Sequence record: OR062947.1
Reading direction: 5' to 3' (one strand)
Source of the DNA: Escherichia phage 348Ecol098PP
Length of the DNA: 64,000 bases
In this document: positions 1 through 64,000 of the stretch, piece after piece
Layout: each line of letters starts with the position of its first letter
Position numbering within the stretch: position 1 is the first letter of the stretch
Translations under genes and position numbers: made by a program
The notes under the pieces: model-generated
Database searches by the model: none
What the model was told of the DNA's origin: nothing
Seen by the model: the letters and a program-made list of their open reading frames with translations, nothing else

Positions 1-182
1 GCTAAAAGGTCACACAATACGTTTAAGCGTGAACCTTCAAAATCATAATCAAGAAATTCATTCTGTCCATTGAGCCATTCGATAATGTTCTGTTTGATTT
101 CGGCAAATGTGCCCCCGATAAAAATCTCGGGAATAGCATTCGCTGTTCGGGTTAATTGATAATTTACAGGAGTGTTTGCCAT
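1..182 (-). CDS. 6: baseplate wedge subunit gp6, N-terminal fragment (continues beyond window)
   Basis: Reverse complement from 182 reads MANTPVNYQLTRTANAIPEIFIGGTFAEIKQN..., recalled T4 gp6 N-terminus; follows 5.4 as in T4. Confidence 0.85.
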   Translation of the reverse strand, partial: MANTPVNYQLTRTANAIPEIFIGGTFAEIKQNIIEWLNGQNEFLDYDFEGSRLNVLCDLL

Positions 183-190
183 TTTAATTC

Positions 191-484
191 CTATTTTATA
201 AAGACTTTTGACGAGGCCTGAGAAACAGTATCCCCGCATGAAATTGGGTCAGCCATTTGAACGGCCTTTTTACCTGTGACGTATACTTTAGATGTACGAG
301 GTTCAGTAACACCTCCATGAGTCTCGTATGGTTTTTTAATTTCTGTATGAGGTGTTATTTGGTCTCCTGCCACAAGAACAGGAATACCGCCGGTGAACAC
401 TTTAGATTGGGAAGCATTTATTACAGTAGGAGGCCATGCTTCATGACCTGCTGTAACGCACTTGTCGTAACTTAAGCCAGACAT
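191..484 (-). CDS. 5.4: PAAR-repeat baseplate spike tip protein gp5.4
   Basis: 97 aa from internal ATG ([19 protein letters not shown]...); size and position between 5.1 and 6 as in T4. Confidence 0.8.
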
Positions 485-486
485 TT

Positions 487-1002
487 TCACGGCCTCACAT
501 AAACATAGTTTCGTAATTGATGGGCCCATTTGCTCCAATTTCCTACTATAGTTTTTGTATAAACCTTAGTAAGAGTTTTTTGTACTGGAGCTGGTGGAGG
601 TTCTGTACCAGAGTCACTTCTAGAACCGCCTGATGAACTTTCTTCTTGGTAGTTATAAATCATTTCAACCGTATAACTAAACACTTTACGAAGATTCTGA
701 GGAGCTCTCCACAAATATAACTGTGTGGATTCATCTTTTGGTAAATCATCCCATGAAGATGCGGTTTCAAAATCATCATTTAATCGGTATTTCAATGCAT
801 CCGAAGAAAAGCTAAACACACTTTCATATATTCCATATAAACGATTGCCATCTACCGTAATGCCTTGTGTCGGTTCATAATCTGTTATATTTATTGACAC
901 TAAAGTTTCGGTTGTTTCTAACTGTGGAGTAAAAAGGACGTCAATAGACGCCCCTTCCATGTCTTCTCCTAAGTCGGTATTTAAAGGAAGTATTTGTGCC
1001 AT
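487..1002 (-). CDS. 5.1: gp5.1-like hypothetical protein
   Basis: 171-aa ORF immediately downstream of gene 5 on - strand; syntenic with T4 5.1. Confidence 0.6.
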
Positions 1003-1005
1003 ATA

Positions 1006-2739
1006 TTACCCAATATCAATACGAGATCCGTCAACAGTGTATTGTCCTGAAGCTACTGAGCTCATTGTAGACATTGTTTCTGCCCAATCCCCGGCAACAG
1101 TCATATCAACATTACCATTAACGGTCCATTTAACGTTTCCGTTGACAGTGTAATCATGATTCCCTTCGACCTGAGTTTTAGCATCACCTTTAACAAGAAT
1201 ATCTGCATTTCCGTCAACAACTATTTTGATATTACCCTTAACGTAAAGAGTTCCATCGCCTTCAACAGTTTTAGTTTGGTTACCACGAATAAAGATTGTG
1301 TCATTGCCGTCTATTTGATGGAGGCGGTCTGCCATGTTATAATATATTTCATTAGCACCAACGTTAACAAGCTTATCGCCAGAAATCAAGAAGTTCCCAT
1401 CGCCATTAGTGATGTCAAAAAGGTCTTCTACAGTTTTACGAGTACGACGCCCAGACGGAGAAACTTCCTCATATGACCCTGTTGGATGAACTAAGCGATA
1501 ACGTTCATTACCTGGAGTATCGTCAAATTCTTGGATATGACCACTTTCTGTTTCCATAGCATGAACGTATGGATACTCACCACGATAACTTGATTCCGGT
1601 TCTTTAAAAAGGATACGTGAATCTAATGGAACAGGAGGACCAGCCGGGTCTTCTGGATCGGTATTTCTAGTAACTAAATCAGCACCAACTCCTGGTGAAG
1701 GCGGTGTTTTAACAGGAACACCGTATGATTCCATGTTACCAGTTAAAATAATTGTTGTTACACGTGAAGCACGCCCTTTAGTCTGTTGGAACCATAATGA
1801 ATCGCGTCCAGATTTGTATGCAGTTTTCCAATCACCTGTGGCCATTGCTTTAAGCATAGTATTGAATTTTGCTACACCACCAACACCCATTTGGAAGCAC
1901 ATGTTTTCTAATGCCATTTGACGAGACCTGTTCATTTTAGCATAAACAGGACCTACTTTAGAATTAGAACGAATGTCTTTCTGCATCTTAGCAAGGTCTT
2001 TCTCAAATAACGCTGTTGCTTCTTCTAATGTAATAGTTCCGGGATTTCCTGTTACTTCACGCCCTACTTGATCGGATAACAATTTATTAATTCGAGACAT
2101 ATCTCGGGTCTTTTCCATTACGATAAGGTGTCCAATACCTACTGTAGGATATCCGAGATGGTCCCAATACACTTTATCACGAAGACCTTCGTCACGACGT
2201 AACATTTCTGTTATTGTAAAATTAGGGTCATCATCTTCTGGAATATTTGCTAAATCTGTATCATCTGGGTTTATACCATAATCCAAGTTGTTGTCTTGAA
2301 TTACGTTAGAGTTCGAATAATAACCAGCTTCACCACCTTGGTTTAATACGTTCGTATCATTACCTAAACGTCGTGGATACTGGCCTGTCGGGTCCGAAAA
2401 ACCTTCAAGTCTATTAGGCTTTTCACGTACGATTCCGCCGTATGTACCAAGTACGATCCCGTTTGTTTTCCATTTGTCTAAGAAATGACCATATACTCGA
2501 GTTCCTTCAACAGGACCTGTAACAGAACCACCAATACCTGACATTGATGCAGACGTAATAGGTTGAATAACAGTCATCCATGGAAGTTTTTCTGTAGGAA
2601 TACCCTGCACATCGCCTTGTACTCTCTGTGCGGGATGAAGTCCAACTACTCGCACTCGAACTCGCCCTTGTTTTAATGGGTCCATTCTGTCTTCGACAAC
2701 ACCCACGAACCAATTAAGGCTACTGCTAATCATTTCCAT
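1006..2739 (-). CDS. 5: baseplate hub / tail lysozyme gp5
   Basis: 577 aa; internal lysozyme domain (DEGLRDKVYWDHLGYPTVGIGHL) and C-terminal VxG beta-helix repeats. Confidence 0.95.
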   Translation of the reverse strand: MEMISSSLNWFVGVVEDRMDPLKQGRVRVRVVGLHPAQRVQGDVQGIPTEKLPWMTVIQPITSASMSGIGGSVTGPVEGTRVYGHFLDKWKTNGIVLGTYGGIVREKPNRLEGFSDPTGQYPRRLGNDTNVLNQGGEAGYYSNSNVIQDNNLDYGINPDDTDLANIPEDDDPNFTITEMLRRDEGLRDKVYWDHLGYPTVGIGHLIVMEKTRDMSRINKLLSDQVGREVTGNPGTITLEEATALFEKDLAKMQKDIRSNSKVGPVYAKMNRSRQMALENMCFQMGVGGVAKFNTMLKAMATGDWKTAYKSGRDSLWFQQTKGRASRVTTIILTGNMESYGVPVKTPPSPGVGADLVTRNTDPEDPAGPPVPLDSRILFKEPESSYRGEYPYVHAMETESGHIQEFDDTPGNERYRLVHPTGSYEEVSPSGRRTRKTVEDLFDITNGDGNFLISGDKLVNVGANEIYYNMADRLHQIDGNDTIFIRGNQTKTVEGDGTLYVKGNIKIVVDGNADILVKGDAKTQVEGNHDYTVNGNVKWTVNGNVDMTVAGDWAETMSTMSSVASGQYTVDGSRIDIG

Positions 2740-3314
2740 TATGCAATCTCCATCTCACGAATCAAATCTGTGATAAACGAGTTTATATCTTCTTTTGCAA
2801 CAATTTTTATTTTACGAAGTTTTTCATTATCTAATACTGCCGCTTCATAAGTATCTACTGCAGCTAAAGGTCCTTTATATTGCGGATACTTACGAGCTTC
2901 ATCACCTTTATCGTACCACACTAAAGGCTCGTCCGGATATGAAACCAAATTGTAAAATTTCTCACGATTTTCATTAATATGATAAAGAACTTGGTCGCCG
3001 CCCGCATTAGCATATTTCTGAATAGAAGCTTGATAAGCTGCTTCCTGAGATGTAATCCAACCATAATACGGATCATAGTTATCATTACACATCAAAAGGA
3101 CCCAGTATAATTGAGGGTTGCCATAAATTATGTTTGCTAGTTCTTCAGGACGCGGAGAGCCTTTAATATAATAAGAACGTAATCTATAATTGGCAGCAAC
3201 ACGTTTAAAGTACTCTTTATAGTTACGAAATATGTCTGTCATAGGAATAGTAGGTGCATTCTTATTAACTGTTTTAGCACTATATCCTATTGGGTCGAAG
3301 AATGTAAATAACAA
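2739..3314 (-). CDS. 53: baseplate wedge subunit gp53
   Basis: 191 aa; position upstream of gene 5, divergent from gene 4, as in T4. Confidence 0.8.
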   Translation of the reverse strand: MLFTFFDPIGYSAKTVNKNAPTIPMTDIFRNYKEYFKRVAANYRLRSYYIKGSPRPEELANIIYGNPQLYWVLLMCNDNYDPYYGWITSQEAAYQASIQKYANAGGDQVLYHINENREKFYNLVSYPDEPLVWYDKGDEARKYPQYKGPLAAVDTYEAAVLDNEKLRKIKIVAKEDINSFITDLIREMEIA

Positions 3315-3341
3315 GATAGTCTCCTTCCAATATGAAATTGG

Positions 3342-3349
3342 TATAAATA
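3342..3349 (+). promoter_or_regulatory. late promoter TATAAATA for gene 4
   Basis: Exact T4 late -10 consensus TATAAATA 27 nt upstream of gene 4 ATG. Confidence 0.55.
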
Positions 3350-3356
3350 ATAATAC

Positions 3357-3364
3357 TATTTATA
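3357..3364 (-). promoter_or_regulatory. late promoter TATAAATA (minus strand) for gene 53 operon
   Basis: tatttata on + strand = TATAAATA on - strand, about 43 nt upstream of gene 53 start. Confidence 0.45.
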
Positions 3365-3375
3365 AGGAGGACAAC

Positions 3376-3825
3376 ATGGCCTACTCTGGTAAATGGGTCC
3401 CAAAAAATTTAAAAAAATACCGTGGAGACCATACCAAAATAACGTATCGTTCAAACTGGGAAAAATTCTTTTTCGAATGGTTGGATAAAAATCCAGAAAT
3501 TATTGCATGGGGTAGTGAAACAGCAGTAATTCCATATTTTTGTAATGCTGAAGGTAAGAAACGTCGATACTATATGGACATATGGATGAAAGATGCATCA
3601 GGTCAAGAGTTTTTTGTAGAAATAAAACCAAAGAAAGAAACTCAACCACCTATTAAACCGGTGAATCTTACAACTGCGGCTAAGAAACGTTATATGAATG
3701 AAATATATACCTGGTCTGTGAACTGTGACAAATGGAAAGCTGCCTCAGCTGTTGCTGAAAAGAGAAATATAAAATTTCGAGTTCTAACCGAAGATGGTCT
3801 TAGAAAACTCGGATACAAGGGGTAA
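3376..3825 (+). CDS. 4: head completion protein gp4
   Basis: [42 protein letters not shown]...; SD AAGGAGG upstream; track ORF trimmed to this ATG. Confidence 0.85.
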
Positions 3826-3827
3826 TT

Positions 3828-4649
3828 ATGAGCATATTCCAAATTATATCTGAAGGCGTACAAGCCCCTAAGATTGCTCAGTCTATGAATGAAAGAAAAT
3901 GGATTGAGATAGGATTAGAATACAAGAAAGCTAAAGAGAAAGGAATCACTGCAAAAGCATTTGCAGAATCAAAAGGAATAAAATACTCGTCGTTTACATC
4001 TGCAATGTCTAGATATGCATCATCTATTAAGACTGCACAGAAAATTGAAACGCTTGAATCTAAACCTAAAAATAAACTCAATAAGCAAGAACGTCAACTT
4101 CTGATGATAAACTCGTTTCGCAGTTCAATACGAGAAAAGATTAGAAATGAAGGCGCAGCAGTAAACAACAAATCATCTAAGTGGTTTGTTGAAACAATTA
4201 AGAAAAGTGTAAAAGGTCATAAAGTAGTCAAGCCTACGCCAGGCAAAATTTATACTTACGTGTATGATGCTAAACATAAAGATACTCTACCGTATTGGGA
4301 CAGATATCCTTTGATTATTTATTTAGGATTAGGTAAACATAATTTGATGTACGGGTTAAACTTGCACTATATCCCACCTAAAGCACGTCAACAGTTTCTT
4401 GAAGAATTGCTGAAGCAATATGCTAGCACAACTACTATTACTAATAACACAAAGTTGAAGATAGACTGGAGCAAGGTGAAAGGATTTCAAGGTGCTGACA
4501 AAATGATTAAAGCATACCTGCCAGGCCACATTAGAGGAACAATAACAGAAATCGCTCCTAAAGACTGGGCCAACATAATCATGTTACCTACTCAGCAGTT
4601 TATGTCAAAAGGAAAACGTTTCTCTGCGAATACTGTTTGGAAATCTTAA
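3828..4649 (+). CDS. 2: DNA end protector protein gp2
   Basis: 273 aa; size and synteny (4-2-3-1). Confidence 0.8.
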
Positions 4650-4751
4650 TTCTATTCTCTTCCGTTCTTCTGATATTCTGTTGAACCAGATTAATGGAAG
4701 AGACCTAAAACCATTATACTGCATTTTTATTAAAGCGTTTTTGAGGTGCTT

Positions 4752-5336
4752 ATGACTCGTCCAGCGAGACAGATTTTTAACCAAACAAATATAACAAACT
4801 TTGTTGTGGATATCCCAGATAGTACACGAACTTCAGGTTTTGTGCTCAATGCCCAAACGGCTCCATTGCCAGGTGTGAGAATTCCTGTTGTTGAAACTGT
4901 GACAGGCACAATGGGGCTAGGACGTGCAATGCGTGCAGGCACCACATTTGAATATGACCCTTTTATTGTACGATTTATAGTTGATGAAGACATGACGTCC
5001 TGGATGAACATGTATAAATGGATGCTCAGCACTAATAATTATATAACCGGCCATAATACGGCCCACTCTGATGGTCCTGAGTTTGTTACTTTGCACATTT
5101 TAAACAACAATAAGACCGAAGTAGTTTTGACGGCAAATTTCTATAAACCATGGATTTCCGATTTGAGTGAAATTGAATTTAGTTACACTGAAGACTCTGA
5201 CCCTGCCGTTACTTGCGTAGCAACTATTCATTACGCGTATATGACGATAGAAAAAGATGGCGAAGTCATTGTATCTCAACAACCACGTCAAGCGGTCGAA
5301 TCTAAATCCATTTCTAGACACCCTTCCTTGCGTTAA
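4752..5336 (+). CDS. 3: tail completion / sheath stabilizer gp3
   Basis: Synteny between 2 and 1; first ATG (MTRPARQ...). Confidence 0.75.
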   Translation: MTRPARQIFNQTNITNFVVDIPDSTRTSGFVLNAQTAPLPGVRIPVVETVTGTMGLGRAMRAGTTFEYDPFIVRFIVDEDMTSWMNMYKWMLSTNNYITGHNTAHSDGPEFVTLHILNNNKTEVVLTANFYKPWISDLSEIEFSYTEDSDPAVTCVATIHYAYMTIEKDGEVIVSQQPRQAVESKSISRHPSLR

Positions 5337-5389
5337 TCGCTTCTAGCTCCGTATGTTATAATCACTCATAAATTATATGAGGAAAACCT

Positions 5390-6124
5390 ATGGAGCTAAT
5401 CTTTTTAAGTGGCATCAAACGTAGTGGTAAAGACACTACTGCTGATTACATCAATTCAAACTTTAAATCCGTAAAATACCAATTGGCATATCCGATTAAA
5501 GACGCTCTAGCAATAGCCTGGGGACGTAGGCATGCTGAAAACCCTGATGTATTCACAGAGTTGAAATACGAATACTTTGAAGGCATTGGATACGACCGTG
5601 AAACACCATTAAATCTCAATAAGTTGGATGTTATTGAATTATTGGAAGAAGCGCTAATTTATTTGCAAAGTCAATATTTACCAATTAATAATGTTAAAGT
5701 ATTATCATCGTTAGAAGGTGGATATTCGTATCTAGATATTAAACCATATGAAGCCCTGCGTGAAGCTATAAATAATATCAACGACACATGGTCAATCCGC
5801 CGTCTTATGCAAGCCCTCGGTACGGATGTTGTCGTTAATTTATTTGACCGTATGTATTGGGTTAAACTTTTTGCATTAAACTATATGGATTATATTGGAA
5901 GTGATTTCGATTACTATGTCGTAACCGATACACGTCAAGTCCATGAAATGGAAACCGCTAGAGCGATGGGTGCTACAGTTATTCATGTGGTTCGCTCTGG
6001 TACGGAATCCACCGATAAACATATTACAGAAGCTGGGTTGCCTATTGAAGAAGGCGATTTAGTTATTACAAACGACGGCTCTTTAGAAGAGCTTTATTCT
6101 AAAATTGAAACAATCTTAAGGTAA
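5390..6124 (+). CDS. 1: deoxynucleoside monophosphate kinase gp1
   Basis: 244 aa, N-terminal P-loop-like GIKRSGKDT; synteny. Confidence 0.8.
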   Translation: MELIFLSGIKRSGKDTTADYINSNFKSVKYQLAYPIKDALAIAWGRRHAENPDVFTELKYEYFEGIGYDRETPLNLNKLDVIELLEEALIYLQSQYLPINNVKVLSSLEGGYSYLDIKPYEALREAINNINDTWSIRRLMQALGTDVVVNLFDRMYWVKLFALNYMDYIGSDFDYYVVTDTRQVHEMETARAMGATVIHVVRSGTESTDKHITEAGLPIEEGDLVITNDGSLEELYSKIETILR

Positions 6125-6128
6125 TAAA

Positions 6129-6814
<686 letters not shown>

Positions 6815-6825
6815 TTTTCACAAAA

Positions 6826-6860
6826 CAGTTTACATAAAGATGATGGTGTGTTACTATCAT
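6826..6860 (+). promoter_or_regulatory. early sigma70-type promoter (GTTTAC ... tactat)
   Basis: GTTTACA -35-like box, about 18 nt spacer, -10-like tactat, partial inverted repeat; precedes ORF 6892. Confidence 0.5.
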
Positions 6861-6891
6861 CCTATCAAATAAACAGCCTCAAGGAAATAAA

Positions 6892-7203
6892 ATGAAAACT
6901 TATCAAGAGTTTATCGCTGAAGCTACTAAAGCCGATAAAAATTTTATTATTAACACCACCGGTCCGTTAGATGATGAATACGCTAATGCTATTATTAAGT
7001 CAATTTCTAATCAAGGCGTTGAAGTAACAAATTTCGAATATAAGAAAAATGATACTTATATGATAATTAGTATCAAAAAAGGTTCAAAGGCTAAAATTAA
7101 ATCTGCATTTGGTGTTATGCGAGTCGACCAAATCGATAACCACGATTTTTCACAAACAGGGGCCAAACGCCAAAACACCATTTCTTCTAAAGGCATAAAA
7201 TAA
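6892..7203 (+). CDS. internal-protein-like protein with capsid targeting sequence
   Basis: N-terminus MKTYQEFIAE = T4 internal protein capsid targeting sequence (CTS). Confidence 0.75.
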   Translation: MKTYQEFIAEATKADKNFIINTTGPLDDEYANAIIKSISNQGVEVTNFEYKKNDTYMIISIKKGSKAKIKSAFGVMRVDQIDNHDFSQTGAKRQNTISSKGIK

Positions 7204-7242
7204 TTTACAACTTGATAGGACTACTATATCATAGTCCTATCA
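7204..7242 (+). promoter_or_regulatory. early promoter inside perfect inverted repeat (PeSL-like)
   Basis: ATTTACA then 9-bp inverted repeat ataggacta/tagtcctat flanking the -10 region. Confidence 0.55.
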
Positions 7243-7264
7243 AAATAACCAAATGGAACCTAAA

Positions 7265-7528
7265 ATGAAAACTTTCAACGAATTCATCTCAGAATCGTCT
7301 GGTGTGAAAATTAACAAAGCGGTCAATCAGGTTATTGCTGATATTCTTAATTTGTATAACATTGACTTAACTCCGCATATCACGCTTGGTAACAAACGAA
7401 ACTTTTTCATATTTGACACATCCGAACTTGATGAAAATCAGTTCAATAACATTCAACGTTTTGCGAATGATAAAGGTCTTCGACACGAGCCTGGTGGCTA
7501 TAAAAAATACGCAATATATTTGAAATAA
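7265..7528 (+). CDS. internal-protein-like protein with CTS
   Basis: Starts MKTFNEFISE (CTS pattern); SD upstream. Confidence 0.7.
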   Translation: MKTFNEFISESSGVKINKAVNQVIADILNLYNIDLTPHITLGNKRNFFIFDTSELDENQFNNIQRFANDKGLRHEPGGYKKYAIYLK

Positions 7529-7529
7529 A

Positions 7530-7572
7530 GGTATACAAGCCTATAGGGATATGTTATAGTAGTCCTATCAAA
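7530..7572 (+). promoter_or_regulatory. early promoter / PeSL-like cassette
   Basis: gtatacaa ... tgttatagtagtcctatc, same cassette family. Confidence 0.45.
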
Positions 7573-7597
7573 ACAAATGAGTAAATGGAGAAATAAA

Positions 7598-7783
7598 ATG
7601 AAACGCGCTGAACTGATTCGTAATGTTGCTGTAGTAATTGCTTCAATGGCTTTTAGTTTTTCGATGTTTGTAGGATTCATTTGTGGACTACTGACAACAA
7701 CTGAAAACTCTATCTCATTGGTAGTAGCATTTCTAATCGGCTTAATCGCTATCGTTATGGATAAAATTGCAAAAGGTGAGTAA
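7598..7783 (+). CDS. small hydrophobic (membrane) protein
   Basis: 61 aa, one predicted TM segment; SD aaatggag before ATG. Confidence 0.55.
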   Translation: MKRAELIRNVAVVIASMAFSFSMFVGFICGLLTTTENSISLVVAFLIGLIAIVMDKIAKGE

Positions 7784-7784
7784 A

Positions 7785-8147
7785 ATGAAATATCACGTAT
7801 ATGCGGATTTTGAAGCAAATCCTTCTAAAGACCCCGATTGTCGTTTGATACGCAGACCATTTGATTCAGCAGCTCAAGCCTGGGCCTGGATTAAAACTTG
7901 TACTCCTTCTTACACTTTCTTTGAAGTGGTAGATGATAACGGTGTTCTGCATCCAGAACCTACAGAAACTATTAATTTCCTTCTGTTTGCAGGTTATGAC
8001 TGTTATCCTCTTGGCGGTATTGATGATCTTGTTGCTACAGGAAAAACTGTTGAGGCTCTTCGCGAAATCTACAAAAATGCTGAAGAAAATTTTGACTGGT
8101 ATCATATTGTTGATGCTCATACCTTTGAAATGGTGGAACATTCATGA
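7785..8147 (+). CDS. hypothetical protein
   Basis: 120-aa ORF with SD, packed between neighbours. Confidence 0.6.
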   Translation: MKYHVYADFEANPSKDPDCRLIRRPFDSAAQAWAWIKTCTPSYTFFEVVDDNGVLHPEPTETINFLLFAGYDCYPLGGIDDLVATGKTVEALREIYKNAEENFDWYHIVDAHTFEMVEHS

Positions 8148-8434
8148 TTCTTTACGCTAAAATAAAATCTGTCGAGAACGGATATGAAAGCGACCGTCGA
8201 GCGGCTAAAGCATTAGTCGATGACTACGGTATTTTGACTATTTTTGAGGTTGAAAAGGTTTACATCGACCGTTCGTCTTCACAGGTCAAATTACTATGGG
8301 AAGACCGTAAATTTAATACAGTGAACTTTGATTTCTTTATTGAAACCGAATCAGGTCCTGTTGAATATGATATTTTCAAGAATCCTTTGAAATTACGTTG
8401 CATTGAATATAATTACATTAATATGGTACGGTGA
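8144..8434 (+). CDS. hypothetical protein
   Basis: 96-aa ORF, ATGA overlap with upstream gene. Confidence 0.6.
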   Translation: MILYAKIKSVENGYESDRRAAKALVDDYGILTIFEVEKVYIDRSSSQVKLLWEDRKFNTVNFDFFIETESGPVEYDIFKNPLKLRCIEYNYINMVR

Positions 8435-8438
8435 GTAA

Positions 8439-8954
8439 ATGAATATTTGTTTAGGCAGTACAATTCCTAAGGGTTACGTAATTGATGTCACTACTTGGGA
8501 AAATGACGGCGACAACTATAAAACCAAAACATTATTTGGTGTAGAAGAGCATGAGCTCCAACAGTTTAAATATCTCTTGAAGAAATTTAAGAGTCGTCAT
8601 TCTAGCACTAAAGCTGAACGTTACTGTGGTAATACACCATTCAGTGATTGCTCGCTTTTAATCTATGAATACTTGGTTGAAGGACTGTTCTCAGACCAGC
8701 TTTATCCAGAATTCATTAAAAAGGTCTTTGGTATTGAAGTCGACCTTGGTGATAAATCTGAAGAAGACGAAGCCCGCGTATTCGACCTGTTCTTTGTGAA
8801 AGGCGATGAGGTATCTCAAGGACTTATTGATATTCTTGGCTATGCTTCTGAATACTACGACTATGATTTCTTGCGTGTAGTTGAACGTGTTGAATTCGCT
8901 TATATTGAAGAAGAAATTGTTTTGCCGACTGTTAAAATGATTGATTTGCTTTAA
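8439..8954 (+). CDS. hypothetical acidic protein
   Basis: 171-aa ORF. Confidence 0.6.
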   Translation: MNICLGSTIPKGYVIDVTTWENDGDNYKTKTLFGVEEHELQQFKYLLKKFKSRHSSTKAERYCGNTPFSDCSLLIYEYLVEGLFSDQLYPEFIKKVFGIEVDLGDKSEEDEARVFDLFFVKGDEVSQGLIDILGYASEYYDYDFLRVVERVEFAYIEEEIVLPTVKMIDLL

Positions 8955-9033
8955 GAATTATGTGTTATTATTAATTCATACCCTCTATTACCAAAGGTGC
9001 TCTAAAGTGCCTTTCATAATAGAAAGTTATTTA

Positions 9034-9107
9034 GGCCCTGTAGCTCAACGGTTAGCAGCAGTCCCCTCATAAGGGAAAGGTTACCAGTTCGAATCTGGTC
9101 TGGGTCA
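9034..9107 (+). tRNA. tRNA with CAU anticodon (Ile2 or Met)
   Basis: Hand-folded cloverleaf: acceptor GGCCCTG/CTGGGTC (one mismatch), D-loop with GG, anticodon loop CTCATAA, T-arm ACCAG-TTCGAAT-CTGGT; no encoded CCA. Confidence 0.6.
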
Positions 9108-9113
9108 TATATT

Positions 9114-9189
9114 CGAGGCATAGCTCAGAAGGAAGAGCAAGGACCTTCTAAGTCCTAGGTCGTAGGTTCGATCCCTACTGTCTCGACCA
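9114..9189 (+). tRNA. tRNA-Arg (anticodon UCU)
   Basis: Hand-folded: acceptor CGAGGCA/TGTCTCG, D-arm GCTC-AGAAGGAA-GAGC, anticodon loop CTTCTAA, T-arm GTAGG-TTCGATC-CCTAC, encoded CCA. Confidence 0.8.
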
Positions 9190-9207
9190 ACTTTAAGTGA
9201 GGAAAAT

Positions 9208-9552
9208 ATGAAAGGCAATATTTATCTGGTAGTTCATGATTTAACGTTTTATTTTAACGAATATGATACAGTTATTTCTCATCGATTGATTAATTCGCTG
9301 TATCAGCATGCCGATTACATTTATGTTCAAAATGAATTTGGACATTGGAAGTTCATTAAAAACCGTTCTGGGTTAACTAGTTTTGAATACTTTGATCGCA
9401 AAGACCTTTTAAACGAAATCCCATTGCAACATCGGTTCCAGAAACGCGAATCATTATATTATTGCCGTCATATACCAAACGCCGAATGTGTTAATGAAGC
9501 GATTAATCTATGGCGTCGGCGTCGAGAGCAAATTGATGATATGCCAAAATAA
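9208..9552 (+). CDS. hypothetical protein
   Basis: 114-aa ORF with SD GAGGA 7 nt before ATG. Confidence 0.6.
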   Translation: MKGNIYLVVHDLTFYFNEYDTVISHRLINSLYQHADYIYVQNEFGHWKFIKNRSGLTSFEYFDRKDLLNEIPLQHRFQKRESLYYCRHIPNAECVNEAINLWRRRREQIDDMPK

Positions 9553-9639
9553 GAAGCCGGGTCGCTACCGGTAAGTCGTCGGACTGATGTTCCCTGAGTA
9601 AGGACTGGTCTTAATAAATCTTTATGATTTGTTAATATC

Positions 9640-9815
9640 CCCTTACATCACAGCAGAAACGGCGCACAGAATTATCGATTCGAGGAAATATCTTTGCCGT
9701 AAGCCGAGTAGCGTTTTTGACGGAACGTTCGGATATGGTCGAGATATGGCCTTTTAAAAATATTGAGTAGCGTCAACTACTTAATAACCGGGTTCGAATC
9801 CCGGCGTTTCGTACA
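9640..9815 (+). ncRNA. possible small stable RNA with tRNA-like 3-prime T-arm
   Basis: Non-coding stretch with CCGGG-TTCGAAT-CCCGG T-arm-like hairpin at 9788-9804 but no canonical cloverleaf; terminator follows. Confidence 0.3.
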
Positions 9816-9854
9816 AACACTTACTTAGTAGGTGGAAACCCCGACAAGGTATAT

Positions 9855-9883
9855 AGCCCCTTCCGAAAGGTTGGGGCTTTTTT
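9855..9883 (+). terminator. rho-independent terminator
   Basis: agccccttccgaaaggttggggc hairpin followed by TTTTTT; same hairpin recurs at 25116. Confidence 0.7.
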
Positions 9884-9884
9884 G

Positions 9885-9892
9885 TATAAATA
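9885..9892 (+). promoter_or_regulatory. late promoter TATAAATA
   Basis: Exact TATAAATA about 35 nt upstream of CTS-protein gene 9928. Confidence 0.45.
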
Positions 9893-9927
9893 TAGTAAAC
9901 AATAAACCTACTTTCTAAGGACCGTCA

Positions 9928-10554
9928 ATGTATACTTTTAATGAATTTTTAGCCGAAACGGAAGTAATCACCGAAGCCGGTGTACGTATGACAAAAGAGA
10001 AATGGCAAGCTGCTTACGATGCTATTTCTGGTACAAAAACTAGTACAGAGTTTTTCAAAAACGTTCAAGCCATGTACGGTATCGACACTTCCAGCCAAAA
10101 AGAATATTACAGAGCTTCTAAAGCATTCAAAGATATTGTTAGTGGTGGTGTTTCTGCTAAATCGGGTTCGCCTAAAGTAAAACCTGCTCCTACCATTCCT
10201 AAACCTGCGACCCCTAAAGCAATAGCAAAACCTGAGCCTAAGCCGGAAGTAAAAGCAACTCCTAAAGCTCCTGCTCTTAAGTTTGATACTTCTAGCCTGG
10301 AAAAAAAATATAAACAACTATCTTCGCTTGTTCGCGATATTGAATCCGATACATCTTCACTCGTTCGTGAATTCAATAGTCTTCGTAATGGCCAACATAT
10401 CAACAACCTTGATACCCCGGACCTTTATCGTCTTTATTTGACTATCGAAGGTTTGAAGTACACTCAACCACTTCACGACGCGATTAAAGAAAAACTTCGT
10501 CAGGCAGGTCGTTTGGCTGCTGACGCTGCTCAGTATGCAAAAACTCGTAAGTAA
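9928..10554 (+). CDS. internal-protein-like protein with CTS and Pro/Lys-rich linker
   Basis: Starts MYTFNEFLAE (CTS pattern); central PKxxP low-complexity segment. Confidence 0.7.
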   Translation: MYTFNEFLAETEVITEAGVRMTKEKWQAAYDAISGTKTSTEFFKNVQAMYGIDTSSQKEYYRASKAFKDIVSGGVSAKSGSPKVKPAPTIPKPATPKAIAKPEPKPEVKATPKAPALKFDTSSLEKKYKQLSSLVRDIESDTSSLVREFNSLRNGQHINNLDTPDLYRLYLTIEGLKYTQPLHDAIKEKLRQAGRLAADAAQYAKTRK

Positions 10555-10559
10555 AGAAT

Positions 10560-10578
10560 GGGGACTTCGGTCCCCTTT
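10560..10578 (+). terminator. rho-independent terminator (TTCG tetraloop)
   Basis: ggggac-ttcg-gtcccc followed by TTT. Confidence 0.65.
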
Positions 10579-10604
10579 AGGGGGTCTATAACTTACTGAA
10601 AAAG

Positions 10605-10645
10605 TTGTTTACTTCTTCCCTAGATGTGTTACTATAGACCTATCA
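10605..10645 (+). promoter_or_regulatory. early promoter
   Basis: GTTTAC ... gtgttactat before ORF 10664. Confidence 0.5.
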
Positions 10646-10663
10646 AAACACGTGGAGAATATT

Positions 10664-10969
10664 ATGAGTCTTTACACTGAACTGAATAAAAAATCTGAAG
10701 AATCCGCTGAAACTATTTTTAAAAACGTGCAAAAGCGTATTTTAGAAAAGATGTATAACACTGCAGCTAAAGGTGAAAAATCTTGCCGGTTTCCGATTAG
10801 GTGTTCTTCAGATTTATGCGCAAATACTATTGAATGGCTGGAAAGTGAAGGTCTTACAGTAGAGAAAAACCCGGCGACTTCTATTGACGGCGAATCATAT
10901 ATTAGTATTTCTTGGGATAAACCACGTATGAATGAAGGACACTACAAGTTGTTAAGTTGGAAAAATTAA
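10664..10969 (+). CDS. hypothetical protein
   Basis: ORF with SD; ATG MSLYTELNKK. Confidence 0.6.
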   Translation: MSLYTELNKKSEESAETIFKNVQKRILEKMYNTAAKGEKSCRFPIRCSSDLCANTIEWLESEGLTVEKNPATSIDGESYISISWDKPRMNEGHYKLLSWKN

Positions 10970-10976
10970 AAATAAT

Positions 10977-11010
10977 GATGTACAAGCACCAAGGATGGTG
11001 ATACTATAGA
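10977..11010 (+). promoter_or_regulatory. early promoter (atgatgtaca subfamily)
   Basis: TGTACA -35-like, -10-like tactat; related cassettes at 29408, 31368, 32388, 63061. Confidence 0.45.
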
Positions 11011-11037
11011 CTTATCAACTACAGAGGAGTAAACAAA

Positions 11038-11202
11038 ATGACTACTTTAATTATTTGGTTCGATGAAAATGAAGAAACATACTGTGTGAATATTGGTGAA
11101 AGTCCAATGCCTGAATTTGAATCCTCAGATAAAAACTCTGTTGTATCTTGGGCTGAAGGTTATAAAGCAGCTAAAGGTGACGTTGAAATAATTTACATCT
11201 AA
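11038..11202 (+). CDS. small hypothetical protein (54 aa)
   Basis: ORF below track cutoff; SD agaggag before ATG; promoter upstream. Confidence 0.45.
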   Translation: MTTLIIWFDENEETYCVNIGESPMPEFESSDKNSVVSWAEGYKAAKGDVEIIYI

Positions 11203-11225
11203 GTAAGTTTATGTTATAGTAGTCC
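11188..11225 (+). promoter_or_regulatory. early promoter / PeSL-like cassette
   Basis: atttaca ... tgttatagtagtcctatc. Confidence 0.45.
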
Positions 11226-11248
11226 TATCAAATCAAGAGGAAAACAAA

Positions 11249-11476
11249 ATGGCTAAAGTTAGTATTGATGTCGTTGATTATGAATACACCGAAGAAGTTA
11301 TTCGCAACCGTCACCCTGAAGTTCGTATCGATTCAGCCCAAGATTCCAAGTTCTGGACAACTGAGCTTAATCTGAGTGGTCCTTATGAAGCTGTTAAGAA
11401 GTTCATGGTTGAAGAATACTGCGAAGGCATGCACCCGGAAGACGCCAAGTTTTATGTCAATTTGATTAAAAAATAA
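11249..11476 (+). CDS. hypothetical protein
   Basis: 75-aa ORF. Confidence 0.6.
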   Translation: MAKVSIDVVDYEYTEEVIRNRHPEVRIDSAQDSKFWTTELNLSGPYEAVKKFMVEEYCEGMHPEDAKFYVNLIKK

Positions 11477-11524
11477 TTTACAAACTCTTGAGAGCAGAGT
11501 ATAATGCTCTCATTGGATAATAAA
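11477..11524 (+). promoter_or_regulatory. early promoter TTTACA-17-TATAAT within inverted repeat; duplicated cassette
   Basis: Canonical -35/-10 spacing; inverted repeat gagagca/tgctctc around -10; 45-nt identical copy at 40957-41001. Confidence 0.65.
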
Positions 11525-11546
11525 CCACCAATTGAAAGGTAATAAT

Positions 11547-12140
11547 ATGAACACACTGAAGAAACTTGTCGAATTCATCCGCACTAAATTGGGTACTGCT
11601 ATGGCTAAAAATCTGACTGTCGAAGAACAGTATAACGCAGCTGCAGATAAGTTGATTACCCAAATCAAAGAACTAAAAACGGCTTCTGTTAAATCTATTA
11701 ATGAAGAAAAACGTATTCGCGAACTTGTTAATGAAAAGAACAAGCAAGCCGCTTCTAAGGAACGTGAAATTCGTAAGCTCCTGGCCGAAGGACAAGATGT
11801 TACCATGCATGCTAAGCTTGGTCTTCTGTATCGTCGAACTGCCGAACAACTTAATACAAAAGCTGACGGGTATGCCGCTATGCGAATTGAAATTGCTCGT
11901 AAGGTGGTTGAACTTGATGATGCTCGTCAGAACCTGGCAATCAAACTCGAATACATTCGTGAAACTCGAGCAGCCAATGCCCTTGGTATCTCTACGGCCG
12001 ATGATGTAATTGAAATCGCTGCACTGACTAAGGTTGATATCGAAGACACTCTGACTCGTGTTGAAACGTTCAATGGCACTCCAGCAGGTGTCGAAACCAC
12101 TTCTGCTGATGTACAAGAATATATTAACTCTTTGAAATAA
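11547..12140 (+). CDS. coiled-coil protein
   Basis: 197 aa, largely heptad-like charged sequence. Confidence 0.6.
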
Positions 12141-12148
12141 AATAATAC

Positions 12149-12170
12149 GGAGGACTCCGGTCCTCCTTTT
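12149..12170 (+). terminator. rho-independent terminator
   Basis: ggaggac-tccg-gtcctcc followed by TTTT. Confidence 0.7.
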
Positions 12171-12189
12171 GGATAATAAAGGAGTTAAC

Positions 12190-12792
12190 ATGCGAAACCA
12201 AAATAATGATATTGACTCAATGTTCGAAGAGTTCCGAGATAAGGTAAATCCACCTACGTCTTTAGTTGATTCATTACGATATGTTGCAACCGGACGTAAA
12301 TGGTACTGGTCGTCTTCTTATGAGACCACCGAGAAAACGGCTAGCCATAGCAGAAAATCTTTATTAGCCCCAGGTATTATGATTCATGATATCGGAGCTA
12401 TTGCTAAACTAGTTGCAGATCATGATATTAGATTCACCGATTTCGTTGCTCCTACATGGTCTGTTTGTTGTTTAAACACTGAATTGGAATATATCAGCGA
12501 ACGCTCTGAAGATTATTATGGTTTTAGAGATAAGCTTCTGAGGTCTAATATGTTTTATATCGATACAGAAGTTCTAGTCGATAATAAAAAATATTACTTT
12601 ACGTTAATCATCGATTCTGAAACTATGTATGAAGGCAAGCCTTTGCTTAAAAGAGTTGATGCTTTAAGTGCTATTGATGCGCTTTATGAAACCATGGTTG
12701 TTAGTCCTAATTTCACTAACAATTTAATCCTTGAGCAATTTATTATGGAATGTAGAGAATATGTCAAAGCCAACCCTGTACATGCCAAGTAA
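12190..12792 (+). CDS. hypothetical protein
   Basis: 200-aa ORF with SD aaggag. Confidence 0.6.
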   Translation: MRNQNNDIDSMFEEFRDKVNPPTSLVDSLRYVATGRKWYWSSSYETTEKTASHSRKSLLAPGIMIHDIGAIAKLVADHDIRFTDFVAPTWSVCCLNTELEYISERSEDYYGFRDKLLRSNMFYIDTEVLVDNKKYYFTLIIDSETMYEGKPLLKRVDALSAIDALYETMVVSPNFTNNLILEQFIMECREYVKANPVHAK

Positions 12793-13153
12793 GCCCTGGG
12801 CATACGAATACAAACGTAAATTAATCCCAAACGAAGTACTATTTGGCCCTATTTTAGCTTTAGCATTTTTAATCTTTATGATTATAGGAGCTGTTTTAGA
12901 TTCTAGTGAAGTTATATCGTCTGATGCAGTGTTTTTACTTATTATAGCTGGGTCGTTTATTGTGCCATTTTTATTAATGCCTATTAATTGGGTGGGATAT
13001 TGGTACCAAGGACGTCATCACAGAGCTAGAGTACGCGAATGGAAAATTCAATGTGCAAAAGCAAGAGCTCAATATGACGAGGCTGTTAAAAAATATGAAT
13101 ATGACGAAGCCATGGAATTCGTTAAGGAGATAAGATGCAAAAGCCTGAACTGA
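12782..13153 (+). CDS. membrane protein (2 predicted TM)
   Basis: Starts at ATG overlapping upstream stop; hydrophobic segments. Confidence 0.55.
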   Translation: MPSKPWAYEYKRKLIPNEVLFGPILALAFLIFMIIGAVLDSSEVISSDAVFLLIIAGSFIVPFLLMPINWVGYWYQGRHHRARVREWKIQCAKARAQYDEAVKKYEYDEAMEFVKEIRCKSLN

Positions 13154-13162
13154 ATTTATGCT

Positions 13163-13192
13163 GTTTACGCTTCTCAAATGATTAGTTATAAT
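13163..13192 (+). promoter_or_regulatory. early promoter GTTTAC-N18-TATAAT
   Basis: Direct read. Confidence 0.55.
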
Positions 13193-13251
13193 GAACTCCT
13201 AGCTAGACGTGAAAATGAAACAATCGAAAACTTTATTAAGGAATGTAGAAA

Positions 13252-13557
13252 ATGAGTAAGATTATTGAAATTAAAGTACCAGAGTTTAATGATGCCAAAT
13301 CCGCTTCAGATGCAATTTATAAACTTCTGAATCAAGCTGAACGTATCGAAGAAGAAGCAACAAAGATCGCAGACCAATATGCCGTATCATTTTCTGTAGG
13401 TGATTATGGTAGCGGTCGTACTTATTATCCTAAGGGTGAAATCGTATCCCAGTGGATGAAAAATGAAATTGAAAATAATGGTGGCGATGTTAAGCGTGAA
13501 GGTAATGGTTACGTTATTACTGAAGGTGCTTGGGTTTCGTCTTCTGCGTTGTGCTAA
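13252..13557 (+). CDS. small protein, paralog 1 of 3 (C-terminal WVSSSxxC motif)
   Basis: Ends ...GAWVSSSALC. Confidence 0.6.
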   Translation: MSKIIEIKVPEFNDAKSASDAIYKLLNQAERIEEEATKIADQYAVSFSVGDYGSGRTYYPKGEIVSQWMKNEIENNGGDVKREGNGYVITEGAWVSSSALC

Positions 13558-13566
13558 GGAATCATT

Positions 13567-13839
13567 ATGTCTAAAGAACAAACCGAACTGGCTGAAGCTG
13601 TAGCAAAAATCTATGCAGCTATTGAGGCTGCCAAAGAAATTGCTGATAAACAAAACACAACATTCGACTTGCACCCAGCTTATGGTATGGGTGGAACCTA
13701 TCATTCACCCGGACATCTTAAAGCCGATCTTGAACGTTGTACAAAAAACGGCTATGCTGAATGGGCTGACGTTTACCAATACGACTACAACCTGAGCCTC
13801 GAAACTGGTGGTTGGGTCGCATCTTCTCACACTTGCTAA
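13567..13839 (+). CDS. small protein, paralog 2 of 3
   Basis: Ends ...GGWVASSHTC. Confidence 0.6.
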   Translation: MSKEQTELAEAVAKIYAAIEAAKEIADKQNTTFDLHPAYGMGGTYHSPGHLKADLERCTKNGYAEWADVYQYDYNLSLETGGWVASSHTC

Positions 13840-13848
13840 GGAAACTAT

Positions 13849-14046
13849 ATGTCTCGTGAATTAGATTGTGCTGTACGTACCGCAGTAGCTGCCCTGGAAA
13901 ACCTGTTCCAAATTGCAACAGAAGAACGCGAAGAAGTTACATTGTGGATTGAAGATAACGCAGGTCTGAATCTCCAGGACGCGATCTCATTATCCCACAA
14001 TAGTATCACTGTTCAAGGCTGGGTATCATCTAGTTATTCTTGCTAA
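13849..14046 (+). CDS. small protein, paralog 3 of 3
   Basis: Ends ...QGWVSSSYSC. Confidence 0.6.
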   Translation: MSRELDCAVRTAVAALENLFQIATEEREEVTLWIEDNAGLNLQDAISLSHNSITVQGWVSSSYSC

Positions 14047-14049
14047 AAC

Positions 14050-14090
14050 AGTTTACAACAAGATAGGGCTATGTTATAGTAGTCCTATCA
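14050..14090 (+). promoter_or_regulatory. early promoter / PeSL
   Basis: GTTTACA ... atagggcta tgttatag tagtcctat. Confidence 0.5.
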
Positions 14091-14108
14091 AATTAAATGG
14101 AGTCCACA

Positions 14109-14348
14109 ATGATTTATTACGAAAGTATCGGAACCAAAGTGGTTGCTAAAACCATTACTCGTGAAAAGTTTGCAAAGATATTCGATATGCGTTATAAAAA
14201 ATCTGAACACAAAGGCATCCGATTCGAAGATGCGCACTGTACAATTTGCCCTTATAATGAAGACATAAACGGTACAATCGTTCCATTGGTAGAGGCTTCA
14301 CACGATGACCTCTGGGATGAATATGATATCGCATGTCGTGAAATTTAA
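14109..14348 (+). CDS. hypothetical protein
   Basis: SD GGAG before ATG (MIYYESIG). Confidence 0.55.
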   Translation: MIYYESIGTKVVAKTITREKFAKIFDMRYKKSEHKGIRFEDAHCTICPYNEDINGTIVPLVEASHDDLWDEYDIACREI

Positions 14349-14376
14349 GTTAATGAATTAATCCGAGGAAAATATT

Positions 14377-15333
14377 ATGATGTTAGTTATTGGTTCTCGT
14401 GCACTTCACTATCACGGTCTTATTGATTCTAGCGCTATCAAAAATAGTGATTGGGACTTTATTGCGGACCAAGGTTCTTGGAATGCATTCAAAAATCAAA
14501 TGATGGGTGTATATGTTCACCAAGATAACCCTAATGTTCAAGTTTTCAAATGCTTCCATAATGGACGCGAAACTCATTTTGAAGCATATATTGTTCCGGC
14601 AATCACTAATGTCCGTGAATTAGTCGGTGAACTCACTCCTGAAGATTTCACGTCTTCTTATGACCTTTTAAAATACGCCAAGAAAAATTTGACTAAAGAC
14701 CGTTTGAACGGGTTTTACTGGGCAACTCCTGAGATATGTCTTGCAATTAAGATGTCTCATCGTTTCAAGAAAAATAATCCATTCTTTTTAAAGACTATGA
14801 ACCATATTCAGTATCTTCGTGGTAAAGGTGTTACACTGAACGATGAACTTACTGAAATTATGCTGAAACGCCAGAAAGAAACCTTGAACTATGCTCACCC
14901 AGTTCTTGACACTTCTAAAAGTGCGTTCTTTAAAGATGACATCTATACATATGACCATGATACTATTCATGAAGCCATTGCACTAACAGACCGTCCAGCG
15001 TATACATTTTATATGAAAGATGGTTCTGAAGTCATGACCTCACGCGAGAAGTTCGAATCGTTACCCGAAATGATTAAACTGGCTGGTGTATACGAAGAAT
15101 CATGTGTACTAGCATTAGAACGTTCTCAAATTCCTAATGACTTTAAAATTAACCCTGAAGCCAGTTTTATGATGGCATTGGAAAAAGTCTGTACAAGCAT
15201 CACCTCCGGTTGGTTCCGTGAATACGCATACGAGAACTATTATGAAGTAGTGGCTATGTATCATAAGCTCGGCAAAAATGATTACGTCAAACGTTTCAAA
15301 CAAAATTTCCATATGGTAAAACCTTTCAAATAA
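14377..15333 (+). CDS. hypothetical protein, possible nucleotidyltransferase fold
   Basis: N-terminal GS-x17-DWD resembles a loosened pol-beta nucleotidyltransferase motif. Confidence 0.5.
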   Translation: MMLVIGSRALHYHGLIDSSAIKNSDWDFIADQGSWNAFKNQMMGVYVHQDNPNVQVFKCFHNGRETHFEAYIVPAITNVRELVGELTPEDFTSSYDLLKYAKKNLTKDRLNGFYWATPEICLAIKMSHRFKKNNPFFLKTMNHIQYLRGKGVTLNDELTEIMLKRQKETLNYAHPVLDTSKSAFFKDDIYTYDHDTIHEAIALTDRPAYTFYMKDGSEVMTSREKFESLPEMIKLAGVYEESCVLALERSQIPNDFKINPEASFMMALEKVCTSITSGWFREYAYENYYEVVAMYHKLGKNDYVKRFKQNFHMVKPFK

Positions 15334-15343
15334 CTTCACAAAA

Positions 15344-15385
15344 CTGTTTACGCAATTATAGGACTATGTTATAGTAGTCCTATTA
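15344..15385 (+). promoter_or_regulatory. early promoter inside perfect inverted repeat (PeSL)
   Basis: GTTTAC, inverted repeat ataggacta/tagtcctat flanking tgttatag. Confidence 0.55.
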
Positions 15386-15403
15386 AAACATGAGGAGAAT
15401 ATT

Positions 15404-15709
15404 ATGAAATTAGGCGAAACCAACCGAATTGGTCTTTTAACAATATTTGCATCACCTTTTTACGCAACTCTTTCTGTTGCAGTATTACAAAAGGCTTACA
15501 GTATGGATGGTGTTCCTGGTTTTGTATTCTTATCACCGTTTTTATTATTCGTCGGAGCTTTGTTATTATATGCCACGACTAGTTTCGACCATAATGTCTG
15601 GGTCAATTATAAATGTAAATTGTCCGAAGAAGAACACGCAGAAGCTCGTAAAAAAGCTATTGAATCTACCAATCTAGAAAATTTCATTAAAGAATGTCGA
15701 GGAAAATAA
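15404..15709 (+). CDS. membrane protein
   Basis: 101 aa, 2-3 hydrophobic segments. Confidence 0.6.
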   Translation: MKLGETNRIGLLTIFASPFYATLSVAVLQKAYSMDGVPGFVFLSPFLLFVGALLLYATTSFDHNVWVNYKCKLSEEEHAEARKKAIESTNLENFIKECRGK

Positions 15710-15710
15710 T

Positions 15711-16397
15711 ATGAATAGTTCTAAAGTGTTTAATAGTCAAGCTCGTGCAGTAGGTGGTTTTGCTCATGCGATTAAAAACGACCAGATTAAAAACGAGCCT
15801 ATGTTCTTTAACTGCGATTTGAATTTTGCTTTTGATAATGGTGGTCCAATTACTCGTAGCTTTATCATGAACTTGCCAGATGATTGGAACACCGACCAGG
15901 TTGTATTTGATTCACGAGTCCACATGCTGATGCCAGGTTGGTACCCTGCTATTCCTGGATATCACCATGACGATGTTCCACGCCCTGATATTCCAGTTGG
16001 TCAACACTTTATTACTGCAGGACAACCTGACTATGACAATCCTCGTTATTTGTCTGAACATATTCTTGGTCTTGTTAACGCTGATGTGTGTCCTACTCAT
16101 TTTGCAACAGGAACTGCAGAGTTCAGTCAGATTCCTGATGGCGAACTTATCTATCGCCAGTGGCACAAAGAAGTCCTCGAAAAAATTGAAAAAGGTGAAC
16201 TAGAGAAATGGGAAGCTCCAGATCGTACTCTTCTTCAGTTTGATTGGCAAACATGGCACACTGGTTCTCGTGCAATTAGTAACGGATGGCGTTGGTTCGG
16301 ACGTGTATCTCGTAATACAGACCGAGTTAAAAAGATTACCAATGAAATTCGTGTCAACGCTCAAGTTTATCTGGAATTCCCTATGGAAGGCTGGTAA
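15711..16397 (+). CDS. hypothetical protein
   Basis: 228-aa ORF. Confidence 0.6.
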   Translation: MNSSKVFNSQARAVGGFAHAIKNDQIKNEPMFFNCDLNFAFDNGGPITRSFIMNLPDDWNTDQVVFDSRVHMLMPGWYPAIPGYHHDDVPRPDIPVGQHFITAGQPDYDNPRYLSEHILGLVNADVCPTHFATGTAEFSQIPDGELIYRQWHKEVLEKIEKGELEKWEAPDRTLLQFDWQTWHTGSRAISNGWRWFGRVSRNTDRVKKITNEIRVNAQVYLEFPMEGW

Positions 16398-16876
16398 TGA
16401 TTAACAATAATATAGACGATGGCAATGAAGGTATTTCGTATTATTCAGTAGATTGGACAGGATGTCCATCCTACTTAGTGAAACATATTTGCCAAGAATT
16501 TAAAATCGACCAGCCAGCAGGTATTATCGTGAACAGATACATTAATGGATATCAACCTATCGATGAAGTAATACGAACAACTCAAGCTGAGCTTGAAAAG
16601 TTTTTCAATAAGTGCCAATGGATAACAGGATGGATTATATTTGTACCGTCGGTATGGTTTTTCGGTACTAAGGTGAGTTCTTTCGGTTTTGTTGATATTA
16701 TTGCTATCTTATTAGCATCTACTATCGTAAGTATTATTGGTGGTATTATTGGTGGAGGTACTGTAGGCATCATTATTAATCTTGTTAAAAGTAGTTTACA
16801 GGAACGTAAAGACAAGATAAAAGCCAAGAATAATGAAGTTGAACGTTTTATTACCGAATGCAGGAATTTGAGATGA
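16397..16876 (+). CDS. membrane protein with glycine-zipper segment
   Basis: IIGGIIGGGTVGIIINL hydrophobic Gly-zipper. Confidence 0.6.
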   Translation: MINNNIDDGNEGISYYSVDWTGCPSYLVKHICQEFKIDQPAGIIVNRYINGYQPIDEVIRTTQAELEKFFNKCQWITGWIIFVPSVWFFGTKVSSFGFVDIIAILLASTIVSIIGGIIGGGTVGIIINLVKSSLQERKDKIKAKNNEVERFITECRNLR

Positions 16877-17109
16877 GTATAGCAATTTACGTTAAATCAG
16901 AATCATGTGATAGTTATCTGTACACATACGATAAAGATGTGTCAGAAGAAAAAATCAAAGACGACCTTAATATGGACCTTGATATGTTCTGTCCTATTGC
17001 AGATTACAAACTTGCGGTCTCTAATAGTGAAAGTCCATCTAAAGAAACGCGCATTGAAGAATTTATGTCCGAATTAATGGCCAAATCATGGGACCGAGAT
17101 GATGAGTAA
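16873..17109 (+). CDS. hypothetical protein
   Basis: ATGA overlap start. Confidence 0.5.
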   Translation: MSIAIYVKSESCDSYLYTYDKDVSEEKIKDDLNMDLDMFCPIADYKLAVSNSESPSKETRIEEFMSELMAKSWDRDDE

Positions 17110-17557
17110 GAAAAATAAAGTGAAAGAACTATCAGCCGGTATTATTTTCCTTACCGAAGATAAAGAGTTATTCATGGGGCGTGTAACTGGTTCTCGTCCT
17201 AAAGGTGCATTAGCTCATCGGTGGGATATTCCTAAAGGCCGTGTCGAACCTGGCGAATCTCCTATTGAAGCCGCTATTCGTGAATGCGAAGAAGAAACTG
17301 GGTTTACACAATATGACCCTGCCTTCCTGAAAGACTTAGGTGAACGTCATTACTCAGACAATAAGAATATTCATCTGTTCCAATATACCATCCCTGTAGA
17401 GCACGAGCAATTCAGAAACAGTGTTTGTAATTCCTATCATACATTCCCAGACGGACGTCAGATTCCTGAATTTGATGCATTCGCTTTAATTAAACCTTCT
17501 CAATGGGAATATGTAATGGGCAAATCATTATATAAGGTGCTCACTACCCTCCTATAA
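17099..17557 (+). CDS. nudE: Nudix hydrolase NudE
   Basis: Nudix box GRVEPGESPIEAAIRECEEETG. Confidence 0.85.
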   Translation: MMSKKNKVKELSAGIIFLTEDKELFMGRVTGSRPKGALAHRWDIPKGRVEPGESPIEAAIRECEEETGFTQYDPAFLKDLGERHYSDNKNIHLFQYTIPVEHEQFRNSVCNSYHTFPDGRQIPEFDAFALIKPSQWEYVMGKSLYKVLTTLL

Positions 17558-17591
17558 GTAATAAATACCTCCTATAAACGTGGGAGGTATT

Positions 17592-18080
17592 ATGAATATA
17601 TTTGAAATGCTTCGTAATGACGAAGGTCTTAGACTGACTTTATATAAAGACACTGAAGGCTTTTGGACGATTGGCATAGGCCATTTAGTAACAAAGAACC
17701 CGTCTTTAGCCGTAGCTAAAGCTGAACTTGACAGAATGATCGGTCGTAAATGCAACGGTACAATTACCCTTGATGAGGCTGAAAAGCTATTTAATGAAGA
17801 CGTTGATAAAGCCGTTCGCGGAATCTTGGGTAATGCTAAACTTAAACCGGTATACGATTCTTTAGATGCAGTTCGTCGATGTGCATTGGTCAATATGGTC
17901 TTCCAAATGGGTGTAGCAGGCGTCGCCGGTTTTACTAATTCTCTTCGTATGCTTCAACAGAAACGTTGGGATGAAGCGGCAGTAAATCTAGCCCAATCTA
18001 AATGGTATCGTCAGACACCTAATCGCGCGAAACGCGTAATCTCAACATTTAAAACAGGAACTTGGAAAGCGTATATATGA
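17592..18080 (+). CDS. e: endolysin (T4 lysozyme e)
   Basis: [32 protein letters not shown]..., about 164 aa. Confidence 0.95.
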
Positions 18081-18358
18081 AAACATATAGTGAATTTTTA
18101 TCAGAATCTATTCTTAACGAAGCTACTGACACATTTGCAACTAAGCTAGGTGCAGCTTTGGTTGAAGCTGAAAGTCTATTAGCACGTATTTCTGAACTTG
18201 CTAGTAAGATAGATACTCGCAAATTTGAGCGCACCAGTGATATCGTTAAGCTTGAAGCCTTATTGCGTATGTGCGATAAACCGGAAGAAATCGCTAAGAA
18301 CGGCTCGCTGATGAAACAACGTCTTGAAAAATATATTTCAGGCGCTTCAGAAAAATAG
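18077..18358 (+). CDS. internal-protein-like protein with CTS
   Basis: Starts [10 protein letters not shown], overlaps e stop. Confidence 0.7.
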
Positions 18359-18359
18359 T

Positions 18360-18412
18360 GTTTACTTCCTCCAAGGGTTTTGATACTATACATTCATCAA
18401 CTACTTGGAGGA
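18360..18412 (+). promoter_or_regulatory. early promoter in stem-loop whose 3-prime arm carries the SD (PeSL)
   Basis: GTTTAC; inverted repeat tcctccaag/cttggagga; SD for denV inside 3-prime arm. Confidence 0.5.
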
Positions 18413-18416
18413 AATT

Positions 18417-18830
18417 ATGACTCGTATCAATTTAACACTTGTTTCTGAACTGACCGACCAACACCTTATGGCTGAGTATCGTGAATTACCACGCGTATTT
18501 GGTGCAGTCCGTAAACATGTTCAAAACGGTAAACGTGTAAAGGATTTTAAAATCTCTCCAACATTTATCTTAGGCACAGGTCACGTAACATTCTTTTACG
18601 ACAAACTCGAATTTTTACGTTTACGACAAATCGAGCTAATCGCTGAATGTTTGAAACGTGGTTTCAAAATCAAGGACACGACAGTCCAGGATATTTCCGA
18701 CATCCCTGCCGAATTTCGTAATAATTATGTCCCGTCCGAAGCGTCCATTGCGATAAGTCAAGCGCGCTTAGATGAAAAAATTGCTCAACGTCCGACTTGG
18801 TACAAATACTATGGTAAATCAATTTACTAA
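18417..18830 (+). CDS. denV: endonuclease V (pyrimidine dimer DNA glycosylase) DenV
   Basis: [34 protein letters not shown]..., recalled T4 endo V. Confidence 0.9.
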
Positions 18831-18836
18831 GGAAAA

Positions 18837-19097
18837 ATGAAAATGTATCAAGAATTTATCGTTGAAGCAGATGCCAAAGGTCCTAAATTTAAAGTTAAAG
18901 CTTTCATTGGTGATGCGGAAGACTTTGGCTCATTAAAACGTAATGGGTATTCTTTCTTAGGTGGCAATGGTAAAGAAATCAACACCTATGCAAAACGTAG
19001 TGAAATTGCTTATGTTGTAGCAAGTCCTAAAGTAGATGTTGACGATATTGGATATGATTTTAACAACTTCGGAATTATTTCTGGCGGTAAAGCTTAA
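18837..19097 (+). CDS. internal-protein-like protein with CTS (ipII position)
   Basis: Starts MKMYQEFIVE; follows denV as ipII does in T4. Confidence 0.7.
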   Translation: MKMYQEFIVEADAKGPKFKVKAFIGDAEDFGSLKRNGYSFLGGNGKEINTYAKRSEIAYVVASPKVDVDDIGYDFNNFGIISGGKA

Positions 19098-19100
19098 ACG

Positions 19101-19130
19101 GTTTACGCTTAAGTATTAATATGGTATAAT
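19101..19130 (+). promoter_or_regulatory. early promoter GTTTAC-N18-TATAAT
   Basis: Direct read. Confidence 0.55.
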
Positions 19131-19161
19131 TACTCTATCAAAACAAACAAGGAAACAAAAA

Positions 19162-19476
19162 ATGAAAACGTATAAAGAATTTATTGCAGAATCCGCCAAC
19201 CAACGCGTTGAAGGTGGTTATATTTGGATTGAACAAGTTGAGCCACCGAGCCGCACTTCTACAGGTAAATGGAAAATTACTGTTGACGGTCCTGGCGGTA
19301 AACGTAGGACTCTTAAAGAAATTAATGGGTACTATGAAGAAGCTCTTTCGGATGCAGGAACTTACATGATGCAAATCATGATTAAAAACCCTGAAAACCG
19401 TTTTGCAGCTAAAGTCTTCCGTCGTATTGGTAATAAACTTTATGATGCATACTCTAAAAACTTCCCTAAAGAATAA
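19162..19476 (+). CDS. internal-protein-like protein with CTS (ipIII-like)
   Basis: Starts MKTYKEFIAE. Confidence 0.7.
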   Translation: MKTYKEFIAESANQRVEGGYIWIEQVEPPSRTSTGKWKITVDGPGGKRRTLKEINGYYEEALSDAGTYMMQIMIKNPENRFAAKVFRRIGNKLYDAYSKNFPKE

Positions 19477-19501
19477 CATAAATTAAAACAATAGGAACAA
19501 A

Positions 19502-19831
19502 ATGAAAACATATCAGGAGTTTATCACTGAAGTTACATTATCTGCGGAACAGAAAGCTGCTATCGAAGAAGGTAAAAATCCCAAAGTAACATATAAAGTA
19601 AATAGTAAAGGCGTTTTTGATGGCTTGGTTCAAGACCCTGAATTGAAAAAAGTTCTTTCTAAAACTAATGCGTACTTTGCTCCTAAATTTAACACAGCCG
19701 GTGTACTTATTGGATTGGATGTATTCAACTCTAAAGGTGTTCTATCTAATGCCTTTGGTTATGCCGCTAACAAAATTACCAAAGCCGCATGGGAATCCAA
19801 TACTAAACAAGCTCAAAAGCCTAGAGTATAA
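19502..19831 (+). CDS. internal-protein-like protein with CTS (ipIII-like)
   Basis: Starts MKTYQEFITE. Confidence 0.7.
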   Translation: MKTYQEFITEVTLSAEQKAAIEEGKNPKVTYKVNSKGVFDGLVQDPELKKVLSKTNAYFAPKFNTAGVLIGLDVFNSKGVLSNAFGYAANKITKAAWESNTKQAQKPRV

Positions 19832-20003
19832 TTCTTGCCTAATAAAGGGAAACGCAACCTCTCCTTATGAACGTCGAGTCCTCTAAGTGATGTACCTTTT
19901 CCAACCTGTAATAAGGTCGAGCGCAATGCGGTAATGGGTTTACATAGCGAGTCGAAGGACCTAACATGTGCCATGGAATGGCCCAAACCTTAAGAGAAAT
20001 AAT

Positions 20004-20543
20004 ATGAGAACATTTTTAACTGGTCCTTATCTATCCCTGATGAATGCTTTTACACACCATTCTGATGCTAGAGTAGAAGAAATTTGTAAGAATGGTTATG
20101 TCCCACCATTTGAAGACGTACTCAAGCAGTACTGTACACTTCGTTTAGACGGTGGCAGACAATCAGGTAAATCAACCGCAATAACTAATTTTGCTGTTAA
20201 TTGGCTGTATGATGGTGGAACAGTTATTGTTCTTTCTAATACTTCAGCTTATGCTAAAATTTCTGCTGGCAACATTAAAAAAGAATTTTCTCGTTATTCT
20301 AGCGATGATATTCGATTCCGTTTATTTACTGATTCTGTTCGTAGTTTTATTGGCAATGAAGGTTCTAAATTCCGTGGATTAACGCTTTCTCGTATTCTGT
20401 ATATAATTGACGAGCCTATTAAAGCTCCTGATATGGATAAGATTTACAATGTCCACATTAAAACAGTACAGCACTGCTGCAAAAGCAAATATTGCATCGG
20501 CGGTAATGCTCGTCCTCAATTTTTTGTGATTGGAATGCAATGA
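20004..20543 (+). CDS. P-loop NTPase-like protein
   Basis: Walker A-like GGRQSGKST. Confidence 0.55.
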   Translation: MRTFLTGPYLSLMNAFTHHSDARVEEICKNGYVPPFEDVLKQYCTLRLDGGRQSGKSTAITNFAVNWLYDGGTVIVLSNTSAYAKISAGNIKKEFSRYSSDDIRFRLFTDSVRSFIGNEGSKFRGLTLSRILYIIDEPIKAPDMDKIYNVHIKTVQHCCKSKYCIGGNARPQFFVIGMQ

Positions 20544-20848
20544 TGACCACTATTGAAGTTTTTGAGTATTGTTATAACAGCCCAGTATGCAATAAAAGGG
20601 CTCTTGTAGAAAATTATGAGATTTACCATTTTAAACCTAAACGATATCGTTTGACTAAAGGTCCGTTCGCAGGGCAGCAGGTTCTTTGTACTGCTCCTAA
20701 TGCACGGTTGATGACTAGTATTCCGCATTTCAAAATGGAATTTATTGATGGGCCATTTAAGGGATTAATCACTCAAAGTTTAATGGCGTTTAATTCCGAC
20801 CCATTTTTGATTAAAGAACAATCTTGGATAAATTTATTTTCTAATTGA
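20540..20848 (+). CDS. hypothetical protein
   Basis: ATGA overlap. Confidence 0.55.
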   Translation: MMTTIEVFEYCYNSPVCNKRALVENYEIYHFKPKRYRLTKGPFAGQQVLCTAPNARLMTSIPHFKMEFIDGPFKGLITQSLMAFNSDPFLIKEQSWINLFSN

Positions 20849-20854
20849 GGTTAT

Positions 20855-21217
20855 ATGAAAGCATATCAAATTCTTGAAGGTGCACATAAAGGCACTATTT
20901 ATTTTGAAGACGGTACTCAAGCCCGGATTATTGTCTCTAAGACTTTTAAAGAAGACTCTATTGTAGACCCGGAAATTTTCTATGGTTTGAATGCCCGTGA
21001 AATTGAAATTGAACATCAACCTAAAGTTAAAATTGAAGGTGGTCAACATCTGAACGTTAACGTTCTGCGTCGTGAAACTCTAGAAGATGCAGTTAAGCAT
21101 CCGGAAAAATATCCGCAGCTGACCATCCGTGTATCCGGTTATGCAGTTCGCTTTAACTCTCTGACTCCAGAACAGCAGCGCGACGTTATCGCTCGTACCT
21201 TTACTGAGAGTCTATAA
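20855..21217 (+). CDS. autonomous glycyl radical cofactor (GrcA/YfiD-like)
   Basis: C-terminus [25 protein letters not shown] = glycyl-radical signature of the PFL C-terminus / GrcA. Confidence 0.8.
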
Positions 21218-21441
21218 TGGCTAAATTGATTATAGAAGGGTCTGAAGATGTTTTAAAATGTTTTGCCGCCTGGTTTAGTTGCTCAGGCGAGCAATCATTC
21301 ATTGAAGCATTTAGAACGGGTGATATTACTGGAAAATATCCGTCAACCGATATCACTGTACGCGGATATGGTATTAATGAGCCTATCCAATTGGTCGAAT
21401 ATGACCTTGCCACCGATGAGGAAATTCCTTATGTCGATTGA
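21217..21441 (+). CDS. hypothetical protein
   Basis: 74-aa ORF. Confidence 0.5.
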   Translation: MAKLIIEGSEDVLKCFAAWFSCSGEQSFIEAFRTGDITGKYPSTDITVRGYGINEPIQLVEYDLATDEEIPYVD

Positions 21442-21697
21442 AGACATCAAAGGCTACAAGCCGCATACCGATGATAAAATCAGTAAAGTGAACGCTATTA
21501 AAGACGCAGAAGTCCGTCTTGGATTGTTGTTTGATGCTCTGATTGAAGAAGCATATATCTTGAAAGAAAACGAAACAGAGCAACAAACCAAAGAAGATAT
21601 GGATGCAGTGCAGGCTCTTAAGTATGCTAAGCAACATCTAAAAGAAGCCAGCATGTGGGCATGTCGTGCGGTATTTCGACCTGAGGAAAAATACTAA
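21431..21697 (+). CDS. hypothetical protein
   Basis: Internal ATG (MSIEDIKGY) overlapping upstream stop. Confidence 0.5.
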   Translation: MSIEDIKGYKPHTDDKISKVNAIKDAEVRLGLLFDALIEEAYILKENETEQQTKEDMDAVQALKYAKQHLKEASMWACRAVFRPEEKY

Positions 21698-21912
21698 TGG
21701 CTTCTACTATTACTGGGTTATTGGACTTTCAAGAAAAGGTCAACAAAATTTGTAGTGAATACTTAAAGTATCTTGAAGAAGACCTTGAAGATTGTAAGGA
21801 AGAAGGCGAAGAAGACTATGCTGACCAGCGTCGTCGCCAAATCGAAGAGATGAGGCATTTCGCCAATATGGTATCTAAAGAATCTTGGGCTTTAACTCCA
21901 TTTTATCAATAA
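21697..21912 (+). CDS. hypothetical acidic protein
   Basis: 71-aa ORF. Confidence 0.5.
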   Translation: MASTITGLLDFQEKVNKICSEYLKYLEEDLEDCKEEGEEDYADQRRRQIEEMRHFANMVSKESWALTPFYQ

Positions 21913-21917
21913 AGTAG

Positions 21918-21965
21918 TTTACTTCTCCTCTAGTTGTGTTACTATAGACCTGTCAACTAGAGGAG
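21918..21965 (+). promoter_or_regulatory. early promoter in 12-bp perfect inverted repeat (PeSL)
   Basis: GTTTAC; ctcctctagttg / caactagaggag; 3-prime arm carries SD of regB. Confidence 0.55.
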
Positions 21966-21973
21966 AAATCAAA

Positions 21974-22432
21974 ATGACTATCAATTCAGACGTTTTTATC
22001 CGCCGTAATAAACTCCGTCGAATCTTTGAAACGGAGTTCCGCAAAATAAATGCCGGTATAAAAGATGCTGCAAAGTCTCTTGGACTACCAGGCTTTCATA
22101 TCAAGTATTCTCAACATCTCTTAGATCGTGCCATCCAGAGAGAAATAGATGAGAATTACGTTTTTGAATTATTTCATAAAGTAAAAAATCATGTTAAAGA
22201 AGTTGCAGAATTTTTATCAATGCCGGCACGTCCAGATGTTGATGAAGATTTTGTCGAAGGTGTCGAATATCGCCCAGGCCGTTTAGAAATAACTGATGGA
22301 AATCTTTGGTTAGGACTTACAGTTTGTCGCGAAAATCCAGCATTCAAAATGAAGACTCTTCAATGCAGAATGGCTATTATTAACAGTAAACGACTACCAG
22401 GAAAAGCTTCTAAAGCAGTGATTAAAATCTAG
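21974..22432 (+). CDS. regB: endoribonuclease RegB
   Basis: MTINSDVFIRRNKLRR...HLLDRAIQREIDENYVFELFHK...RLPGKASKAVIK, recalled T4 RegB. Confidence 0.8.
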   Translation: MTINSDVFIRRNKLRRIFETEFRKINAGIKDAAKSLGLPGFHIKYSQHLLDRAIQREIDENYVFELFHKVKNHVKEVAEFLSMPARPDVDEDFVEGVEYRPGRLEITDGNLWLGLTVCRENPAFKMKTLQCRMAIINSKRLPGKASKAVIKI

Positions 22433-22440
22433 AGGTAAAC

Positions 22441-22983
22441 ATGAGAAAAGCACTACTCGCTGGTCTATTTGCTCTTTCGTTATCAGCACATAGCTCCGAG
22501 CATACTTTTAGTAATGTCCAACTCGATAACTTGAATTATGCTTATCAGTTTGGGGAACAGTTTTCTAAGGACGGAAAATTTAAAACGCATGAAAATATGC
22601 ATAAGAAAGGACTTGGATACATAATGGCCGCAATACTATGGCAAGAATCATCTGCCGGTATTAATCTTAAAGATAAGAAAGGTCACCATGCGTATGGAAT
22701 GTTCCAAAACTATCTACCGTCAATGAGGGCAAGAATTAACCAGCTTGGTTATAATATGACTGATGCCCAAATTAAGAAAATGCTATCTAAGCGGTCTAAT
22801 TCAGCCAGATGGGCTTATATCGAATTTTCTTATTGGTTAAATATACATAATGGGGATATAAGAAAAGCTATATCCTCATATAATGCGGGATGGAAGACAA
22901 GTGCTGGAAGTAAATATGCTTCTGAAGTCCTAGAAAAGGCTAATTACCTTAAATCAAATAAACTACTGGAAATAAAAGAATGA
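22441..22983 (+). CDS. secreted lytic transglycosylase (SLT domain)
   Basis: Signal peptide; SLT motifs E-S (WQESS), G-hMQ (YGMFQ), AYNAG-like (SYNAGW). Confidence 0.65.
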   Translation: MRKALLAGLFALSLSAHSSEHTFSNVQLDNLNYAYQFGEQFSKDGKFKTHENMHKKGLGYIMAAILWQESSAGINLKDKKGHHAYGMFQNYLPSMRARINQLGYNMTDAQIKKMLSKRSNSARWAYIEFSYWLNIHNGDIRKAISSYNAGWKTSAGSKYASEVLEKANYLKSNKLLEIKE

Positions 22984-23327
22984 CCAAAATGTTGGCTTTA
23001 ATAGTTGGCTTGGTTTCATTTAACGCTCTTGCTAATACTACATATACTGATGTAACGGAGTATACAAACAGAACGGCGTCTGATTATTGTGGTAAAAGTC
23101 AAGAGTGTAAAGTAGATTTTTCACAAAAATTGTTATATGCGTATAAAGACGGAGAAAAAGATGGGGCGTCTAGTAGGTTCAAGGCGTCTACCTTAATTAA
23201 AAGATACTATAAAAAATGGCAAATATTAGAATGCTCGGTGGCGGAACCTAAAGATAAGGCAGCATGCAATTCTATGGTGGACCGTCTAGTTGACTCTTAT
23301 ACTAGAGGACTTGCAGCAAGTGATTAA
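22980..23327 (+). CDS. secreted/periplasmic hypothetical protein
   Basis: N-terminal signal peptide MTKMLALIVGLVSFNALA. Confidence 0.55.
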   Translation: MTKMLALIVGLVSFNALANTTYTDVTEYTNRTASDYCGKSQECKVDFSQKLLYAYKDGEKDGASSRFKASTLIKRYYKKWQILECSVAEPKDKAACNSMVDRLVDSYTRGLAASD

Positions 23328-23784
23328 AAACTATATCAAGGGCGATATTGTCGCCCTGTTTTCTAAAGGTAATAATATTGCTCATGGGTGTAATTGTTTT
23401 CATACAATGGGCGCTGGTGTGGCAGGACAATTAGCAAAGGCTTATCCAAAAATTCTGGAAGCCGATAAACTTCAAACCGAATTCGGAGACGAGTCTAAAC
23501 TCGGGACTTATTCGGTTTATGAAAAATATTTTAAGACCCATAAAGCTTATTGCTTTAATCTTTATACACAGTTTGAGCCGGGACCTAATTTTGAGTACTC
23601 TGCTTTAATGAATTGTATAATAGAATTAAATGAATTCGGAAAGAATAAGATAACAAAGCCTGTAATTTATATGCCAAGAATTGGTGCAGGTATTGGTGGT
23701 GGAAACTGGGACGTCATCGAAGAGATTTTAGATACGTATTCTACTAAACTAGAAATTGTGATTGTTGATTGGGAACCTAAATGA
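23320..23784 (+). CDS. macro-domain protein (ADP-ribose binding/processing)
   Basis: Macro-domain-like motifs NIAHGCN ... GAGVAGQL; no in-frame ATG, start placed at GTG 23320 after SD (uncertain). Confidence 0.6.
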   Translation: MIKNYIKGDIVALFSKGNNIAHGCNCFHTMGAGVAGQLAKAYPKILEADKLQTEFGDESKLGTYSVYEKYFKTHKAYCFNLYTQFEPGPNFEYSALMNCIIELNEFGKNKITKPVIYMPRIGAGIGGGNWDVIEEILDTYSTKLEIVIVDWEPK

Positions 23785-23963
23785 AATTAACTAAAGAAGA
23801 GAAAGCTAAACTGTTCGAACTTATCCATGACCTATTGGATGAGCAAGCAGCCACCAATGCGTACGATGAATATGCTCCTTTAACAGATGAAGAATATCAA
23901 GCATTGATGGAATCATTTGACAGGAAAGAACAAGAACTCATTGACTACGTGAATTCACTATAA
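23781..23963 (+). CDS. hypothetical acidic protein
   Basis: 60-aa ORF. Confidence 0.45.
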   Translation: MKLTKEEKAKLFELIHDLLDEQAATNAYDEYAPLTDEEYQALMESFDRKEQELIDYVNSL

Positions 23964-23972
23964 GGGACTCTT

Positions 23973-24554
23973 ATGGCTAGTTTAATTTTTACATATGCCG
24001 CTATGAACGCTGGTAAGTCTGCTTCATTACTTACTGCCGCACATAACTATAAAGAACGTGGCATGGGTGTATTAGTTCTTAAACCGGCTATTGATACTCG
24101 TGATTCAAAGGGTGAAATAGTCTCTCGTATTGGTATTCGTCAGGATGCCAATATAATTACAAAAGACATGGATATCTTTGAATTCTATAAATGGGCTGCA
24201 GCACAAAAGGATATTCACTGCGTATTTGTTGACGAAGCTCAGTTCTTAACTACTGAAAAGGTGTATCAACTTAGTCGTATTGTTGACGTATACAATGTGC
24301 CAGTAATGGCATATGGACTACGAACAGATTTTAAAGGTAATCTATTTGAAGGTTCTCAAGCATTAATGGCTATTGCCGATAAGCTTGTTGAACTTAAAGG
24401 TGTCTGTCATTGTGGTAAAAAGGCCACAATGGTAGCTAGAGTCACGGAAGATGGACTTCCAATTACAGATGGCAGTCAAATTGAAATTGGTGATACCGAT
24501 AGATATGTGTCATTATGCCGGAAGCATTGGAATGATTTGACAGGGTTGTTATAA
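23973..24554 (+). CDS. tk: thymidine kinase
   Basis: P-loop AAMNAGKS, TK zinc-ribbon CHCGKKAT...LCRKHW. Confidence 0.9.
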   Translation: MASLIFTYAAMNAGKSASLLTAAHNYKERGMGVLVLKPAIDTRDSKGEIVSRIGIRQDANIITKDMDIFEFYKWAAAQKDIHCVFVDEAQFLTTEKVYQLSRIVDVYNVPVMAYGLRTDFKGNLFEGSQALMAIADKLVELKGVCHCGKKATMVARVTEDGLPITDGSQIEIGDTDRYVSLCRKHWNDLTGLL

Positions 24555-24581
24555 ATACTAATATCTAACCAAGAGGTATAT

Positions 24582-24794
24582 ATGCAGCAATTAAACGAAA
24601 GACAACTTCGTAATCTTACTGTAACCCAATTGGATGAAATCCGAAGAGAATTAGGACATTCTATTTCTCATTTAAACGAGGATATCCGTCAAACTGGTTC
24701 TAAAGCTGATTATACACGCAAGCGCAAGCTGGAAAAATACCTCACAGATGTTAAGGCCGTCCAAAGGCGAAAAATAAATACTGGCCAAAATTAA
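24582..24794 (+). CDS. hypothetical protein
   Basis: 70-aa ORF with SD. Confidence 0.5.
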
Positions 24795-24806
24795 CAGGAG
24801 GCCTAT

Positions 24807-25109
24807 ATGGCCTTAAGAGCGATAGCTGTCATGGCGATGCTGGGGTTTTTTGCAGCAACAACTCCTATCGTTGGTACTGCATATATCGACCCATATTTTG
24901 ATAACTTTATGGAATCAGGGATTAAAAACGTATATACTTTGTTTGAAATTCAAAATGTCGAGAATTCTGAAAAATTCTATAAGTATATGGCAAAGCATTA
25001 CAAAAATAGCCCCTGTGATGATGCATTTGAATGTCATGAACAAGGCATAAAAACTGCCAGACAATTTGCCGAGTTCATGAAAATAAAATTAGAGCCTACA
25101 TCTATCTAA
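24807..25109 (+). CDS. secreted protein
   Basis: N-terminal signal peptide. Confidence 0.55.
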   Translation: MALRAIAVMAMLGFFAATTPIVGTAYIDPYFDNFMESGIKNVYTLFEIQNVENSEKFYKYMAKHYKNSPCDDAFECHEQGIKTARQFAEFMKIKLEPTSI

Positions 25110-25115
25110 TTTACT

Positions 25116-25143
25116 AGCCCCTTCCGAAAGGTTGGGGCTTTTT
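25116..25143 (+). terminator. rho-independent terminator (copy of 9855 hairpin)
   Basis: agccccttccgaaaggttggggc + T-run, identical to 9855-9883. Confidence 0.7.
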
Positions 25144-25154
25144 GGCATCTATCA

Positions 25155-25206
25155 GTTTACTTCTCCTCAGGTTGTGTTATAGTAAACCTTACTTACTAGA
25201 GGAGAA
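25155..25206 (+). promoter_or_regulatory. early promoter / PeSL with SD in 3-prime arm
   Basis: GTTTAC; inverted repeat ttctcctc/gaggagaa. Confidence 0.5.
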
Positions 25207-25210
25207 CGTT

Positions 25211-25390
25211 ATGTCACGTAAAGAAAAAATTTCTAAGTTAATGTTTTTGATTGAAGAGTACGCTAATGCGGTATCTGATTGGGAAAATGCTCATGGTTGC
25301 GAAGATGGAGACATCGACATTAACAGAGCTATGAAAAAGATGGCTGATACGCACACCGAATTGCAAATGTATGTTAACGAGATTATGTGA
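25211..25390 (+). CDS. small hypothetical protein
   Basis: Internal ATG with SD gaggag. Confidence 0.5.
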   Translation: MSRKEKISKLMFLIEEYANAVSDWENAHGCEDGDIDINRAMKKMADTHTELQMYVNEIM

Positions 25391-25397
25391 GGACATT

Positions 25398-25607
25398 ATG
25401 CTTTACGATTATACTGGAAAATCTGAAGACGGTGTACTTGAACTTTTACCTGAAAGTGCTGAAGATGATGATATGACGACGGTGATGTTTTGTAAAAATG
25501 GCCCTGGGGATAAGGGATGGATTTATCTTCGTCAAGAAAATGACTTAATTGTTTTGGACCCTAAACAAGTTGAAGAACTTTATCAACATTTAAAACACAA
25601 TCGGTAG
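25398..25607 (+). CDS. hypothetical acidic protein
   Basis: ORF with SD. Confidence 0.5.
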   Translation: MLYDYTGKSEDGVLELLPESAEDDDMTTVMFCKNGPGDKGWIYLRQENDLIVLDPKQVEELYQHLKHNR

Positions 25608-25645
25608 TTTACAACTTGGTAGGACTATGTTATAGTAGTCCTACC
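25607..25645 (+). promoter_or_regulatory. early promoter in 10-bp perfect inverted repeat (PeSL)
   Basis: GTTTACA; ggtaggacta/tagtcctacc flanking tgttatag. Confidence 0.55.
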
Positions 25646-25663
25646 AAAACAAATGGAGAACAA

Positions 25664-25774
25664 AATGAAACTTTTGCTTATCGCTTATGTTGTAGTACAA
25701 TACAATTATCCGATGTTTACGTATAACATGGTAAATGGTATAATGAATCTTATTGAAGCGAGTATGGTAAAATG
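25664..25774 (+). CDS. possible 36-aa micro-ORF
   Basis: Strong SD aaatggag; region also contains promoter-like GTTTAC-N18-TATAAT, so may be non-coding. Confidence 0.25.
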
Positions 25775-25887
25775 ACCTGTGAACAAGCTAATAAATTGAT
25801 AGATCTTATTTAATTTTTATAGAAATCAGGTTGATGCTCGTCAGAATTATTTGGTGAATTTTGTTGAAACTTTAATTGGTGAATAAT

Positions 25888-26418
25888 ATGAAAACTGTAA
25901 TTGAAACGACTGAGTTGTTTGGTGATTTATGTATCGAAAAACGTGGTTATGCGTACGTTCTGACGCAAGAAGATGATGTTGTTACTATTCTTCCTATGGA
26001 ACTAGACAAGATTTTGAAACTCAATCCACCTGGTCATGCATCTGTAATTAACATTGATGGAGACCTTCAAGTTCGTTTTTATCACGGACTTTATAGCGGG
26101 GTTAATATCGAAACCGAAGATGAATGTTTTTCTATTAATAATTGGAAAACATTTGTCACTAAGGTGAAAGAATTCATGGAATCTGAAACAGCCAAAAAGG
26201 CCAAACTTCAATGGGCTAAATGCCGTAATGCTTTTATTACAAATCAGGACCGCCCTGACTATACAACAGTCCTGGGAGTTAATCCTTCTTATGAAGATGG
26301 TGATGTCGTAGTTATTCGTCAAATTGATGACCTTCGTCAACATATCATTACATTAGACAAAGATGAAGCAGTTGCTCTTAAAGCTTATCTTGATTCTATT
26401 ATCCCGACTTTGAAATAA
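25888..26418 (+). CDS. hypothetical protein
   Basis: 176-aa ORF. Confidence 0.6.
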   Translation: MKTVIETTELFGDLCIEKRGYAYVLTQEDDVVTILPMELDKILKLNPPGHASVINIDGDLQVRFYHGLYSGVNIETEDECFSINNWKTFVTKVKEFMESETAKKAKLQWAKCRNAFITNQDRPDYTTVLGVNPSYEDGDVVVIRQIDDLRQHIITLDKDEAVALKAYLDSIIPTLK

Positions 26419-26427
26419 GGAATTATT

Positions 26428-26901
26428 ATGATTATCAATGAAAACTCTTGGCACTTTAAAATTTATGCAGCGTTCAATAGTACATGGAATCGTCCGAAAA
26501 CGTTGTGTGCTTATTTTTGGAAAACGTTAATCCCGGTATTGGCTGCTTCAATTATTGGATTTGCGATTTTAGCAGCAGTCACAATCATTGGCCAGGAAAT
26601 TTTAACTAAATTCTTTGTTTTTAGCAGTCTATGGACATTAGTTCCAGCCTCAATTGGTGTAGGCATTTTAATGGTAGCAGTCATGGCTTTTATTGCTACT
26701 GGGTTGGTAATTGGTCCGTCTTGGTTGTTAGACAAATATAACGACAGAAAATATTATAAAGAAATTGAGCTCATTGCACAAAACCAAGAACGAATTAAAA
26801 ATGGACTTGAGCCTATTGAACGTAAGAAATCATTAATAGGTGAATACCTTAAAGCTCGTAAAGAAAAAGTCTGTCCTACTCTTGAATATAAGGCTAAATG
26901 A
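26428..26901 (+). CDS. integral membrane protein
   Basis: Several hydrophobic TM segments. Confidence 0.6.
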   Translation: MIINENSWHFKIYAAFNSTWNRPKTLCAYFWKTLIPVLAASIIGFAILAAVTIIGQEILTKFFVFSSLWTLVPASIGVGILMVAVMAFIATGLVIGPSWLLDKYNDRKYYKEIELIAQNQERIKNGLEPIERKKSLIGEYLKARKEKVCPTLEYKAK

Positions 26902-27887
26902 TGAAAACAATTATGAAAGGCTACTTTGGTAGCCACCTTTATGGAACGTCTACTCCTGAATCTGACGTCGATTTTAAAGAAATTTATGTCCCTCATGCTC
27001 GTGATATCTTGACCGGTAACGTTAAAGAACACATGAGCAAGAACACGAATAACACATCTTCTAAGAACACAAAAGACGACGTGGACCATGAGTTGTATAG
27101 TCTCAAATATTTCTTTAAACTAGCTGCGGATGGTGAAACCGTCGCATTAGATATGCTTCACACTCCACCAAGTCTAGTAGTTAAATCTGATTTGCCTGAT
27201 GTATGGAAGTATATTCAAGATAACAGGTCTCGTTTCTATACCACTAACATGAAATCTTATTTAGGGTATGTCCGTAAGCAAGCTTCTAAATATGGTGTCA
27301 AGGGTTCTCGACTGGCTGTTCTTCGTCAAGCCCTTAAACGTTCTAATGAATGGGGACAATACTTTGATAATGGTGCAGTAATTCGTTTATCACATATGAA
27401 GAATGTTCTGCCTGTAGGTGAATTTGCTTCGTGGGTTGAAACCGAAAACGAGAAAACAGGTAAGCAAACATTCTATAATCTGTTAGACCGTAAATTCCAA
27501 GACACATTAACCAATAAAGAGTTCAATGCCATCCTGGTTAAACTGGAAGAGAACTATGGTGAACGTGCTCGTAAGGCAGAAGCTAACGAAGGTATTGACT
27601 GGAAAGCATTGAGTCATGCATGTCGTGGTGGACTTCAACTATTGGAAATTTACAAAACCGACGACCTGGTTTACCCACTTCAGGATGCTCCATTTATTCT
27701 CGATGTTAAGCTTGGTAAACATACATTTAAAACTGTACAAGAATTCCTAGAAGATATCGTTGACCAAGTTGAACAAGCATCAGAACAAGCCGCTAAGAAC
27801 GGTATGCAACAAAAAGTAGATATGAGTTTCTGGGATGATTTCCTTGAGCAAGTCTATCTCGAAAATCATAATTCTTACTATAAATAA
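26898..27887 (+). CDS. nucleotidyltransferase-fold protein
   Basis: N-terminal GS-x10-DVD (pol-beta superfamily NTase motif hG[GS]...DhD). Confidence 0.6.
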   Translation: MMKTIMKGYFGSHLYGTSTPESDVDFKEIYVPHARDILTGNVKEHMSKNTNNTSSKNTKDDVDHELYSLKYFFKLAADGETVALDMLHTPPSLVVKSDLPDVWKYIQDNRSRFYTTNMKSYLGYVRKQASKYGVKGSRLAVLRQALKRSNEWGQYFDNGAVIRLSHMKNVLPVGEFASWVETENEKTGKQTFYNLLDRKFQDTLTNKEFNAILVKLEENYGERARKAEANEGIDWKALSHACRGGLQLLEIYKTDDLVYPLQDAPFILDVKLGKHTFKTVQEFLEDIVDQVEQASEQAAKNGMQQKVDMSFWDDFLEQVYLENHNSYYK

Positions 27888-27918
27888 ATAGATAAATAAC
27901 CCTTAACTTGAGGTAAAT

Positions 27919-28200
27919 ATGAAAAAATTAGTAATTGGTTTATTCGCAGTAATGATGGCATTCTCTGTTGGTGCTACCACAGGTGCAGCCGGCGGTAGTG
28001 CAGGAGCTGGTGGTAACCAGTCTTCTGGGCCTTCCAACGGTTCGGTAAATGCATCACATTCTCAGGGTATTGAGAACATTAAATCAAGCTATATTAATAG
28101 CACGGCCGGACAAGCAACTGAAGCATGGTCAAAGGGCCGAGTAGTTACTCGCTCCGTATTCTGTGATATGCCTAATTATGTTGCTAAGTGCGATAAGTAA
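27919..28200 (+). CDS. secreted Gly-rich protein
   Basis: Signal peptide then GAAGGSAGAGG. Confidence 0.55.
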   Translation: MKKLVIGLFAVMMAFSVGATTGAAGGSAGAGGNQSSGPSNGSVNASHSQGIENIKSSYINSTAGQATEAWSKGRVVTRSVFCDMPNYVAKCDK

Positions 28201-28204
28201 ATGT

Positions 28205-28224
28205 GGGGACCTTCGGGTCCCTTT
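28205..28224 (+). terminator. rho-independent terminator
   Basis: gggacc-ttcg-ggtccc + TTT. Confidence 0.65.
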
Positions 28225-28249
28225 AGGGGGTTAAAATATTTAAAAAAGT

Positions 28250-28285
28250 AGTGTACATGCTTTTAGGATATGTTATTATAGACCT
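28250..28285 (+). promoter_or_regulatory. early promoter
   Basis: gtgtaca ... tgttattatagacctatc. Confidence 0.45.
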
Positions 28286-28317
28286 ATCGAAACGAAATGA
28301 GTAAATTGGAGAATAAA

Positions 28318-29298
28318 ATGTTCAACGTTCAAATCAAAAAAGGTATCTATCGTAATAACGAAATCTCTGGTTCTTATGTTGCCACAAAGACCTGGTTCCC
28401 GGCAAAGCTTAATCCTGAATGTTCCCACTTAGGTGATGGTAAAATTTTCGTTATTATTGATGGTTCTGAACGTGGAGTATGGGTCTTCAAATCAGACATC
28501 GTAATGGAAGGAGTTGAGACATCACCAGTTGCAGTTGTTGAAAGCACTGAAGATATGAAAACTCGTATCAACAAACGCTTTAAAGTAATGAACATGATGA
28601 CGAATGGCATTATCGATGGCAAAATTCGTTCACTCATTATTTCAGGTGCAGCCGGTATTGGTAAGACGTATTCTCTGGATAAAGCACTTAATAATGCTAA
28701 TGATAATGGTTTCATCAAATACAAAAGCATTAATGGTAAAATCTCTGGTATTGGCCTTTACGAACAACTTTGGCTCAACCGTGATGCAGACAGCGTTCTC
28801 TTAATCGACGACGTTGACGTATTCTCAGATATGGACATCTTGAACCTTCTTAAAGCAGCATTAGATACAGGCGATAAACGCAAAGTTTGTTGGAGCACTG
28901 CGTCATCTTATCTCGAGGATAAGGGTATTGATAAAGAATTTGAGTTTGAAGGTACTATCGTTTTCATTACAAACGTTGATATAGATAAAGAGTTAGAACG
29001 GGGTTCGAAACTTGCTCCACACCTTCAAGCTTTAGTATCTCGTTCAGTGTATCTCGACCTTGGAGTACACTCTAATGAAGAGATTATGGTTCGAGTTGAA
29101 GATGTAATATTATCTACTGACATGATGCAGAAACGTGGTCTGACGGATGCAGAAACGTATAAAGCATTGTCCTGGATGAAGGCTAATGTATCTCGTCTTC
29201 GCAATGTATCATTACGTACCGCTCTTTATGTAGCAGATTTTATTTCAACTGATAAAGATGGTTGGGAGGAAATCTCTGAAGTAACTTTACTGAAATAA
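28318..29298 (+). CDS. P-loop ATPase (Walker A/B) with N-terminal extra domain
   Basis: Walker A SGAAGIGKT, Walker B VLLIDDVD. Confidence 0.65.
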   Translation: MFNVQIKKGIYRNNEISGSYVATKTWFPAKLNPECSHLGDGKIFVIIDGSERGVWVFKSDIVMEGVETSPVAVVESTEDMKTRINKRFKVMNMMTNGIIDGKIRSLIISGAAGIGKTYSLDKALNNANDNGFIKYKSINGKISGIGLYEQLWLNRDADSVLLIDDVDVFSDMDILNLLKAALDTGDKRKVCWSTASSYLEDKGIDKEFEFEGTIVFITNVDIDKELERGSKLAPHLQALVSRSVYLDLGVHSNEEIMVRVEDVILSTDMMQKRGLTDAETYKALSWMKANVSRLRNVSLRTALYVADFISTDKDGWEEISEVTLLK

Positions 29299-29435
29299 GC
29301 TTATAGGAAGTTCTGAGGTAACAAAAGCCATAAAGATGAATAATCATATGGCTTACCTCAAAGAAGGACACCAGGAACCTACTGAGGGCATAGAAATATT
29401 TAAAATAATGATGTACAAATCAAAGAGGATATGTT

Positions 29436-29723
29436 ATGGATTTTATGCAAAAAATTAAAGCCGCAGTCGAACTGTATGCTCATCGTATGGTTAGTTCTAC
29501 GATGCAATATAGTGAGGAGGTTCGCCAGGACTCTTCCTTGAAAGGAAAAACTAAAGCCTTAATTACCTTAGATCGTTTGCAAAAGAATGCCATAGAGATG
29601 CTCCAGTACGACAAGGGTGTATATAAGAAAGAACAGGAAGAGAAACTTAAATCTGAAAAATTACAAAAAATCCCGAAGTCTGTTTGGTTCAGTGGAAAAA
29701 ATACCGAAAAAAGTTTCTTTTAG
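29436..29723 (+). CDS. hypothetical protein
   Basis: 95-aa ORF with SD agagga. Confidence 0.55.
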   Translation: MDFMQKIKAAVELYAHRMVSSTMQYSEEVRQDSSLKGKTKALITLDRLQKNAIEMLQYDKGVYKKEQEEKLKSEKLQKIPKSVWFSGKNTEKSFF

Positions 29724-29724
29724 T

Positions 29725-29762
29725 TGTTTACAAGGTCTATGGTTATGTTATTATAGACCTAT
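29725..29762 (+). promoter_or_regulatory. early promoter / PeSL
   Basis: GTTTACA; inverted repeat aggtctat/atagacct around tgttattat. Confidence 0.55.
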
Positions 29763-29781
29763 CAACTACTGGAGGTAAAAC

Positions 29782-30309
29782 ATGAACGCTAAAGATATTT
29801 TCAACCTGGTAAATTATAACGACGGTAAATTTAAATCTGAAGCACAAAGCAAGTTCTTTAATGACGTTGCTTATGGTAACGAGATTACCGTGGACGGAGG
29901 TCAGATTTTCAAATCTCGCTGGAATTGGATTGTTATCATCGATTCAGTTGGAATTGTGGAAGTCTACAAAAACACTAACAAAAAACGTACATTATTCTGG
30001 TCTCGTGAAACTAACGAGCAGTACAAAAAGGATAAAGCATCTCGTTTATCCAAAGTAACCCAGGAAGATATCGACTTCATCAAGAAAGATATCGAGATGT
30101 ACGAAAATTTAATTGCTGAAGACCAGGCAGTACTCGATAAGTTTGATGAAATTAAAGCTTCTCGTGAAATCCCTGACTTCATGAAAGAAACAGTAAACGA
30201 ACGATACGCTCTCACTTCAGAACGTATTGCAAACTATACAAAACAGAAAGCAGAACGTATTAGTACTCTTCGGAAATTTGAAGAACGTTTAAAGACGGTT
30301 CACGCATAA
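29782..30309 (+). CDS. hypothetical protein
   Basis: 175-aa ORF. Confidence 0.6.
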   Translation: MNAKDIFNLVNYNDGKFKSEAQSKFFNDVAYGNEITVDGGQIFKSRWNWIVIIDSVGIVEVYKNTNKKRTLFWSRETNEQYKKDKASRLSKVTQEDIDFIKKDIEMYENLIAEDQAVLDKFDEIKASREIPDFMKETVNERYALTSERIANYTKQKAERISTLRKFEERLKTVHA

Positions 30310-30311
30310 AC

Positions 30312-30336
30312 GCTTTACCCAAGGACGGGTTATAAT
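30312..30336 (+). promoter_or_regulatory. early promoter
   Basis: gctttac ... TATAAT. Confidence 0.45.
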
Positions 30337-30371
30337 GGTTTTGAGTTCCAATTCAATCTGAGGAAATAGTT

Positions 30372-31367
30372 ATGAGCATTACATCTGATGCGGTAAAACA
30401 TGAAATTAACGGTTTATGTGCTTCACAGATTAAAGTGTGGTTTAAAGACCATAACGATCGCAGAGCACTTAATTATGAACAAATTGCTATCCAAGTTCAT
30501 CAATTACTGGTTAGTAAATTTGATTTTCATATGCCGTCTGAAATCTATACTAATCTGCCGCGAGCACTTATTAAAGCGTGTAAAGGTTATGGAAAATCAA
30601 TGGCTGATGGAATCTTCAGCGCGCTGAATAAACTTAACGTTCTGTCGATGATTAACTCTAACAACATCCTGCGTAATCTAGGACGTACTGATTTGTTCGG
30701 CCGTGAACAGTGTAAAATGCCTTTGAAATGGATTGTTGCTCATCTTAACGAGAACCAAACACGTTTTATGGCCGTAACAGCACGCTTACAAATGGGCCTA
30801 GATCGTCAGATGAACTTTAAAACTCATCCACGTTATTCAGGTTCAACTGACTTTTATAAATGTGAGCTTCAAAAGGTTGCAGGTAAAACTGTCTTAGTAG
30901 TTCGTGTAACGTTTGAAGGACGACGTCAAGGATATTTTGACATAATCGGCTCCGGGCTTAAACATTGTGGATTTATCGACGAAGTTGATATCAAGCGAGA
31001 CGGCATTGGATACCGTATTGGATATGTTTGTACTCTTAAAGAAGAGATTTCAGGACCAGCACCAGGACTAAAAGACGTTAGATATAAAGACGAGCTCGTT
31101 GAAGAAATAAAAGAAGTTGAATATGATATCAACCAAGAAGATGCTCTTAAAGACCTTATTGATGAACCGAACCAAGACGTTATTCCTGTTCAGAAATTTG
31201 AATCAAAACATGCTGAGCAAATCAAATACTTTGAAGCTTTGATTAACGAACTTAATGTAACTATTCAACAGACTGACGATGAAATCTCACGATTAGCAGG
31301 TTTAAACGGTAAAAATAAAACAGAACGAGCTAATCTTATTCAGGTAGTAAAACTTCTTAAGGAATGA
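30372..31367 (+). CDS. hypothetical protein with C-terminal coiled coil (array member 1)
   Basis: 331 aa. Confidence 0.6.
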   Translation: MSITSDAVKHEINGLCASQIKVWFKDHNDRRALNYEQIAIQVHQLLVSKFDFHMPSEIYTNLPRALIKACKGYGKSMADGIFSALNKLNVLSMINSNNILRNLGRTDLFGREQCKMPLKWIVAHLNENQTRFMAVTARLQMGLDRQMNFKTHPRYSGSTDFYKCELQKVAGKTVLVVRVTFEGRRQGYFDIIGSGLKHCGFIDEVDIKRDGIGYRIGYVCTLKEEISGPAPGLKDVRYKDELVEEIKEVEYDINQEDALKDLIDEPNQDVIPVQKFESKHAEQIKYFEALINELNVTIQQTDDEISRLAGLNGKNKTERANLIQVVKLLKE

Positions 31368-31396
31368 TGTACAACCAAGGATGGTTGGAGTATAAT
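31368..31396 (+). promoter_or_regulatory. early promoter TGTACA-N17-TATAAT (duplicated cassette)
   Basis: 27-nt tacaaccaaggatggttggagtataat identical at 32390-32416. Confidence 0.6.
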
Positions 31397-31422
31397 AAAT
31401 TTTTCAACATGAGGAATATAAA

Positions 31423-32382
31423 ATGGCTTTTATTACACGTAGAGAACTTATCAAAGAATTTACCTCGAACGCATATACTCCAGGACCTAATCCTATCCGT
31501 ATGCCTGTAAAGACTCCTGAAGAGATTGAGGAAATCTGTTCATATTATGGGATTACTTCTCGTAAGTTTACTCAATTTGAATGCGTTACTAACACACCCG
31601 TTAAAGAGTTCATTAAAAATGGCGAGTTCAGCCGTTTATTGGCCAAACAGAAACTTCGTAATTTTTGTATTGGCGGTGAAGGACAATATTTCGCTAAGCA
31701 GTTCCGGAATAACCTTAACAATCTGATGGCCATTGCTTCTCGTATTCGTCCTCAAGCAATTAACATGAAACATTTGAAATATACTTACGATAAGTTGGAA
31801 ATCATGGTTATCAGTGAGAACGAGTTCACTCTCACGTATAAACCTAAGAATGATAACGTTGCTCGTGTATTCCACCAAGCGTTGGAAGTTTTAGGTGATA
31901 ATATTCACCAGATTAAAGCAATTTATTCTCGTGAGCTTAATATTATCGACCCTATCAAGAATAAGGGCCATATCGCTATCCAAGCTCGTGTATCTATTGG
32001 TAAAAAGGTTCCTGCGCCATGGTGGCACAAAGACTCTGAATACTATCAAAATCTTAAAAAGGAAAATGCATTGTTTGAAGGCAATATTACAGCAACACCA
32101 GTCGGTAATGCAGAGGTTCTAGGCGCATATTCTCCAGCACAATCTGGTATGTTTAAAGGTTTGCCAAATGTGTGCAAACTGTCGGCAGTAAAACTAAATG
32201 TTTCTAATGACCTTCTTCCGGCCGAAGATTATCATTACAACCAAATCAAGGCTACTGTAGACCAACTGTCCGTTGAACTTGACAAAGCACAAGCTAAGCT
32301 TCGTGATGCTCAACAGGTGGTGACCAATCTCCAGTTGCAGTACTCTAAACTTTTTAACGCAATGAATGCATTAAAATCATAA
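31423..32382 (+). CDS. hypothetical protein with C-terminal coiled coil (array member 2)
   Basis: 319 aa. Confidence 0.6.
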   Translation: MAFITRRELIKEFTSNAYTPGPNPIRMPVKTPEEIEEICSYYGITSRKFTQFECVTNTPVKEFIKNGEFSRLLAKQKLRNFCIGGEGQYFAKQFRNNLNNLMAIASRIRPQAINMKHLKYTYDKLEIMVISENEFTLTYKPKNDNVARVFHQALEVLGDNIHQIKAIYSRELNIIDPIKNKGHIAIQARVSIGKKVPAPWWHKDSEYYQNLKKENALFEGNITATPVGNAEVLGAYSPAQSGMFKGLPNVCKLSAVKLNVSNDLLPAEDYHYNQIKATVDQLSVELDKAQAKLRDAQQVVTNLQLQYSKLFNAMNALKS

Positions 32383-32387
32383 AATAG

Positions 32388-32416
32388 TTTACAACCAAGG
32401 ATGGTTGGAGTATAAT
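32388..32416 (+). promoter_or_regulatory. early promoter GTTTACA-N17-TATAAT (duplicated cassette)
   Basis: Near-identical to 31368-31396. Confidence 0.6.
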
Positions 32417-32444
32417 GAATCTATCTTAACGAGAGGAAAATATT

Positions 32445-33392
32445 ATGACACGTTCACATTACATTGAATACTTTGCAGGTCTTATCGCTAACGCTCACGC
32501 TCAACGTGCTACTGGTGCTTGGACTGATGTTCCACATAAAGGTGTGGTTTATAGTATTCTTCGTGATTTTCTTACATACACAGGCCAAGAAAATCATATC
32601 TGTAAAGATACTCAAAATGCATATTCTCATTCATTAGGGACACTGCTTCAATGGTTCAAACGTTCTCGTTTATTATCTTCTACTGTAGCTCGCGATAACA
32701 TTAAAAACTTTATGAAGCCGAGCTTTATTAAATCTGTGACATCTAAAACCGATTTGGTTGAATTCACTATTGTTAATGATGTTAAAAAGACTCATTTGGC
32801 TGATTGGTTATCTACCATTCCTGAAACTAAATTTGCTGATAAATTTGCTTGTGAATTCAATAACCAAGTGAATATGCTTTTTAAACATTCTCGTAAATTA
32901 TTCACAGGCGGCGATGATCGTACAAATACAGTTCATGCTAAAGATTGGGTTACTGCAGTGTTCAAACCAACCGGTAATGGTACCGCATCATTATCAATTG
33001 ATATTCAGGTTCCTTATTATTACTCACGTAATCTCGGCACCATGAAAGCTGAAGAAATTAAGAAGCACAATAAAACCATTCGTTCGTTGTCTTATAAACT
33101 TCGCATGATGTTAAGAATCATGGACGTGGTAGAAATGTATGATGAAACCGAAGATAACGGTTCAATGTTATACAGTTCTCGCATTCAAATTAAGTTGAAG
33201 AACCCTAACGAGTATAAGCCTAAGCCTATTAAAGAGCCTAAAGCAGAAAAAGTTGATAACTTAAGAGAAGAACGCGAATATCTCAAATCTCGTCTGAAAG
33301 AAGTCGAAGCCCAGATTGCAGAACAAACTAAATCGTTAAAAGCTCTGAATGCGAAAGCGGATGGTTTACGAAATGCCATTGAGGTGTTATAA
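32445..33392 (+). CDS. hypothetical protein with C-terminal coiled coil (array member 3)
   Basis: 315 aa. Confidence 0.6.
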   Translation: MTRSHYIEYFAGLIANAHAQRATGAWTDVPHKGVVYSILRDFLTYTGQENHICKDTQNAYSHSLGTLLQWFKRSRLLSSTVARDNIKNFMKPSFIKSVTSKTDLVEFTIVNDVKKTHLADWLSTIPETKFADKFACEFNNQVNMLFKHSRKLFTGGDDRTNTVHAKDWVTAVFKPTGNGTASLSIDIQVPYYYSRNLGTMKAEEIKKHNKTIRSLSYKLRMMLRIMDVVEMYDETEDNGSMLYSSRIQIKLKNPNEYKPKPIKEPKAEKVDNLREEREYLKSRLKEVEAQIAEQTKSLKALNAKADGLRNAIEVL

Positions 33393-33697
33393 TGAAACTA
33401 CGTCTTTTAGAGGATATTGATATGAACACTAATCACCGCTTGGTTAAGTTTATTGACGATAGTTCAAAGATTGAATTTGTTCAGCGAGATAAAATCCACG
33501 GTGAAGAAGAGTTCGTTCCTCCGGCATGGAACGAAATCATGAAAATGGTTGAACGACGTGAAAATGCTGCCAAATCGGCAGCAAAACATCCATGCCCGGA
33601 ATGTGGAACTATCCAAGTCCAACTGGTTAACTGGACCACTGATAACTTGAAATTGAAATGCCGTAAATGCTTCCACAAATTTGAGAGAACATTATAA
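33392..33697 (+). CDS. zinc-ribbon protein
   Basis: CPECG ... CRKCFHKF four-Cys motif. Confidence 0.55.
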   Translation: MKLRLLEDIDMNTNHRLVKFIDDSSKIEFVQRDKIHGEEEFVPPAWNEIMKMVERRENAAKSAAKHPCPECGTIQVQLVNWTTDNLKLKCRKCFHKFERTL

Positions 33698-34110
33698 TGA
33701 GATATAGCCTTCGTTGTTTTATTGCAGCTTTAGTTTTTGCCATCATTCCATTCATTTGGAACAGCCAGAATACTTACATGGAAACTAAAGTAATTCCTGT
33801 GGAGGTAGTGGAATTAATCTCAGGCCAATCTACAGGAAAATATTCTAAATTAGAATTTATTGCAGTCTATAAAGATGAGCAAGGACGAGTTTTTGACAGG
33901 CGTGTATCACCGTCGTTTTATACGCTTCTGAATAAAGGTGATACGATAGCTATAGAAATTCGTGAGATGGATATCAAACAAACTACTAAAGATAACCTGA
34001 TTTGGTTCTTTGGTACGGTGTTGTTGGTTTCTATCTGTATCACAGGTTTTATTACATGTATTGTATTTGGCGTTGCATATTTAATCGATGAAAGGAAAAA
34101 TAATGTTTAA
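33697..34110 (+). CDS. membrane protein
   Basis: N- and C-terminal hydrophobic segments. Confidence 0.55.
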   Translation: MRYSLRCFIAALVFAIIPFIWNSQNTYMETKVIPVEVVELISGQSTGKYSKLEFIAVYKDEQGRVFDRRVSPSFYTLLNKGDTIAIEIREMDIKQTTKDNLIWFFGTVLLVSICITGFITCIVFGVAYLIDERKNNV

Positions 34111-34366
34111 AGTGTACGGGTATGACTCTACTATTCATAAATGCATTTATTGTGATAATGCGAAACGATTGCTGACTGTTAAGAAACAGCCATTCGAATT
34201 CATTAATGTTATGCCAGAAAAAGGTGTGTTCGACGATGAGAAAATTACTGAGCTTCTTGTTAAGCTTGGACGCGAATCACAAGTTGGATTGACTATGCCT
34301 CAAGTGTTTGCTCCTGACGGAAGTCACATTGGTGGATTTGATCAACTGCGAGAATATTTTAAATGA
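34103..34366 (+). CDS. nrdC: glutaredoxin/thioredoxin NrdC
   Basis: MFKVYGYDSTIHKCIYCDNAKRLL... with CxxC. Confidence 0.85.
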   Translation: MFKVYGYDSTIHKCIYCDNAKRLLTVKKQPFEFINVMPEKGVFDDEKITELLVKLGRESQVGLTMPQVFAPDGSHIGGFDQLREYFK

Positions 34367-34578
34367 TGCTTGAAGGAACTGATTATATCCATGACTACCG
34401 TGGAAACGCGGTATATGTAGGTGATGAAGTTGCAGTTTACTATGGGTATGGAACTTTGATGACAGCCAAGGTTATTCAAATTAAAAATAATCGTGCTAAA
34501 CTCGAAGTTTATTATTCTAATGGCGAAAAGTCTATTTCTAAATGGAAATACGGCGATTGCATTGTTAAACTGGGGTAA
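34363..34578 (+). CDS. hypothetical protein
   Basis: 71-aa ORF. Confidence 0.5.
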   Translation: MMLEGTDYIHDYRGNAVYVGDEVAVYYGYGTLMTAKVIQIKNNRAKLEVYYSNGEKSISKWKYGDCIVKLG

Positions 34579-34580
34579 AT

Positions 34581-34751
34581 ATGATTTACGATATTAGTGC
34601 AGCAAGAGCTCCATCAATGGTTACTATTCCTGTTGAAGAATTAGATCGTCTTCAGAAAATTGAAGAGCTTCTTTGGGAAATTGAATCTGATTTGCCATCT
34701 GGGCTAGAATCCTGGGTTGATTATGAAGAGCTCAATAAGCTCCGCGGTTAA
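34581..34751 (+). CDS. small hypothetical protein (56 aa)
   Basis: ORF below track cutoff, starts 3 nt after upstream stop. Confidence 0.35.
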   Translation: MIYDISAARAPSMVTIPVEELDRLQKIEELLWEIESDLPSGLESWVDYEELNKLRG

Positions 34752-34800
34752 ACCATGGTATTCGGCTCGATGGGAGACGGTCGAGCCAGACGTCGAAACA

Positions 34801-34830
34801 GTTTACAACGACGAAGAAACGTGTTATGAT
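34801..34830 (+). promoter_or_regulatory. early promoter
   Basis: GTTTACA ... tgttatgat. Confidence 0.45.
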
Positions 34831-34879
34831 GAACCTTCAATAAATGAATTAATTGATATGGAAATGGGAAGAGATTATT

Positions 34880-35050
34880 ATGCAAGTTAAATTATTATAC
34901 CGTTTATTAAAAAATGGCAAGCATGATTGGTATTTGCTTATTAAAACCGATCCGAATTTTTTCTCTGGACAACCATTTACAGTTCGTCCTACTAAACGTC
35001 AGCTTCGCAAAGCTAAACGTTCTCATCGAGACTTTTATAACGTTTACTAA
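34880..35050 (+). CDS. small basic protein
   Basis: SD gggaagag before ATG. Confidence 0.45.
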   Translation: MQVKLLYRLLKNGKHDWYLLIKTDPNFFSGQPFTVRPTKRQLRKAKRSHRDFYNVY

Positions 35051-35052
35051 AT

Positions 35053-35060
35053 TATAAATA
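35053..35060 (+). promoter_or_regulatory. late promoter TATAAATA for gene 49
   Basis: Exact TATAAATA 30 nt before gene 49 ATG, next to a hairpin that can pair with the SD region. Confidence 0.55.
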
Positions 35061-35089
35061 CCCTTATCTATTTAAGGTAAGGGTTTATC

Positions 35090-35563
35090 ATGTTATTATC
35101 AGGCGCAAAATATAAAGAAGAAAAACAAAAATTTTATGATGCACAGAATGGTAAGTGTCCTATTTGCCACCGTGAATTAGACCCTGATGTTCAAGGTAAC
35201 CATCTTGACCACGACCATGAATTAAACGGGCCAAAAGCAGGTAGAGTTCGTGGGTTACTCTGTAATCTGTGCAATGCAGCAGAAGGTCAAATGAAGCATA
35301 AGTTCAACCGTTCCGGTCTTAAAAGACGTGATGTCGACTACCTCGAATGGCTTGAAGCTCTTCTTGCTTATTTGAAACAAGATTATTCTGATAATAATAT
35401 CCATCCTAATTTTGTTCCAGACAAAACTAAAGAGTTCTCAAGACTAGGTAAAGAGGAAATGATGTCCGAGATGCTTCAAAGAGGATTTGAATATAATGAA
35501 TCTGATACCAAAACACAATTAATAGCTTCATTCAAAAAGCAGCTTAGAAAGAGTTTAAAATGA
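35090..35563 (+). CDS. 49: endonuclease VII (Holliday junction resolvase) gp49
   Basis: 157 aa; CxxC...HLDHDHELNGPKAG...CNLCN zinc/H-N-H-like motifs; recalled T4 gp49. Confidence 0.9.
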   Translation: MLLSGAKYKEEKQKFYDAQNGKCPICHRELDPDVQGNHLDHDHELNGPKAGRVRGLLCNLCNAAEGQMKHKFNRSGLKRRDVDYLEWLEALLAYLKQDYSDNNIHPNFVPDKTKEFSRLGKEEMMSEMLQRGFEYNESDTKTQLIASFKKQLRKSLK

Positions 35564-36381
35564 ATGTAGTATATAAACTATCATTTATTAATAGAATTAA
35601 TGCTAAAACCCCACCATATTATTACATTGGAAGTAAAACCAATTGCACTTTTGATGGAACGAATATTATTGATAAAAATGGTAAATTTTATTATTCGTCT
35701 TCGTCATCTTCCGAATTTCAAAAAGCCTTATTGAAAGAAACGCCGAAAGTTGAAATATTATATTTTCAATTAGTCGGAGATGAACAAATAACTAGCATTG
35801 AAGCTGAATTTCAAAAGAATATAGAAAAAGATGTATGGAATAAAGAGTATTTTAATTTAGCATATGCTGATGGCAAATTTACGACATATGGTATTTCTCC
35901 TTCTAAAGAAACTAGAGAAAAACAATCAATAACCATGATTAAAAGAAATCGTAATAAAGGCAAAAATCATGGATTTTATGGAAAGCATCATACTAATTTA
36001 GCCAGAAAGAAAATATCAGAAGCTTCTAAAAAATACTGGAAAGAAAATCCGCATCGTGGATTTTCGCATACAAAGGAAGCTAAAATTAAAATTGGAATTT
36101 CATCTTCTATCAGGCATAAAGGAAGTGGAAATCCGATGTATGGTGTAAAACCTTGGAAAACTCCGAACGCAATTAAATCTGGTACTTGTATATTATGGTT
36201 AAAATACGCAGAAATTTTATATGATTATTTAGGTCCAGATTTTAAAAGTAAATCATCTATTTTTGCGGATTTAAACTTACCGAAATTTAGAATTGATAAT
36301 TTCATCAAAAGGTTTAAAATGGGTTGGAACCCATATTTAGACGAAGAATTTCAAAAGGATAAATTAGAATTATGTCTTTAG
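35560..36381 (+). CDS. GIY-YIG homing endonuclease (Seg / I-TevI-like) with NUMOD3-like repeats
   Basis: VYKLSFINRIN...YYYIGSKTN GIY-YIG motif; repeated GxxHxxExKxKIS motifs; strongly AT-rich. Confidence 0.75.
   Translation: MNVVYKLSFINRINAKTPPYYYIGSKTNCTFDGTNIIDKNGKFYYSSSSSSEFQKALLKETPKVEILYFQLVGDEQITSIEAEFQKNIEKDVWNKEYFNLAYADGKFTTYGISPSKETREKQSITMIKRNRNKGKNHGFYGKHHTNLARKKISEASKKYWKENPHRGFSHTKEAKIKIGISSSIRHKGSGNPMYGVKPWKTPNAIKSGTCILWLKYAEILYDYLGPDFKSKSSIFADLNLPKFRIDNFIKRFKMGWNPYLDEEFQKDKLELCL
35560..36381 (+). mobile_element. free-standing homing endonuclease gene between gene 49 and nrdD
   Basis: Same as CDS; composition differs from flanking genes. Confidence 0.6.
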
Positions 36382-38189
36382 AGAAAGATGTTTTAAATTT
36401 TATTTCAAATAAAGATAAAGAATTAAATACCGAAAACGCCAACAAAGATTCTCGTGTCTTTCCAACAAAAAGAGATTTAATGGCCGGTATTGTTTCTAAA
36501 CATATCGCTTGTCGTATTCTTCCAAGTCATATTGTAAATGCCCATAATGTTGGATTAATTCATTTTCATGATTTAGATTACAGTATATCATTGCCTTTTA
36601 CTAATTGCTGTTTAGTAGATTTAAAAGGAATGCTTGAGAATGGATTTAAATTAGGCAATGCTCAAATTGAAACGCCTAAATCGATTGGTGTTGCTACTGC
36701 AATTATGGCACAAATTACTGCACAAGTTGCTTCTCACCAGTATGGCGGAACTACATTTGCGAATGTAGATAAAGTACTTTCTCCTTATGTTAAACGCACA
36801 TATGCAAAACATATTGAGGATGCAGAAAAATGGCAAATCGCTGATGCGTTGAATTATGCTCAATCTAAAACAGAAAAAGATGTCTATGACGCATTTCAAG
36901 CTTATGAGTATGAAGTAAATACTCTCTTTAGTTCAAACGGACAAACGCCTTTTGTAACAATTACATTTGGTACGGGAACTGACTGGACTGAACGAATGAT
37001 TCAGAAAGCAATTTTGAAAAATCGTATTAAAGGTCTTGGTCGTGATGGGATAACTCCTATTTTCCCTAAGCTTGTTATGTTCGTTGAAGAAGGTGTTAAT
37101 CTTTATAAAGATGATCCGAACTATGATATTAAACAGCTTGCTCTAGAGTGCGCAAGCAAAAGAATGTATCCTGACATTATTTCGGTTAAGAATAATAAAG
37201 CTATTATCGGTTCTTCAGTTCCTGTTTCTCCAATGGGCTGCCGTAGTTTCTTGAGTGTATGGAAAGATTCGACTGGCAATGAAATTCTTGATGGACGTAA
37301 TAATCTTGGTGTTGTAACACTGAATCTTCCTCGTATCGCATTAGATTCTTATATTGGAACCCAGTTCAATGAACAGAAATTTGTTGAATTATTCAATGAA
37401 CGAATGGATTTATGTTTTGAAGCATTGATGTGCAGAATTAGTTCCTTAAAAGGAGTTAAAGCGACTGTTGCTCCTATTCTTTACCAAGAAGGTGCATTCG
37501 GGGTTCGTCTTAAACCTGATGACGATATAATTGAGTTATTTAAAAACGGTAGAAGTTCAGTGTCTTTGGGATACATTGGTATTCACGAATTGAATATTCT
37601 TGTCGGTCGTGATATTGGACAAGAAATTTTAACTAAAATGAATGCTCATCTTAAACAGTGGACTGAAAGAACCGGATTTGCTTTTAGTTTATATTCTACT
37701 CCTGCTGAAAACCTTTGTTATCGCTTCTGTAAACTTGATACAGAAAAATATGGAAGCGTAAAAGATGTTACCGATAAAGGTTGGTACACTAACAGTTTCC
37801 ACGTTTCAGTAGAAGAAAATATTACTCCGTTTGAAAAGATTTCTCGTGAAGCGCCGTATCATTTCATTGCGACAGGCGGTCACATTTCTTATGTTGAACT
37901 TCCAGATATGAAAAACAATTTAAAGGGACTTGAGGCTGTCTGGGATTATGCTGCACAACATTTAGATTATTTTGGTGTTAATATGCCAGTAGATAAATGT
38001 TTTACATGCGGAAGTACCCATGAAATGACTCCTACTGAAAACGGATTTGTTTGTTCAGTTTGCGGAGAAACTGATCCTAAAAAGATGAACACCATAAGAA
38101 GAACATGCGGTTATTTGGGAAATCCGAACGAACGCGGATTTAATCTCGGTAAAAATAAAGAAATCATGCATAGGGTTAAACACCAATGA
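36372..38189 (+). CDS. nrdD: anaerobic ribonucleoside-triphosphate reductase NrdD
   Basis: 605 aa; C-terminal glycyl radical motif RTCGYLG and Zn-Cys cluster; uninterrupted. Confidence 0.9.
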   Translation: MSLEKDVLNFISNKDKELNTENANKDSRVFPTKRDLMAGIVSKHIACRILPSHIVNAHNVGLIHFHDLDYSISLPFTNCCLVDLKGMLENGFKLGNAQIETPKSIGVATAIMAQITAQVASHQYGGTTFANVDKVLSPYVKRTYAKHIEDAEKWQIADALNYAQSKTEKDVYDAFQAYEYEVNTLFSSNGQTPFVTITFGTGTDWTERMIQKAILKNRIKGLGRDGITPIFPKLVMFVEEGVNLYKDDPNYDIKQLALECASKRMYPDIISVKNNKAIIGSSVPVSPMGCRSFLSVWKDSTGNEILDGRNNLGVVTLNLPRIALDSYIGTQFNEQKFVELFNERMDLCFEALMCRISSLKGVKATVAPILYQEGAFGVRLKPDDDIIELFKNGRSSVSLGYIGIHELNILVGRDIGQEILTKMNAHLKQWTERTGFAFSLYSTPAENLCYRFCKLDTEKYGSVKDVTDKGWYTNSFHVSVEENITPFEKISREAPYHFIATGGHISYVELPDMKNNLKGLEAVWDYAAQHLDYFGVNMPVDKCFTCGSTHEMTPTENGFVCSVCGETDPKKMNTIRRTCGYLGNPNERGFNLGKNKEIMHRVKHQ

Positions 38190-38656
38190 ATTATGATAGA
38201 TTTTATCCTTGCGATTTTGTGAATGGCCCTGGTTGCAGGGTCGTTCTTTTCGTTACAGGTTGTTTGCATAAATGCGAAGGGTGTTATAATAAATCAACAT
38301 GGAATGCTAGAAATGGTATTCCATTCACCGGAGAGACACTAGAACAATTAATTGAATGTTTGAATAATGATTATATAGAAGGATTGACTATAACCGGAGG
38401 TGACCCTCTCTATCCTGACAACCGAGATGTTGTTCATTGCATCGTTCAAACAGTAAAAAATCTTTATCCCAATAAAAGCATTTGGTTGTGGACAGGATAT
38501 AAGTTTGAAGATATTAAACAACTAGAAATGCTTAAATATGTTGATGTTATTATTGATGGGAAGTATGAGAAAAATCTTCCGACTAAAAAGCTGTGGCGAG
38601 GATCAGATAATCAGCGACTTTGGTCAAATACCGATGGGGTGTGGAAACATGATTAA
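38186..38656 (+). CDS. nrdG: anaerobic RNR activating enzyme NrdG (radical SAM)
   Basis: CLHKCEGCYN = CxxxCxxC. Confidence 0.85.
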   Translation: MNYDRFYPCDFVNGPGCRVVLFVTGCLHKCEGCYNKSTWNARNGIPFTGETLEQLIECLNNDYIEGLTITGGDPLYPDNRDVVHCIVQTVKNLYPNKSIWLWTGYKFEDIKQLEMLKYVDVIIDGKYEKNLPTKKLWRGSDNQRLWSNTDGVWKHD

Positions 38657-38770
38657 ATTGAATTACATTATGGATACTATAAATGATATGATTTTTCGTT
38701 TTGGCCCAGAATTTTATTCGCAGTATAGTTTGGTGTTTATCAATGTTTGGTTAATCAATTAAGGGTAAAT

Positions 38771-38986
38771 ATGTATAAATTTCGTAAAGGTTTAGCTGAT
38801 TTTCTTACAACTGTAACGTTCTTTTTGTTTATGGCAGTTGGAGCTATTTTTCTTATTCCTTTTACTGTTGTATTTTTCGTGATTAGTTTAATTTCTCCGG
38901 AAAAGGGATTATCCTCCAGCGAATTCAATGAACGTTTGGACAAAATTACTAATAAACTGAATTCTGTTCTTGATAAAAAGGCTTAA
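38771..38986 (+). CDS. small membrane protein
   Basis: Hydrophobic segment. Confidence 0.5.
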   Translation: MYKFRKGLADFLTTVTFFLFMAVGAIFLIPFTVVFFVISLISPEKGLSSSEFNERLDKITNKLNSVLDKKA

Positions 38987-38988
38987 TT

Positions 38989-39306
38989 ATGATTAGTTTT
39001 GAGCGGTATGTGGTAGAGAGTTGGAAAGGTTTTGATATGTTCGGTAATGACTATTATTTCTATGAATGTAGTCTAAATCCTAGTTTTTGGGCTGGACGTG
39101 AACGAGATTTCGAAGAAATTAATGCTCGTGCCGAATTGTTAGGTGAACTGCCTACGGTTTATTTTACCTTTGATGAATCTGGATTTGTTATCCAGGTTTA
39201 TTTTCCTGAAGAAAACTCCGGTGAGGATTCTGTTAATCCTCCTTATTGGGCTTACCAAGGAATTATTTCTCGTGGAACAAAACTCGAACTTAAAGAACAA
39301 GATTGA
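38989..39306 (+). CDS. hypothetical protein
   Basis: 105-aa ORF. Confidence 0.55.
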   Translation: MISFERYVVESWKGFDMFGNDYYFYECSLNPSFWAGRERDFEEINARAELLGELPTVYFTFDESGFVIQVYFPEENSGEDSVNPPYWAYQGIISRGTKLELKEQD

Positions 39307-39595
39307 AATTTATGGCATCCCTGAAGAAGTAGGACGTTGTCCGGGATGTTATACTGTTACAAAACTTTTAAAGGAGCTCAATGCTCCTTATACATTTTAT
39401 AAAGTCCTCACTAATAATGGTAAGATTGAATATGACCGTCCTTTAATCGTATCTCTTGCTAAACGTGCAGGATTCACTTCACTTAATATTCGTTATCCTG
39501 TCATATTTTTAAATGATAAGAAACAAAAGAATATTGCAGAGTTTAAAAAGTCCTTGATTTCATTAGGATATGACTCTGATATCATAGAAGATTGA
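39302..39595 (+). CDS. glutaredoxin-like protein (NrdH-like); start codon uncertain
   Basis: KIEIYGIPEEVGRCPGCYTVTKLL redox CPGC motif; no in-frame ATG after upstream stop, ATT at 39302. Confidence 0.5.
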   Translation: MEIYGIPEEVGRCPGCYTVTKLLKELNAPYTFYKVLTNNGKIEYDRPLIVSLAKRAGFTSLNIRYPVIFLNDKKQKNIAEFKKSLISLGYDSDIIED

Positions 39596-39619
39596 CCAGG
39601 CGGCGCCTGGTCAATCTTC
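39587..39619. repeat. 33-nt perfect palindrome
   Basis: gaagattgaccaggcg-g-cgcctggtcaatcttc; overlaps stop codon of glutaredoxin-like gene. Confidence 0.8.
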
Positions 39620-39704
39620 ATCTCATTTCTAATATAATCCATTGGAATCTTCACTTCACTATCTCCTTGTGCCCCTCTCAAATCGAAAATATTTTCATAA
39701 AACA

Positions 39705-39750
39705 GTTTACATCCTCAATAGATGTGTTAAGATTAAACCATCTACTATAG
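39705..39750 (+). promoter_or_regulatory. early promoter (approximate)
   Basis: GTTTACA with imperfect inverted repeat. Confidence 0.4.
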
Positions 39751-39761
39751 AGGAAAATAAA

Positions 39762-40010
39762 ATGATTAGTTTAGATTCAAAGAAAGTTGTTCTAACTCTT
39801 AATGTAAATAACGAACGTCTGATATTCATTACCATTTCCGATTTGAACGTTGAAATTGCTAATGGCGTCCGTACTTATCAAACGTCTAAAACACATTGGG
39901 ACTATATCCCAATGTTGACGCTTACTCAGCGTTTAGAATCAATCGGTCTTAAAGACCTTTCAGTAAGTGAAGTGAATTTTATCAAACGCATTGTATCAAT
40001 CAACCTCTGA
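39762..40010 (+). CDS. hypothetical protein
   Basis: SD gagga before ATG. Confidence 0.55.
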   Translation: MISLDSKKVVLTLNVNNERLIFITISDLNVEIANGVRTYQTSKTHWDYIPMLTLTQRLESIGLKDLSVSEVNFIKRIVSINL

Positions 40011-40017
40011 GGTACTT

Positions 40018-40311
40018 ATGGGTAAAACGTATCGTCGTAAAGATTTGAAAGTTCGTGATTACGACTATTTTGGTAAACGTAAAGCTCCTGACGGTGTTAG
40101 CCACAGAGACATGGTTGAAAACATTTTCCGCTCAGATAAATGGAAACGTATGAAAGGCGTTGATTCCGAAGTCAAGAATGAAATGAATCGACAACTTCGA
40201 AAAGAAGTTCGTAAGTTGAAAAAAGATGTTTACAGTAAAGAAGATTATGATTATAATACTTCTCATACTGAAGCCAAACGTAAAGCTAACGAATGTTATC
40301 GTTACAGTTGA
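40018..40311 (+). CDS. hypothetical basic protein
   Basis: SD gaggt before ATG. Confidence 0.55.
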   Translation: MGKTYRRKDLKVRDYDYFGKRKAPDGVSHRDMVENIFRSDKWKRMKGVDSEVKNEMNRQLRKEVRKLKKDVYSKEDYDYNTSHTEAKRKANECYRYS

Positions 40312-40318
40312 GGAAATT

Positions 40319-40453
40319 ATGAATATCAAACGAATGCTTTTTAAGCAGGGATTATATACTTTAAATGCTAATCTAAAGGGTGATACAACTAAATGGTCTG
40401 TAAATGACTGGATTAAGTTCATCGACGAAAACGCGGCGTGGAACACAAAATGA
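40319..40453 (+). CDS. small hypothetical protein (44 aa)
   Basis: SD gagga before ATG. Confidence 0.4.
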   Translation: MNIKRMLFKQGLYTLNANLKGDTTKWSVNDWIKFIDENAAWNTK

Positions 40454-40650
40454 ATCCTGAAAATATTGTGTCATGGCAACTTCGTGAAGAACGTGCCGAA
40501 TTCTTTGCCAATATGAAACTCAACGGTGTTGATGATGAAGACTTTTTACGTTGGTTCTGGATTTACAAATACAAAGAATGCCAGCACGCTGTACTACTGA
40601 CTTGCGCAGTTATGTACGAAGGCTGGAAAGGCGCTAAAAAGTTCGGTTAA
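40450..40650 (+). CDS. hypothetical protein
   Basis: ATGA overlap. Confidence 0.5.
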   Translation: MNPENIVSWQLREERAEFFANMKLNGVDDEDFLRWFWIYKYKECQHAVLLTCAVMYEGWKGAKKFG

Positions 40651-40652
40651 TA

Positions 40653-40692
40653 ATGTACAACGATAGGAAGACATGTTATTATCTTCCTATCG
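40653..40692 (+). promoter_or_regulatory. early promoter in 10-bp perfect inverted repeat (PeSL)
   Basis: atgtaca; gataggaaga/tcttcctatc. Confidence 0.55.
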
Positions 40693-40713
40693 TCTTAAAA
40701 TGAGGAAAATATC

Positions 40714-40953
40714 ATGGAACAAGAATTAGACATTACTACATCGAAAAAACGTCTTGAAGTCGTAGTGAATGGTTCAACTATTAAGTTTGTATATGACACT
40801 TTAACTGATGCTATTACCGTTAGTTGTGGTGGAAAGGCTTTTAGTCTAGATTCTACTGAAAACAAATACCCGTTCTATAAAGGTATCTTTGATATGGGTG
40901 TTGATATCAGTGTTCGTCAAGCAAACTATTTACATTATCTTATCACGAAATAA
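40714..40953 (+). CDS. hypothetical protein
   Basis: 79-aa ORF. Confidence 0.55.
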   Translation: MEQELDITTSKKRLEVVVNGSTIKFVYDTLTDAITVSCGGKAFSLDSTENKYPFYKGIFDMGVDISVRQANYLHYLITK

Positions 40954-41001
40954 TGCACAAACTCTTGAGAGCAGAGTATAATGCTCTCATTGGATAATAA
41001 A
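40954..41001 (+). promoter_or_regulatory. early promoter, second copy of the 11477 cassette
   Basis: 45-nt identity with 11480-11524. Confidence 0.65.
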
Positions 41002-41019
41002 ACAACCGAGGAAAATAAT

Positions 41020-41352
41020 ATGTCTACTAAAATCAAAAACGTAGTTAATTCTTTCGCTTTCGATAAAGTTGTTGCTCTTCTGGAATCCGGCAATATTGTT
41101 ACTCCTCAAGTTCTTGACGCGTGGGAATTCCGTCTTTATGAAATCATGCAAAAACACGACCAGAAAATTGGACGTAATTCTATTCGCGAAATTCTAGTAC
41201 AATATATTCTTTCTGAATTTGACGTTGCTGCATTTGGTGTTGAATCTAAAGCTTATCAGAAACATGAAATCTCTGAAAAAACTATCCGTCGTATGAAAAA
41301 TCAACGTAAGAAAAAATTCGTTGACCTGAAAATTGTTAAGGCGGTAAAATGA
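41020..41352 (+). CDS. hypothetical protein
   Basis: Start after promoter cassette; SD gagga. Confidence 0.6.
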   Translation: MSTKIKNVVNSFAFDKVVALLESGNIVTPQVLDAWEFRLYEIMQKHDQKIGRNSIREILVQYILSEFDVAAFGVESKAYQKHEISEKTIRRMKNQRKKKFVDLKIVKAVK

Positions 41353-41576
41353 GCGTATTAACAGAAACTTTGATTAATGACCTGCGTCTAGCTGGTTACG
41401 AAGTTGGTACAAATAGCCTAGGTCTTCCTCAGATTGAAGGGCCTGGATTTATTCTAGAATACGAATTCAAACAATGGTGGTTATATGCTACGGTTGACGA
41501 TGCGTTGAATATTGATTTCGTTGACCAATTTGATTCGTTGGATGCTGCCTTATTTGCAGCAAAGGAAATAGAATGA
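41349..41576 (+). CDS. hypothetical protein
   Basis: ATGA overlap. Confidence 0.55.
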   Translation: MSVLTETLINDLRLAGYEVGTNSLGLPQIEGPGFILEYEFKQWWLYATVDDALNIDFVDQFDSLDAALFAAKEIE

Positions 41577-41731
41577 AACTATCTTGAATCGCTATAACCG
41601 AAGAAAAGTTTGGTGAATTTTAAGTCGACAACTTTATGAAAGTTACGTATCTTTGATAGTATCTCGTGCTTTAAGATAGGTCTCTAAATATTATGATATA
41701 ATAGACCTATGAATTGAGCCAAGAGGTACTT

Positions 41732-42289
41732 ATGACTGAACAAAAACCTAAAAATAACTATGTGAATAATAAAGAGCTTCTCGCCGCTATAATCGAGTGG
41801 AAAAAGGAGCTCTTAAATAATAAAGACCCAAACAAAATTATTCGTCAGAATGATACCATCGGTTTAGCAATTATGCTTATCGCCGAAGGCCTGTCCAAAC
41901 GTTTCAACTTTTCAGGATATACCCAGTCTTGGAAGCAGGAGATGATTGCAGATGGGATTGAAGCCTCTATTAAGGGACTTCATAATTTCGACGAAACTAA
42001 GTACAATAACCCACATGCATACATAACTCGAGCTTGTTTTAATGCCTTTGTCCAACGTATCAAAAAAGAACGTAAGGAAGTTGCAAAGAAATATAGTTAC
42101 TTCGTTCATAATGTCTACGACAGTCATGACGATGATATGGTAGCGTTGGTAGATGAAACGTTTATTCAAGACATCTACGATAAAATGACGCATTATGAAG
42201 AATCCGCTTATAAAGCTCCTGGGGCTGAAAAGAAGGAAGTTGTTAGCGATTCGCCTAGTTTGGATTTTTTATATGAGGATGACAATTGA
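41732..42289 (+). CDS. 55: late-transcription sigma factor gp55
   Basis: [27 protein letters not shown]...[32 protein letters not shown], recalled T4 gp55. Confidence 0.9.
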
Positions 42290-42488
42290 CATCTCTAACT
42301 ACTTAGAAGAACCTTTTGACGAAGCAATCCCTTATTTGGTAAAACTGTTGGGTCGTGAATTTAAAATTAATTTTGACATCGACCCTTTGAACCCACATGA
42401 CGTGTCATTTTCGATAAATGGGACTCCGGTTGAGTATGAGTTCTGTATTGAAGAGGATGGACGTTTTTATTTTAATTTAATGAGATAA
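42273..42488 (+). CDS. hypothetical protein
   Basis: ORF overlapping end of 55. Confidence 0.45.
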
Positions 42489-42489
42489 T

Positions 42490-42813
42490 ATGACTACCGA
42501 GATTATTGAAAATAAAGAAGCAGAAGATGCAGTAGCTAAAATGCTACAAGAAATCCAAAAGAAAAATGAAGCTGAAGCACGTAAAAAATCCGAAAAGATT
42601 CTTAAAAAGAATCGTTTTGAACTAAACCGTCTTTATGCTCATGCTCAAGAAGCAGCAATTCAAAACAACTTCGAAGCTTACGAATATGCTATTAAGAAAT
42701 CTCGGGATATTCTACGACAACCATATAACGACAAGCTAATTAAAATCCAGTGGGTTACTACTCGTCAGGCTATTGAGGACATCATTAATGGCGCTAGTTC
42801 AAACAAAGTTTAA
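42490..42813 (+). CDS. hypothetical protein
   Basis: 107-aa ORF. Confidence 0.55.
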   Translation: MTTEIIENKEAEDAVAKMLQEIQKKNEAEARKKSEKILKKNRFELNRLYAHAQEAAIQNNFEAYEYAIKKSRDILRQPYNDKLIKIQWVTTRQAIEDIINGASSNKV

Positions 42814-42994
42814 ACGTCTGAAGCTGAACGCAGGGTTCACCCTTAAATTGGGAGGTCCTCTTTGTGTTAAAATCTCTGAAAAGGAATATCACGACTGTTC
42901 TATTACAGAAATTTGTCCGCCTATTGTAAAGGCAGACCCAAAACAACTCGTGTGGGTTGATTCATTTCAAGTTAAGAAATGGTGGAAACGATGA
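42788..42994 (+). CDS. hypothetical protein
   Basis: Overlapping ORF in different frame. Confidence 0.35.
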   Translation: MALVQTKFKRLKLNAGFTLKLGGPLCVKISEKEYHDCSITEICPPIVKADPKQLVWVDSFQVKKWWKR

Positions 42995-43033
42995 GAGAAA
43001 TCGATTTAGGTATTTTCTGAGAGGTGCTTATGC

Positions 43034-43207
43034 ATGACGAACATCCCGACTTCTGAAAATTTCGATAAAATCCGTAAAGGCAAAGCAGAAAGAATGAGAC
43101 GTTTTAAAGAGTCTTATGATAAAGCTAAAGCCGAAGGAACTATTACATACAAGCCCATTCGATTTAAAAGTTCAAATGAGCCTCTGTACGGTGTACTATG
43201 TGGATAG
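43034..43207 (+). CDS. small hypothetical protein (57 aa)
   Basis: ORF below track cutoff; SD gaggtg; terminator immediately after. Confidence 0.4.
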   Translation: MTNIPTSENFDKIRKGKAERMRRFKESYDKAKAEGTITYKPIRFKSSNEPLYGVLCG

Positions 43208-43230
43208 GAACTCTTCGGAGTTCCTTTTTT
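43206..43230 (+). terminator. rho-independent terminator
   Basis: aggaactc-ttcg-gagttcct + TTTTTT. Confidence 0.75.
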
Positions 43231-43276
43231 GCTTTATAAACGGATGATAGAATGAATTAACTAATGAGGAAATAAT

Positions 43277-44296
43277 ATGAAAATTTTGCACTTAGGCGAC
43301 TTCCATATCGGAGTCAAACAAGATGACCCATGGGTTCAAGATATTCAACGTGACGGTATTCGTCAAGCAATTGAATACTCTAAGAAACACGGGATTAAAA
43401 CTTGGATTCAGTACGGTGATTGGTTTGACGTCCGTAAAGCAATAACACATCGTACAATGGAATTCAATCGTGAAATCGTTGATATGATTTCTAAAGCAGG
43501 CATTCACGTTCATGTCACGATAGGAAACCATGACATGGCGTTTAAGAATACAATAACACCTAACACTGTTTCTGAATTGTTAACTCAATTTGAAAACTTT
43601 ACTATTTACGAGCATCCAACTACTGTAGATTTTGACGGATGTCTGATTGATATCGTTCCATGGATGTGTGAAGAAAATACAGGTGAAATCTTAGAGCACA
43701 TCAAGACTTCTTCTGCAGCGTATTGTGTTGGGCACTGGGAACTGAACGGCTTTTATTTCTATAAAGGAATGAAGTCTCATGGGCTTGAACCTGATTTCTT
43801 AAAGACCTATAAACAAGTCTGGTCCGGCCACTTCCACACAATCTCTGAAGCTGCTAACGTCAAATATATTGGGACACCATGGACCCTTACTGCAGGTGAT
43901 GAGAACGACCCGCGCGGATTCTGGGTATTTGACACTGATGTTGAACGTATGGAATTTATTCCTAATGAAACAACATGGCATCGACGAATCACTTATCCGT
44001 TTAAAGGCAAAATCAATTATTCTGATTATACTAATCTAGCAGTACGTGTTATAGTATCAGAAATTGATTCAGAGTTGACTAAGTTTGAATCTGAACTTGA
44101 AAAAGTAGTTCACTCTCTTCGTATGGTTTCTAAAGTTGATAACAGTGTTGAATCTGATGATGACCAGGAAATCGAGATTAAATCACTTCAAGATATCATT
44201 AAAGAATATATTGACGCGATTCCAGATATCTCAGACGAAGATAGAGAAGCGCTGGTCAAATATTCCAACGAACTTTATATTGAGGCAACACAATGA
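43277..44296 (+). CDS. 47: recombination endonuclease subunit gp47 (Mre11-like)
   Basis: 339 aa; phosphoesterase motifs LHLGDFH, GDWFD, GNHD. Confidence 0.9.
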   Translation: MKILHLGDFHIGVKQDDPWVQDIQRDGIRQAIEYSKKHGIKTWIQYGDWFDVRKAITHRTMEFNREIVDMISKAGIHVHVTIGNHDMAFKNTITPNTVSELLTQFENFTIYEHPTTVDFDGCLIDIVPWMCEENTGEILEHIKTSSAAYCVGHWELNGFYFYKGMKSHGLEPDFLKTYKQVWSGHFHTISEAANVKYIGTPWTLTAGDENDPRGFWVFDTDVERMEFIPNETTWHRRITYPFKGKINYSDYTNLAVRVIVSEIDSELTKFESELEKVVHSLRMVSKVDNSVESDDDQEIEIKSLQDIIKEYIDAIPDISDEDREALVKYSNELYIEATQ

Positions 44297-44550
44297 CTTT
44301 AGATGAATTTAACAATGCTGGTCTCAGGCTTGAAGTCGAAATGGACGTTAAAGATGATGATGGATTCGAGAACACTATCAAGTATTGGATTGAGCCATTA
44401 CGCGTTGAAGGCAATGAAGTTAAAGCAGTTCATGTCTGCACCGACTGGGCTATTGAATTTAGCTTTAATATAATGGACAACGATACTCCTGGCTCTATTC
44501 TTAAAATGGCTGAAGCGTGTATTGAGGACGCGTATAATGACGAAGACTGA
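44293..44550 (+). CDS. hypothetical protein (46.2-like position)
   Basis: 85-aa ORF. Confidence 0.5.
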   Translation: MTLDEFNNAGLRLEVEMDVKDDDGFENTIKYWIEPLRVEGNEVKAVHVCTDWAIEFSFNIMDNDTPGSILKMAEACIEDAYNDED

Positions 44551-44776
44551 TTACGAAATCCATCGTCATGAATTTAGTATTGGTGACGGTTATATTGGTG
44601 TCGTTGAATGGGCTGAGAATTACGAGGAATCAACTCCTCGTTTCTTTGGAACAATGTATGTTACCTGTGAGTACGCGCCAGGTGTTGTTATATATGCAGA
44701 ACTAGATGAATATTTTGCTGATAGAGATGACATGTTAAAATATGTAGAGGACTTCATTCGAAGAGAATACATATGA
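44537..44776 (+). CDS. hypothetical protein (46.1-like position)
   Basis: ORF. Confidence 0.5.
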   Translation: MTKTDYEIHRHEFSIGDGYIGVVEWAENYEESTPRFFGTMYVTCEYAPGVVIYAELDEYFADRDDMLKYVEDFIRREYI

Positions 44777-46461
44777 AATCATTTAAATTAAATCGTGTTC
44801 GTTATCAAAACATCATGTCGGTAGGTGGGAATCCTATTGACATCCAATTAGATAAAGTCCAAAAGACATTAATCACTGGTAAAAATGGTGGTGGTAAATC
44901 TACGATGTTAGAAGCCATTACTTTCGGACTTTTCGGTAAACCATTTCGTGATGTTAAGAAAGGGCAAATCATTAATAGCACGAACAAGAAAGAGCTCTTA
45001 GTTGAGCTTTGGATGGAATTCGATGGTAAAAAATACTTCATTAAACGTGGCCAAAAGCCCAATATTTTCGAAATCTCCGTTGACGGTGTTCGTCTCGATG
45101 AATCTGCCAGCAGTCGTGACTTCCAAGAAGAATTTGAACGTAGCATCGGAATGTCATACGCGTCTTTTAAACAAATCGTTGTGCTTGGGACGGCAGGGTA
45201 TACCCCTTTCATGGCTCTTAGCACCCCTGCTCGTAGAAAACTTGTCGAAGACCTTTTAGAAGTCGGCACACTCGCTGAAATGGATAAAATCAATAAGTCT
45301 CAAGTTCGAGAACTTAATTCCCAGGGACAAGTTCTCGATGCCAAGAAAGATGGTGTTATCCAACAAATTAAGATTTATAACGAGAATATCGAACGTCAAA
45401 AGAAATTATCTGGTGATAATGTAGCGCGTCTACAGAATATGTATGATGACCTAGCCAAAGAAGCTCGTTCATTAAAAGCAGAAATCGAAGAAGCTAATGA
45501 GCGACTACTTAATATCGTTCTTGATGAAGACCCTACTGAGGCATTCAACAAGATCGGACAAGAAGCATTCTTGATTAAATCTAAAATCGACTCATATAAC
45601 AAAGTTATTAAGATGTATCATGACGGTGGCACATGTCCTACTTGTGCGTCACAGTTGCACCAGGGTGACCCTATTGTCTCTAAGATTACCGATAAGCTTC
45701 ATGAATGTAATCACTCATTCGAGCAACTTACATGTCACAGAGATAATCTGAGTGTCCTAGTGGACGAATATAGAGCTAATGTTAAGACTAAACAGGACCT
45801 TGCATCTGATATTCGTACCAAGAAACAAGCAATGATTGCCACTATTGATAAAGCTAAGAAAGTTAAAGCTGCAATAGAACAAGCCTCGGCGGAATTTATC
45901 GACCATGCCGATGAGATAGCTTTGCTTCAAAAAGAACTTGATAAAATCATTAAAACAAAATCAGATATCGTTCTTGAAAAATACCATCGTGGTATTATCA
46001 CAGATATGTTAAAAGATTCTGGTATTAAAGGTGCTATCATTAAAAAATACGTGCCTCTGTTCAACAAGCAGATTAACCATTATCTTAAAATCATGGAAGC
46101 TGATTACGTGTTTTCTATTGACGAAGAATTCAATGAATCTATAAAATCACGTGGCCGCGAAGAGTTCAGTTATGCTTCATTTAGTCAAGGTGAAAAAGCA
46201 CGTATCGATATCGCGTTATTGTTTACATGGCGAGATATTGCTGAAAAGGTCTCTGGTGTTAGAATCAATACATTAATTATGGACGAAGTCATGGATTCCG
46301 CGACTGATTCTGAAGGTATTAAAGCTATTTCAACAATTCTTAACTCTCTAACCGATGCAAACGTGTTTATAATTAGTCACAGAGACCATGACCCACAAGC
46401 TTATGGACAGCATTTGCAAATGAGCAAAGTTGGACGATTTACTGTAATGAAAGCCTCTTAA
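44773..46461 (+). CDS. 46: recombination endonuclease subunit gp46 (Rad50-like ATPase)
   Basis: 562 aa; Walker A GKNGGGKST, zinc hook CPTC, signature and Walker B near C-terminus. Confidence 0.9.
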   Translation: MKSFKLNRVRYQNIMSVGGNPIDIQLDKVQKTLITGKNGGGKSTMLEAITFGLFGKPFRDVKKGQIINSTNKKELLVELWMEFDGKKYFIKRGQKPNIFEISVDGVRLDESASSRDFQEEFERSIGMSYASFKQIVVLGTAGYTPFMALSTPARRKLVEDLLEVGTLAEMDKINKSQVRELNSQGQVLDAKKDGVIQQIKIYNENIERQKKLSGDNVARLQNMYDDLAKEARSLKAEIEEANERLLNIVLDEDPTEAFNKIGQEAFLIKSKIDSYNKVIKMYHDGGTCPTCASQLHQGDPIVSKITDKLHECNHSFEQLTCHRDNLSVLVDEYRANVKTKQDLASDIRTKKQAMIATIDKAKKVKAAIEQASAEFIDHADEIALLQKELDKIIKTKSDIVLEKYHRGIITDMLKDSGIKGAIIKKYVPLFNKQINHYLKIMEADYVFSIDEEFNESIKSRGREEFSYASFSQGEKARIDIALLFTWRDIAEKVSGVRINTLIMDEVMDSATDSEGIKAISTILNSLTDANVFIISHRDHDPQAYGQHLQMSKVGRFTVMKAS

Positions 46462-47174
46462 TGAGGCTTATGTTTACAGTTATCAAAATGCCAACGACGC
46501 ATATTAGCAGGGATCCCTATTTTATCGCAATGAGGACATTTAATTTTCTTGTCCTCTTTTTTCTTTCTGTTAGGATTTGATTTACAGAATTTTATATGCG
46601 GCTTTAACGCCGATAACTTAGTAGTTAAGCCACAAAACGGACAAGAATCTTCTTTCCAAATTTTCGTGGCCATGGTTTTAATTATTTTATCTTTTGTTTC
46701 TTGATCAAGTTTTACTATTTTAGGCGTAGGGCCTTGTTTACAGTTATCAAAATGCCAACGTCTCATGTTTCCTTCAGTGCCGGTTAAACCGCAGTGTGGA
46801 CATGTAATCTTTGGTTTATTTTTTGCCGACTCAGACATTTTCTTACGAGTTTCAGCAGTGAATTCTTTGTTCTTTTGAACTTCTTGATTCTTACGTCGAA
46901 GCCATCCAAATAATTTGTTTTTGCTTCTATCTGCTTTAGGAGATGAGATAGTCATCATACGAGCAGCATATATTAAAGAGGCATTATCTGGATGGATTTT
47001 TACCAACAGTTGATGTGCCAAATAATGTTCTTCCGGTGTTAAGTCTACTAAGTTTAAAGCATCATCACTTCCACCTAAACATTGTGGTATAATGTGATGA
47101 CGTTCTGTATAACCATCTAAACTTCTTGATTTAGCATTGGTGATAAGCTTTTCGTATATTGAGTTATAATTCAT
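46458..47174 (-). CDS. HNH homing endonuclease with three C-terminal Cys-His repeats
   Basis: HNH motif ERHHIIPQCLGGSDDALNLVDLTPEEHYLAH; repeated CPHCG...MRRWHFDNCK; only minus-strand gene in an all-plus region. Confidence 0.75.
   Translation of the reverse strand: MNYNSIYEKLITNAKSRSLDGYTERHHIIPQCLGGSDDALNLVDLTPEEHYLAHQLLVKIHPDNASLIYAARMMTISSPKADRSKNKLFGWLRRKNQEVQKNKEFTAETRKKMSESAKNKPKITCPHCGLTGTEGNMRRWHFDNCKQGPTPKIVKLDQETKDKIIKTMATKIWKEDSCPFCGLTTKLSALKPHIKFCKSNPNRKKKEDKKIKCPHCDKIGIPANMRRWHFDNCKHKPH
46458..47174 (-). mobile_element. free-standing HNH homing endonuclease gene between 46 and 45.2
   Basis: Opposite orientation to neighbours; internal 30-nt direct repeats (46471 and 46737). Confidence 0.6.
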
Positions 47175-47227
47175 TTACTAAATCCTTATTTGATACAGCA
47201 ACAGATAAATTGATAAACCTATTTATA

Positions 47228-47253
47228 TTGCTTTAATCTCGGAGATTTATAAT
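47228..47253 (+). promoter_or_regulatory. candidate MotA-dependent middle promoter
   Basis: MotA-box-like TTGCTTTA, 12-nt spacer, -10 TATAAT. Confidence 0.45.
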
Positions 47254-47443
47254 GGCGGAGTATTCAACTGGCCAACATCTTCTCGTTGTCCCTGAAATTA
47301 AAAAATATGTTTTGACCAATACGTTTTCAGGTGAAGAACATATTGTTACTGAACAAATGCTCAAATCTGCTTTTAAAGATGAGTATAATAAAATAATGTC
47401 TAATCGCAATTCCGCATGGACAGTTACCGACTTCTACGAATAA
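47252..47443 (+). CDS. 45.2: gp45.2-like hypothetical protein
   Basis: 63 aa, position between 46 and rpbA. Confidence 0.55.
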   Translation: MAEYSTGQHLLVVPEIKKYVLTNTFSGEEHIVTEQMLKSAFKDEYNKIMSNRNSAWTVTDFYE

Positions 47444-47455
47444 GAGAGAAATAAT

Positions 47456-47872
47456 ATGTTTACTACTGCTAAAGGTTTCACTGCTGCTGATCTGAAAGTT
47501 ACTTCTATCCGTACTGACGCTAACCCACATAACCATAATCGTGTTCGTAAAGCATGGGTCCTGCATTGTGATGACGCAAGTGCTAAAAAACTCCAATCTT
47601 TGCCACAAGAAACTCGTTTTATGATTTATGGTTTTATTGATAACGATGTATCTGATATGTGGATTCATCTGATGCGTAAGCACTATAAAGATTCTATTGA
47701 AGCCGGCGGAAAAATCGTTCTTGATAAAGATGGTTCTGAGCGTCTGGAAGATTTCTACTGTGTTGATGCCGACGAACAACTAATTGCAGCTGGCGAAATT
47801 GTTGCTTCTAAAATTCCAGAATATATTGAATCACTGCCTGAAGCTATTAAAAAGCAGATGGTTGCTGCATAA
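47456..47872 (+). CDS. rpbA: RNA polymerase-binding protein RpbA
   Basis: 138 aa, immediately upstream of gene 45. Confidence 0.65.
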   Translation: MFTTAKGFTAADLKVTSIRTDANPHNHNRVRKAWVLHCDDASAKKLQSLPQETRFMIYGFIDNDVSDMWIHLMRKHYKDSIEAGGKIVLDKDGSERLEDFYCVDADEQLIAAGEIVASKIPEYIESLPEAIKKQMVAA

Positions 47873-47914
47873 TAAATTTGTTATAAACTTTGAATTGTCT
47901 TGAAAGGAAATAAA

Positions 47915-48601
47915 ATGAAACTGTCTAAAGATACTATCGCTATTCTGAAAAACTTTGCCTCTATTAACTCTGGCATTCTGCTGAGTCAAGGTAAATTTAT
48001 TATGACTCGTGCAGTTAATGGCACCACTTATGCGGAAGCAAATATCTCTGATGAAATTGATTTTGACGTAGCACTTTATGATTTGAATAGCTTCTTAAGC
48101 ATTTTGAGTCTAGTGTCTGATGATGCCGAAATTTCAATGCACACCGATGGCAATATTAAAATTGCAGATACACGTTCCACAGTTTATTGGCCTGCCGCTG
48201 ACAAGAGCACCATTGTTTTTCCTAATAAGCCAATTCAATTCCCAGTGGCTTCTGTGATTACTGAAATTAAAGCCGAAGACCTTCAACAATTGCTTCGAGT
48301 TTCACGTGGTCTTCAGATTGATACAATTGCTATTACAAATAAAGATGGTAAAATTGTTATCAATGGCTATAATAAAGTTGAAGATTCTGGACTAACTCGT
48401 CCTAAGTATTCTTTGACTCTTACCGATTATGATGGTTCTAACAATTTTAACTTCGTAATCAATATGGCTAATATGAAAATCCAGCCAGGTAACTATAAAG
48501 TAATGTTGTGGGGAGCTGGTGATAAAGTTGCAGCCAAGTTTGAAAGCCCTCAAGTAAGTTATGTTATTGCGATGGAAGCCGATTCTACTCACGACTTCTA
48601 A
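47915..48601 (+). CDS. 45: sliding clamp gp45
   Basis: MKLSKDTIAILKNFASINSGILL... Confidence 0.9.
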   Translation: MKLSKDTIAILKNFASINSGILLSQGKFIMTRAVNGTTYAEANISDEIDFDVALYDLNSFLSILSLVSDDAEISMHTDGNIKIADTRSTVYWPAADKSTIVFPNKPIQFPVASVITEIKAEDLQQLLRVSRGLQIDTIAITNKDGKIVINGYNKVEDSGLTRPKYSLTLTDYDGSNNFNFVINMANMKIQPGNYKVMLWGAGDKVAAKFESPQVSYVIAMEADSTHDF

Positions 48602-48676
48602 GTCAAAGCTTTACGTTTATTGTGATACGATTATGGAGGAGAAATCCTCCAGTTTAATGATAATGAGGAAAATTAC

Positions 48677-49639
48677 ATGATTACTATCAATTCCAAAGAA
48701 CACATTCTAGAACAGAAATATCGTCCTTCTTCCATTGACGAATGTATTCTGCCTGCGTATGACCATGAAACATTCAAGTCTTTAGTATCTAAAGGAAAAC
48801 TTCCTCATATTATTTTGCACTCTCCTTCTCCTGGTACAGGTAAAACAACCGTAGCAAAAGCATTATGTAACGATATCAACGCTGAAATGATGTTCGTCAA
48901 CGGTTCTGATTGTAAAATTGATTTTGTACGTGGACCGTTAACTGCATTTGCTCGTTCAGTCTCAATGGAAGGCAAGCCGAAAGTTATTGTTATCGATGAA
49001 TTTGACCGTAGTGGCCTCGCCGAATCACAACGTCACCTTCGTACATTCATGGAAGAATTCTCTAGTAACTGTTCTATTATTATTACTGCTAACAACATCG
49101 ATGGAATTATTGAACCATTACGTAGTCGTTGTCGAGTTATCGAATTCGGACGTCCAACCGAAGAAGATAAAATCTCGATGATGAAGAAAATGATTCATCG
49201 TATGGTTGAAATCTGTAAGAACGAAAATATCGAAATCGCTGATATGAAAGTTGTTGCAGCTCTGGTTAAAAAGAACTTCCCGGACTTTCGTCGTACAATT
49301 GGCCAATTAGACCAGTACTCGTCTAAAGGTGTTCTTGATGCGGGTATTTTGTCTATCGTAACTAATGACCGTGGCACAGTCTCTGATGTTATCGAAGCAA
49401 TGAAGAACAAAGATATCAAACAGCTTCGTGCATTAGCTCCAAAATATGCCGCAGATTATTCATGGTTCATCGATAAATTAGTTTCAGAATGTTATGACCA
49501 AGTTGCACCCGGTAAAAGTATTATTTCGCTTTATGAAATTGCAGGCGAAAATAATAAGTTTCATGGACTAGCTAGTAATATTGAATTACATGTTATGTAT
49601 ATGCTTCTTCAACTGACCTGCGAACTGACTTGGAAATAA
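48677..49639 (+). CDS. 44: clamp loader large subunit gp44
   Basis: AAA+ motifs [17 protein letters not shown]. Confidence 0.9.
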
Positions 49640-49640
49640 T

Positions 49641-50204
49641 ATGAACTTATTCGATGATGACGTCCGGCTTAACGAGCACCAAATTGCATGGAAGTCTAAT
49701 GACGCTGATGCGATTCAAAAATGTGCTGATATGTTTAAAGAAAAACCTGAGAATGGATTCTTTAAAATCATTAATGCTATTAATGAAAAGAAATCTATGT
49801 CAATTGCTCAGGTCGACTATTCAAAATTTATGGTTGAGAACTCATTATCCCAGTTCCCAGAATGTATGCCAGCTGTTTACATGATGAACTTAGTCGGTTC
49901 TGAATTAAGTGATGAAGCGCACTTCAACTATATGATGGCGGCAATTCCGCGTGGTCGTCGATTCTCTAAATGGGCTAAACTAGTCGAAGACACTTCAGAG
50001 TTACTAGTTATCAAACTGTTGATGAAACATTACACAATCAACATGAATGATGCTACTGAGTATAAGCGGCTCCTTGAAAAAAATAACAAGTTGCCAATAG
50101 TCCTTAAAGAACTGAAGGCCATGGTCACTGATGAGTTTCTCAAAGAAGTTACAAAAAATGTGAAAGAACAAAAACAATTTAAAAAATTAGCATTGGAATG
50201 GTAA
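49641..50204 (+). CDS. 62: clamp loader small subunit gp62
   Basis: 187 aa directly coupled to 44. Confidence 0.85.
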
Positions 50205-50206
50205 AA

Positions 50207-50575
50207 ATGATTGAAATTAAATTGAAGAACCCTGAAGATTTTCTGAAAGTCAAAGAGACTCTGACCCGTATGGGCATCGCTAATAACAAGGATAAAGTCC
50301 TTTACCAGTCTTGTCATATCCTCCAAAAGCAAGGTAAATACTATATCGTCCACTTTAAAGAAATGCTGCGTATGGACGGACGTCAGGTTGATATTGACGG
50401 TGAAGACTATCAGCGACGTGATTCGATTGCTCAGTTGCTTGAAGACTGGGGATTGATTGTTATTGAAGATTCTGCTCGTGAAGATCTATTTAGCCTGACT
50501 AATAACTTCCGAGTTATCTCTTTTAAACAGAAAGATGACTGGACTTTGAAAGCAAAATATACAATTGGTAATTAA
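50207..50575 (+). CDS. regA: translational repressor RegA
   Basis: MIEIKLKNPEDFLKVKETLTRMGIANNKDKVLYQSCHILQK... Confidence 0.9.
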   Translation: MIEIKLKNPEDFLKVKETLTRMGIANNKDKVLYQSCHILQKQGKYYIVHFKEMLRMDGRQVDIDGEDYQRRDSIAQLLEDWGLIVIEDSAREDLFSLTNNFRVISFKQKDDWTLKAKYTIGN

Positions 50576-50581
50576 AGCAAT

Positions 50582-50599
50582 GGGACTTCGGTCCCATTT
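50582..50599 (+). terminator. hairpin after regA (terminator and/or gene 43 translational operator)
   Basis: gggac-ttcg-gtccc followed by aTTT, 58 nt before gene 43. Confidence 0.45.
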
Positions 50600-50656
50600 G
50601 GAGTATAATAAGTTCATCAACAAACAAAAGACAATAACTCGTCTAAAGGAAATTAA

Positions 50657-53368
50657 ATGAAAGAATTTTACTTAACGGTTGAACAGATTGGTGATTCAAT
50701 TTTTGAACGTTACATCGATTCTAACGGCCGTGAACGTACTCGTGAAGTAGAATATAAACCATCACTGTTTGCTCATTGTCCAGAAAGTCAGGCTACGAAA
50801 TATTTCGATATCTACGGTAAGCCGTGTACTCGTAAGTTGTTCGCTAATATGCGTGATGCCTCCCAATGGATTAAACGCATGGAAGATATCGGTCTTGAAG
50901 CACTTGGCATGGACGATTTCAAATTGGCGTATTTGTCTGACACTTATAACTATGAAATCAAATACGACCATACAAAAATTCGTGTGGCTAACTTCGACAT
51001 CGAAGTAACATCTCCCGATGGGTTCCCTGAGCCATCACAAGCAAAACATCCGATTGATGCTATCACCCATTATGACTCAATTGACGACAGGTTCTACGTA
51101 TTTGATCTATTGAATTCTCCATATGGTAATGTAGAAGAATGGTCTATTGAAATCGCTGCTAAGCTTCAAGAACAAGGCGGTGATGAAGTTCCATCCGAAA
51201 TTATCGATAAAATCATTTATATGCCGTTCGATAACGAAAAAGAATTGTTGATGGAATATCTCAACTTCTGGCAACAGAAAACTCCTGTCATTTTGACTGG
51301 ATGGAACGTTGAGTCATTTGATATTCCATATGTGTATAACCGAATCAAGAATATTTTTGGCGAATCTACTGCGAAACGTTTATCACCACATCGTAAAACT
51401 CGTGTTAAAGTTATCGAAAACATGTATGGTTCTCGTGAAATCATTACATTGTTCGGTATCTCTGTTCTTGATTACATTGACCTTTACAAAAAATTCTCTT
51501 TTACCAATCAACCATCGTATTCTCTGGATTACATTTCAGAATTTGAATTGAACGTTGGTAAACTGAAATATGACGGCCCTATTTCTAAGCTTCGTGAAAG
51601 CAATCACCAACGATATATTTCTTATAACATTATCGACGTGTATCGTGTATTGCAAATTGATGCTAAGCGTCAGTTCATCAACTTGAGTTTGGACATGGGT
51701 TATTATGCTAAAATTCAGATTCAATCTGTGTTTAGCCCAATTAAAACATGGGATGCTATTATTTTTAATAGCCTTAAAGAGCAGAACAAGGTGATTCCAC
51801 AAGGTCGTTCTCACCCGGTTCAACCTTATCCTGGCGCTTTTGTTAAGGAACCTATTCCAAATCGATACAAATATGTAATGAGTTTCGACCTTACATCTCT
51901 GTATCCAAGTATTATTCGCCAAGTGAATATTAGCCCGGAAACAATAGCAGGAACGTTTAAAGTAGCTCCATTGCATGATTATATTAACGCAATCGCTGAA
52001 CGTCCTTCAGATGTGTACAGTTGTTCTCCTAACGGCATGATGTATTATAAAGACCGTGATGGTGTAGTTCCAACTGAAATCACTAAAGTCTTTAATCAAC
52101 GTAAAGAACATAAAGGTTATATGCTTGCGGCTCAACGTAATGGCGAAATAATTAAAGAGGCATTGCATAATCCTAATCTTTCTGTTGATGAACCATTAGA
52201 TGTTGATTATCGTTTCGACTTCAGTGATGAGATTAAAGAAAAGATTAAAAAGTTGTCTGCTAAATCTCTTAATGAAATGTTGTTTAGAGCTCAACGTACT
52301 GAAGTTGCAGGTATGACTGCCCAAATTAACCGTAAATTGCTTATCAACTCACTTTATGGTGCACTTGGAAACGTTTGGTTCCGTTATTATGATTTGCGTA
52401 ATGCTACTGCAATCACAACATTTGGTCAAATGGCTTTACAGTGGATTGAACGTAAAGTTAATGAATATCTGAATGAAGTTTGTGGTACAGAAGGTGAAGC
52501 TTTCGTTCTTTATGGTGATACAGACTCTATTTACGTATCTGCTGATAAAATTATCGATAAGGTTGGTGAATCTAAATTCCGTGATACCAACCATTGGGTA
52601 GACTTCTTAGATAAGTTTGCACGTGAACGTATGGAACCAGCTATTGATAGAGGTTTCCGTGAAATGTGTGAATACATGAACAATAAACAACACTTAATGT
52701 TCATGGACCGAGAAGCTATCGCTGGTCCTCCACTTGGTTCTAAAGGTATTGGTGGATTCTGGACTGGTAAGAAACGTTATGCATTAAACGTGTGGGATAT
52801 GGAAGGTACTCGTTACGCTGAGCCTAAACTCAAAATCATGGGTCTAGAGACTCAGAAATCTTCGACTCCTAAAGCAGTACAGAAAGCTCTTAAAGAATGT
52901 ATTCGTCGTATGCTTCAAGAAGGTGAAGAATCATTACAAGAATATTTTAAAGAGTTTGAAAAAGAATTCCGTCAATTGAATTATATTAGCATCGCGTCTG
53001 TATCTTCTGCGAATAACATTGCTAAATATGATGTTGGTGGATTCCCTGGCCCCAAATGCCCATTCCATATTCGTGGAATTCTGACGTATAACCGGGCTAT
53101 CAAAGGTAATATCGATGCACCGCAAGTTGTAGAAGGTGAAAAAGTATATGTTCTGCCTTTACGTGAAGGAAACCCATTCGGTGATAAATGTATCGCATGG
53201 CCTTCTGGTACTGAAATCACAGATTTAATTAAAGACGACGTACTTCATTGGATGGACTACACTGTTCTCCTTGAGAAGACATTTATTAAACCACTTGAAG
53301 GATTCACATCAGCAGCGAAACTCGATTACGAGAAGAAAGCATCTCTGTTCGATATGTTCGATTTTTGA
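50657..53368 (+). CDS. 43: DNA polymerase gp43 (family B)
   Basis: 903 aa; exo motifs FDIEV, YNIIDVYRV, pol motifs DxxSLYPS, YGDTDS; N-terminus MKEFYLTVEQIGDSIFERYIDSNGRERTREVEYKPSLFAH matches recalled RB69 gp43. Confidence 0.97.
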   Translation: MKEFYLTVEQIGDSIFERYIDSNGRERTREVEYKPSLFAHCPESQATKYFDIYGKPCTRKLFANMRDASQWIKRMEDIGLEALGMDDFKLAYLSDTYNYEIKYDHTKIRVANFDIEVTSPDGFPEPSQAKHPIDAITHYDSIDDRFYVFDLLNSPYGNVEEWSIEIAAKLQEQGGDEVPSEIIDKIIYMPFDNEKELLMEYLNFWQQKTPVILTGWNVESFDIPYVYNRIKNIFGESTAKRLSPHRKTRVKVIENMYGSREIITLFGISVLDYIDLYKKFSFTNQPSYSLDYISEFELNVGKLKYDGPISKLRESNHQRYISYNIIDVYRVLQIDAKRQFINLSLDMGYYAKIQIQSVFSPIKTWDAIIFNSLKEQNKVIPQGRSHPVQPYPGAFVKEPIPNRYKYVMSFDLTSLYPSIIRQVNISPETIAGTFKVAPLHDYINAIAERPSDVYSCSPNGMMYYKDRDGVVPTEITKVFNQRKEHKGYMLAAQRNGEIIKEALHNPNLSVDEPLDVDYRFDFSDEIKEKIKKLSAKSLNEMLFRAQRTEVAGMTAQINRKLLINSLYGALGNVWFRYYDLRNATAITTFGQMALQWIERKVNEYLNEVCGTEGEAFVLYGDTDSIYVSADKIIDKVGESKFRDTNHWVDFLDKFARERMEPAIDRGFREMCEYMNNKQHLMFMDREAIAGPPLGSKGIGGFWTGKKRYALNVWDMEGTRYAEPKLKIMGLETQKSSTPKAVQKALKECIRRMLQEGEESLQEYFKEFEKEFRQLNYISIASVSSANNIAKYDVGGFPGPKCPFHIRGILTYNRAIKGNIDAPQVVEGEKVYVLPLREGNPFGDKCIAWPSGTEITDLIKDDVLHWMDYTVLLEKTFIKPLEGFTSAAKLDYEKKASLFDMFDF

Positions 53369-53408
53369 TATAATGACATGGACGGTAAACTAATTAAACG
53401 AGAGAAAT

Positions 53409-54044
53409 ATGAAAACTACTCCTATTACTATCGCTATTGACGCAATCATAAAACAATCTTCTTCTTTGGCCGCTATGGCCAAAGTAATTAGTCAAAACCC
53501 TGCTCGTTATAATGCTATTCTAGAAACTCTTCGACGTCCGGGACTTAGTAATTATGAAAGTCGTGTAATTATTACAGGTGTTGGTAAGAATGCTAATATT
53601 GCAACTAAAGCTTCTGAGACATTTGCTTCACTCGGTATCCCGAGTATGTACTTGAACACTGGGCATTATTCTCACGGCGATGCAGGATTCATTGCGCCTA
53701 ATGATGTGTTGATTCATATTAGTCGTTCTGGTAAAACTGAAGAAATGATAGGCGTGGCTAAGCATCTTAAAATGATTCGACCGAACGTCAAACAGATTCT
53801 GTTGCATTGTAACCCAGACATTCCACAAGAAAATGAAGCCCTTTTTGATTACTCTTTCTGTACAGGCATCGCAGTAGAGGTTGATGAGAATTCTCTGGCT
53901 CCGACTATGTCCACTACATTGTTGTTAGCGCTTATCGATACGTTTGCTATCAACCTTTCGTCTGAACGTGGATTTACCTCTAATGATTTCCTTAAGTTCC
54001 ATCCAGGCGGTGCACTAGGTGCCATGTTACGAGGCGAGCAATGA
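53409..54044 (+). CDS. SIS-domain sugar-phosphate isomerase (KdsD/GutQ-like arabinose-5-phosphate isomerase core)
   Basis: ITGVGKNANIATKASETFASLGIPS...HGDAG...ISRSGKTEE...LAPTMSTT matches SIS/KdsD pattern. Confidence 0.8.
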   Translation: MKTTPITIAIDAIIKQSSSLAAMAKVISQNPARYNAILETLRRPGLSNYESRVIITGVGKNANIATKASETFASLGIPSMYLNTGHYSHGDAGFIAPNDVLIHISRSGKTEEMIGVAKHLKMIRPNVKQILLHCNPDIPQENEALFDYSFCTGIAVEVDENSLAPTMSTTLLLALIDTFAINLSSERGFTSNDFLKFHPGGALGAMLRGEQ

Positions 54045-54225
54045 AAGCAATAACAATAGGACTTTTACTATTGATGCTTGTCATGACTATCTACTGGAGC
54101 TTAACGGCTCCAGTAATGATTCCAACACTTGTAATTGGATGGATTATGATTGGACTACAAGCAAAGTATGAATGCTTTAACTAGAATAGTGTACAATACT
54201 CCTACTTACCAATGAGGACCACAAC

Positions 54226-55911
54226 ATGAAAAAAGCTGTTATTCTTGGTGCTGGACTAGCAACTCGTTTGTATCCAATAACGCATCATATTCCTAAGGTG
54301 CTTGTTAACTATAAACAAGACACTATTCTGAGCAATTTGTATACAATTTATTCTGACCTTGGCGCAGATGAAATTATTGTAGTAGTTCATTCAAAATTTG
54401 CTGGAACTGTTCGAGCTTATTGTGAGCAAGAAGGGTTCAATGTGACTATTCGTACAGTTGATGAAGCGTATGGTTCTGCTTATGCTCTTGCTAAATTGCA
54501 CAAAGATTTAGACGGCCATAATGTAATTGTTAACTGGTGTGATATTATTCCTGATTTTGGTTCATGGTCTTGGAATGTTAACGCAATCTATGTTAAGGGT
54601 GACGAATGTCGATATAATTTCGACGGTGAAAATATCACTAACGTAGGTTCAACAGGTGGTAATGTTGTAGGAATTTACCAGTTCAAAGACTGGGAATTCT
54701 ATATGGGTTCTACCGATGAGGAAATTCATGAATACTGCAAAGGACGTGATTTCGTAGAATTCCTTTACGGCAGTGCATTCAATAAATCAGAGCTTATGAA
54801 TCTAATTGATTTAGGTGATATGCCTAAACTTGAAAAGGCTCATGAAGTTCGTGAACTTAATCGTAGTTTTAATGCAGTTGAAATTGGTGAAGAAACTGTA
54901 ACTAAATTCGCATTAACCGAACAAGGCCGAGCTCTTCAGAAAGATGAGATTTCATGGTATCTTAAAGTGAAATCAGATTCAGTTCCTCAGTTAGTTTCTG
55001 TTAATGAAAATAACTTTGAAATGGAACGCATTAAAGGTAAGCCGGCATTTGAATATATTAAATCCAAATCGAGTCTCGCTCGTCCACAAATTGTTGATGC
55101 AATTTTAGATGCACTGAAATTCAGCACAGACACTTATTTTGTAAGTCCTGAAACTGTTCGTCGTGATTTCACTAAAGAATTCTATACGAAAGTTATTGAT
55201 CGTTGTGAAAGTATTCAACCATTGATTGATTCATTTGGTAAAATAACACATGTGAACTACACTAAGATTGGGCGTCTGAAGCCAATGTTGAAACAAGCTT
55301 TAGAACACCTTATTCGTTATCATAACCGTTCTCAGGGACAGTACTCTGTTATTCATGGTGACCCGAACTTCAGTAATACTATGATTACTGATAATGGCGA
55401 AGTCAAGTTTATCGACCCTCGTGGATATTTTGGTGAAACCAAGATTTACGGGCCAAAATTGTATGATGAAGCTAAAGTGCTTTACGCTGTTTCAGGATAT
55501 GATGAATTCAACGCTAATCCGACCTGGGGGCAGTTTACTATTGATGAAACAACTTGTAATGTGACTATTAACATCAATCCATTAGTTTACAAATATGGAA
55601 AGATGAGTTCGTTTAACGAGTATCATCATTTGGCGGTGGCAATTATCTGGATTGCATTAGGTGGTTATTTCAAGAATAATCCACTTAAAGCGGTAGCCGC
55701 ATATTATAAAGGTATGGAACTTCTGACTAAGCAATTACGTAACATGGGCCGTGTACTTCAGGACGGCACCATTAGTTATGACGTAGCAGAACCTGTAACG
55801 GCTACTCTGATTACAAAAAATCCTGGTAAATGGGTACTAACTGATAAAGAAACTGGTGTTTCCTATCGTCCAATCGGTGGCGATATCACTCATCAATGGG
55901 AACGAATCTAA
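54226..55911 (+). CDS. bifunctional sugar-1-phosphate nucleotidyltransferase / APH-like sugar kinase
   Basis: N-terminus AVILGAGLATRL (NDP-sugar pyrophosphorylase); C-terminal HGDPNFSN and FIDPRG (APH/choline-kinase fold). Confidence 0.8.
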   Translation: MKKAVILGAGLATRLYPITHHIPKVLVNYKQDTILSNLYTIYSDLGADEIIVVVHSKFAGTVRAYCEQEGFNVTIRTVDEAYGSAYALAKLHKDLDGHNVIVNWCDIIPDFGSWSWNVNAIYVKGDECRYNFDGENITNVGSTGGNVVGIYQFKDWEFYMGSTDEEIHEYCKGRDFVEFLYGSAFNKSELMNLIDLGDMPKLEKAHEVRELNRSFNAVEIGEETVTKFALTEQGRALQKDEISWYLKVKSDSVPQLVSVNENNFEMERIKGKPAFEYIKSKSSLARPQIVDAILDALKFSTDTYFVSPETVRRDFTKEFYTKVIDRCESIQPLIDSFGKITHVNYTKIGRLKPMLKQALEHLIRYHNRSQGQYSVIHGDPNFSNTMITDNGEVKFIDPRGYFGETKIYGPKLYDEAKVLYAVSGYDEFNANPTWGQFTIDETTCNVTININPLVYKYGKMSSFNEYHHLAVAIIWIALGGYFKNNPLKAVAAYYKGMELLTKQLRNMGRVLQDGTISYDVAEPVTATLITKNPGKWVLTDKETGVSYRPIGGDITHQWERI

Positions 55912-56297
55912 TGCACCGTGTAGAAAACATGCTTAATCTTTGTTTTGATGTCGATGATTGTATAACAGAGTGGAATAACAATCGTGATTACGTGAACTTC
56001 AAACCAGACGTCGAAATGGTGTCTGCCATTAATGCCCTATATGATGCAGGGCATACCATAACGCTTTACACTGCTCGCGGTATGAAGTCAGTAGGTCCTG
56101 GTCGTATAGCAATTGACATTCTCCCAAGTCTGATTCAGAACTTGGCAAACATTGGCTTGAAGTACCATAATTTGCTAACACATAAACCAGTATATGATTG
56201 GATTATCGACGACAAAGCTATGCGTCCTGACGAATTCAAAGCTCTTATGAATAAAGGCGAATTCGAAACATTTAAATCATATAAACCGAATCTATAA
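55911..56297 (+). CDS. HAD-superfamily phosphatase (KdsC-like)
   Basis: Motif I FDVDD, later T, K-P and DD motifs. Confidence 0.7.
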   Translation: MHRVENMLNLCFDVDDCITEWNNNRDYVNFKPDVEMVSAINALYDAGHTITLYTARGMKSVGPGRIAIDILPSLIQNLANIGLKYHNLLTHKPVYDWIIDDKAMRPDEFKALMNKGEFETFKSYKPNL

Positions 56298-56351
56298 TAA
56301 TTTAAGTAAGACCTGCAAAAACCATCGCAACAATTAACGCGAGATGCAAAA

Positions 56352-57512
56352 ATGAATACCTTTAAAATCGGAACGAATTTTGATTTAGCTCTTCTTGATA
56401 AAATCGTAGAGCTCAATAAAACTTATCCTAATAGCTTGATAAACGAAGTATACGGCTCTACAAGAGAAATGGCTTTTGTAGCAGCCAGACCTGATTTTAG
56501 GCTTCCTGACGTTGACAAAAAGATGTTAGAAGATTACGTTAAACGTTGTAACGAATTAGGTATTTGCTTTAACTATACACTCAACACGATAAATCCTGGT
56601 TCAAAAAGAGAACTAGTTGAGTGGAAGAAGAAAGCTATTCAGGATTATGTTCAGTATCTTTGGTCAATAGGCGTATGGCGTATTACTATCGCTAACCCTG
56701 TTGTTATGGAAATTGTTCGTGAAGTCAATAAAGACATTGAGATTGAAGTTTCAACAATTCTACATGTCGATGCTGTAACTCAAATCAAATACTTGCATGA
56801 CCAATATAATATCAAAAAGGTCTGCTGTGGAATTCATAAGAACCGTTCAGTTTCTTTCCTGAAGCGTGCAGCAGAGTTTTGCAATAAGAACAATATAATA
56901 TTTGAAGTTCTCGTAAATGAATTCTGCTCTAATGCTGGTAAAGGGTATACAACACATTGTAGTTATCGTGACTCTTGCTATATTTTCCATAGCACCGATG
57001 TTACAGTAGATGATGCCAAATCCTTAAATGGATATCCTATGCAGCACTGTATTAAAGCTCGTGATACAGACCCATTTAACTGGTTGAGAACTCGTTTTGT
57101 TCGTCCTCAAGATTTGAAACTTTATAATGATATTGGTATCACTCAATTCAAAGTTTCAGGACGTACAGGTAGCACCGACTACATTTTGAAAGTTCTTGAA
57201 GCTTATGCTTCTGAAAAGTTTGAAGGTAATTTGTTGGAATTGTGGAAGCCTTTAGAGACTATTTTCACTCTTGAAAATGAGACCGAGTTTTCACATACGG
57301 TAAATATTGAAACCTCTTTGTTAGATGGCTTTTTAGAAAAAAGGTGGTTCAAACATCCAGATTTCGATTGTGCTAATGAAATCTGCGGGACGACGTGTAC
57401 ATATTGTGAAAGATATTATAAACGTCAGTTATCTAAAAATGGGTTAGCAGAAAACTCTATATCTATTATTGATATAACTAACTCTGATGACGCTTTGAGG
57501 TACCCGGAATGA
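56352..57512 (+). CDS. Cys-rich enzyme of unknown function (possible metal / Fe-S binding)
   Basis: 386 aa; Cys clusters C-x10-C-x5-C and C-x5-C-x3-C-x2-C near C-terminus. Confidence 0.6.
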   Translation: MNTFKIGTNFDLALLDKIVELNKTYPNSLINEVYGSTREMAFVAARPDFRLPDVDKKMLEDYVKRCNELGICFNYTLNTINPGSKRELVEWKKKAIQDYVQYLWSIGVWRITIANPVVMEIVREVNKDIEIEVSTILHVDAVTQIKYLHDQYNIKKVCCGIHKNRSVSFLKRAAEFCNKNNIIFEVLVNEFCSNAGKGYTTHCSYRDSCYIFHSTDVTVDDAKSLNGYPMQHCIKARDTDPFNWLRTRFVRPQDLKLYNDIGITQFKVSGRTGSTDYILKVLEAYASEKFEGNLLELWKPLETIFTLENETEFSHTVNIETSLLDGFLEKRWFKHPDFDCANEICGTTCTYCERYYKRQLSKNGLAENSISIIDITNSDDALRYPE

Positions 57513-57670
57513 TTTCTAGAAAAACTTTTAACCACCAACTTAATGAAGAGATTTTGACTATGAAAATTAACAGCAACGAACAAATTCTTAAAAAGGCCCT
57601 TATGGGCCTGTTTGAAACTAAAGCGGCTAAAGTGATTAAAGAAACCTGTTCAACTAGAATACTACGCTGA
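57509..57670 (+). CDS. small hypothetical ORF (53 aa), possibly frameshifted gene
   Basis: ATG overlaps upstream stop; downstream frame continues protein-like to 57749. Confidence 0.3.
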   Translation: MISRKTFNHQLNEEILTMKINSNEQILKKALMGLFETKAAKVIKETCSTRILR

Positions 57671-57745
57671 TGCATTTCTTCATAGTGTTCTTGGAAGTAT
57701 CGATGCTGAAGCTTTACGTTATATCAACATCGCTAAGAAATTCAA

Positions 57746-57772
57746 ATAAGCTTTATGAATTGAGTATATAAT
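57746..57772 (+). promoter_or_regulatory. candidate MotA-dependent middle promoter for gene 42
   Basis: MotA-box-like AAGCTTTA, 11-nt spacer, TATAAT. Confidence 0.45.
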
Positions 57773-57790
57773 AACTGTATTGAGGTAAAC

Positions 57791-58507
57791 ATGGGAAAAC
57801 ATAACACAATGAAATATATTAAAGCCGCAGATTTTCAATCCGCATTTAAAGCTGTCAATCGTGAAATTTTAGAAAATCCACAGTTCGTTACTGACTCTCG
57901 TATTGGACGTTGTAATGAAATTGGGTCTATGACAGTAGTTGTTGATACCCCTTCATCATTCAAAATGACCGACCCACGTATTAATCGCATCTCTTATGAA
58001 TATGCTGAAGATTTCTGGAAATTTATGATTTCTGGTGGTACTGATGCAGAAGAAGCATTTAAGGCATATCCTAACGTTGCTAAATTTATTTCTAAACCTA
58101 AATCAGATGCTTTGCCTGCAAACTTCAACACTTTCTACGGTCCACGAATTGCGGCCCAGTTACCAGCTCTTCTCAAAGAACTTAAAGAGAAACCTAATTC
58201 ACGAAGAGTTGTGTTTCAAATTCTTGAAAGTTCAGATCAGGCTTTGCTTGATTCGGATGAAACACTTGAATATCCATGTACTGACTCAGTGACTTATTAT
58301 ATTCGTGATGGTAAGCTTTATACCCACTGTCATATGCGTTCTCAGAACTGTGCTGTTGTTATGCAGTTGGATTTTTATCTCCAAGGAAAATTACTTCATT
58401 ATATCGCTAACGAATGTGGTGTAGAAGTTGGTGATTATACTCATACCATGGTAAGTGCCCATGTGTTTGAACGTGATTTTGATTATGTTAAAGGATTCCT
58501 TGACTAA
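57791..58507 (+). CDS. 42: dCMP hydroxymethylase gp42-like (thymidylate synthase fold)
   Basis: TS-family motifs RRVVFQIL, PCTDSVTYYIRDGKLYTHCHMRSQN, AHVFE; position between 43 and uvsX. Confidence 0.75.
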   Translation: MGKHNTMKYIKAADFQSAFKAVNREILENPQFVTDSRIGRCNEIGSMTVVVDTPSSFKMTDPRINRISYEYAEDFWKFMISGGTDAEEAFKAYPNVAKFISKPKSDALPANFNTFYGPRIAAQLPALLKELKEKPNSRRVVFQILESSDQALLDSDETLEYPCTDSVTYYIRDGKLYTHCHMRSQNCAVVMQLDFYLQGKLLHYIANECGVEVGDYTHTMVSAHVFERDFDYVKGFLD

Positions 58508-59406
58508 TGGCTATTTTCCGCGTACCTATCTTGAGTATGCGGTCTTATGAAACTGGACAGTATGCTATCCTTAAGGATGGCAACTTCCAACTTCATTTGC
58601 ACCGTGCTAATCCGGGTGATGTGATTACATATCCACGTAATGCATCTGATATTAAAGAATGTGAACGTCTTTTCCCAGAATTTAAGTTTGTTCCATTATG
58701 GTATAAAGATAACGCATATAACACTCGTAAATATTTCTGGTCTGAAAATGAATTTGTGGTTGATTCATTAATTGATTATTATGATTGTGATTTTCTAATC
58801 ACAGATATCACTGGATATGACGGTACTTTTGACGTAGAATTCAATTTCAATATCACTGCAGACCCTAATAAACCACGTTTTTATATTGACGAATTCTTAA
58901 AAACCGATATGTTGTCGGTTAATCGTTCACTTCAAACTACTGTGTTGAATAAACGTCAAAAGGAAGTGCTGGTTAACGCTGGTGCCGATGGTAATAAGAT
59001 TATCGTAACCCAGAAAGTTATACGTCCTTCCATCATGCAGCGTCTTGTAGGTGATTTGGCTCCTATTCATCTAGATGGTATTTTTCATCCATTTCGAATT
59101 AGTGATCCGTGCTATCGTTTTGAACAAGTGGTTGAATGCGCGATTCAATTAGGTCAACCGCTTTATATAACCGATCCAAATAATAGCTTCGACAGAAATA
59201 AGTATCCTGAAGAAGCGTTGATTCGAATTTTTAAACCAACTAAAACTGAGTACTATCAAATTCTTAAAGGACGACCGAAGATTCAATATTTCGAAAATCC
59301 TGAAGAAGTATTTCATCCAGGTCTTGGTGAGTTCATCTACTTTAACGCTTTAATTTCTTCGCCGTATAATATACCTAAATATGAAGATGTCGTAATCGAG
59401 GAATAA
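58507..59406 (+). CDS. hypothetical protein in the beta-glucosyltransferase position
   Basis: 299 aa, no resemblance to recalled T4 beta-gt; ATGA coupling to gene 42. Confidence 0.6.
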   Translation: MAIFRVPILSMRSYETGQYAILKDGNFQLHLHRANPGDVITYPRNASDIKECERLFPEFKFVPLWYKDNAYNTRKYFWSENEFVVDSLIDYYDCDFLITDITGYDGTFDVEFNFNITADPNKPRFYIDEFLKTDMLSVNRSLQTTVLNKRQKEVLVNAGADGNKIIVTQKVIRPSIMQRLVGDLAPIHLDGIFHPFRISDPCYRFEQVVECAIQLGQPLYITDPNNSFDRNKYPEEALIRIFKPTKTEYYQILKGRPKIQYFENPEEVFHPGLGEFIYFNALISSPYNIPKYEDVVIEE

Positions 59407-59407
59407 A

Positions 59408-59956
59408 ATGGCTAAAATTATTTTAGTAGATGGCCCAGATAATGCTGGTAAAACAACTTTCATTAATGACATAATGGAAATTAGTGAAAGATATGTAAAG
59501 ATTGATTTCCCTAAACGAACAGTTGATGGACGTTTCGATGTTAAGTCTCGAAATGAAGTTGGCTGTTTCGAAACGATGTTGAATTATTTAGACCCTACTA
59601 AGATTTATCTGTTAGACCGTGGATATATTAGTAACTGGGTTTATGGACGTATTCGACAAGACGCGGACTCGGTTCTTGACGTTTATGAACAGGATTATGT
59701 TCGTCTTTGCCAAAACCATGATGTGTTCACAATTATTTTAACACGTAACGAAATGACTGAAAGTTTTGAAGACGACCTTATTACTTTGTCTTCATTCGGT
59801 TTTAATACAGTCATTTCACATTTTGAAGAGTTTGCAATTCATAACAAAATCCAAACGTATCAATTACTTAATCATGATGGTGCTAACAAAGTTATAGGAT
59901 TTAATGCAAGCGAACGTAATGATTTGATTACAGAAATCATCAAATGGGCTCGTTAA
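59408..59956 (+). CDS. thymidylate-kinase-like P-loop nucleotide kinase
   Basis: P-loop VDGPDNAGKTT and DRGYISNWVYG resembling the TMK DRY motif. Confidence 0.65.
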   Translation: MAKIILVDGPDNAGKTTFINDIMEISERYVKIDFPKRTVDGRFDVKSRNEVGCFETMLNYLDPTKIYLLDRGYISNWVYGRIRQDADSVLDVYEQDYVRLCQNHDVFTIILTRNEMTESFEDDLITLSSFGFNTVISHFEEFAIHNKIQTYQLLNHDGANKVIGFNASERNDLITEIIKWAR

Positions 59957-59974
59957 GAGCCATTTAAAGTTTTA

Positions 59975-60002
59975 AATGCTGTATAACCCTTAGTATATAA
60001 TC
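59975..60002 (+). promoter_or_regulatory. candidate middle promoter upstream of uvsX
   Basis: aTGCTGTA box, 13-nt spacer, TATAAT. Confidence 0.35.
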
Positions 60003-60054
60003 ATCTTATCTTTTAAACATGAGTAAAATATAATGATGCCTATGGAAAAATACA

Positions 60055-61227
60055 ATGTCTGATTTAAAATCTCGTCTGATTAAAGCTTCTACTTCTAAAA
60101 TGACTGCAGACTTGACTAAGTCTAAGCTGTTTAATAATCGTGATGAAGTCCCTACTCGTATTCCGATGTTGAATATTGCACTAGGTGGTGCTCTGAATGC
60201 AGGATTGCAATCAGGCTTGACTATTTTTGCTGCACCTTCTAAACATTTTAAAACATTGTTTGGACTGACCATGGTTGCAGCATATATGAAGAAATATAAA
60301 GATGCAATTTGTTTGTTCTATGATTCAGAATTTGGTGCTTCAGAATCTTATTTTCGTTCAATGGGTGTTGATTTAGACCGTGTAGTTCATACTCCGATTC
60401 AATCTGTCGAACAACTTAAAGTTGATATGACTAATCAGCTTGACGCGATTGAACGTGGTGATAAAGTTATTATCTTTATCGATTCAATCGGTAATACTGC
60501 ATCTAAGAAAGAAACCGAAGATGCGTTGAACGAGAAAGTTGTAGGTGATATGTCTCGTGCTAAGGCACTTAAATCTCTGTTCCGCATTGTGACTCCTTAT
60601 CTGACTATTAAAGATATTCCATGTGTTGCAATCAACCATACAGCAATGGAAATCGGCGGACTATATCCTAAAGAGATTATGGGCGGCGGTACAGGTATTC
60701 TTTACTCTGCTAACACTGTATTCTTTATCTCTAAACGTCAGGTTAAAGAAGGTACAGAATTGACCGGTTATGACTTCACGTTGAAAGCAGAAAAATCTCG
60801 CACAGTTAAAGAGAAATCTACTTTCCCGATCACGGTTAATTTTGATGGCGGTATTGACCCATTCAGTGGCTTGTTAGAAATGGCAACTGAAATTGGTTTT
60901 GTAGTTAAGCCTAAAGCCGGGTGGTATGCTCGTGAATTCCTTGACGAAGAAACAGGCGAAATGATTCGTGAAGAAAAATCATGGCGTGCTAAAGCTACTG
61001 ATTGTGTAGAATTTTGGGGGCCGTTGTTTAAACATAAGCCTTTCCGAGATGCAATTGAAACTAAATATAAACTAGGTGCTATCTCTTCTATTAAAGAAGT
61101 TGATGACGCTGTTAACGACCTTATTAATTGCAAAGCAACAACTAAAGTTCCGGTTAAAACTTCTGATGCTCCGTCTGCAGCAGATATAGAAAACGACCTT
61201 GACGAAATGGAAGATTTCGATGAATAA
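60055..61227 (+). CDS. uvsX: RecA-like recombinase UvsX
   Basis: MSDLKSRLIKASTSKMTADLTKSKLFNNRDEV...; RecA fold motifs. Confidence 0.95.
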   Translation: MSDLKSRLIKASTSKMTADLTKSKLFNNRDEVPTRIPMLNIALGGALNAGLQSGLTIFAAPSKHFKTLFGLTMVAAYMKKYKDAICLFYDSEFGASESYFRSMGVDLDRVVHTPIQSVEQLKVDMTNQLDAIERGDKVIIFIDSIGNTASKKETEDALNEKVVGDMSRAKALKSLFRIVTPYLTIKDIPCVAINHTAMEIGGLYPKEIMGGGTGILYSANTVFFISKRQVKEGTELTGYDFTLKAEKSRTVKEKSTFPITVNFDGGIDPFSGLLEMATEIGFVVKPKAGWYAREFLDEETGEMIREEKSWRAKATDCVEFWGPLFKHKPFRDAIETKYKLGAISSIKEVDDAVNDLINCKATTKVPVKTSDAPSAADIENDLDEMEDFDE

Positions 61228-61561
61228 TCTCGATGATTTAAATCTAGAAATCGTTGATGAATCCCCTTCTTCGGAAGGGGAAGACATTCGCAAAGAACGA
61301 GTGTTTAATGAATCTCTTAAAATTGTCCGTTCAGCAATGGAAAATGTCATTCAAGAGATTCTGATTACACTTGAAGACGGTTCCCATCATATAGTCTATA
61401 TTACAAAACTAGACTGGGTTGATGGTAAAATCGTAATGGACTTTGCAGTTCTTGACCAGGACAGAAAAGCAGAACTTGCACCACATGTTGAAAAATGTGT
61501 TACAATGCAAGTACAACAAGCTTTTAATGAACGAACCAAGAAAAAATTTAAATTCTTTTAA
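61220..61561 (+). CDS. 40: head vertex assembly chaperone gp40
   Basis: 113 aa overlapping uvsX stop; position between uvsX and 41. Confidence 0.7.
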   Translation: MNNLDDLNLEIVDESPSSEGEDIRKERVFNESLKIVRSAMENVIQEILITLEDGSHHIVYITKLDWVDGKIVMDFAVLDQDRKAELAPHVEKCVTMQVQQAFNERTKKKFKFF

Positions 61562-61570
61562 GGAGTTATC

Positions 61571-63013
61571 GTGGTAGAAATTATTTTGTCTCATCTAGTA
61601 TACGACCAGGCTTATTTTTCTAAGGTCTGGCCTTATATGGATTCTGAGTATTTTGAGCGTGGACCGGCAAAAAATGTCTTTAAAATTATAAAGAGCCACG
61701 TTAACGAATATAATGCAATGCCATCTATCAATGCGTTAAAGGTGGCTTTAGATAACAGTTCTTTAACTGAAGCCGAATATAAAGGAACTTCAGACCTAAT
61801 TGAAAAATTGGCTGATACTCCTGAAGACCACGAATGGTTGGTTAAAGAAACTGAGAAATATGTCCAGCAAAAAGCGATGTATAACGCTACATCCAAAATC
61901 ATTGAGATTCAGTCTAATGCTGAACTACCTCCAGAACAACGTAACAAGAAAATGCCTGACGTAGGAGCTATTCCTGATATTATGCGTCAAGCACTTTCAA
62001 TTTCGTTTGATAGTTATGTTGGGCATGACTGGATGGAAGACTACGAAGCACGCTGGCTTTCTTATCTGAACAAAGCACGTAAGGTCCCGTTCAAATTAAA
62101 CATTTTGAATAAAATCACTAAAGGTGGTGCTGAAACCGGTACACTAAACGTTTTAATGGCTGGTGTTAACGTCGGTAAATCTTTAGGCCTTTGTTCACTT
62201 GCTGCAGATTATCTTCAAACAGGTCATAATGTTCTTTATATTTCCATGGAAATGGCTGAAGAAGTTTGTGCTAAGCGTATAGATGCAAACATGCTTGACG
62301 TATCACTTGATGATATTGATGATGGTAACGTATCTTATGCTGAATATAAAGCCAAGATGGAAAAATGGCGTTCAAAAACAACATTAGGACGTTTAGTAGT
62401 TAAACAGTATCCTACTGGTGGAGCTAATGCTAATACATTCCGTGCATTGCTTAATGAATTGAAACTCAAGAAGAACTTTGTGCCATCTGTAATCATGGTT
62501 GATTACTTAGGTATTTGTGGGTCTTGTCGTATCAGAGTTTACACTGAAAATAGCTACACATTAGTTAAAGCTATCGCAGAAGAACTTCGTGCATTAGCAG
62601 TAGAATCTGAAACAGTTCTATGGACTGCAGCTCAAGTAGGACGTGCAGCATGGGATGCTTCAGACATGAACATGAGTGATATTGCAGAATCAGCAGGTTT
62701 ACCAGCAACGGCAGATTTCATGTTGGCCGTAATTGAAACCGAAGAACTTGCACAAGCTGAACAACAACTTATCAAACAAATCAAATCACGATACGGTGAT
62801 AAGAATAAGTGGAATAAATTCCTGATGGGTGTACGTAAAGGCAACCAGAAATGGATTGAGATTGAGCAAGAAGGCATGAACACACCTAACACAGTAAATG
62901 AAAACGCAGGTGCTCAGATGCGTCAGGCAGAGATGAATCGTACGGAACGCGTAGGTAAAGCCAAAGCAACACGTGCTGACCTAGATAGCTTAGCCAATGA
63001 GTTAAAATTTTAA
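61571..63013 (+). CDS. 41: replicative DNA helicase gp41 (DnaB-like)
   Basis: 480 aa; Walker A GVNVGKS, Walker B IMVDYLG. Confidence 0.9.
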   Translation: MVEIILSHLVYDQAYFSKVWPYMDSEYFERGPAKNVFKIIKSHVNEYNAMPSINALKVALDNSSLTEAEYKGTSDLIEKLADTPEDHEWLVKETEKYVQQKAMYNATSKIIEIQSNAELPPEQRNKKMPDVGAIPDIMRQALSISFDSYVGHDWMEDYEARWLSYLNKARKVPFKLNILNKITKGGAETGTLNVLMAGVNVGKSLGLCSLAADYLQTGHNVLYISMEMAEEVCAKRIDANMLDVSLDDIDDGNVSYAEYKAKMEKWRSKTTLGRLVVKQYPTGGANANTFRALLNELKLKKNFVPSVIMVDYLGICGSCRIRVYTENSYTLVKAIAEELRALAVESETVLWTAAQVGRAAWDASDMNMSDIAESAGLPATADFMLAVIETEELAQAEQQLIKQIKSRYGDKNKWNKFLMGVRKGNQKWIEIEQEGMNTPNTVNENAGAQMRQAEMNRTERVGKAKATRADLDSLANELKF

Positions 63014-63019
63014 TAAAAA

Positions 63020-63038
63020 GGAGACTTCGGTCTCCTTT
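63020..63038 (+). terminator. rho-independent terminator
   Basis: ggagac-ttcg-gtctcc + TTT. Confidence 0.65.
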
Positions 63039-63101
63039 CGGGGTTTACATCTTCCTCTAGGCATGATATGATGTACTTACACCAACCAAGAGGAGAACAA
63101 A

Positions 63102-63419
63102 ATGAAAACCATCGATTGTAAAGCAGAATTTAAGATTTTTTATCACGGTTCAAGTAGTTCAGCTAACATCGAAAACATGCTTTGTCCTCCTGAGGAAACA
63201 GGAGTTCTGTCTGAAACCGGACGTAAGAAAAACTTGGATCGTGTATTCTTTACTGAAGATATCGGTTTAGCAAAGATTTATGCAGGACGAGCAGCACGCT
63301 CTTATGGAGGTGAACCACGTCTCTATCGAGTAATTTCTCCGGTAGACGTAGTTCAAATGAATAATACTAAAGGTGCTACAGTTTATCACGCTGAATGGGC
63401 ATTTTGTGAGGAAATATGA
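63102..63419 (+). CDS. hypothetical protein
   Basis: 105-aa ORF with SD agaggag. Confidence 0.55.
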   Translation: MKTIDCKAEFKIFYHGSSSSANIENMLCPPEETGVLSETGRKKNLDRVFFTEDIGLAKIYAGRAARSYGGEPRLYRVISPVDVVQMNNTKGATVYHAEWAFCEEI

Positions 63420-63604
63420 ACAAATTAACTAAAGTTACTTTTATCGGTTGGTTTAAAAGCGGTGAGATGTTCACTAAAGATATCATGTTATCAGGTGATC
63501 GCGAAGAAATCGAGTGGGTTACGGTACAACTTGCTGAAGTGAACAACGCATTAGTTAAAGCATTTGTTAATGACGAGAAAGTTTTCGAAGCAGATTTTCA
63601 ATAA
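63416..63604 (+). CDS. dmd: Dmd-like antitoxin (inhibitor of host RnlA/LsoA toxins)
   Basis: 62 aa; KVTFIGWFKSGEMFTKDI and NNALVKAFVND resemble recalled T4 Dmd; position after 41. Confidence 0.5.
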   Translation: MNKLTKVTFIGWFKSGEMFTKDIMLSGDREEIEWVTVQLAEVNNALVKAFVNDEKVFEADFQ

Positions 63605-63616
63605 TTTTAAATAACT

Positions 63617-63650
63617 GTTTACAAGCACCACATACTGTGTTACTATCTTT
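63617..63650 (+). promoter_or_regulatory. early promoter
   Basis: GTTTACA ... gtgttactat. Confidence 0.5.
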
Positions 63651-63674
63651 CTATCAACTACAGAGGAAATTGAA

Positions 63675-64000
63675 ATGAAAAAATTAATCGCTTTAGCAAT
63701 GGTATTTGGATTAACCGGATGTGGTGCCCACGGCTTTATCCCTAATAACGTTGGCCAACTGATTTACAATCCGAATGTTAAACAGTATGACCAACCTAAA
63801 GTTGAAGTGGAAGACCCGGTTACTGTAGGTAATCGAATGATTCAAGCTGATACCCATGCTCAACGTTATCGTGACTCTGATACTGTAGCATTGTCAAAAG
63901 AACAACGCGTTAAAGAACATTGTCTACAGGCTACTGAAATCGCATTCATTCGCTATGTTGAAACAACTGGTAAAGAGCCTACCCAGAAACAAATCGTGAA
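63675..64000 (+). CDS. lipoprotein, 5-prime partial (continues beyond window)
   Basis: MKKLIALAMVFGLTGC lipobox; open frame to window end. Confidence 0.6.
   Translation, partial: MKKLIALAMVFGLTGCGAHGFIPNNVGQLIYNPNVKQYDQPKVEVEDPVTVGNRMIQADTHAQRYRDSDTVALSKEQRVKEHCLQATEIAFIRYVETTGKEPTQKQIV

Follow-up and report, generated by a model that had tools for sequence, protein, structure and literature searches.

The 64,000-nucleotide stretch of Escherichia phage 348Ecol098PP analysed here (record OR062947.1, hereafter the window) carries two pairs of exactly repeated promoter cassettes, A/B and C/D, and we are confident in regarding them as sigma70 early promoters of the PeSL type, old direct repeats that would act as portable homology. 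As defined by Arbiol et al. 2010 (PMC2839356) and Comeau et al. 2014 (PMC4122927), PeSLs (promoter-early stem-loops) are composite cassettes of an early promoter and a stem-loop; they recur in variable regions of T4-type genomes, where they mediate the gain, loss and exchange of small genes. The window shows 97-99% identity to genomes of Mosigvirus, the T4-type coliphages around RB69 and JS09, and its early genes lie on the + strand.

The A/B repeat, ACAAACTCTTGAGAGCAGAGTATAATGCTCTCATTGGATAATAAA, covers 45 nt at 11480-11524 (A) and 40957-41001 (B), and the C/D repeat, TACAACCAAGGATGGTTGGAGTATAAT, covers 27 nt at 31370-31396 (C) and 32390-32416 (D); all copies are on the + strand and show no mismatches within either pair. 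The number of such repeats expected by chance was zero (100 dinucleotide-preserving shuffles), and no extra copy of either repeat with up to three mismatches was found in the window. For A/B the longest exact run is 45 nt and the homology reaches 54 nt with two mismatches and 68 nt at 88%, both mismatches within the 54 nt lying in the -35 hexamer (TTTACA in A, TGCACA in B). For C/D the longest exact run is 27 nt and the homology reaches 43 nt at 86%. By the gene names of the RB69 and JS09 records, the neighbours of A are frd.3 and e.6 and those of B are ORF075c and 55.2; C separates nrdC.6 from nrdC.5, and D separates nrdC.5 from nrdC.3, so that C and D are direct repeats 1020 bp apart with the single gene nrdC.5 between them. 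The parts of the cassettes and their neighbours are as follows.

11249-11476, + strand: frd.3, the gene upstream of cassette A (Pfam Phage_FRD3)
11477-11505, + strand: cassette A promoter, -35 TTTACA at 11477-11482, 17-nt spacer, -10 TATAAT at 11500-11505
11489-11512, + strand: cassette A stem-loop, arms TGAGAGCA (11489-11496) and TGCTCTCA (11505-11512), loop GAGTATAA
11547-12140, + strand: e.6, the gene downstream of cassette A, from the RB69/JS09 annotation and the ORF
31368-31396, + strand: cassette C promoter, TGTACA-17-TATAAT, -35 overlapping the nrdC.6 stop codon; spacer stem at 31372-31387
31423-32382, + strand: nrdC.5 (RB69 name; Pfam DUF7235), the sole gene between C and D
32388-32416, + strand: cassette D promoter, TTTACA-17-TATAAT; spacer stem at 32392-32407
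40654-40682, + strand: early promoter, TGTACA-17-TATTAT, at the left edge of the ORF075c module
40714-40953, + strand: RB69ORF075c, flanked by the 40654 promoter and cassette B
40954-40982, + strand: cassette B promoter, -35 TGCACA, 17-nt spacer, -10 TATAAT at 40977-40982
40966-40989, + strand: cassette B stem-loop, identical in sequence to the cassette A stem-loop
41020-41352, + strand: gene 55.2 (Pfam DUF7570), downstream of cassette B

In the promoter scan cassette A agrees with 11 and cassette B with 10 of the 12 sigma70 consensus positions. The -35 element of A starts directly after the frd.3 stop codon TAA (11474-11476) and the stop codon of ORF075c is found just 5' of B; in all four cassettes an upstream stop codon stands at the cassette start, and a Shine-Dalgarno (SD) sequence and ATG follow within 30-45 nt. 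The site orthologous to A is annotated as a host-type promoter in the ATK47 and ATK48 records, and that of D as 'promoter' in SA35RD and NBG1. Transcription is predicted to start at about 11512 in A and about 40989 in B, and A would drive e.6 and B would drive 55.2. The sequence, together with knowledge of T4, suggests that each cassette drives its downstream gene immediately after infection.

No protein alignment was obtained between frd.3 and ORF075c or between e.6 and 55.2, and nrdC.6, nrdC.5 and nrdC.3 gave no mutual protein match. The flanking genes thus encode unrelated proteins, and duplication of genes does not account for the repeats. In these respects the original prediction was borne out: it had described exact 45-nt and 27-nt repeats at these positions, called them promoter cassettes, and taken the intergenic regions to be otherwise unrelated.

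In the window we curated a set of 23 early promoters built in this way, each 5' of an SD and ATG. Their -35 and -10 hexamers and spacing are common to all, and it could be argued that the repeats are alike only because any strong sigma70 promoter looks that way. We find such convergence hardly credible, as the identity spans the non-consensus spacer and 19 nt 3' of the -10 element, which vary among the other promoters, and as A and B differ in their -35 hexamers alone.

Three further readings of the cassettes were rejected, namely middle promoter, intrinsic terminator and known Rfam family. A MotA-dependent middle promoter has, in place of the -35 element, a MotA box (a/t)(a/t)(a/t)TGCTTtA about 12 bp 5' of the -10; the -35 hexamers of A, C and D fit the early consensus, TGCACAA of cassette B agrees with only four of seven MotA-box positions, and TGCTTCA in RB69 lies about 30 nt from the -10. 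The A/B stem is followed by UUGGAUAAUAAA, which holds no U-tract, and the C/D stem lies within the spacer; the terminator scan reports neither, and terminator-type hairpins are found elsewhere in the window at 10560-10575 and 12149-12166. The stems have no Rfam match, and only two tRNAs in the whole window reach the gathering threshold. The tRNA genes at 9034-9107 and 9114-9186 are tRNA-Met and tRNA-Arg in RB69-group records.

The A/B stem is an 8-bp inverted repeat around the -10 element with arms at -23 to -16 and -7 to +1. Its RNA is predicted to fold at -13.8 kcal/mol (z = -4.2), and none of 200 shuffles folds as well. The promoter at 40654 likewise has a 12-bp stem around its -10, with arms ACGATAGGAAGA and TCTTCCTATCGT and a fold of -18.6 kcal/mol (z = -4.5). 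In C/D the stem CAACC(A) / (U)GGUUG, 5-6 bp, sits inside the spacer between the -35 and -10 elements; alone it is weak and not significant (z = -1.4 to -1.7). Compensatory stem variants of the C/D subtype occur in Dhakavirus, in Gaprivervirus and in a third promoter in the window, and a further genomic copy of this subtype is located between dexA and motB.1.

We aligned 14 sequences of the A/B subtype from six genera. The loop is invariant, and the arms vary yet stay complementary: 95.5% of the cells are paired and five of the eight pairs have changed on both sides. This covariation score was reached by none of 500 shuffles, and slid registers pair at no more than 57%. Among the arm variants are GAGAGC/GCTCTC, GGGACC/GGTCCC and GAGGAC/GTCCTC and, within RB69, CGAGAGA/TCTCTCG; cassette B of RB69 differs from cassette A of the same genome at two pairs, in which compensatory changes have turned T-A into C-G and C-G into A-T. 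As a guide to whether the stem works as RNA or as DNA, the one-sided changes were counted: the cross-genus alignment has five G.U on the sense strand and no A.C, but the orthologous promoters give 13 G.U against 8 A.C, a noisy tally, and the stem may act in either form.

The inverted repeat might instead be an operator for a dimeric DNA-binding regulator, for instance one acting in early-promoter shut-off, rather than a folded structure. The repeat is centred on the -10, and early-promoter shut-off in T4 has been described as not fully understood. However, the arms change in sequence while remaining complementary, which a sequence-specific protein would not tolerate, and other promoters in the window have unrelated arm sequences; we therefore consider an operator very unlikely.

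The complementarity could also stem from mutation and not from selection, by template switching that copies one arm of a quasi-palindrome onto the other. Such switching was first described in T4, and it would account for the frequent double changes, the nearly perfect stems and the similar substitution in stems and unpaired positions of the orthologous promoters (about 3.4% against 2.8%). It fits poorly with a geometry that stays fixed, the 3' arm running from -7 or -8, across six genera and many unrelated arms, with G.U-type partial changes that persist uncorrected, and with the attenuator effect measured for one PeSL stem. On balance, template switching seems unlikely as the source of the stems.

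Complementarity between arms extends to the promoter set as a whole. In the 23 window promoters the spacer arm pairs with the promoter's own downstream arm at a mean of -11.5 kcal/mol, against -7.8 with the arms of other promoters, and none of 20,000 permutations was as low as the observed mean. In 22 kb of T4, with the known dmd/tifA promoter included, the corresponding values are -11.4 and -7.0 (69 of 20,000 permutations). Two geometries are present in the window set: a stem embracing the -10, as in A and B, whose 3' arm begins at -7 or -8, and an anti-SD arm in the spacer that pairs with the SD. In T4 (OZ209023.1) the dmd/tifA promoter, at about 20597 of the early strand, carries a stem of 10 bp, GACAAGACTA / TAGTCTTGTC, around the -10 TATAGT, with the geometry of the TAGTCCTATC class of the window. 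Early promoters of the anti-SD kind are seen at 21918-21976, 18361-18419, 25156-25213, 39706-39764 and 63044-63104; in the first of these the spacer arm TTCTCCTCTAGTTG (21923-21936) pairs with CAACTAGAGGAGAA (21954-21967) over 14 bp at -21.6 kcal/mol. At the anti-SD promoters the ribosome site would be sequestered in read-through transcripts and free in the promoter's own transcript.

In A and B the predicted transcription start coincides with the final base of the 3' arm, so that the cassette's own transcript would lack the stem, which would be present in transcripts reading through from upstream promoters. For the effect of the stem on such read-through we borrow from one assay: a PeSL stem of RB49/phi1 attenuates read-through and cuts a downstream reporter as strongly as the rrnB T1 terminator (PMC2839356, PMC4122927). 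As no U-tract follows the A/B stem and the scan calls no terminator there, the stem's attenuator function may be weak or unlike that of the tested PeSL. Further, we speculate, with considerable doubt, that the stem wrapping the -10 goes beyond a recombination homology or crude attenuator and is a selected structure, kept by compensatory changes in at least six genera including T4, that would exist only in read-through mRNA, or that its DNA form aids early-promoter shut-off. If so, each such gene would be made as two mRNA forms with different stability, processing or translation.

The cassettes were compared with the published PeSLs. All four show an upstream stop codon in an AT-rich stretch, sigma70-like -35 and -10 elements, a stem-loop and then an SD and ATG, and like PeSLs they are multi-copy in one genome, lie beside variable small genes and, in the case of C/D, leave a single chimeric cassette at an indel. 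The surroundings are variable, with presence or absence of nrdC.5, an allele swap at ORF075c and many indels. A/B, with the stem overlapping the -10, and C/D, with the stem between the boxes, correspond to the two commonest published layouts; we had considered the -10-embracing stem as an undescribed type and discarded this, as it is one of the published PeSL subclasses. Every PeSL feature that can be checked in sequence is thus present, and A-D are in all probability early promoters of the PeSL type, A and B forming one sequence subfamily (stem around the -10) and C and D another (stem in the spacer). Some differences should be noted. The published PeSLs come from RB49/phi1, T4/PST and KVP40/nt-1 and not from the RB69 group; the stems of RB49 are of a G-run/C-run type, unlike those of A-D; and mini-circles and attenuation belong to the published PeSLs, whereas A-D are known here from their sequence. 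What is added to the knowledge of PeSLs is the cross-genus covariation of the stems and a population count of one indel.

A hairpin family GGGGAC-TTCG-GTCCCC is also found in the window, at 10548-10585, 28194-28231 and 63008-63045 and in addition at 50569-50606. The first three hairpins stand directly 5' of the promoters at 10608, 28252 and 63044, which is the canonical PeSL layout of terminator plus promoter.

The indel concerns nrdC.5, and here the cassettes themselves are the recombination points. In phage G2469 nrdC.6 is followed directly by nrdC.3 with no nrdC.5 DNA, and base-by-base reading of the junction shows one hybrid cassette made up of the left flank of C, the 27-nt core and the right flank of D. 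Among the 153 Mosigvirus records matching the nrdC.6/nrdC.3 region, drawn as for all our population counts from the GenBank phage collection, 132 carry nrdC.5 and 21 are contiguous without it, the 20 other than G2469 being classed by contiguous BLAST coverage and not by base-by-base reading. The event may be either a deletion or an insertion. By tblastn (E <= 1e-5) the matches of the nrdC.5 protein of the window are confined to 132 Mosigvirus records, T4 giving none. The nrdC.5 of T4 has an anti-Dsr1 counter-defence function (PMC9391042); we rejected this role for the gene between C and D, as tblastn gave no T4 homolog at that threshold.

A second case is found at cassette B. The ORF075c allele of RB69 is 62-84% identical to that of the window, against 96-98% outside the two promoters, and the identity to RB69 is regained leftward of the 40654 promoter and rightward from inside cassette B. 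The suggestion that the cassettes recombine is thus supported for C/D by the hybrid junction in G2469 and the 21 contiguous records, and for B by a divergent RB69 allele that ends inside the cassette; the original prediction had proposed a search for recombinant junctions in related genomes, and this gives a clear result for C/D, in the hybrid cassette that lacks nrdC.5.

Further, indel edges relative to relatives fall exactly at -35 elements at 7531, 13163, 15351/15358 and 28258. Over the region, 8 of 42 junction edges lie in cassettes, which cover 4% of it (P = 2e-4 under a uniform null); against a null restricted to non-coding DNA the count is 6 of 14 versus 28%, which is not significant (P = 0.18). 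Relatives have extra segments of about 250 bp at 13151-13163 (all three of JS09, phi25-307 and RB69), 275 bp at 15351-15358 (JS09) and 213-336 bp at 28258 (phi25-307 and RB69), and their edges coincide exactly with the -35 hexamers of three promoters (13164, 15347 and 28252).

Other variable segments were noted in the window. The 5' coding segment ATGAAAAC(N)TATCAAGAGTTTAT, which encodes MKTYQEFI, recurs in several small genes (6888-6921, 7261-7294, 18833-18866, 19158-19191 and 19498-19531, with weaker copies at 9928-9957 and 18077-18106); it matches the capsid-targeting sequence of T4 internal proteins. JS09 has internal virion proteins annotated at the matching positions, and indel edges relative to relatives lie in these repeats at 6914, 7291, 18887 and 19495-19528. 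Between gene 49 and nrdD, at 35560-36381, a 273-aa ORF with a NUMOD3 motif resembles a free-standing homing endonuclease; it is part of an 866-bp segment in place of which JS09, phi25-307 and RB69 have 54 bp. On the - strand at 46458-47174, between gene 46 and 45.2, a 238-aa ORF has a sub-threshold zinc-ribbon match and an internal 77-nt direct repeat (46471-46547 and 46735-46811, 74%), and its 806-bp segment is replaced by 67 bp in the same three phages. RB69ORF072c, found in JS09 and RB69 with 184 bp of extra sequence between 55.1 and gene 55, is missing from the window (41577-41731; junction 41653/41655) and from phi25-307.

We propose that these cassettes, being direct repeats in a highly recombining genome, provide homology that is portable. 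Crossing over between C and D would delete, or in reverse insert, the intervening gene and leave one hybrid promoter, and exchanges at B and at the promoter at 40654 would swap the ORF075c allele as a self-expressed module. No product of a crossover between A and B is expected, because 29.5 kb including gene 49, which is essential in T4, would be deleted.

The age of the copies was assessed from their positions in relatives. Both the A/B pair and the C/D pair occupy the same orthologous loci in RB69, JS09 and phi25-307, and A is also present in G2469; the 27-nt C/D core is unchanged at both loci in all four genomes of the C/D comparison, with adjacent coding DNA 85-97% identical. In other genera the A/B subtype is found 5' of motB (T4 and T2), near pseT.2 (JS98) and at a nucleoid-disruption protein gene in an Enterobacter phage, with more sites in Gaprivervirus and Marfavirus. 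A scan of IMG/VR with the cassette core gave only three loci, all in one unrelated context. From the orthologous loci, the copies in other genera and the compensatory arm changes we infer that the duplications are old and that the stems have been maintained.

A recent duplication or transposition, by which a cassette was copied to a second locus shortly before sampling, would explain why the copies are 100% identical within this genome and why the exact B haplotype of the window is rare in the population. We judge it extremely improbable: both copies of each pair lie at orthologous positions in relatives, the diverged copies in RB69 and in other genera point to an old family, and neither terminal repeats, target-site duplications nor a transposase accompany the cassettes. 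Hence the original prediction holds for promoter cassettes that are points of recombination, while its notion of recent copying has to be given up, as the same loci are occupied in relatives and the same subtypes stand at other loci in other genera.

The exact identity of A and B could still have been restored later by gene conversion, in which a short tract was copied across 29.5 kb from one locus to the other in the lineage that the window shares with phi25-307, erasing the few differences seen in other genomes. Most genomes show one to seven differences between their A and B copies. The A haplotype of the window is exact in about 52-57 of about 155 records and the B haplotype only in phi25-307 and SQ17; of the other phages, phi25-307 alone was seen to have A and B both exact, SQ17 not being among the exact A matches listed. 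At all three sites where the B copy of the window departs from the common JS09-type B it agrees with the A copy, and at position 11517 its A copy has an A, like the B copies, where RB69, JS09 and G2469 have a G. On the other hand, two of the three B-site states are also found in the divergent B copy of RB69 and may be ancestral, the A/G difference at 11517 is a common polymorphism (A in about 52-57 of about 155 records), and the informative sites are few. A gene-conversion tract thus seems a plausible but tentative explanation; both it and retained ancestral sequence are possible. In the account that we prefer, the copies would be kept alike by common descent and by strong constraint on promoter and stem, possibly with occasional gene conversion.

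The cassettes may further be set against other known systems. A total of 57 early promoters were predicted in RB69 (Nolan et al. 2006, PMC1524935). Like the early promoters of T4 and RB69 (PMC1524935; Hinton 2010, PMC2988021), the cassettes have a GTTTAC-type -35, a TAnnnT -10, an AT-rich upstream region and a C-rich stretch from -3 to -1, and they lie 5' of early genes and novel ORFs. In the accessible parts of these two papers such promoters are described as linear consensus motifs with no mention of arm-to-arm complementarity; dyad symmetry in T4 early promoters may have been mentioned earlier.

The translational hairpins of T4 (e, soc, 49 and I-TevI; Uzan and Miller 2010, PMC3014915) share with the window promoters a promoter inside the hairpin, long read-through transcripts that fold and a promoter's own transcript that is without the 5' arm. 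The window promoters at 21918 and 18361 hide the SD as those hairpins do, whereas the internal promoter is a late one in the known T4 cases (PMC3014915) and an early one in the window; cassettes A and B are unlike them in that the stem ends at +1 and the SD is untouched. In T4, accessory early genes are also gained and lost through short direct repeats by deletions and amplifications (Srikant et al. 2022, PMC9391042). Those repeats were chance microhomologies of 6-10 bp in laboratory evolution, while C/D is a conserved 27-nt functional cassette and a natural polymorphism.

Taken together, these findings extend the PeSL model to the RB69 group, in which PeSLs had not been specifically described, and the cross-genus covariation indicates that the embedded stems are maintained and not accidental. 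The nrdC.5 gene offers a clean natural example: it is flanked by a 27-nt repeat, the junction formed in its absence is a hybrid, and 132 records carry the gene while 21 lack it. In phage engineering and therapy, such repeats predict where deletions arise. Regulatory cassettes of this kind would double as portable recombination sites, by which small accessory genes move among T4-like genomes ready to be expressed.

What the first reader, a model, noticed from the sequence alone, without database searches (positions are those of the whole stretch)
13252..14046. Three tandem small paralogs sharing a C-terminal W-V-[SA]-S-S-x-x-C motif
Adjacent ORFs of 101, 90 and 65 aa end in GAWVSSSALC, GGWVASSHTC and QGWVSSSYSC, each followed directly by the stop codon. 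A conserved C-terminal Cys three residues from the end in a tandem family suggests a shared post-translational handle (lipidation-like or a metal or disulfide contact), or a common binding partner with diversified N-terminal parts.
Basis: seen in the sequence. Interest (0 to 1): 0.55.

Follow-up and report, generated by a model that had tools for sequence, protein, structure and literature searches.

The report
Cys-ended phage proteins beside nucleotidyltransferase
Three small adjacent phage genes belong to a large, undescribed, phage-only protein family. Its members all end in the tag W-x-x-S-S-x-x-Cys and almost always sit just upstream of one conserved nucleotidyltransferase-like enzyme, which suggests an unstudied enzyme-plus-client system.

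Summary
ORFs 13252-13557, 13567-13839 and 13849-14046 (+ strand, one frame, 9-nt spacers) end in WVSSSALC, WVASSHTC and WVSSSYSC followed by a stop. Chance predicts 0.003 such ends in the window. One detail is wrong: Cys is the last residue, not three from the end.

The window is an RB69-like Mosigvirus; T4 lacks the block at the syntenic site. An exhaustive HMM search found 171 clusters at 50% identity. Of 155 sequences examined, 139 end in Cys and 135 match W-x-[SAP..]-S-S-x-x-C. None turned up in 185,579 bacterial genomes. No Pfam, NCBIfam, PADLOC or PDB relative exists, and I found no paper on it.

ORF1 and ORF2 are true paralogs. ORF3 shares only its last ~13 residues with them.

Best reading (inferred): the C-terminal tag is a shared handle through which this enzyme recognises, and perhaps modifies, diversified small client proteins. 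The lipidation idea is not supported.

The parts
13164..13192 (+). Promoter-like site (TTTACG-17-TATAAT) in the gap upstream of ORF1. It is a possible early promoter for the three-gene unit.
   Evidence: 10 of 12 matches. The total number of such sites in the region is not above the shuffled expectation, so this is weak evidence. It does lie in one of only three intergenic gaps.
13252..13557 (+). ORF1, 101 aa, pI 4.7. Family member of the YGSGRTYYP-hairpin type, ending in WVSSSALC.
   Evidence: (phrog_899, E 1.8e-22). It is the orthologue of RB69ORF139c+138c, which is frameshifted in the RB69 record.
13531..13554 (+). C-terminal tag of ORF1: W-V-S-S-S-A-L-C.
13567..13839 (+). ORF2, 90 aa, pI 5.0. 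Family member with the YGMGGTY hairpin, ending in WVASSHTC. It is the orthologue of RB69ORF137c.
   Evidence: (phrog_899, E 6e-19). AF2 model: pLDDT 94.9, with helix 3-29, hairpin 32-46, helix 48-60, strand 81-85 (GGWVA) and a terminal turn 86-89.
13813..13836 (+). C-terminal tag of ORF2: W-V-A-S-S-H-T-C.
13849..14046 (+). ORF3, 65 aa, pI 4.2. It lacks the YGxG hairpin, ends in WVSSSYSC, and is the orthologue of RB69ORF136c. It shares only the tag region with ORF1 and ORF2.
   Evidence: phrog_4882, E 7.7e-37; own subfamily, 16 loci.
14020..14043 (+). C-terminal tag of ORF3: W-V-S-S-S-Y-S-C.
14052..14080 (+). Promoter-like site (TTTACA-17-TATAGT, with TG) between ORF3 and the next gene.
   Evidence: Weak evidence: a consensus match only.
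14097..14348 (+). 83-aa ORF (phrog_3723, RB69ORF135c) lying between the array and the enzyme gene. It is lineage-specific and not part of the universal module.
   Evidence: Found in only 8 of the loci analysed (cluster c11).
14377..15333 (+). The conserved partner gene ('c1', RB69ORF134c), 318 aa. It has an N-terminal DUF7277 (Pol-beta-type nucleotidyltransferase core with G6, S7, D25, D27 and E69 invariant) and a very highly conserved helical DUF7275 domain.

Best explanation
The three ORFs are real, probably early, phage genes. They belong to a large phage-restricted family of small acidic proteins. The family's one universal feature is a C-terminal tag, W-x-x-S-S-(0-2 residues)-Cys, with Cys at or next to the free C-terminus.

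I propose they are client proteins of the nucleotidyltransferase-fold enzyme encoded just downstream (14377-15333). The enzyme would recognise the shared tag and most likely act on it chemically: NMP or phosphate transfer to one of the invariant Ser hydroxyls, or chemistry that uses the terminal thiol. The diversified bodies of the paralogs would give each client a different target or role, either as substrates that become active effectors or as specificity adaptors for the enzyme.

Shown:
- the genes and the tag;
- conservation of the tag across a very diverse family;
- restriction of the family to phages;
- near-universal, polar synteny with the enzyme gene;
- the enzyme's NTase fold and intact catalytic carboxylates.

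Inferred:
- physical interaction between enzyme and clients;
- that the tag is the recognition or modification site;
- the chemistry involved;
- the biological purpose (host takeover, counter-defence or RNA-end repair).
For: Tag conservation:
- 139 of 155 family sequences end in Cys, and 135 match W.[SAPTGCN]SS..C$. W(-8) is present in 138/139, S(-5) in 138/139 and S(-4) in 136/139, while the rest of the alignment has a mean column identity of 16%.
- The tag sits on unrelated bodies: ORF3-type and ORF1/2-type proteins are similar only in the last ~13 residues.

Synteny:
- FAM-selected loci: the ~310-aa enzyme gene is the only neighbour shared across all lineages, present in 39 of 43 loci. Three of the four exceptions are truncated loci.
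- Enzyme-selected loci: 79 of 85 have at least one family ORF within 4 kb upstream on the same strand. There are 237 such ORFs upstream against 1 downstream on that strand.
- After dereplication at 65% enzyme identity, 47 of 51 lineages carry the pair.
- Three independent Logan contigs show the same order.

Phage restriction: 0 family hits and 5 enzyme hits in 185,579 genomes. All five are MAG contigs that also carry family ORFs upstream.

The enzyme: Pol-beta NTase fold, with GS...DxD...E invariant.

Asymmetric dependence: the enzyme occurs without the small proteins in 4 lineages, whereas the small proteins are almost never found without the enzyme nearby.

Copy number varies from 1 to 6, with distinct conserved subfamilies.

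The small proteins alone are not toxic in E. coli: phiR1-RT g126, g127 and g128 gave relative CFU 0.94, 0.69 and 1.08 (PMC6893735 Table S6).
Against: - No direct evidence of interaction or modification exists.
- In the AF2 model of ORF2 the tag is part of the fold (strand 81-85 plus a terminal turn; last-block pLDDT 87), not a floppy tail. Trp and Ser-Ser could therefore be conserved for structural reasons.
- The enzyme persists without family genes in one gammaproteobacterial-type lineage (L092/93/95/125). More distant homologues in Streptomyces, Gordonia and KVP40 phages also lack them. Its core activity therefore does not require them.
- Erwinia phage Hallingskeid has family copies next to Pnkp and far from the enzyme gene.
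- Known protein-modifying Pol-beta NTases (GlnE, GlnD, MntA, DrrA; from established knowledge) target Tyr, not Ser or Cys.
- The enzyme's closest structural relatives act on tRNA 3' ends or on small molecules.
Confidence: 0.45

Rival explanations
1. Toxin-antitoxin-like regulation. The enzyme is a MenT/AbiEii-like RNA (tRNA 3'-end) nucleotidyltransferase, used for host shut-off or for RNA-end repair. The small upstream proteins are its inhibitors or regulators, in the manner of MenA antitoxins. They use the C-terminal tag to plug or switch the active site rather than being substrates.
For: - Small genes upstream of the NTase gene on the same strand is the usual antitoxin-toxin order.
- MenT-family toxins are controlled by small partner proteins (PMC10435456 and PMC11375011, listed).
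- The small proteins alone are non-toxic.
- Pnkp and/or RNA ligase 1 lie nearby in 6 of 51 lineages, which fits an RNA-end activity.
Against: - One inhibitor would suffice, yet genomes keep up to 5-6 diverged paralogs with conserved subfamilies.
- Lineages that keep the enzyme without any family gene argue against an obligatory antidote.
- Toxicity of the enzyme has never been tested: g125 was not in the phiR1-RT screen.
Confidence: 0.2
2. Independent effectors. The small proteins are host-directed effectors (anti-defence or takeover) whose C-terminal Trp/Ser-Ser/Cys motif contacts a conserved host factor or a metal, or makes an intermolecular disulfide. The enzyme gene is merely co-located in the same early accessory region or the same pathway, without direct contact.
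For: - The proteins are acidic and small, vary in copy number and have fast-evolving bodies, as is typical of counter-defence arrays.
- Some copies sit away from the enzyme gene (L003).
- The tag appears structurally integrated in the model.
Against: - Neighbourhoods are otherwise unrelated across 51 lineages with hosts from enterobacteria to cyanobacteria-type MAG contigs, yet order, strand and proximity to the enzyme gene are kept (median gap about 350 nt). That is hard to explain by co-location alone.
- A host target would have to be universal across all these hosts.
- The phiR1-RT orthologues show no toxicity, although anti-defence proteins need not be toxic.
Confidence: 0.2
3. RiPP-like scaffold chemistry. 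The Ser-Ser...Cys-COOH end is converted into a thioether (lanthionine- or AviCys-like ring) or another Cys-derived product. The NTase domain would activate Ser by nucleotidylation or phosphorylation, and the His/Cys-rich DUF7275 domain would do the elimination and cyclisation.
For: - The three window proteins have Ser at -4 and Cys at -1 with a free carboxylate. From established knowledge, this is the S-x-x-C-COOH spacing that forms AviCys in epidermin-type peptides.
- Tandem precursor-like genes lie next to one enzyme.
- Some members carry internal repeats of the motif, like multi-core precursors.
- DUF7275 has invariant H128, H174, H194, D195, H198, C243 and C272.
Against: - The Ser-to-Cys spacing is not fixed across the family: 0, 1 or 2 residues intervene, and sometimes one residue follows the Cys.
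- No LanB, LanC, LanM, HFCD-decarboxylase or radical-SAM relative was seen among the conserved neighbours.
- The 'leader' is a folded domain of high predicted confidence.
Confidence: 0.08
4. Lipidation-type handle (one of the first reader's suggestions). The terminal Cys would be prenylated or acylated to anchor the proteins to a membrane.
For: Only the presence of a conserved Cys near the C-terminus.
Against: - Cys is at -1, not at -4 followed by aliphatic residues.
- The residues at -3 and -2 are mostly E, Q, S, H and S, M, N, Q.
- No signal peptide or lipobox is present, and the proteins are strongly acidic and soluble-looking.
- From established knowledge, bacterial hosts lack CaaX prenyltransferases.
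Confidence: 0.02

Closest known systems
MenT/MenA and AbiEii/AbiEi systems (DUF1814 nucleotidyltransferase toxins with cognate small or regulatory partner proteins)
   Different: - No sequence-level membership: no DUF1814 or AbiEii Pfam hit even at E <= 5.
- The system is phage-encoded and phage-restricted.
- There are several diverged small partners per enzyme, all carrying an invariant C-terminal W-x-x-S-S-x-x-C tag that MenA and AbiEi do not, to my knowledge, have.
- Toxicity is untested.
MntA-HepT (MNT-HEPN) type VII toxin-antitoxin pairs, in which a minimal Pol-beta NTase AMPylates its partner protein
   Same: It is a precedent for a Pol-beta-fold NTase whose substrate is the protein encoded next to it (established knowledge; the family is discussed in PMC3710099, listed).
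   Different: - The modified residue there is a Tyr in a HEPN RNase. Here the invariant candidates are Ser-Ser and Cys at the C-terminus.
- ORF3-type members lack the conserved Tyr hairpin altogether.
- The small proteins show no HEPN features.
RlaP (PF10127), the RNA-ligase-associated Pol-beta NTase of phages and bacteria
   Same: It is a phage Pol-beta NTase of an accessory nature. In 6 of 51 lineages the enzyme here also lies near T4-type RNA ligase 1 and/or Pnkp. RlaP adds 1-2 NMPs to damaged RNA 3' ends (PMC12776372; PMC7824862).
   Different: No PF10127 hit. The C-terminal domain (DUF7275) is different. No Cys-ended small partner is reported in what I read on RlaP (the abstract of PMC12776372 and passages of PMC7824862). 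The association with RNA-repair genes holds only in a minority of lineages.
C-terminal S/T/C-x-x-C-COOH ends of AviCys-forming lanthipeptide precursors (for example EpiA)
   Same: A terminal Cys with a free carboxylate, a Ser three positions upstream, and tandem small genes next to an enzyme gene.
   Different: - The spacing varies across the family.
- The 'leader' is a folded 60-90-aa domain.
- The defining enzymes (dehydratase, HFCD decarboxylase) were not found nearby.
Small acidic carrier or tag proteins with a conserved C-terminal handle (ThiS/MoaD -GG, LysW -EDWGE, Pup -GGQ/E)
   Same: Small, acidic proteins whose most conserved element is the extreme C-terminus, encoded next to the enzyme that acts on that end (established knowledge).
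   Different: - The fold is different: helix, hairpin, helix and strand, not a beta-grasp or zinc ribbon.
- The terminal residue is Cys.
- The neighbouring enzyme has a Pol-beta NTase fold, not an E1-like or ATP-grasp fold.

Membership tests
Cys-ended small phage protein family (phrog_899 / phrog_4882; no Pfam entry) | C-terminal W-x-[SAP]-S-S-x(0-2)-C at the end of a protein of about 60-140 aa | tested here: met
   All three window ORFs have it. 135 of 155 family sequences match the strict pattern.
Cys-ended small phage protein family (phrog_899 / phrog_4882; no Pfam entry) | N-terminal helix ending in ...A-E-x-I-A-D-E..., followed by a Y-G-x-G-G-T-Y beta-hairpin | tested here: inconclusive
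   ORF1 (YGSGRTYY) and ORF2 (YGMGGTYH) have it. ORF3 lacks the hairpin and shows no similarity outside the tag.
Cys-ended small phage protein family (phrog_899 / phrog_4882; no Pfam entry) | Located upstream of, and on the same strand as, a DUF7277+DUF7275 gene | tested here: met
   In the window, ORF3's stop at 14046 is 331 nt before the enzyme's start at 14377. The arrangement holds in 47 of 51 lineages.
Pol-beta-type nucleotidyltransferase superfamily (for the partner enzyme, 14377-15333) | hG[GS] ... [DE]x[DE] ... third acidic residue, on the alpha-beta-alpha-beta-alpha-beta core | tested here: met
DUF1814 / AbiEii / MenT toxin family (for the partner enzyme) | Sequence membership (Pfam model) and demonstrated growth inhibition neutralised by the upstream gene | tested here: not met
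   No Pfam hit other than DUF7275 and DUF7277 for 32 homologues at E <= 5, apart from single stray hits. Toxicity cannot be tested here.
RlaP (PF10127) | Match to PF10127 and linkage to RNA ligase genes | tested here: not met
   No PF10127 match. RNA ligase or Pnkp lies nearby in only 6 of 51 lineages.
HD-domain phosphohydrolase (considered for DUF7275 because of the H...HD...H-like motifs) | HD fold | tested here: not met
CaaX-type prenylation substrates | Cys at -4 followed by two aliphatic residues and X | tested here: not met
   Cys is at -1. Residues -3 and -2 are mostly polar.
Bacterial lipoproteins | N-terminal signal peptide with a lipobox Cys | tested here: not met
   The N-termini are acidic, amphipathic helices (MSK...). 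The conserved Cys is C-terminal.
AviCys/lanthipeptide precursors | S/T/C-x-x-C-COOH core plus dehydratase and HFCD decarboxylase genes in the cluster | tested here: inconclusive
   The three window ORFs meet the core spacing (S at -4, C at -1), but the family as a whole does not keep it. The defining enzymes were not seen among the conserved neighbours. The whole genome was not scanned.
Ubiquitin-like sulfur carriers (ThiS/MoaD) | Beta-grasp fold and C-terminal Gly-Gly | tested here: not met
   The predicted fold is helix, hairpin, helix and strand, with no beta-grasp hit. The terminal residue is Cys.
YefM/Phd-type antitoxins | Significant fold or sequence similarity | tested here: inconclusive

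The most novel reading that the evidence does not exclude
The module is a previously unrecognised phage protein-tagging or maturation system. A Pol-beta nucleotidyltransferase with a unique His/Cys-rich domain would covalently process a genetically encoded C-terminal W-x-x-S-S-x-x-Cys tag on a set of small effector proteins. The processing could be Ser nucleotidylation or phosphorylation, possibly followed by elimination and thioether ring closure with the terminal Cys, or a Cys-linked nucleotide. That would be an enzyme-client chemistry with no described counterpart among NTases and, as far as I know, none described in virulent phages.
Probability: 0.2. Interest if true: 0.85.

Novelty: new variant of a known kind. 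Interest (0 to 1): 0.66.

Why it matters
Two abundant groups of phage 'hypothetical proteins' turn out to form one conserved two-part module. One is a set of Cys-ended small proteins (at least 171 clusters at 50% identity). The other is DUF7277/DUF7275 (more than 2,100 proteins, in 733 deposited phage genomes). The module occurs in T4-like phages, Phapecoctavirus, Otagovirus and jumbo phages, but the syntenic T4 site lacks it.

The module gives a concrete, testable hypothesis for both groups: an NTase that works on, or through, a shared C-terminal tag. If the tag is enzymatically modified, this would be a new protein-modification chemistry and a portable recognition tag. If instead the enzyme is an RNA-end transferase regulated by the small proteins, it adds a new player to the conflict over tRNA damage and repair between phages and bacterial defence systems.

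Tried and rejected
Family and structure searches for the small proteins:
- Pfam, NCBIfam, PADLOC and PHROG annotation: no named family. There were only weak stray hits, such as DUF4279 in 9 of 146 members.
- PDB profile search: only designed helical bundles, an artefact of the helix composition.
- The afdb50 fold library was not available.

The enzyme:
- PDB profile search found nothing.
- A HEPN Rx4-6H reading of 'SHRYKKNSPH' was rejected because the His is not conserved; the window protein has NNPFF there.
- I tested whether a W279-to-R change in the SITSGWFR motif tracks loss of the small proteins. It does not: L115 and L126 have R and still carry 4-5 family genes.

Other checks:
- Bacterial genomes: 0 family hits and 5 enzyme hits, the latter all MAG contigs that look like phage.
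- Literature searches on the RB69 ORF names, the DUF numbers, C-terminal cysteine plus NTase, and MenT in phages found no description of this family.
- The first attempt to scan collections with the full 146-sequence alignment failed for lack of a conserved stretch.
Full report
**The observation.** The three ORFs exist exactly as described: 13252-13557 (101 aa), 13567-13839 (90 aa) and 13849-14046 (65 aa). All are on the + strand and in one reading frame. Each stop codon overlaps a Shine-Dalgarno-like TAAGGA, and the next ATG follows 9 nt after the stop. The proteins end in GAWVSSSALC, GGWVASSHTC and QGWVSSSYSC. The pattern W.[SA]SS..C-stop occurs three times in the six-frame translation of the window, only at these ends. 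The expectation is 0.003 from residue frequencies and from 300 shuffles. Synonymous differences in the motif codons show that the constraint is on the protein.

**Where this is.** The window is an RB69-like Mosigvirus, 96-98% identical to phages moha, AV118 and RB69. The ORFs correspond to RB69ORF139c/138c, ORF137c and ORF136c. They lie in the hyperplastic region between the e.3/e.4 genes and e.2, downstream of the lysozyme gene region. In T4 the e.3 and e.2 genes are adjacent. The whole block is therefore missing there: three small ORFs, an 83-aa ORF, a 318-aa ORF and two further ORFs. A scan of T4 positions 60-80 kb found no member of either family.

**The family.**
- PHROG places ORF1 and ORF2 in phrog_899 and ORF3 in phrog_4882, both of unknown function. 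Pfam, NCBIfam and PADLOC have nothing.
- tblastn finds ORF1 relatives in 397 deposited phage genomes. These include many Straboviridae genera, Erwinia jumbo phages, and Pseudomonas and Klebsiella phages.
- A profile search of 1.84 billion cluster representatives returned 171 clusters at E <= 1e-3. Nearly all are proteins of 60-140 aa whose match runs to their last residue.
- Of 155 sequences examined, 139 end in Cys and 135 match W-x-[SAPTGCN]-S-S-x-x-C. W(-8), S(-5), S(-4) and C(-1) are essentially invariant, while mean column identity over the whole alignment is 16%.
- A second motif, Y-G-(M/S)-G-G-T-Y-Y-P, marks a beta-hairpin in most members.
- Variants exist. Cys can sit directly after Ser-Ser (GKIWYPSSC type). 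One extra residue can follow the Cys (WVSSTQECN type). The motif can be repeated internally. A small Cys-less subgroup also exists.
- The proteins are acidic, with a median pI of 4.5.
- 74 of 155 have no Cys other than the terminal one. This excludes an intramolecular disulfide or zinc site as the general explanation.
- A motif scan of 185,579 bacterial and archaeal genomes found no member.
- The ten clusters I looked up are unnamed metagenomic sequences.

**Are the three paralogs?** ORF1 and ORF2 are paralogs: BLASTP E 2e-4 over 54 residues, the same PHROG, and the same BLAST cluster. ORF3 belongs to a separate conserved subfamily found in 16 loci. Its similarity to the main group is confined to the last ~13 residues: hhalign probability is 92% with the tag and 3% after the last nine residues are removed. 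The GKIWYPSSC subfamily, by contrast, remains detectably related through the N-terminal helix (71% probability without the tag). The tag therefore sits on bodies that are at best very remotely related. That is the behaviour of a functional module rather than a leftover of common descent.

**The conserved neighbour.** I fetched 39 viral contigs through the YGMGGTY motif and clustered all neighbouring ORFs.
- Only one neighbour family recurs everywhere: a ~300-320-aa protein, present in 39 of 43 loci. Three of the four exceptions are truncated loci.
- This protein is the window ORF 14377-15333 (RB69ORF134c; Pfam DUF7277 plus DUF7275).
- To avoid ascertainment bias I repeated the analysis from the enzyme side. 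Among 85 loci fetched with the enzyme profile, 79 have at least one family ORF within 4 kb upstream on the same strand.
- In total, 237 family-type ORFs lie upstream on the same strand against 1 downstream. The motif-only criterion produced just 5 chance hits on the other strand.
- The gap from the last family stop codon to the enzyme start is 2-1622 nt, with a median of about 350 nt.
- After dereplication at 65% enzyme identity, 47 of 51 lineages carry the pair, with 1 to 6 small genes each.
- Three independent contigs from another data source show the same order.
- Deposited genomes of unrelated phage groups show it too: Pseudomonas phiPsa315, Escherichia phage anhysbys and Acinetobacter phage Apostate.
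- The enzyme is also phage-restricted. It gave five hits in the genome collection, all MAG contigs with family ORFs upstream.
- The dependence is asymmetric. One lineage (L092/93/95/125) keeps the enzyme without the small genes. So do more distant enzyme homologues in Streptomyces, Gordonia and KVP40 phages.
- The small genes, by contrast, are rarely far from the enzyme. Erwinia phage Hallingskeid, with copies next to Pnkp, is the exception seen.

**What the enzyme is.**
- The family has 2130 members at E <= 1e-3 and occurs in 733 deposited phage genomes.
- Its N-terminal ~100 residues carry invariant G6-S7, D25-x-D27 and E69. This is the signature of Pol-beta-type nucleotidyltransferases (established knowledge; reviewed in PMC2794190, listed).
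- The C-terminal helical DUF7275 is even more conserved, at 50-60% identity between coliphages and uncultured jumbo phages. It holds invariant His, Asp, Glu and Cys residues. It has no recognisable fold relative, and HD and HEPN readings were rejected.
- There is no sequence membership in DUF1814/AbiEii or in RlaP/PF10127.

**Other context.**
- Consensus promoter-like sites fall in the three intergenic gaps: 13164-13192, 14052-14080 and 15347-15375. This is weak evidence for early transcription.
- Pnkp and/or T4-type RNA ligase 1 lie within the fetched locus in 6 of 51 enzyme lineages. In one of these, RNA ligase, an 81-aa ORF, the family gene and the enzyme gene are contiguous. This is a lead towards RNA-end metabolism, as for RlaP (PMC7824862, PMC12776372), but it holds only for a minority.
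- Experimental data exist for orthologues. Yersinia phage phiR1-RT g126, g127 and g128 are family members, and g125 is the enzyme. In a published toxicity screen the three small genes gave relative CFU 0.94, 0.69 and 1.08 against a cut-off of 0.4. They were therefore not toxic in E. coli. The enzyme was not screened (PMC6893735 Table S6).

**How it most likely works.** The following are shown: the genes, the tag and its extreme conservation, the phage restriction, the polar near-universal synteny, and the NTase fold with intact catalytic residues. From these I infer that the small proteins are clients of the enzyme and that the C-terminal tag is what the enzyme recognises. Three facts point to a common handle on diversified bodies:
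- The tag is shared by otherwise unrelated bodies.
- Several diverged paralogs accompany a single enzyme gene.
- The small genes depend on the enzyme's presence, but not the reverse.

The likeliest chemistry for a Pol-beta NTase is transfer of an NMP (or, as in auto-phosphorylating MenT relatives, a phosphate) to a hydroxyl. That makes the invariant Ser-Ser the prime candidate site. The terminal Cys, whose distance from Ser-Ser varies by 0-2 residues, would then act as a flexible thiol or metal ligand. I give this client/handle model 0.45.

The main rivals are as follows.
- Antitoxin-like inhibition of a MenT-like RNA transferase (0.2). The fold relatives and the gene order favour it. The many paralogs and the enzyme-only lineages count against it.
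- Independent host-directed effectors that are merely co-located (0.2). The conserved order and spacing across otherwise unrelated neighbourhoods count against it.
- RiPP-like processing of a Ser...Cys-COOH end (0.08). The window proteins have the S-x-x-C-COOH spacing of AviCys precursors, but the family does not keep it, and the defining enzymes are absent nearby.
- Lipidation (0.02). The position of the Cys, the polar residues around it and the lack of any signal sequence contradict it.

**Comparison with what is known, and novelty.** The module resembles known pairs of a Pol-beta NTase and a small partner protein (MenT/MenA, AbiE, MntA/HepT). It fails their membership tests at the sequence level, and it differs in three ways. 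It is phage-borne. It has arrays of partners. Those partners carry an invariant Cys-ended tag with no described counterpart. I found no paper, Pfam entry or solved structure for the small proteins. I therefore rate it a new variant of a known kind (NTase plus cognate small proteins). There is about a 0.2 chance that it is a genuinely new protein-tag chemistry.

**Limits.**
- The locus sets came from motif-seeded scans, so they under-sample divergent members.
- Genome-wide co-occurrence was not counted; only neighbourhoods of +/-4-8 kb were examined.

Noticed in passing
window 13252-13557 versus L001 (RB69 NC_004928) 4992-5298: The RB69 reference record has a 1-nt insertion (an extra T after CAGTGG) that splits the ORF1 orthologue into RB69ORF139c and ORF138c. 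It also has a Ser-to-Pro change inside the tag (WVSSPALC). The window copy is intact. This is either a sequencing error or decay in the laboratory strain.
   Followed up: yes
window 13154-13251 versus L001 4636-4995: The window lacks gene e.3, which lies between e.4 and the first small ORF in RB69. About 240-250 nt are missing, as in phage moha.
   Followed up: partly
L134 (T4 NC_000866 60000-80000), e.2/e.3 junction at locus 7958-7961: In T4 the genes e.3 and e.2 abut. The RB69-type block (three Cys-ended ORFs, an 83-aa ORF, the NTase-like ORF and two more ORFs) is an insertion or deletion difference between Mosigvirus and Tequatrovirus.
   Followed up: partly
proteins P0091, P0074, P0050, P0055, P0092: Some family members contain internal repeats of the tag-like sequence (FDSSGC, WESSSEG, WDSSGC) upstream of the terminal copy. 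This is reminiscent of multi-core precursor peptides.
   Followed up: no
L137 2612-5130; L003 1176-4207; L004-L007, L012, L017, L090, L091 and others: T4-type RNA ligase 1 and/or polynucleotide kinase-phosphatase lie within a few kb upstream of the small-protein/NTase pair in 6 of 51 enzyme lineages. In L137, RNA ligase, an 81-aa ORF, the family gene and the enzyme gene are contiguous.
   Followed up: partly
L092, L093, L095, L125 (IMG/VR contigs, one lineage): This lineage keeps the DUF7277/DUF7275 gene (with SITSGRFR instead of SITSGWFR) but has no Cys-ended small ORF within 4 kb upstream. A 178-aa ORF occupies that position instead.
   Followed up: partly
L043 (Streptomyces phage BillNye), L044 (Gordonia phage WilliamBoone), L046 (Vibrio phage KVP40.0037): More distant, shorter (~250 aa) homologues of the DUF7275 part occur in actinophages and KVP40 without any Cys-ended small genes nearby. 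In WilliamBoone the gene lies next to a tRNA gene array, and in BillNye about 2 kb from a polynucleotide kinase gene.
   Followed up: no
window 14097-14348: An 83-aa acidic ORF (phrog_3723, RB69ORF135c) with an HCTICPY sequence sits between the array and the enzyme gene. It is present only in Mosigvirus/Karamvirus-type loci.
   Followed up: no
L138 (Yersinia phage phiR1-RT) 2242-3975: g128, g127 and g126 are Cys-ended family members (ending ESSSC, SSSDMC and SSSSDC), and g125 is the NTase-like protein. The published toxicity screen (PMC6893735, Table S6) found the three small genes non-toxic in E. coli.
   Followed up: yes
L045 (Acinetobacter phage Apostate) 3662-5167: The enzyme orthologue is annotated 'putative nucleotidyltransferase', and a 'putative ADP-ribosyl transferase' gene lies two genes downstream. 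This pairing was not seen elsewhere.
   Followed up: no
L002 (phage vB_Eco_F27) 3262-3657: The e.4 orthologue just upstream of the array is annotated 'sulfurtransferase' in one deposited genome. Pfam gave only sub-threshold membrane-protein hits for the window copy (12731-13153), so the annotation looks unsupported.
   Followed up: partly

Follow-up and report, generated by a model that had tools for sequence, protein, structure and literature searches.

Small phage proteins that resemble the glycyl-radical domain of a host enzyme raise the questions of which enzyme they serve during infection and how the phage came by them. The gene considered here is vs.6 (or grcA, for autonomous glycyl radical cofactor), an ATG-initiated ORF of 120 aa located at positions 20855–21217 on the + strand of the 64-kb stretch of phage DNA that was analysed as a whole (referred to as the window). 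Neither the gene nor its function is new (RefSeq annotates it as GrcA in T4, RB69 and numerous relatives), and the analysis below therefore concerns how well that function fits this copy, and the unusual composition of its DNA.

Genomic setting and identity of the vs.6 product

The 2.5 kb surrounding vs.6 displayed 98–99% nucleotide identity to many RB69-like E. coli phages (Mosigvirus), and judged by its sequence the window is that of an RB69-like Mosigvirus, i.e., a T-even phage. The RB69 gene order (denV ... vs.8, vs.7, vs.6, vs.5, vs.4, regB, vs.1, vs, tk) recurs in T4, and the ORF was recognised as vs.6 by its position between vs.7 and vs.5 in the denV–regB interval, together with its high amino acid identity to the RB69 (99%) and T4 (94%) copies, both of which bear the RefSeq name “autonomous glycyl radical cofactor GrcA”. 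The T4 gene is its positional orthologue, also encoding 120 aa (with ca. 93% identity at the nucleotide level), flanked by the same genes (vs.8 and vs.7 on one side; vs.5, vs.4 and regB on the other) and equally containing an E. coli-like 3′ tract. The two proteins differ at seven residues, six of which are N-terminal (and with His73 in T4 vs. Arg73 in the window), and, unlike the T4 copy, the one in the window stems from a Mosigvirus and is known here from its sequence.

A GAGG Shine-Dalgarno sequence (20847–20850, +) could be read 4 nt before the ATG, overlapping the TGA stop codon of vs.7 (20846–20848). At the other end of the gene, the stop codon of vs.6 and the start codon of vs.5 (21217–21441) overlap within the pentanucleotide TAATG (21215–21219, +; from the sequence and the RB69 annotation), which suggests translational coupling of these two genes. 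Given these overlaps at both ends (i.e., with the vs.7 stop and the vs.5 ATG), vs.6 belongs to a cluster of closely spaced genes that run in one direction. Scanning positions 19400–22600 for promoters and terminators was uninformative, with 9 promoter-like sites vs. 10.1 expected from shuffled sequences, and with the terminator-like matches falling inside coding sequence. Further upstream in the same cluster, vs.8 (19968–20543, +) encodes a P-loop-like GGRQSGKST and weakly matches the ATPase region of the terminase large subunit (phrog_2, E = 9.9e-6), while its own family (phrog_1488) has no assigned function in PHROGs.

The preliminary description of this locus had proposed a GrcA/YfiD-like protein, and library searches bore this out. 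The vs.6 protein matched the Pfam family Gly_radical (PF01228; E = 2.2e-18, 67.2 bits vs. a cutoff of 22.2), its best NCBIfam match was the GrcA model TIGR04365 (E = 8.9e-47, residues 18–120), and its best PDB match was 6owr, the NMR structure of E. coli GrcA/YfiD entitled “Autonomous glycyl radical cofactor” (E = 1.5e-42, residues 21–120). The structure of pyruvate formate-lyase (PFL; 1h16) was matched as well (E = 2.8e-26), with residues 57–120 of vs.6 facing residues 696–759 of PFL, and the full-length formate-lyase models of NCBIfam covered just the last ~60 residues. Those last 60 residues proved 100% identical to E. coli GrcA upon alignment, and the similarity between both proteins is far beyond chance. 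The C-terminal glycyl-radical motif quoted in the preliminary description occurs letter for letter at residues 92–116, and the critical glycine is retained in the alignment with E. coli GrcA that had been put forward as a check: Gly95 (codon GGT, 21137–21139, +), the predicted radical site, aligns with Gly102 of E. coli GrcA and corresponds to Gly734 of PFL (numbering of both taken from PMC12338860).

Nevertheless, the whole-protein score of vs.6 on TIGR04365 (158.5 bits) stays below the curated equivalog cutoff of 170, because its N-terminal half is divergent. Residues 1–60 alone yielded 13.2 bits on this model, vs. 89 bits for the E. coli half. This N-terminal half is weakly GrcA-like, being collinear with residues 28–67 of E. 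coli GrcA (35% identity over 40 aa; E = 2e-6 in a pairwise BLASTP, but only 0.083 against the whole library), and it contains one sequence motif of 22 residues common to T4-like phages. The underlying 5′ half of the gene (residues 1–59; 20855–21032, +) exhibits a dN/dS of ~0.13 between the window and T4, and by these sequence measures is old, phage-specific and under purifying selection.

In other respects vs.6 has the hallmarks of GrcA, being a small standalone protein (of the ~120–130 aa class) with its own RBS and stop codon, and with the radical glycine in a C-terminal RVSGYAV motif. It also has the GrcA/YfiD layout of a variable N-terminal half followed by a structured radical domain, of which the C-terminal 60 residues including the radical glycine are the same. 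It differs from the E. coli protein in being 7 residues shorter, in its N-terminal half (~35% identical), and in being phage-encoded within a phage gene cluster. NrdD-type proteins, on the other hand, carry an RxCGY motif next to a Zn-ribbon cysteine cluster, vs. RVSGYAV and no cysteines in the domain of vs.6. The C-terminal domain of PflB (1h16/2pfl) and of TdcE offers the same fold element and radical motif, but vs.6 is not an enzyme, and has neither the 10-stranded barrel nor the Cys418/Cys419 active site. Finally, GrcA2 and GrcA3 (NF008341 and NF038360) have the radical domain in common with vs.6, which scores 106.6 and 94.5 bits on these models (i.e., below their cutoffs of 158 and 145), but they measure only ~78–80 aa and are devoid of an N-terminal half. 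Taken together, the sequence evidence supports the assignment of vs.6 as a standalone GrcA/YfiD-type glycyl-radical protein.

Proposed role during infection and relation to nrdD and nrdG

The preliminary description also mentioned a T4 counterpart named Y06I, and such a protein has indeed been described: as cited by Andorfer et al. 2021 (PMC8683613), Wagner et al. 2001 (BBRC 285:456, from Knappe's group) found T4 Y06I to be activated by PFL-activating enzyme (PFL-AE, or PflA). In the account given by the former paper, YfiD and T4 Y06I are ~14-kDa “spare part” proteins that bind O2-cleaved PFL and restore its activity after radical installation, and these two alone are presented as validated. 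Y06I is taken to be T4 vs.6, the latter being the gene to which RefSeq gives the name GrcA in T4. By transfer from this T4 orthologue and from E. coli GrcA, we consider it highly probable (roughly 0.9) that the vs.6 examined here likewise acts as a phage GrcA repairing O2-damaged host PFL. The radical domain displays a dN of 0 and a dS of 0.15 relative to E. coli, and vs.6 is under strong purifying selection. No vs.6 mutant phenotype was found in the searchable literature.

During micro-oxic infection, or infection under fluctuating O2, oxygen would cleave the active PFL of the host at its Gly734 radical, after which the cleaved enzyme would be bound by the vs.6 protein. Host PflA would then put a radical on Gly95, and the C-terminal domain of vs.6 (equal in sequence to that of host GrcA) would replace the lost C-terminus of PFL, thereby restoring the reaction turning pyruvate into acetyl-CoA plus formate. 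The likely benefits to the phage would be that fermentative production of ATP and acetyl-CoA is kept going, and that formate is supplied to its NrdD1-type class III ribonucleotide reductase. Infection by T-even (T4-like) phages shuts off host gene expression, so that a phage-expressed copy of GrcA would keep PFL repairable under fluctuating O2 rather than being redundant. As to the activase, none for PFL was present in the window, where NrdG reached 52 bits on the PflA model vs. a cutoff of 232, and activation must hence depend on the PflA of the host, as it did in the work on T4.

The host's possession of its own grcA, next to which a plain duplicate seems redundant, could also be read differently, i.e., vs.6 might be a decoy or modulator that competes with host GrcA or PFL for PflA, or occupies PFL, and so redirects fermentation, or that serves formate-lyases such as TdcE. 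The divergence of the N-terminal half, just ~35% identical to that of host GrcA, would fit such a role, since it is the N-terminal half that governs recognition of cPFL and the efficiency of activation in YfiD (PMC8683613). More specifically, the N-terminal 60 residues of YfiD are disordered and dispensable for catalysis (residues 61–127 constituting the structured radical domain), yet raise cPFL binding and radical installation about four-fold (PMC8683613). As this half matters for cPFL binding and activation, and is divergent in the phage, the phage protein may differ from YfiD in degree. However, T4 Y06I is described as reconstituting PFL activity in vitro (PMC8683613), and the catalytic half of vs.6 has been kept identical to that of the host, a pattern expected of a working part and not of an inhibitor. 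Moreover, the redundancy argument is weakened by the host shut-off mentioned above, and we deem a decoy improbable.

Even less credible is that vs.6 would serve the phage's own NrdD as a spare part or accessory, a role that was suggested from their shared Gly_radical Pfam match (PMC1524935) and that might draw on the presence of nrdD and nrdG in the same window. The former gene (36372–38189, +) encodes the anaerobic ribonucleoside-triphosphate reductase (NF006732, 895 bits vs. a cutoff of 657; TIGR02487, 565 bits), and the latter (38186–38656, +) the radical-SAM activase of NrdD (TIGR02491, 198 bits vs. a cutoff of 126). In two more distant T4-like phages, Krischvirus FL38 (locus L088, 292–708) and Aeromonas phage AsFcp_2 (locus L091, 301–678), moreover, the GrcA homologue directly adjoins nrdC/nrdH redoxin genes, which could be taken in the same sense. 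Against this, BLASTP between vs.6 and the NrdD of the window detected no similarity at the radical site, the best hit lying elsewhere at E = 5.7, and the C-terminus of this NrdD (CSVCG...RRTCGYLG) presents RRTCGYLG where vs.6 has RVSGYAVRF. The radical domain of vs.6 is instead 100% identical to that of GrcA and ~80% identical to the C-terminus of PFL, and T4 Y06I is reported to work with PFL and PFL-AE (PMC8683613). A role of vs.6 as a spare part for NrdD was therefore rejected on sequence, and the lack of similarity to the NrdD radical site also argues against a direct part in nucleotide reduction.

These results bear on the “glycyl-radical toolkit” that the preliminary description saw in vs.6, nrdD and nrdG. 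The presence of nrdD and nrdG in the window holds, both scoring above their equivalog cutoffs, but they lie 15 kb downstream of vs.6 on the same strand, and given this distance the three genes do not form one operon, nor does vs.6 resemble the NrdD site. As for the gut and the anaerobic growth that were offered as a rationale, these are conditions that one may infer rather than read from the locus. With PFL repair as the preferred function, the connection of vs.6 to nrdD and nrdG is plausibly metabolic and not physical, since PFL makes formate and formate is the reductant of NrdD: in the class III reductase of E. coli, formate acts as hydrogen donor (Mulliez et al. 1995, listed in PMC13450708), and T4 NrdD is classed, like the E. 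coli enzyme, in subtype NrdD1 (PMC4493059). In these terms, vs.6 would be a textbook auxiliary metabolic gene, sustaining the anaerobic energy metabolism of the host and probably also the formate supply of phage NrdD.

Two further observations concern the nrdD region. The nrdD gene of the window is a single uninterrupted ORF of 605 aa that overlaps nrdG by 4 nt; T4 nrdD (sunY) is split by a group I intron, and an intron of this type appears to be lacking here. Directly upstream of nrdD, two ORFs of 157 aa and 273 aa (35090–36381, +) gave no NCBIfam match at E ≤ 1e-5.

A host-like DNA tract in the radical-domain half

At the DNA level, vs.6 is a mosaic. Compared to E. coli grcA, the first 178 nt (i.e., the phage-lineage 5′ half) are 45.5% identical, which is close to random similarity, vs. 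96.7% for the other 182 aligned nt (codons 60–120). A maximum chi-square analysis placed the breakpoint between 21032 and 21033, and none of 2000 permutations reached the observed value. The resulting E. coli grcA-like tract spans 175 nt (21033–21207, +), encodes residues 60–117 of the radical domain, and is a putative host-to-phage gene-conversion patch. Among ten Tequatrovirus/Mosigvirus genes, this tract was 98–100% identical to E. coli grcA, with 0–3 nt differences that were mostly singletons (0 in phage wV7) and with the tract sequences arranged star-like around the host allele. In the last 10 nt of the same ten genes, differences were shared along phage lineages, which positions the right junction at ~21205–21208. 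Moreover, when the 64-kb window was compared by megablast to 5,426 complete E. coli genomes, nothing but this tract matched, and the local GC content of the tract (0.45–0.48) exceeded that nearby (about 0.35).

Over the last 60 codons, the dS to E. coli amounted to 0.146 for the window, 0.094 for RB69 and 0.046 for T4, while the grcA genes of Citrobacter amalonaticus and Salmonella are at a dS of 0.36 and ~1.0 from E. coli, respectively. Since the phage values are below those of Citrobacter and Salmonella, the phage block nests inside the genus Escherichia. In other phage lineages, the 3′ block has 63–83% DNA identity to E. coli, and at best 68–90% to any of 81 sampled bacterial grcA genes.

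Several other origins of this near-identity were considered. Protein constraint or codon bias was rejected as its cause, since Cronobacter phage GAP161 encodes the same 60 aa with 31 synonymous differences (dS ~2), and since enterobacterial grcA genes themselves have diverged from E. coli to a dS of 0.36–1.0. Host pflB was rejected as the source, since its DNA identity is 79% (vs. 97% for grcA) and since the N-terminal half of vs.6 is weakly GrcA-like. Transfer from phage to host is unlikely as well, because the block is carried by all 5,426 E. coli genomes, and because, compared to Citrobacter (88.6% in the 5′ part and 92.9% in the 3′ part) or Salmonella (84.6% and 84.2%), E. coli grcA is free of a 5′/3′ break. 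This continuity makes host-to-phage the parsimonious direction, and the tract is probably the product of a recent gene conversion in which the radical-domain half passed from host to phage. The idea that vs.6 as a whole is a recently acquired, neutral passenger fragment of host grcA or pflB, to which the tract might lend itself as the sole host-like DNA in the window (98–100% identical to E. coli grcA), is the least believable of the alternatives, given the full-length ORF with its own RBS, the old and phage-specific 5′ half with a dN/dS of ~0.13, a donor that is grcA (97%) and not pflB (79%), and the occurrence of the gene in all T4-like genomes compared by Nolan et al. 2006 (PMC1524935) and in 1,588 phage records.

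The first residue of the tract is the counterpart of position 67 of YfiD, and the tract closely coincides with the structured domain that would have to dock into host PFL and be recognised by host PflA. The mosaic thus combines a sharp junction with a nearby NMR-defined domain boundary, and could serve to tell, as a natural experiment, which of the two GrcA halves has to be an exact match to the host.

The genes around vs.6 (20540–24554) have a dS between the window and T4 of 1.19 (vs.7), 2.4 (vs.4), 1.8 (regB), 0.94 (vs.1) and 1.28 (tk), values that approach or surpass synonymous saturation. Within vs.6 the corresponding dS was 0.36 for the 5′ half and 0.07 for the tract, the latter being lower than that of the pooled neighbours (Fisher p = 7e-13) and than that of its own 5′ half (p = 0.015). 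An exchange of the vs.6 cassette between Mosigvirus and Tequatrovirus thus seems to postdate the divergence of its flanks, with the tract being younger still. Both a single conversion that was spread by phage–phage recombination and repeated conversions from E. coli are compatible with the ten genes. Tentatively, and with the odds somewhat against it, in T-even phages of E. coli the part of vs.6 encoding the radical domain might be kept in step with the host by recent, possibly recurrent conversion from grcA, while the N-terminal half would follow a course of its own as an adaptor specific to the phage. If true, this would offer a clean and datable case of a strictly lytic, host-DNA-degrading phage that uses a host gene as a template for repairing or updating an auxiliary metabolic gene.

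No description of a DNA-level mosaic in vs.6 was found in the searchable papers (a set to which the 2001 Wagner study, Bowman 2019 (PMC6754787) and the 2003 T4 review (PMC150520) do not belong), and the observation may be unreported. As a traceable recombination event from host to lytic phage, the mosaic leaves the identity of the gene unchanged and is an evolutionary footnote to a known gene, yet one that deserves population-level analysis.

A possibly comparable pattern was noticed outside the E. coli phages. In Klebsiella phage KpV477 (Jiaodavirus; locus L084, 301–663), the 3′ block has a GC3 of 0.59, which is unusually high for a T4-like phage, and its best match (89.6%) was to the grcA gene of an Enterobacterales MAG (L040), among sampled loci that do not include K. 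pneumoniae grcA. This may point to a separate patch of host origin in Klebsiella phages.

Distribution and naming of the vs.6 family

Homologues of vs.6 were retrieved by tblastn from 1,588 phage records, including Tequatrovirus, Mosigvirus, T4-like phages of Klebsiella, Enterobacter and Cronobacter, T5-like Tequintavirus, jumbo phages and Aeromonas phages. Nolan et al. 2006 had already listed vs.6 among the few ORFs of unknown function that were present in every T4-like genome compared, and noted its Gly_radical match (PMC1524935). In T5-like phages (loci L089 and L090) the GrcA homologue is located beside tRNA genes, and together with the redoxin neighbours in FL38 and AsFcp_2 this variety indicates that the position of the gene is not conserved outside the T-even core.

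The naming of the family is uneven. The PHROGs family phrog_1209 matches the vs.6 protein over its full length (5.6e-63), yet is labelled “unknown function”, and GenBank phage records variously call the product a hypothetical protein, pyruvate formate-lyase, 2-ketobutyrate formate-lyase or acetyltransferase. The PHROGs label and these inconsistent GenBank names together constitute an annotation gap for the vs.6 family.

Follow-up and report, generated by a model that had tools for sequence, protein, structure and literature searches.

The open reading frame at 23320–23784 of the window, a 64,000-nt stretch of Escherichia phage 348Ecol098PP (OR062947.1), is the RB69-type orthologue of T4 tk.4 (adfM). 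Its sequence and modelled structure place the product among stand-alone macrodomains of the ALC1-like/TARG1 class, and alignments assign it to a Gln-type of macrodomain resembling SCO6735. We consider it probable that Tk.4 is an early, orphan-antitoxin-like DNA ADP-ribosyl glycohydrolase that acts against DarT2 with SCO6735-like glutamine chemistry. The features relevant to this reading are:

22980–23327, plus strand: vs, the upstream gene, valyl-tRNA synthetase modifier by RB69 annotation and a match to PHROG 1256; its end overlaps the tk.4 start.
23304–23309, plus strand: Shine-Dalgarno-like AGAGGA, 10 nt upstream of the tk.4 GTG, found by reading the sequence.
23320–23784, plus strand: tk.4 (adfM) coding sequence for a macrodomain protein, 154 aa plus a TGA stop, with the boundaries of RB69 NP_861803.1.
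23320–23322, plus strand: GTG, the tk.4 initiation codon by comparison, aligned with the T4 ATG; an in-frame TAG lies just upstream in two close relatives.
23383–23397, plus strand: H22-G-C-N25-C26 motif; N25 corresponds to DarG N22 and PhiKZ AdfM N23, and H22 to Poa1p H23.
23410–23418, plus strand: G31-A32-G33, the GxG loop past the second strand, in the putative ADP-ribose cleft; G33 is invariant.
23557–23571, plus strand: N80-L-Y82-T83-Q84, at the end of strand 75–84; Q84 corresponds to DarG K80, TARG1 K84, PhiKZ AdfM K78 and SCO6735 Gln85.
23674–23709, plus strand: P119-R-I-G-A-G-I-G-G-G-N-W130, by alignment the second glycine-rich (phosphate-binding) loop.
23781–23963, plus strand: tk.2, the downstream gene (60 aa, DUF7438), whose ATG overlaps the tk.4 TGA stop (ATGA).

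Many Mosigvirus phages, RB69, AV117 and moha among them, match a 1.2-kb query around the ORF at 99.0–99.3% identity. In the RB69 RefSeq record the identical 465-nt interval is tk.4 (NP_861803.1, "phosphatase; Tk.4; contains A1pp phosphatase motif"), flanked by vs and tk.2 and with the thymidine kinase gene tk two genes downstream; the window protein differs from the RB69 protein by a single substitution, A32G. The moha entry QHR68205.1, labelled "macro domain protein", has a 465-nt CDS and GTG start as in the window and encodes an identical protein, and in all three phages this is the same gene with essentially no difference. T4 Tk.4 (NP_049723.1) is 84% identical over its full length (129 of 153 residues, no gaps) and shares the place between vs and tk.2/tk as well as the motifs that include N25 and Q84. 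The gene order regB-vs.1-vs-tk.4-tk.2-tk, which marks the position of the orthologue group, is kept, although T4 has two further genes, tk.3 and tk.1, in the tk.4–tk interval that are missing from the RB69 type; T4 Tk.4 also has G126-K127 where the window protein has G126-G127. For T2, the Tk.4 protein has been observed in infected cells.

The earlier note had proposed a macrodomain from the motifs NIAHGCN and GAGVAGQL, both of which are present, at residues 19–25 and 31–38, and this identification is borne out by sequence, predicted fold and existing annotation. The protein scores 28.3 bits against Pfam Macro (PF01661; E 1.8e-6, profile positions 2–117 of 118), above the gathering cutoff of 22 bits, and matches PHROG 335 with E 6e-67. 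Searches of solved structures with phmmer returned BT1257 (6e-11), yeast Poa1p (1e-8), SCO6735 (7e-5), Thermus aquaticus DarG (1e-3) and TARG1 (1e-3), every one a macrodomain and all of a single class. Fold prediction, the check that the earlier note had suggested, gave an AlphaFold2 model built from a 99-sequence family alignment with a mean pLDDT of 96.1 and a pTM of 0.91; the predicted structure is a three-layer alpha/beta/alpha fold with a central mixed sheet, and in Foldseek comparisons the model lies nearer the ALC1-like/TARG1-DarG-Poa1p class than macrodomains of the MacroD, viral or PARG types. The profile matches, the single class of the structural matches, the model and the Foldseek result together argue for a stand-alone ALC1-like/TARG1-class macrodomain, in agreement with the moha label and the A1pp motif of the RB69 annotation. 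By tblastn, relatives are present in 2800 of 50,697 phage records, in phages of Escherichia, Klebsiella, Salmonella, Pseudomonas, Vibrio, Acinetobacter and Aeromonas that span T4-like, V5-like, Felix-O1-like and PB1-like groups, a distribution that agrees with a survey in which no ADPr-processing domain was more widespread among phages than the macrodomain (PMC9503650). Because the ORF matches Pfam Macro and PHROG 335, has relatives in 2800 phage records and yields a confident model, it is a real gene and no chance ORF.

The frame of tk.4, translated from 23230, contains a TAG stop at 23287–23289, followed by TTG 23290, TTG 23311 and GTG 23320. Its earliest in-frame ATG (23407) encodes Met30, which lies inside the domain and past the HGCNC motif, so the earlier note was right that no in-frame ATG past the upstream stop could serve a full-length product. 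That note had offered GTG 23320 or TTG 23311 as the non-ATG start; comparison with relatives favours the first and eliminates the second. The T4 gene begins ATG-ATT-GTA-AAA-TAT-ATC-AAG-GGC and the window gene GTG-ATT-AAA-AAC-TAT-ATC-AAG-GGC, an alignment that makes GTG 23320 the positional homologue of the T4 ATG. Among 48 related viral loci, we counted the 34 in which the match begins at residue 1, and the codon aligned with GTG 23320 is ATG in 30 of these and GTG in four (three Mosigvirus contigs and L013). Two loci that encode a 99% identical protein (L004 and L005) read TTG-TAG-CAA-GTG upstream, so that a stop in frame separates both TTGs from the GTG, and in a third (L006) the proximal TTG is replaced by TCG. 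Taken with the RB69 and moha annotations, these comparisons fix the tk.4 start at GTG 23320, and the same TAG and TCG codons, together with the aligned starts of the relatives, led us to reject TTG 23311 and TTG 23290.

T4 has a GAGGA 12 nt upstream of its ATG, comparable to the AGAGGA 10 nt upstream of the window GTG. The first 8 nt of window tk.4, from the GTG on, are shared with the end of vs (vs stop TAA, 23325–23327), whereas in T4 the overlap is 4 nt. Overlaps such as those at vs/tk.4 and tk.4/tk.2 are typical of translationally coupled T4-type early genes, and tk.4 translation is probably coupled to that of vs. A search for an internal promoter with a sigma-70-like scan gave seven sites versus 10.5 in shuffled sequences, fewer than expected. 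An 8-bp hairpin, AGGGCGAU-AUU-GUCGCCCU (23339–23357, plus strand), covers tk.4 codons 7–13 and was flagged as terminator-like; it is the one such hairpin, it lies inside the tk.4 ORF, and an internal terminator was rejected. The same hairpin is carried by T4 tk.4, and T4 and the window show not one synonymous change over codons 5–13, while later codons differ often. In the predicted RNA fold of the window (z = -2.3), the Shine-Dalgarno AGAGGA pairs with UUUUCU (23359–23364) just after the hairpin, a pairing that could make tk.4 translation dependent on ribosomes finishing vs; the T4 fold at the tk.4 start has no significance (z = -0.4).

Several neighboring genes merit comment in their own right. 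The vs.4 homologue (21431–21697, plus strand) matches Pfam Acb2_Tad1_hairpin with 65 bits (E 6.5e-18) and corresponds to the known anti-CBASS sponge Acb2; counting tk.4, the regB-vs-tk early region therefore packs two or more counter-defence genes into 2.5 kb. Tk.2 gives a sub-threshold match to the Acb2/Tad1 hairpin domain (12.7 bits, E 0.15) that is probably due to chance. Vs.1 (22441–22983, plus strand; 180 aa) carries at its N-terminus a segment resembling a signal peptide; its SLT lytic-transglycosylase match is weak at 17.2 bits, below the cutoff of 21.3, and its moha orthologue is mislabelled 'endoribonuclease RegB'. The vs.6 homologue (20855–21217, plus strand) contains a glycine-radical domain (Pfam Gly_radical, 67 bits) and resembles GrcA, a spare part for pyruvate formate-lyase.

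Across 99 family members with identities down to 37%, C26, G33, A35, D49, G62, N80, Y82, Q84, P119, I121, G122 and G124 are invariant. H22, G23 and N25 are each conserved in at least 97 of the 99, C24 in 90, W130 in 98, and T83 in at least 97%. Both glycine-rich loops expected of a macrodomain are found: G31-A-G33, of the GxG type that forms the ADPr-binding loop of macrodomains (PMC9503650), and G122-A-G124-I-G-G-G128, within a segment aligned to PRIGCGLAGG in SCO6735/BT1257 and to PPLGAGNGG in DarG. Profile-profile alignment with T. aquaticus DarG (hhalign, 98.0%) matches N25 to N22 and Q84 to the leading lysine of FPTKK, which is the catalytic K80. In the profile-profile alignment with SCO6735 (98.4%), N80-L-Y-T-Q84 falls on N81-M-I-G-Q85, and Tk.4 has a deletion of 5 residues immediately afterwards. 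A six-sequence MAFFT alignment set the DarG lysine opposite Y82; this register was dropped because it breaks the Y-x-F-N-x-x-T match and because both profile-profile alignments equate Q84 with K80 and Q85. The plain phmmer alignment to BT1257, which is ungapped and off-register in the post-Gln loop, was also set aside. With a glutamine of the SCO6735 kind at the position of the catalytic lysine, Tk.4 is by alignment a Gln-type macrodomain and no lysine-type copy of DarG.

This assignment gives SCO6735 of Streptomyces coelicolor (PDB 5E3B) particular relevance. SCO6735 and BT1257 of Bacteroides (2AFC/2FG1) are ~21–30% identical to Tk.4; both are cellular, whereas Tk.4 is phage-encoded, and the role of SCO6735 relates to stress and antibiotic production. 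Although SCO6735 lacks the catalytic residues of TARG1 and DarG, it removes DarT-made thymidine-ADPr more efficiently than either, and its activity is killed by Q85A or Q85E; the proposed mechanism is water-mediated, with the glutamine positioning the substrate (PMC9411070). The authors of that study link an additional structural element/loop to high DNA activity (PMC9411070), and the post-Gln loop of Tk.4, which may correspond to that element, is 5 residues shorter than that of SCO6735.

DarG itself, compared through the T. aquaticus (5M31/5M3E) and Mycobacterium tuberculosis (5M3I) structures, has a catalytic lysine where Tk.4 has glutamine (for the role of K80, see PMC13309987, PMC9411070), and it has a C-terminal DarT-binding domain and a neighboring darT, neither of which accompanies Tk.4. 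The 154-aa protein matches only positions 4–148 of the 338-position DarG profile and contains no C-terminal DarT-binding domain; it scores 32.4 bits against the DarG equivalog NCBIfam NF048014, for which the cutoff is 250; and the genes adjoining tk.4 are vs and tk.2, with no darT next to it. On these grounds, and for want of the catalytic lysine, Tk.4 was rejected as a DarG. [quoted passage not shown] Independently named AdfM, gp104 strips DarT2 adducts from an oligonucleotide in vitro, in a paper stating that no macrodomain Adf had been reported before (PMC13309987). As gp104 is DarG-like with a lysine and Tk.4 is Gln-type by alignment, the two "AdfM" proteins belong to different subfamilies, and the name now covers two non-orthologous macrodomains, T4 Tk.4 (preprint, November 2025) and PhiKZ gp104 (Cell Rep 2026).

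Evidence that tk.4 protects phage from DarTG2 is genetic and comes from a preprint on T4. When a DarTG2-expressing host was infected with a T4 transposon library (HIDEN-SEQ), tk.4 was the sole significant hit, and T4 became sensitive to DarTG2 once tk.4 was cleanly knocked out; the authors called it adfM, for anti-DarT factor Macrodomain, and enzymatic removal of ADP-ribose from DNA by T4 AdfM was proposed by the authors as a putative activity (bioRxiv 10.1101/2025.11.20.689424). These results fit the observation that T2 and T4 stay resistant to DarTG2 when they lack the NADAR enzyme AdfN; its toxin DarT2 modifies thymidine (PMC11825919). The counter-defence role that the earlier note had raised as one option thus has genetic backing in an 84%-identical orthologue. 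CmdTAC is an unlikely target, because wild-type T4, with tk.4 present, is strongly restricted by it.

The model for Tk.4 action postulates that, once a host DarTG2 system is triggered, DarT2 ADP-ribosylates thymidines in single-stranded phage DNA (TNTC motif), blocking replication. The G31-x-G33 and G122-x-G124...G128 loops would together form the cleft in which the ADP-ribose is bound, and Tk.4 would hydrolyse the thymidine-ribose bond and restore the DNA. Q84, as the essential glutamine, would position substrate and water, probably in the manner of SCO6735 as opposed to the lysine of DarG and TARG1. The gene, its start codon, fold, class, orthology and active-site composition follow from the present analysis, and the anti-DarTG2 phenotype from the work on T4; enzymatic activity on DNA, the glutamine mechanism and transfer of the T4 phenotype to the RB69-type protein are inferred. 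Several observations count against a DNA hydrolase: Tk.4 has no lysine at the position aligned with the catalytic residue of DarG, TARG1 and PhiKZ AdfM; the alignment shows a 5-residue deletion after Q84 relative to SCO6735; and the HxCNC motif is common to Tk.4 and the phosphatase Poa1p, which is structurally nearly as close.

The last of these points bears on an alternative that we regard as improbable, namely that Tk.4 hydrolyses small ADP-ribose derivatives and is no DNA de-ADP-ribosylase, acting either as a Poa1p-like ADP-ribose-1''-phosphate phosphatase or by destroying NAD-derived immune signals or toxic ADPr metabolites. Yeast Poa1p (PDB 6LFQ) is such a phosphatase, with a small-molecule substrate and a role in the metabolism of tRNA-splicing by-products, and Tk.4 resembles it in sequence and in the modelled structure, including the His of the HxCNC motif. 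Human TARG1/OARD1 (PDB 4J5R), by comparison, has a Lys84/Asp125 dyad, of which Tk.4 replaces the lysine with glutamine and presumably has a glycine at the Asp125 position. While the "A1pp phosphatase / Poa1p-like" labels and the shared motif speak for a small-molecule substrate, the labels were carried over from the motif without assays, and the sole known phenotype of the T4 orthologue is DarTG2-specific. Moreover, Poa1p has Ser where the Tk.4 family has the invariant glutamine, and the invariant N-x-Y-T-Q matches DNA-active SCO6735.

It is quite improbable, in our estimation, that Tk.4 protects mainly through stoichiometric binding and inhibition of DarT2, with catalysis dispensable. In vitro, DarT is inhibited even by catalytically dead SCO6735 Q85A (the strongest of the three), DarG K80A and TARG1 K84A (PMC9411070), and AdfA and AdfB inhibit DarT by binding it (PMC13309987, PMC11825919). 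Since SCO6735 Q85A still inhibits DarT by binding, protection from DarTG2 could be partly non-enzymatic. However, the C-terminal DarT-binding domain of DarG has no counterpart in Tk.4, and the Tk.4 cleft residues and Q84 are invariant across phages of Escherichia, Acinetobacter, Vibrio and Pseudomonas, a pattern more in keeping with a conserved substrate than with a variable toxin surface.

The residue modified by Alt and Mod is arginine, and no ALC1-like macrodomain is known to cleave the arginine linkage; both points count against the very improbable reading in which Tk.4 reverses or tunes the phage's own Alt, ModA and ModB ADP-ribosylation of host proteins or RNA. T4-type phages do encode three ADP-ribosyltransferases (PMC9503650), and protein substrates are also used by SCO6735 and TARG1 (PMC9411070), but the family is widespread outside T4-like phages (Felixounavirus, Vequintavirus-like and Pseudomonas PB1-like), tk.4 scored in the DarTG2 condition only of the T4 screen (bioRxiv 10.1101/2025.11.20.689424), and in the local gene order that we examined the alt and mod genes are not adjacent to tk.4. 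The regulator linked to Alt, ModA and ModB that the earlier note had entertained accordingly found nothing in its support.

Returning to Tk.4 as a probable DNA ADP-ribosyl glycohydrolase, the gene matters little as a discovery: it has been annotated in RB69 since the genome was deposited, with its GTG start and macrodomain nature, and its function has been assigned in the T4 orthologue. Our analysis adds a start codon fixed by comparative evidence and the recognition of Tk.4 as a candidate Gln-type enzyme, a distinction relevant to the mechanism that the T4 preprint puts forward and to the sharing of the name AdfM by two subfamilies. We also speculate, while holding it unlikely, that the family (HGCNC...NxYTQ with a short post-Gln loop, in ~2800 phage genomes) is a distinct, lysine-independent third type of nucleic-acid de-ADP-ribosylase, which may accept substrates other than DarT2 thymidine adducts, such as ADP-ribosylated RNA bases or the products of other ADP-ribosylating defences. 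The residual novelty of Tk.4 would thus be mechanistic, residing in its Gln-type chemistry and possibly in a broader substrate range.
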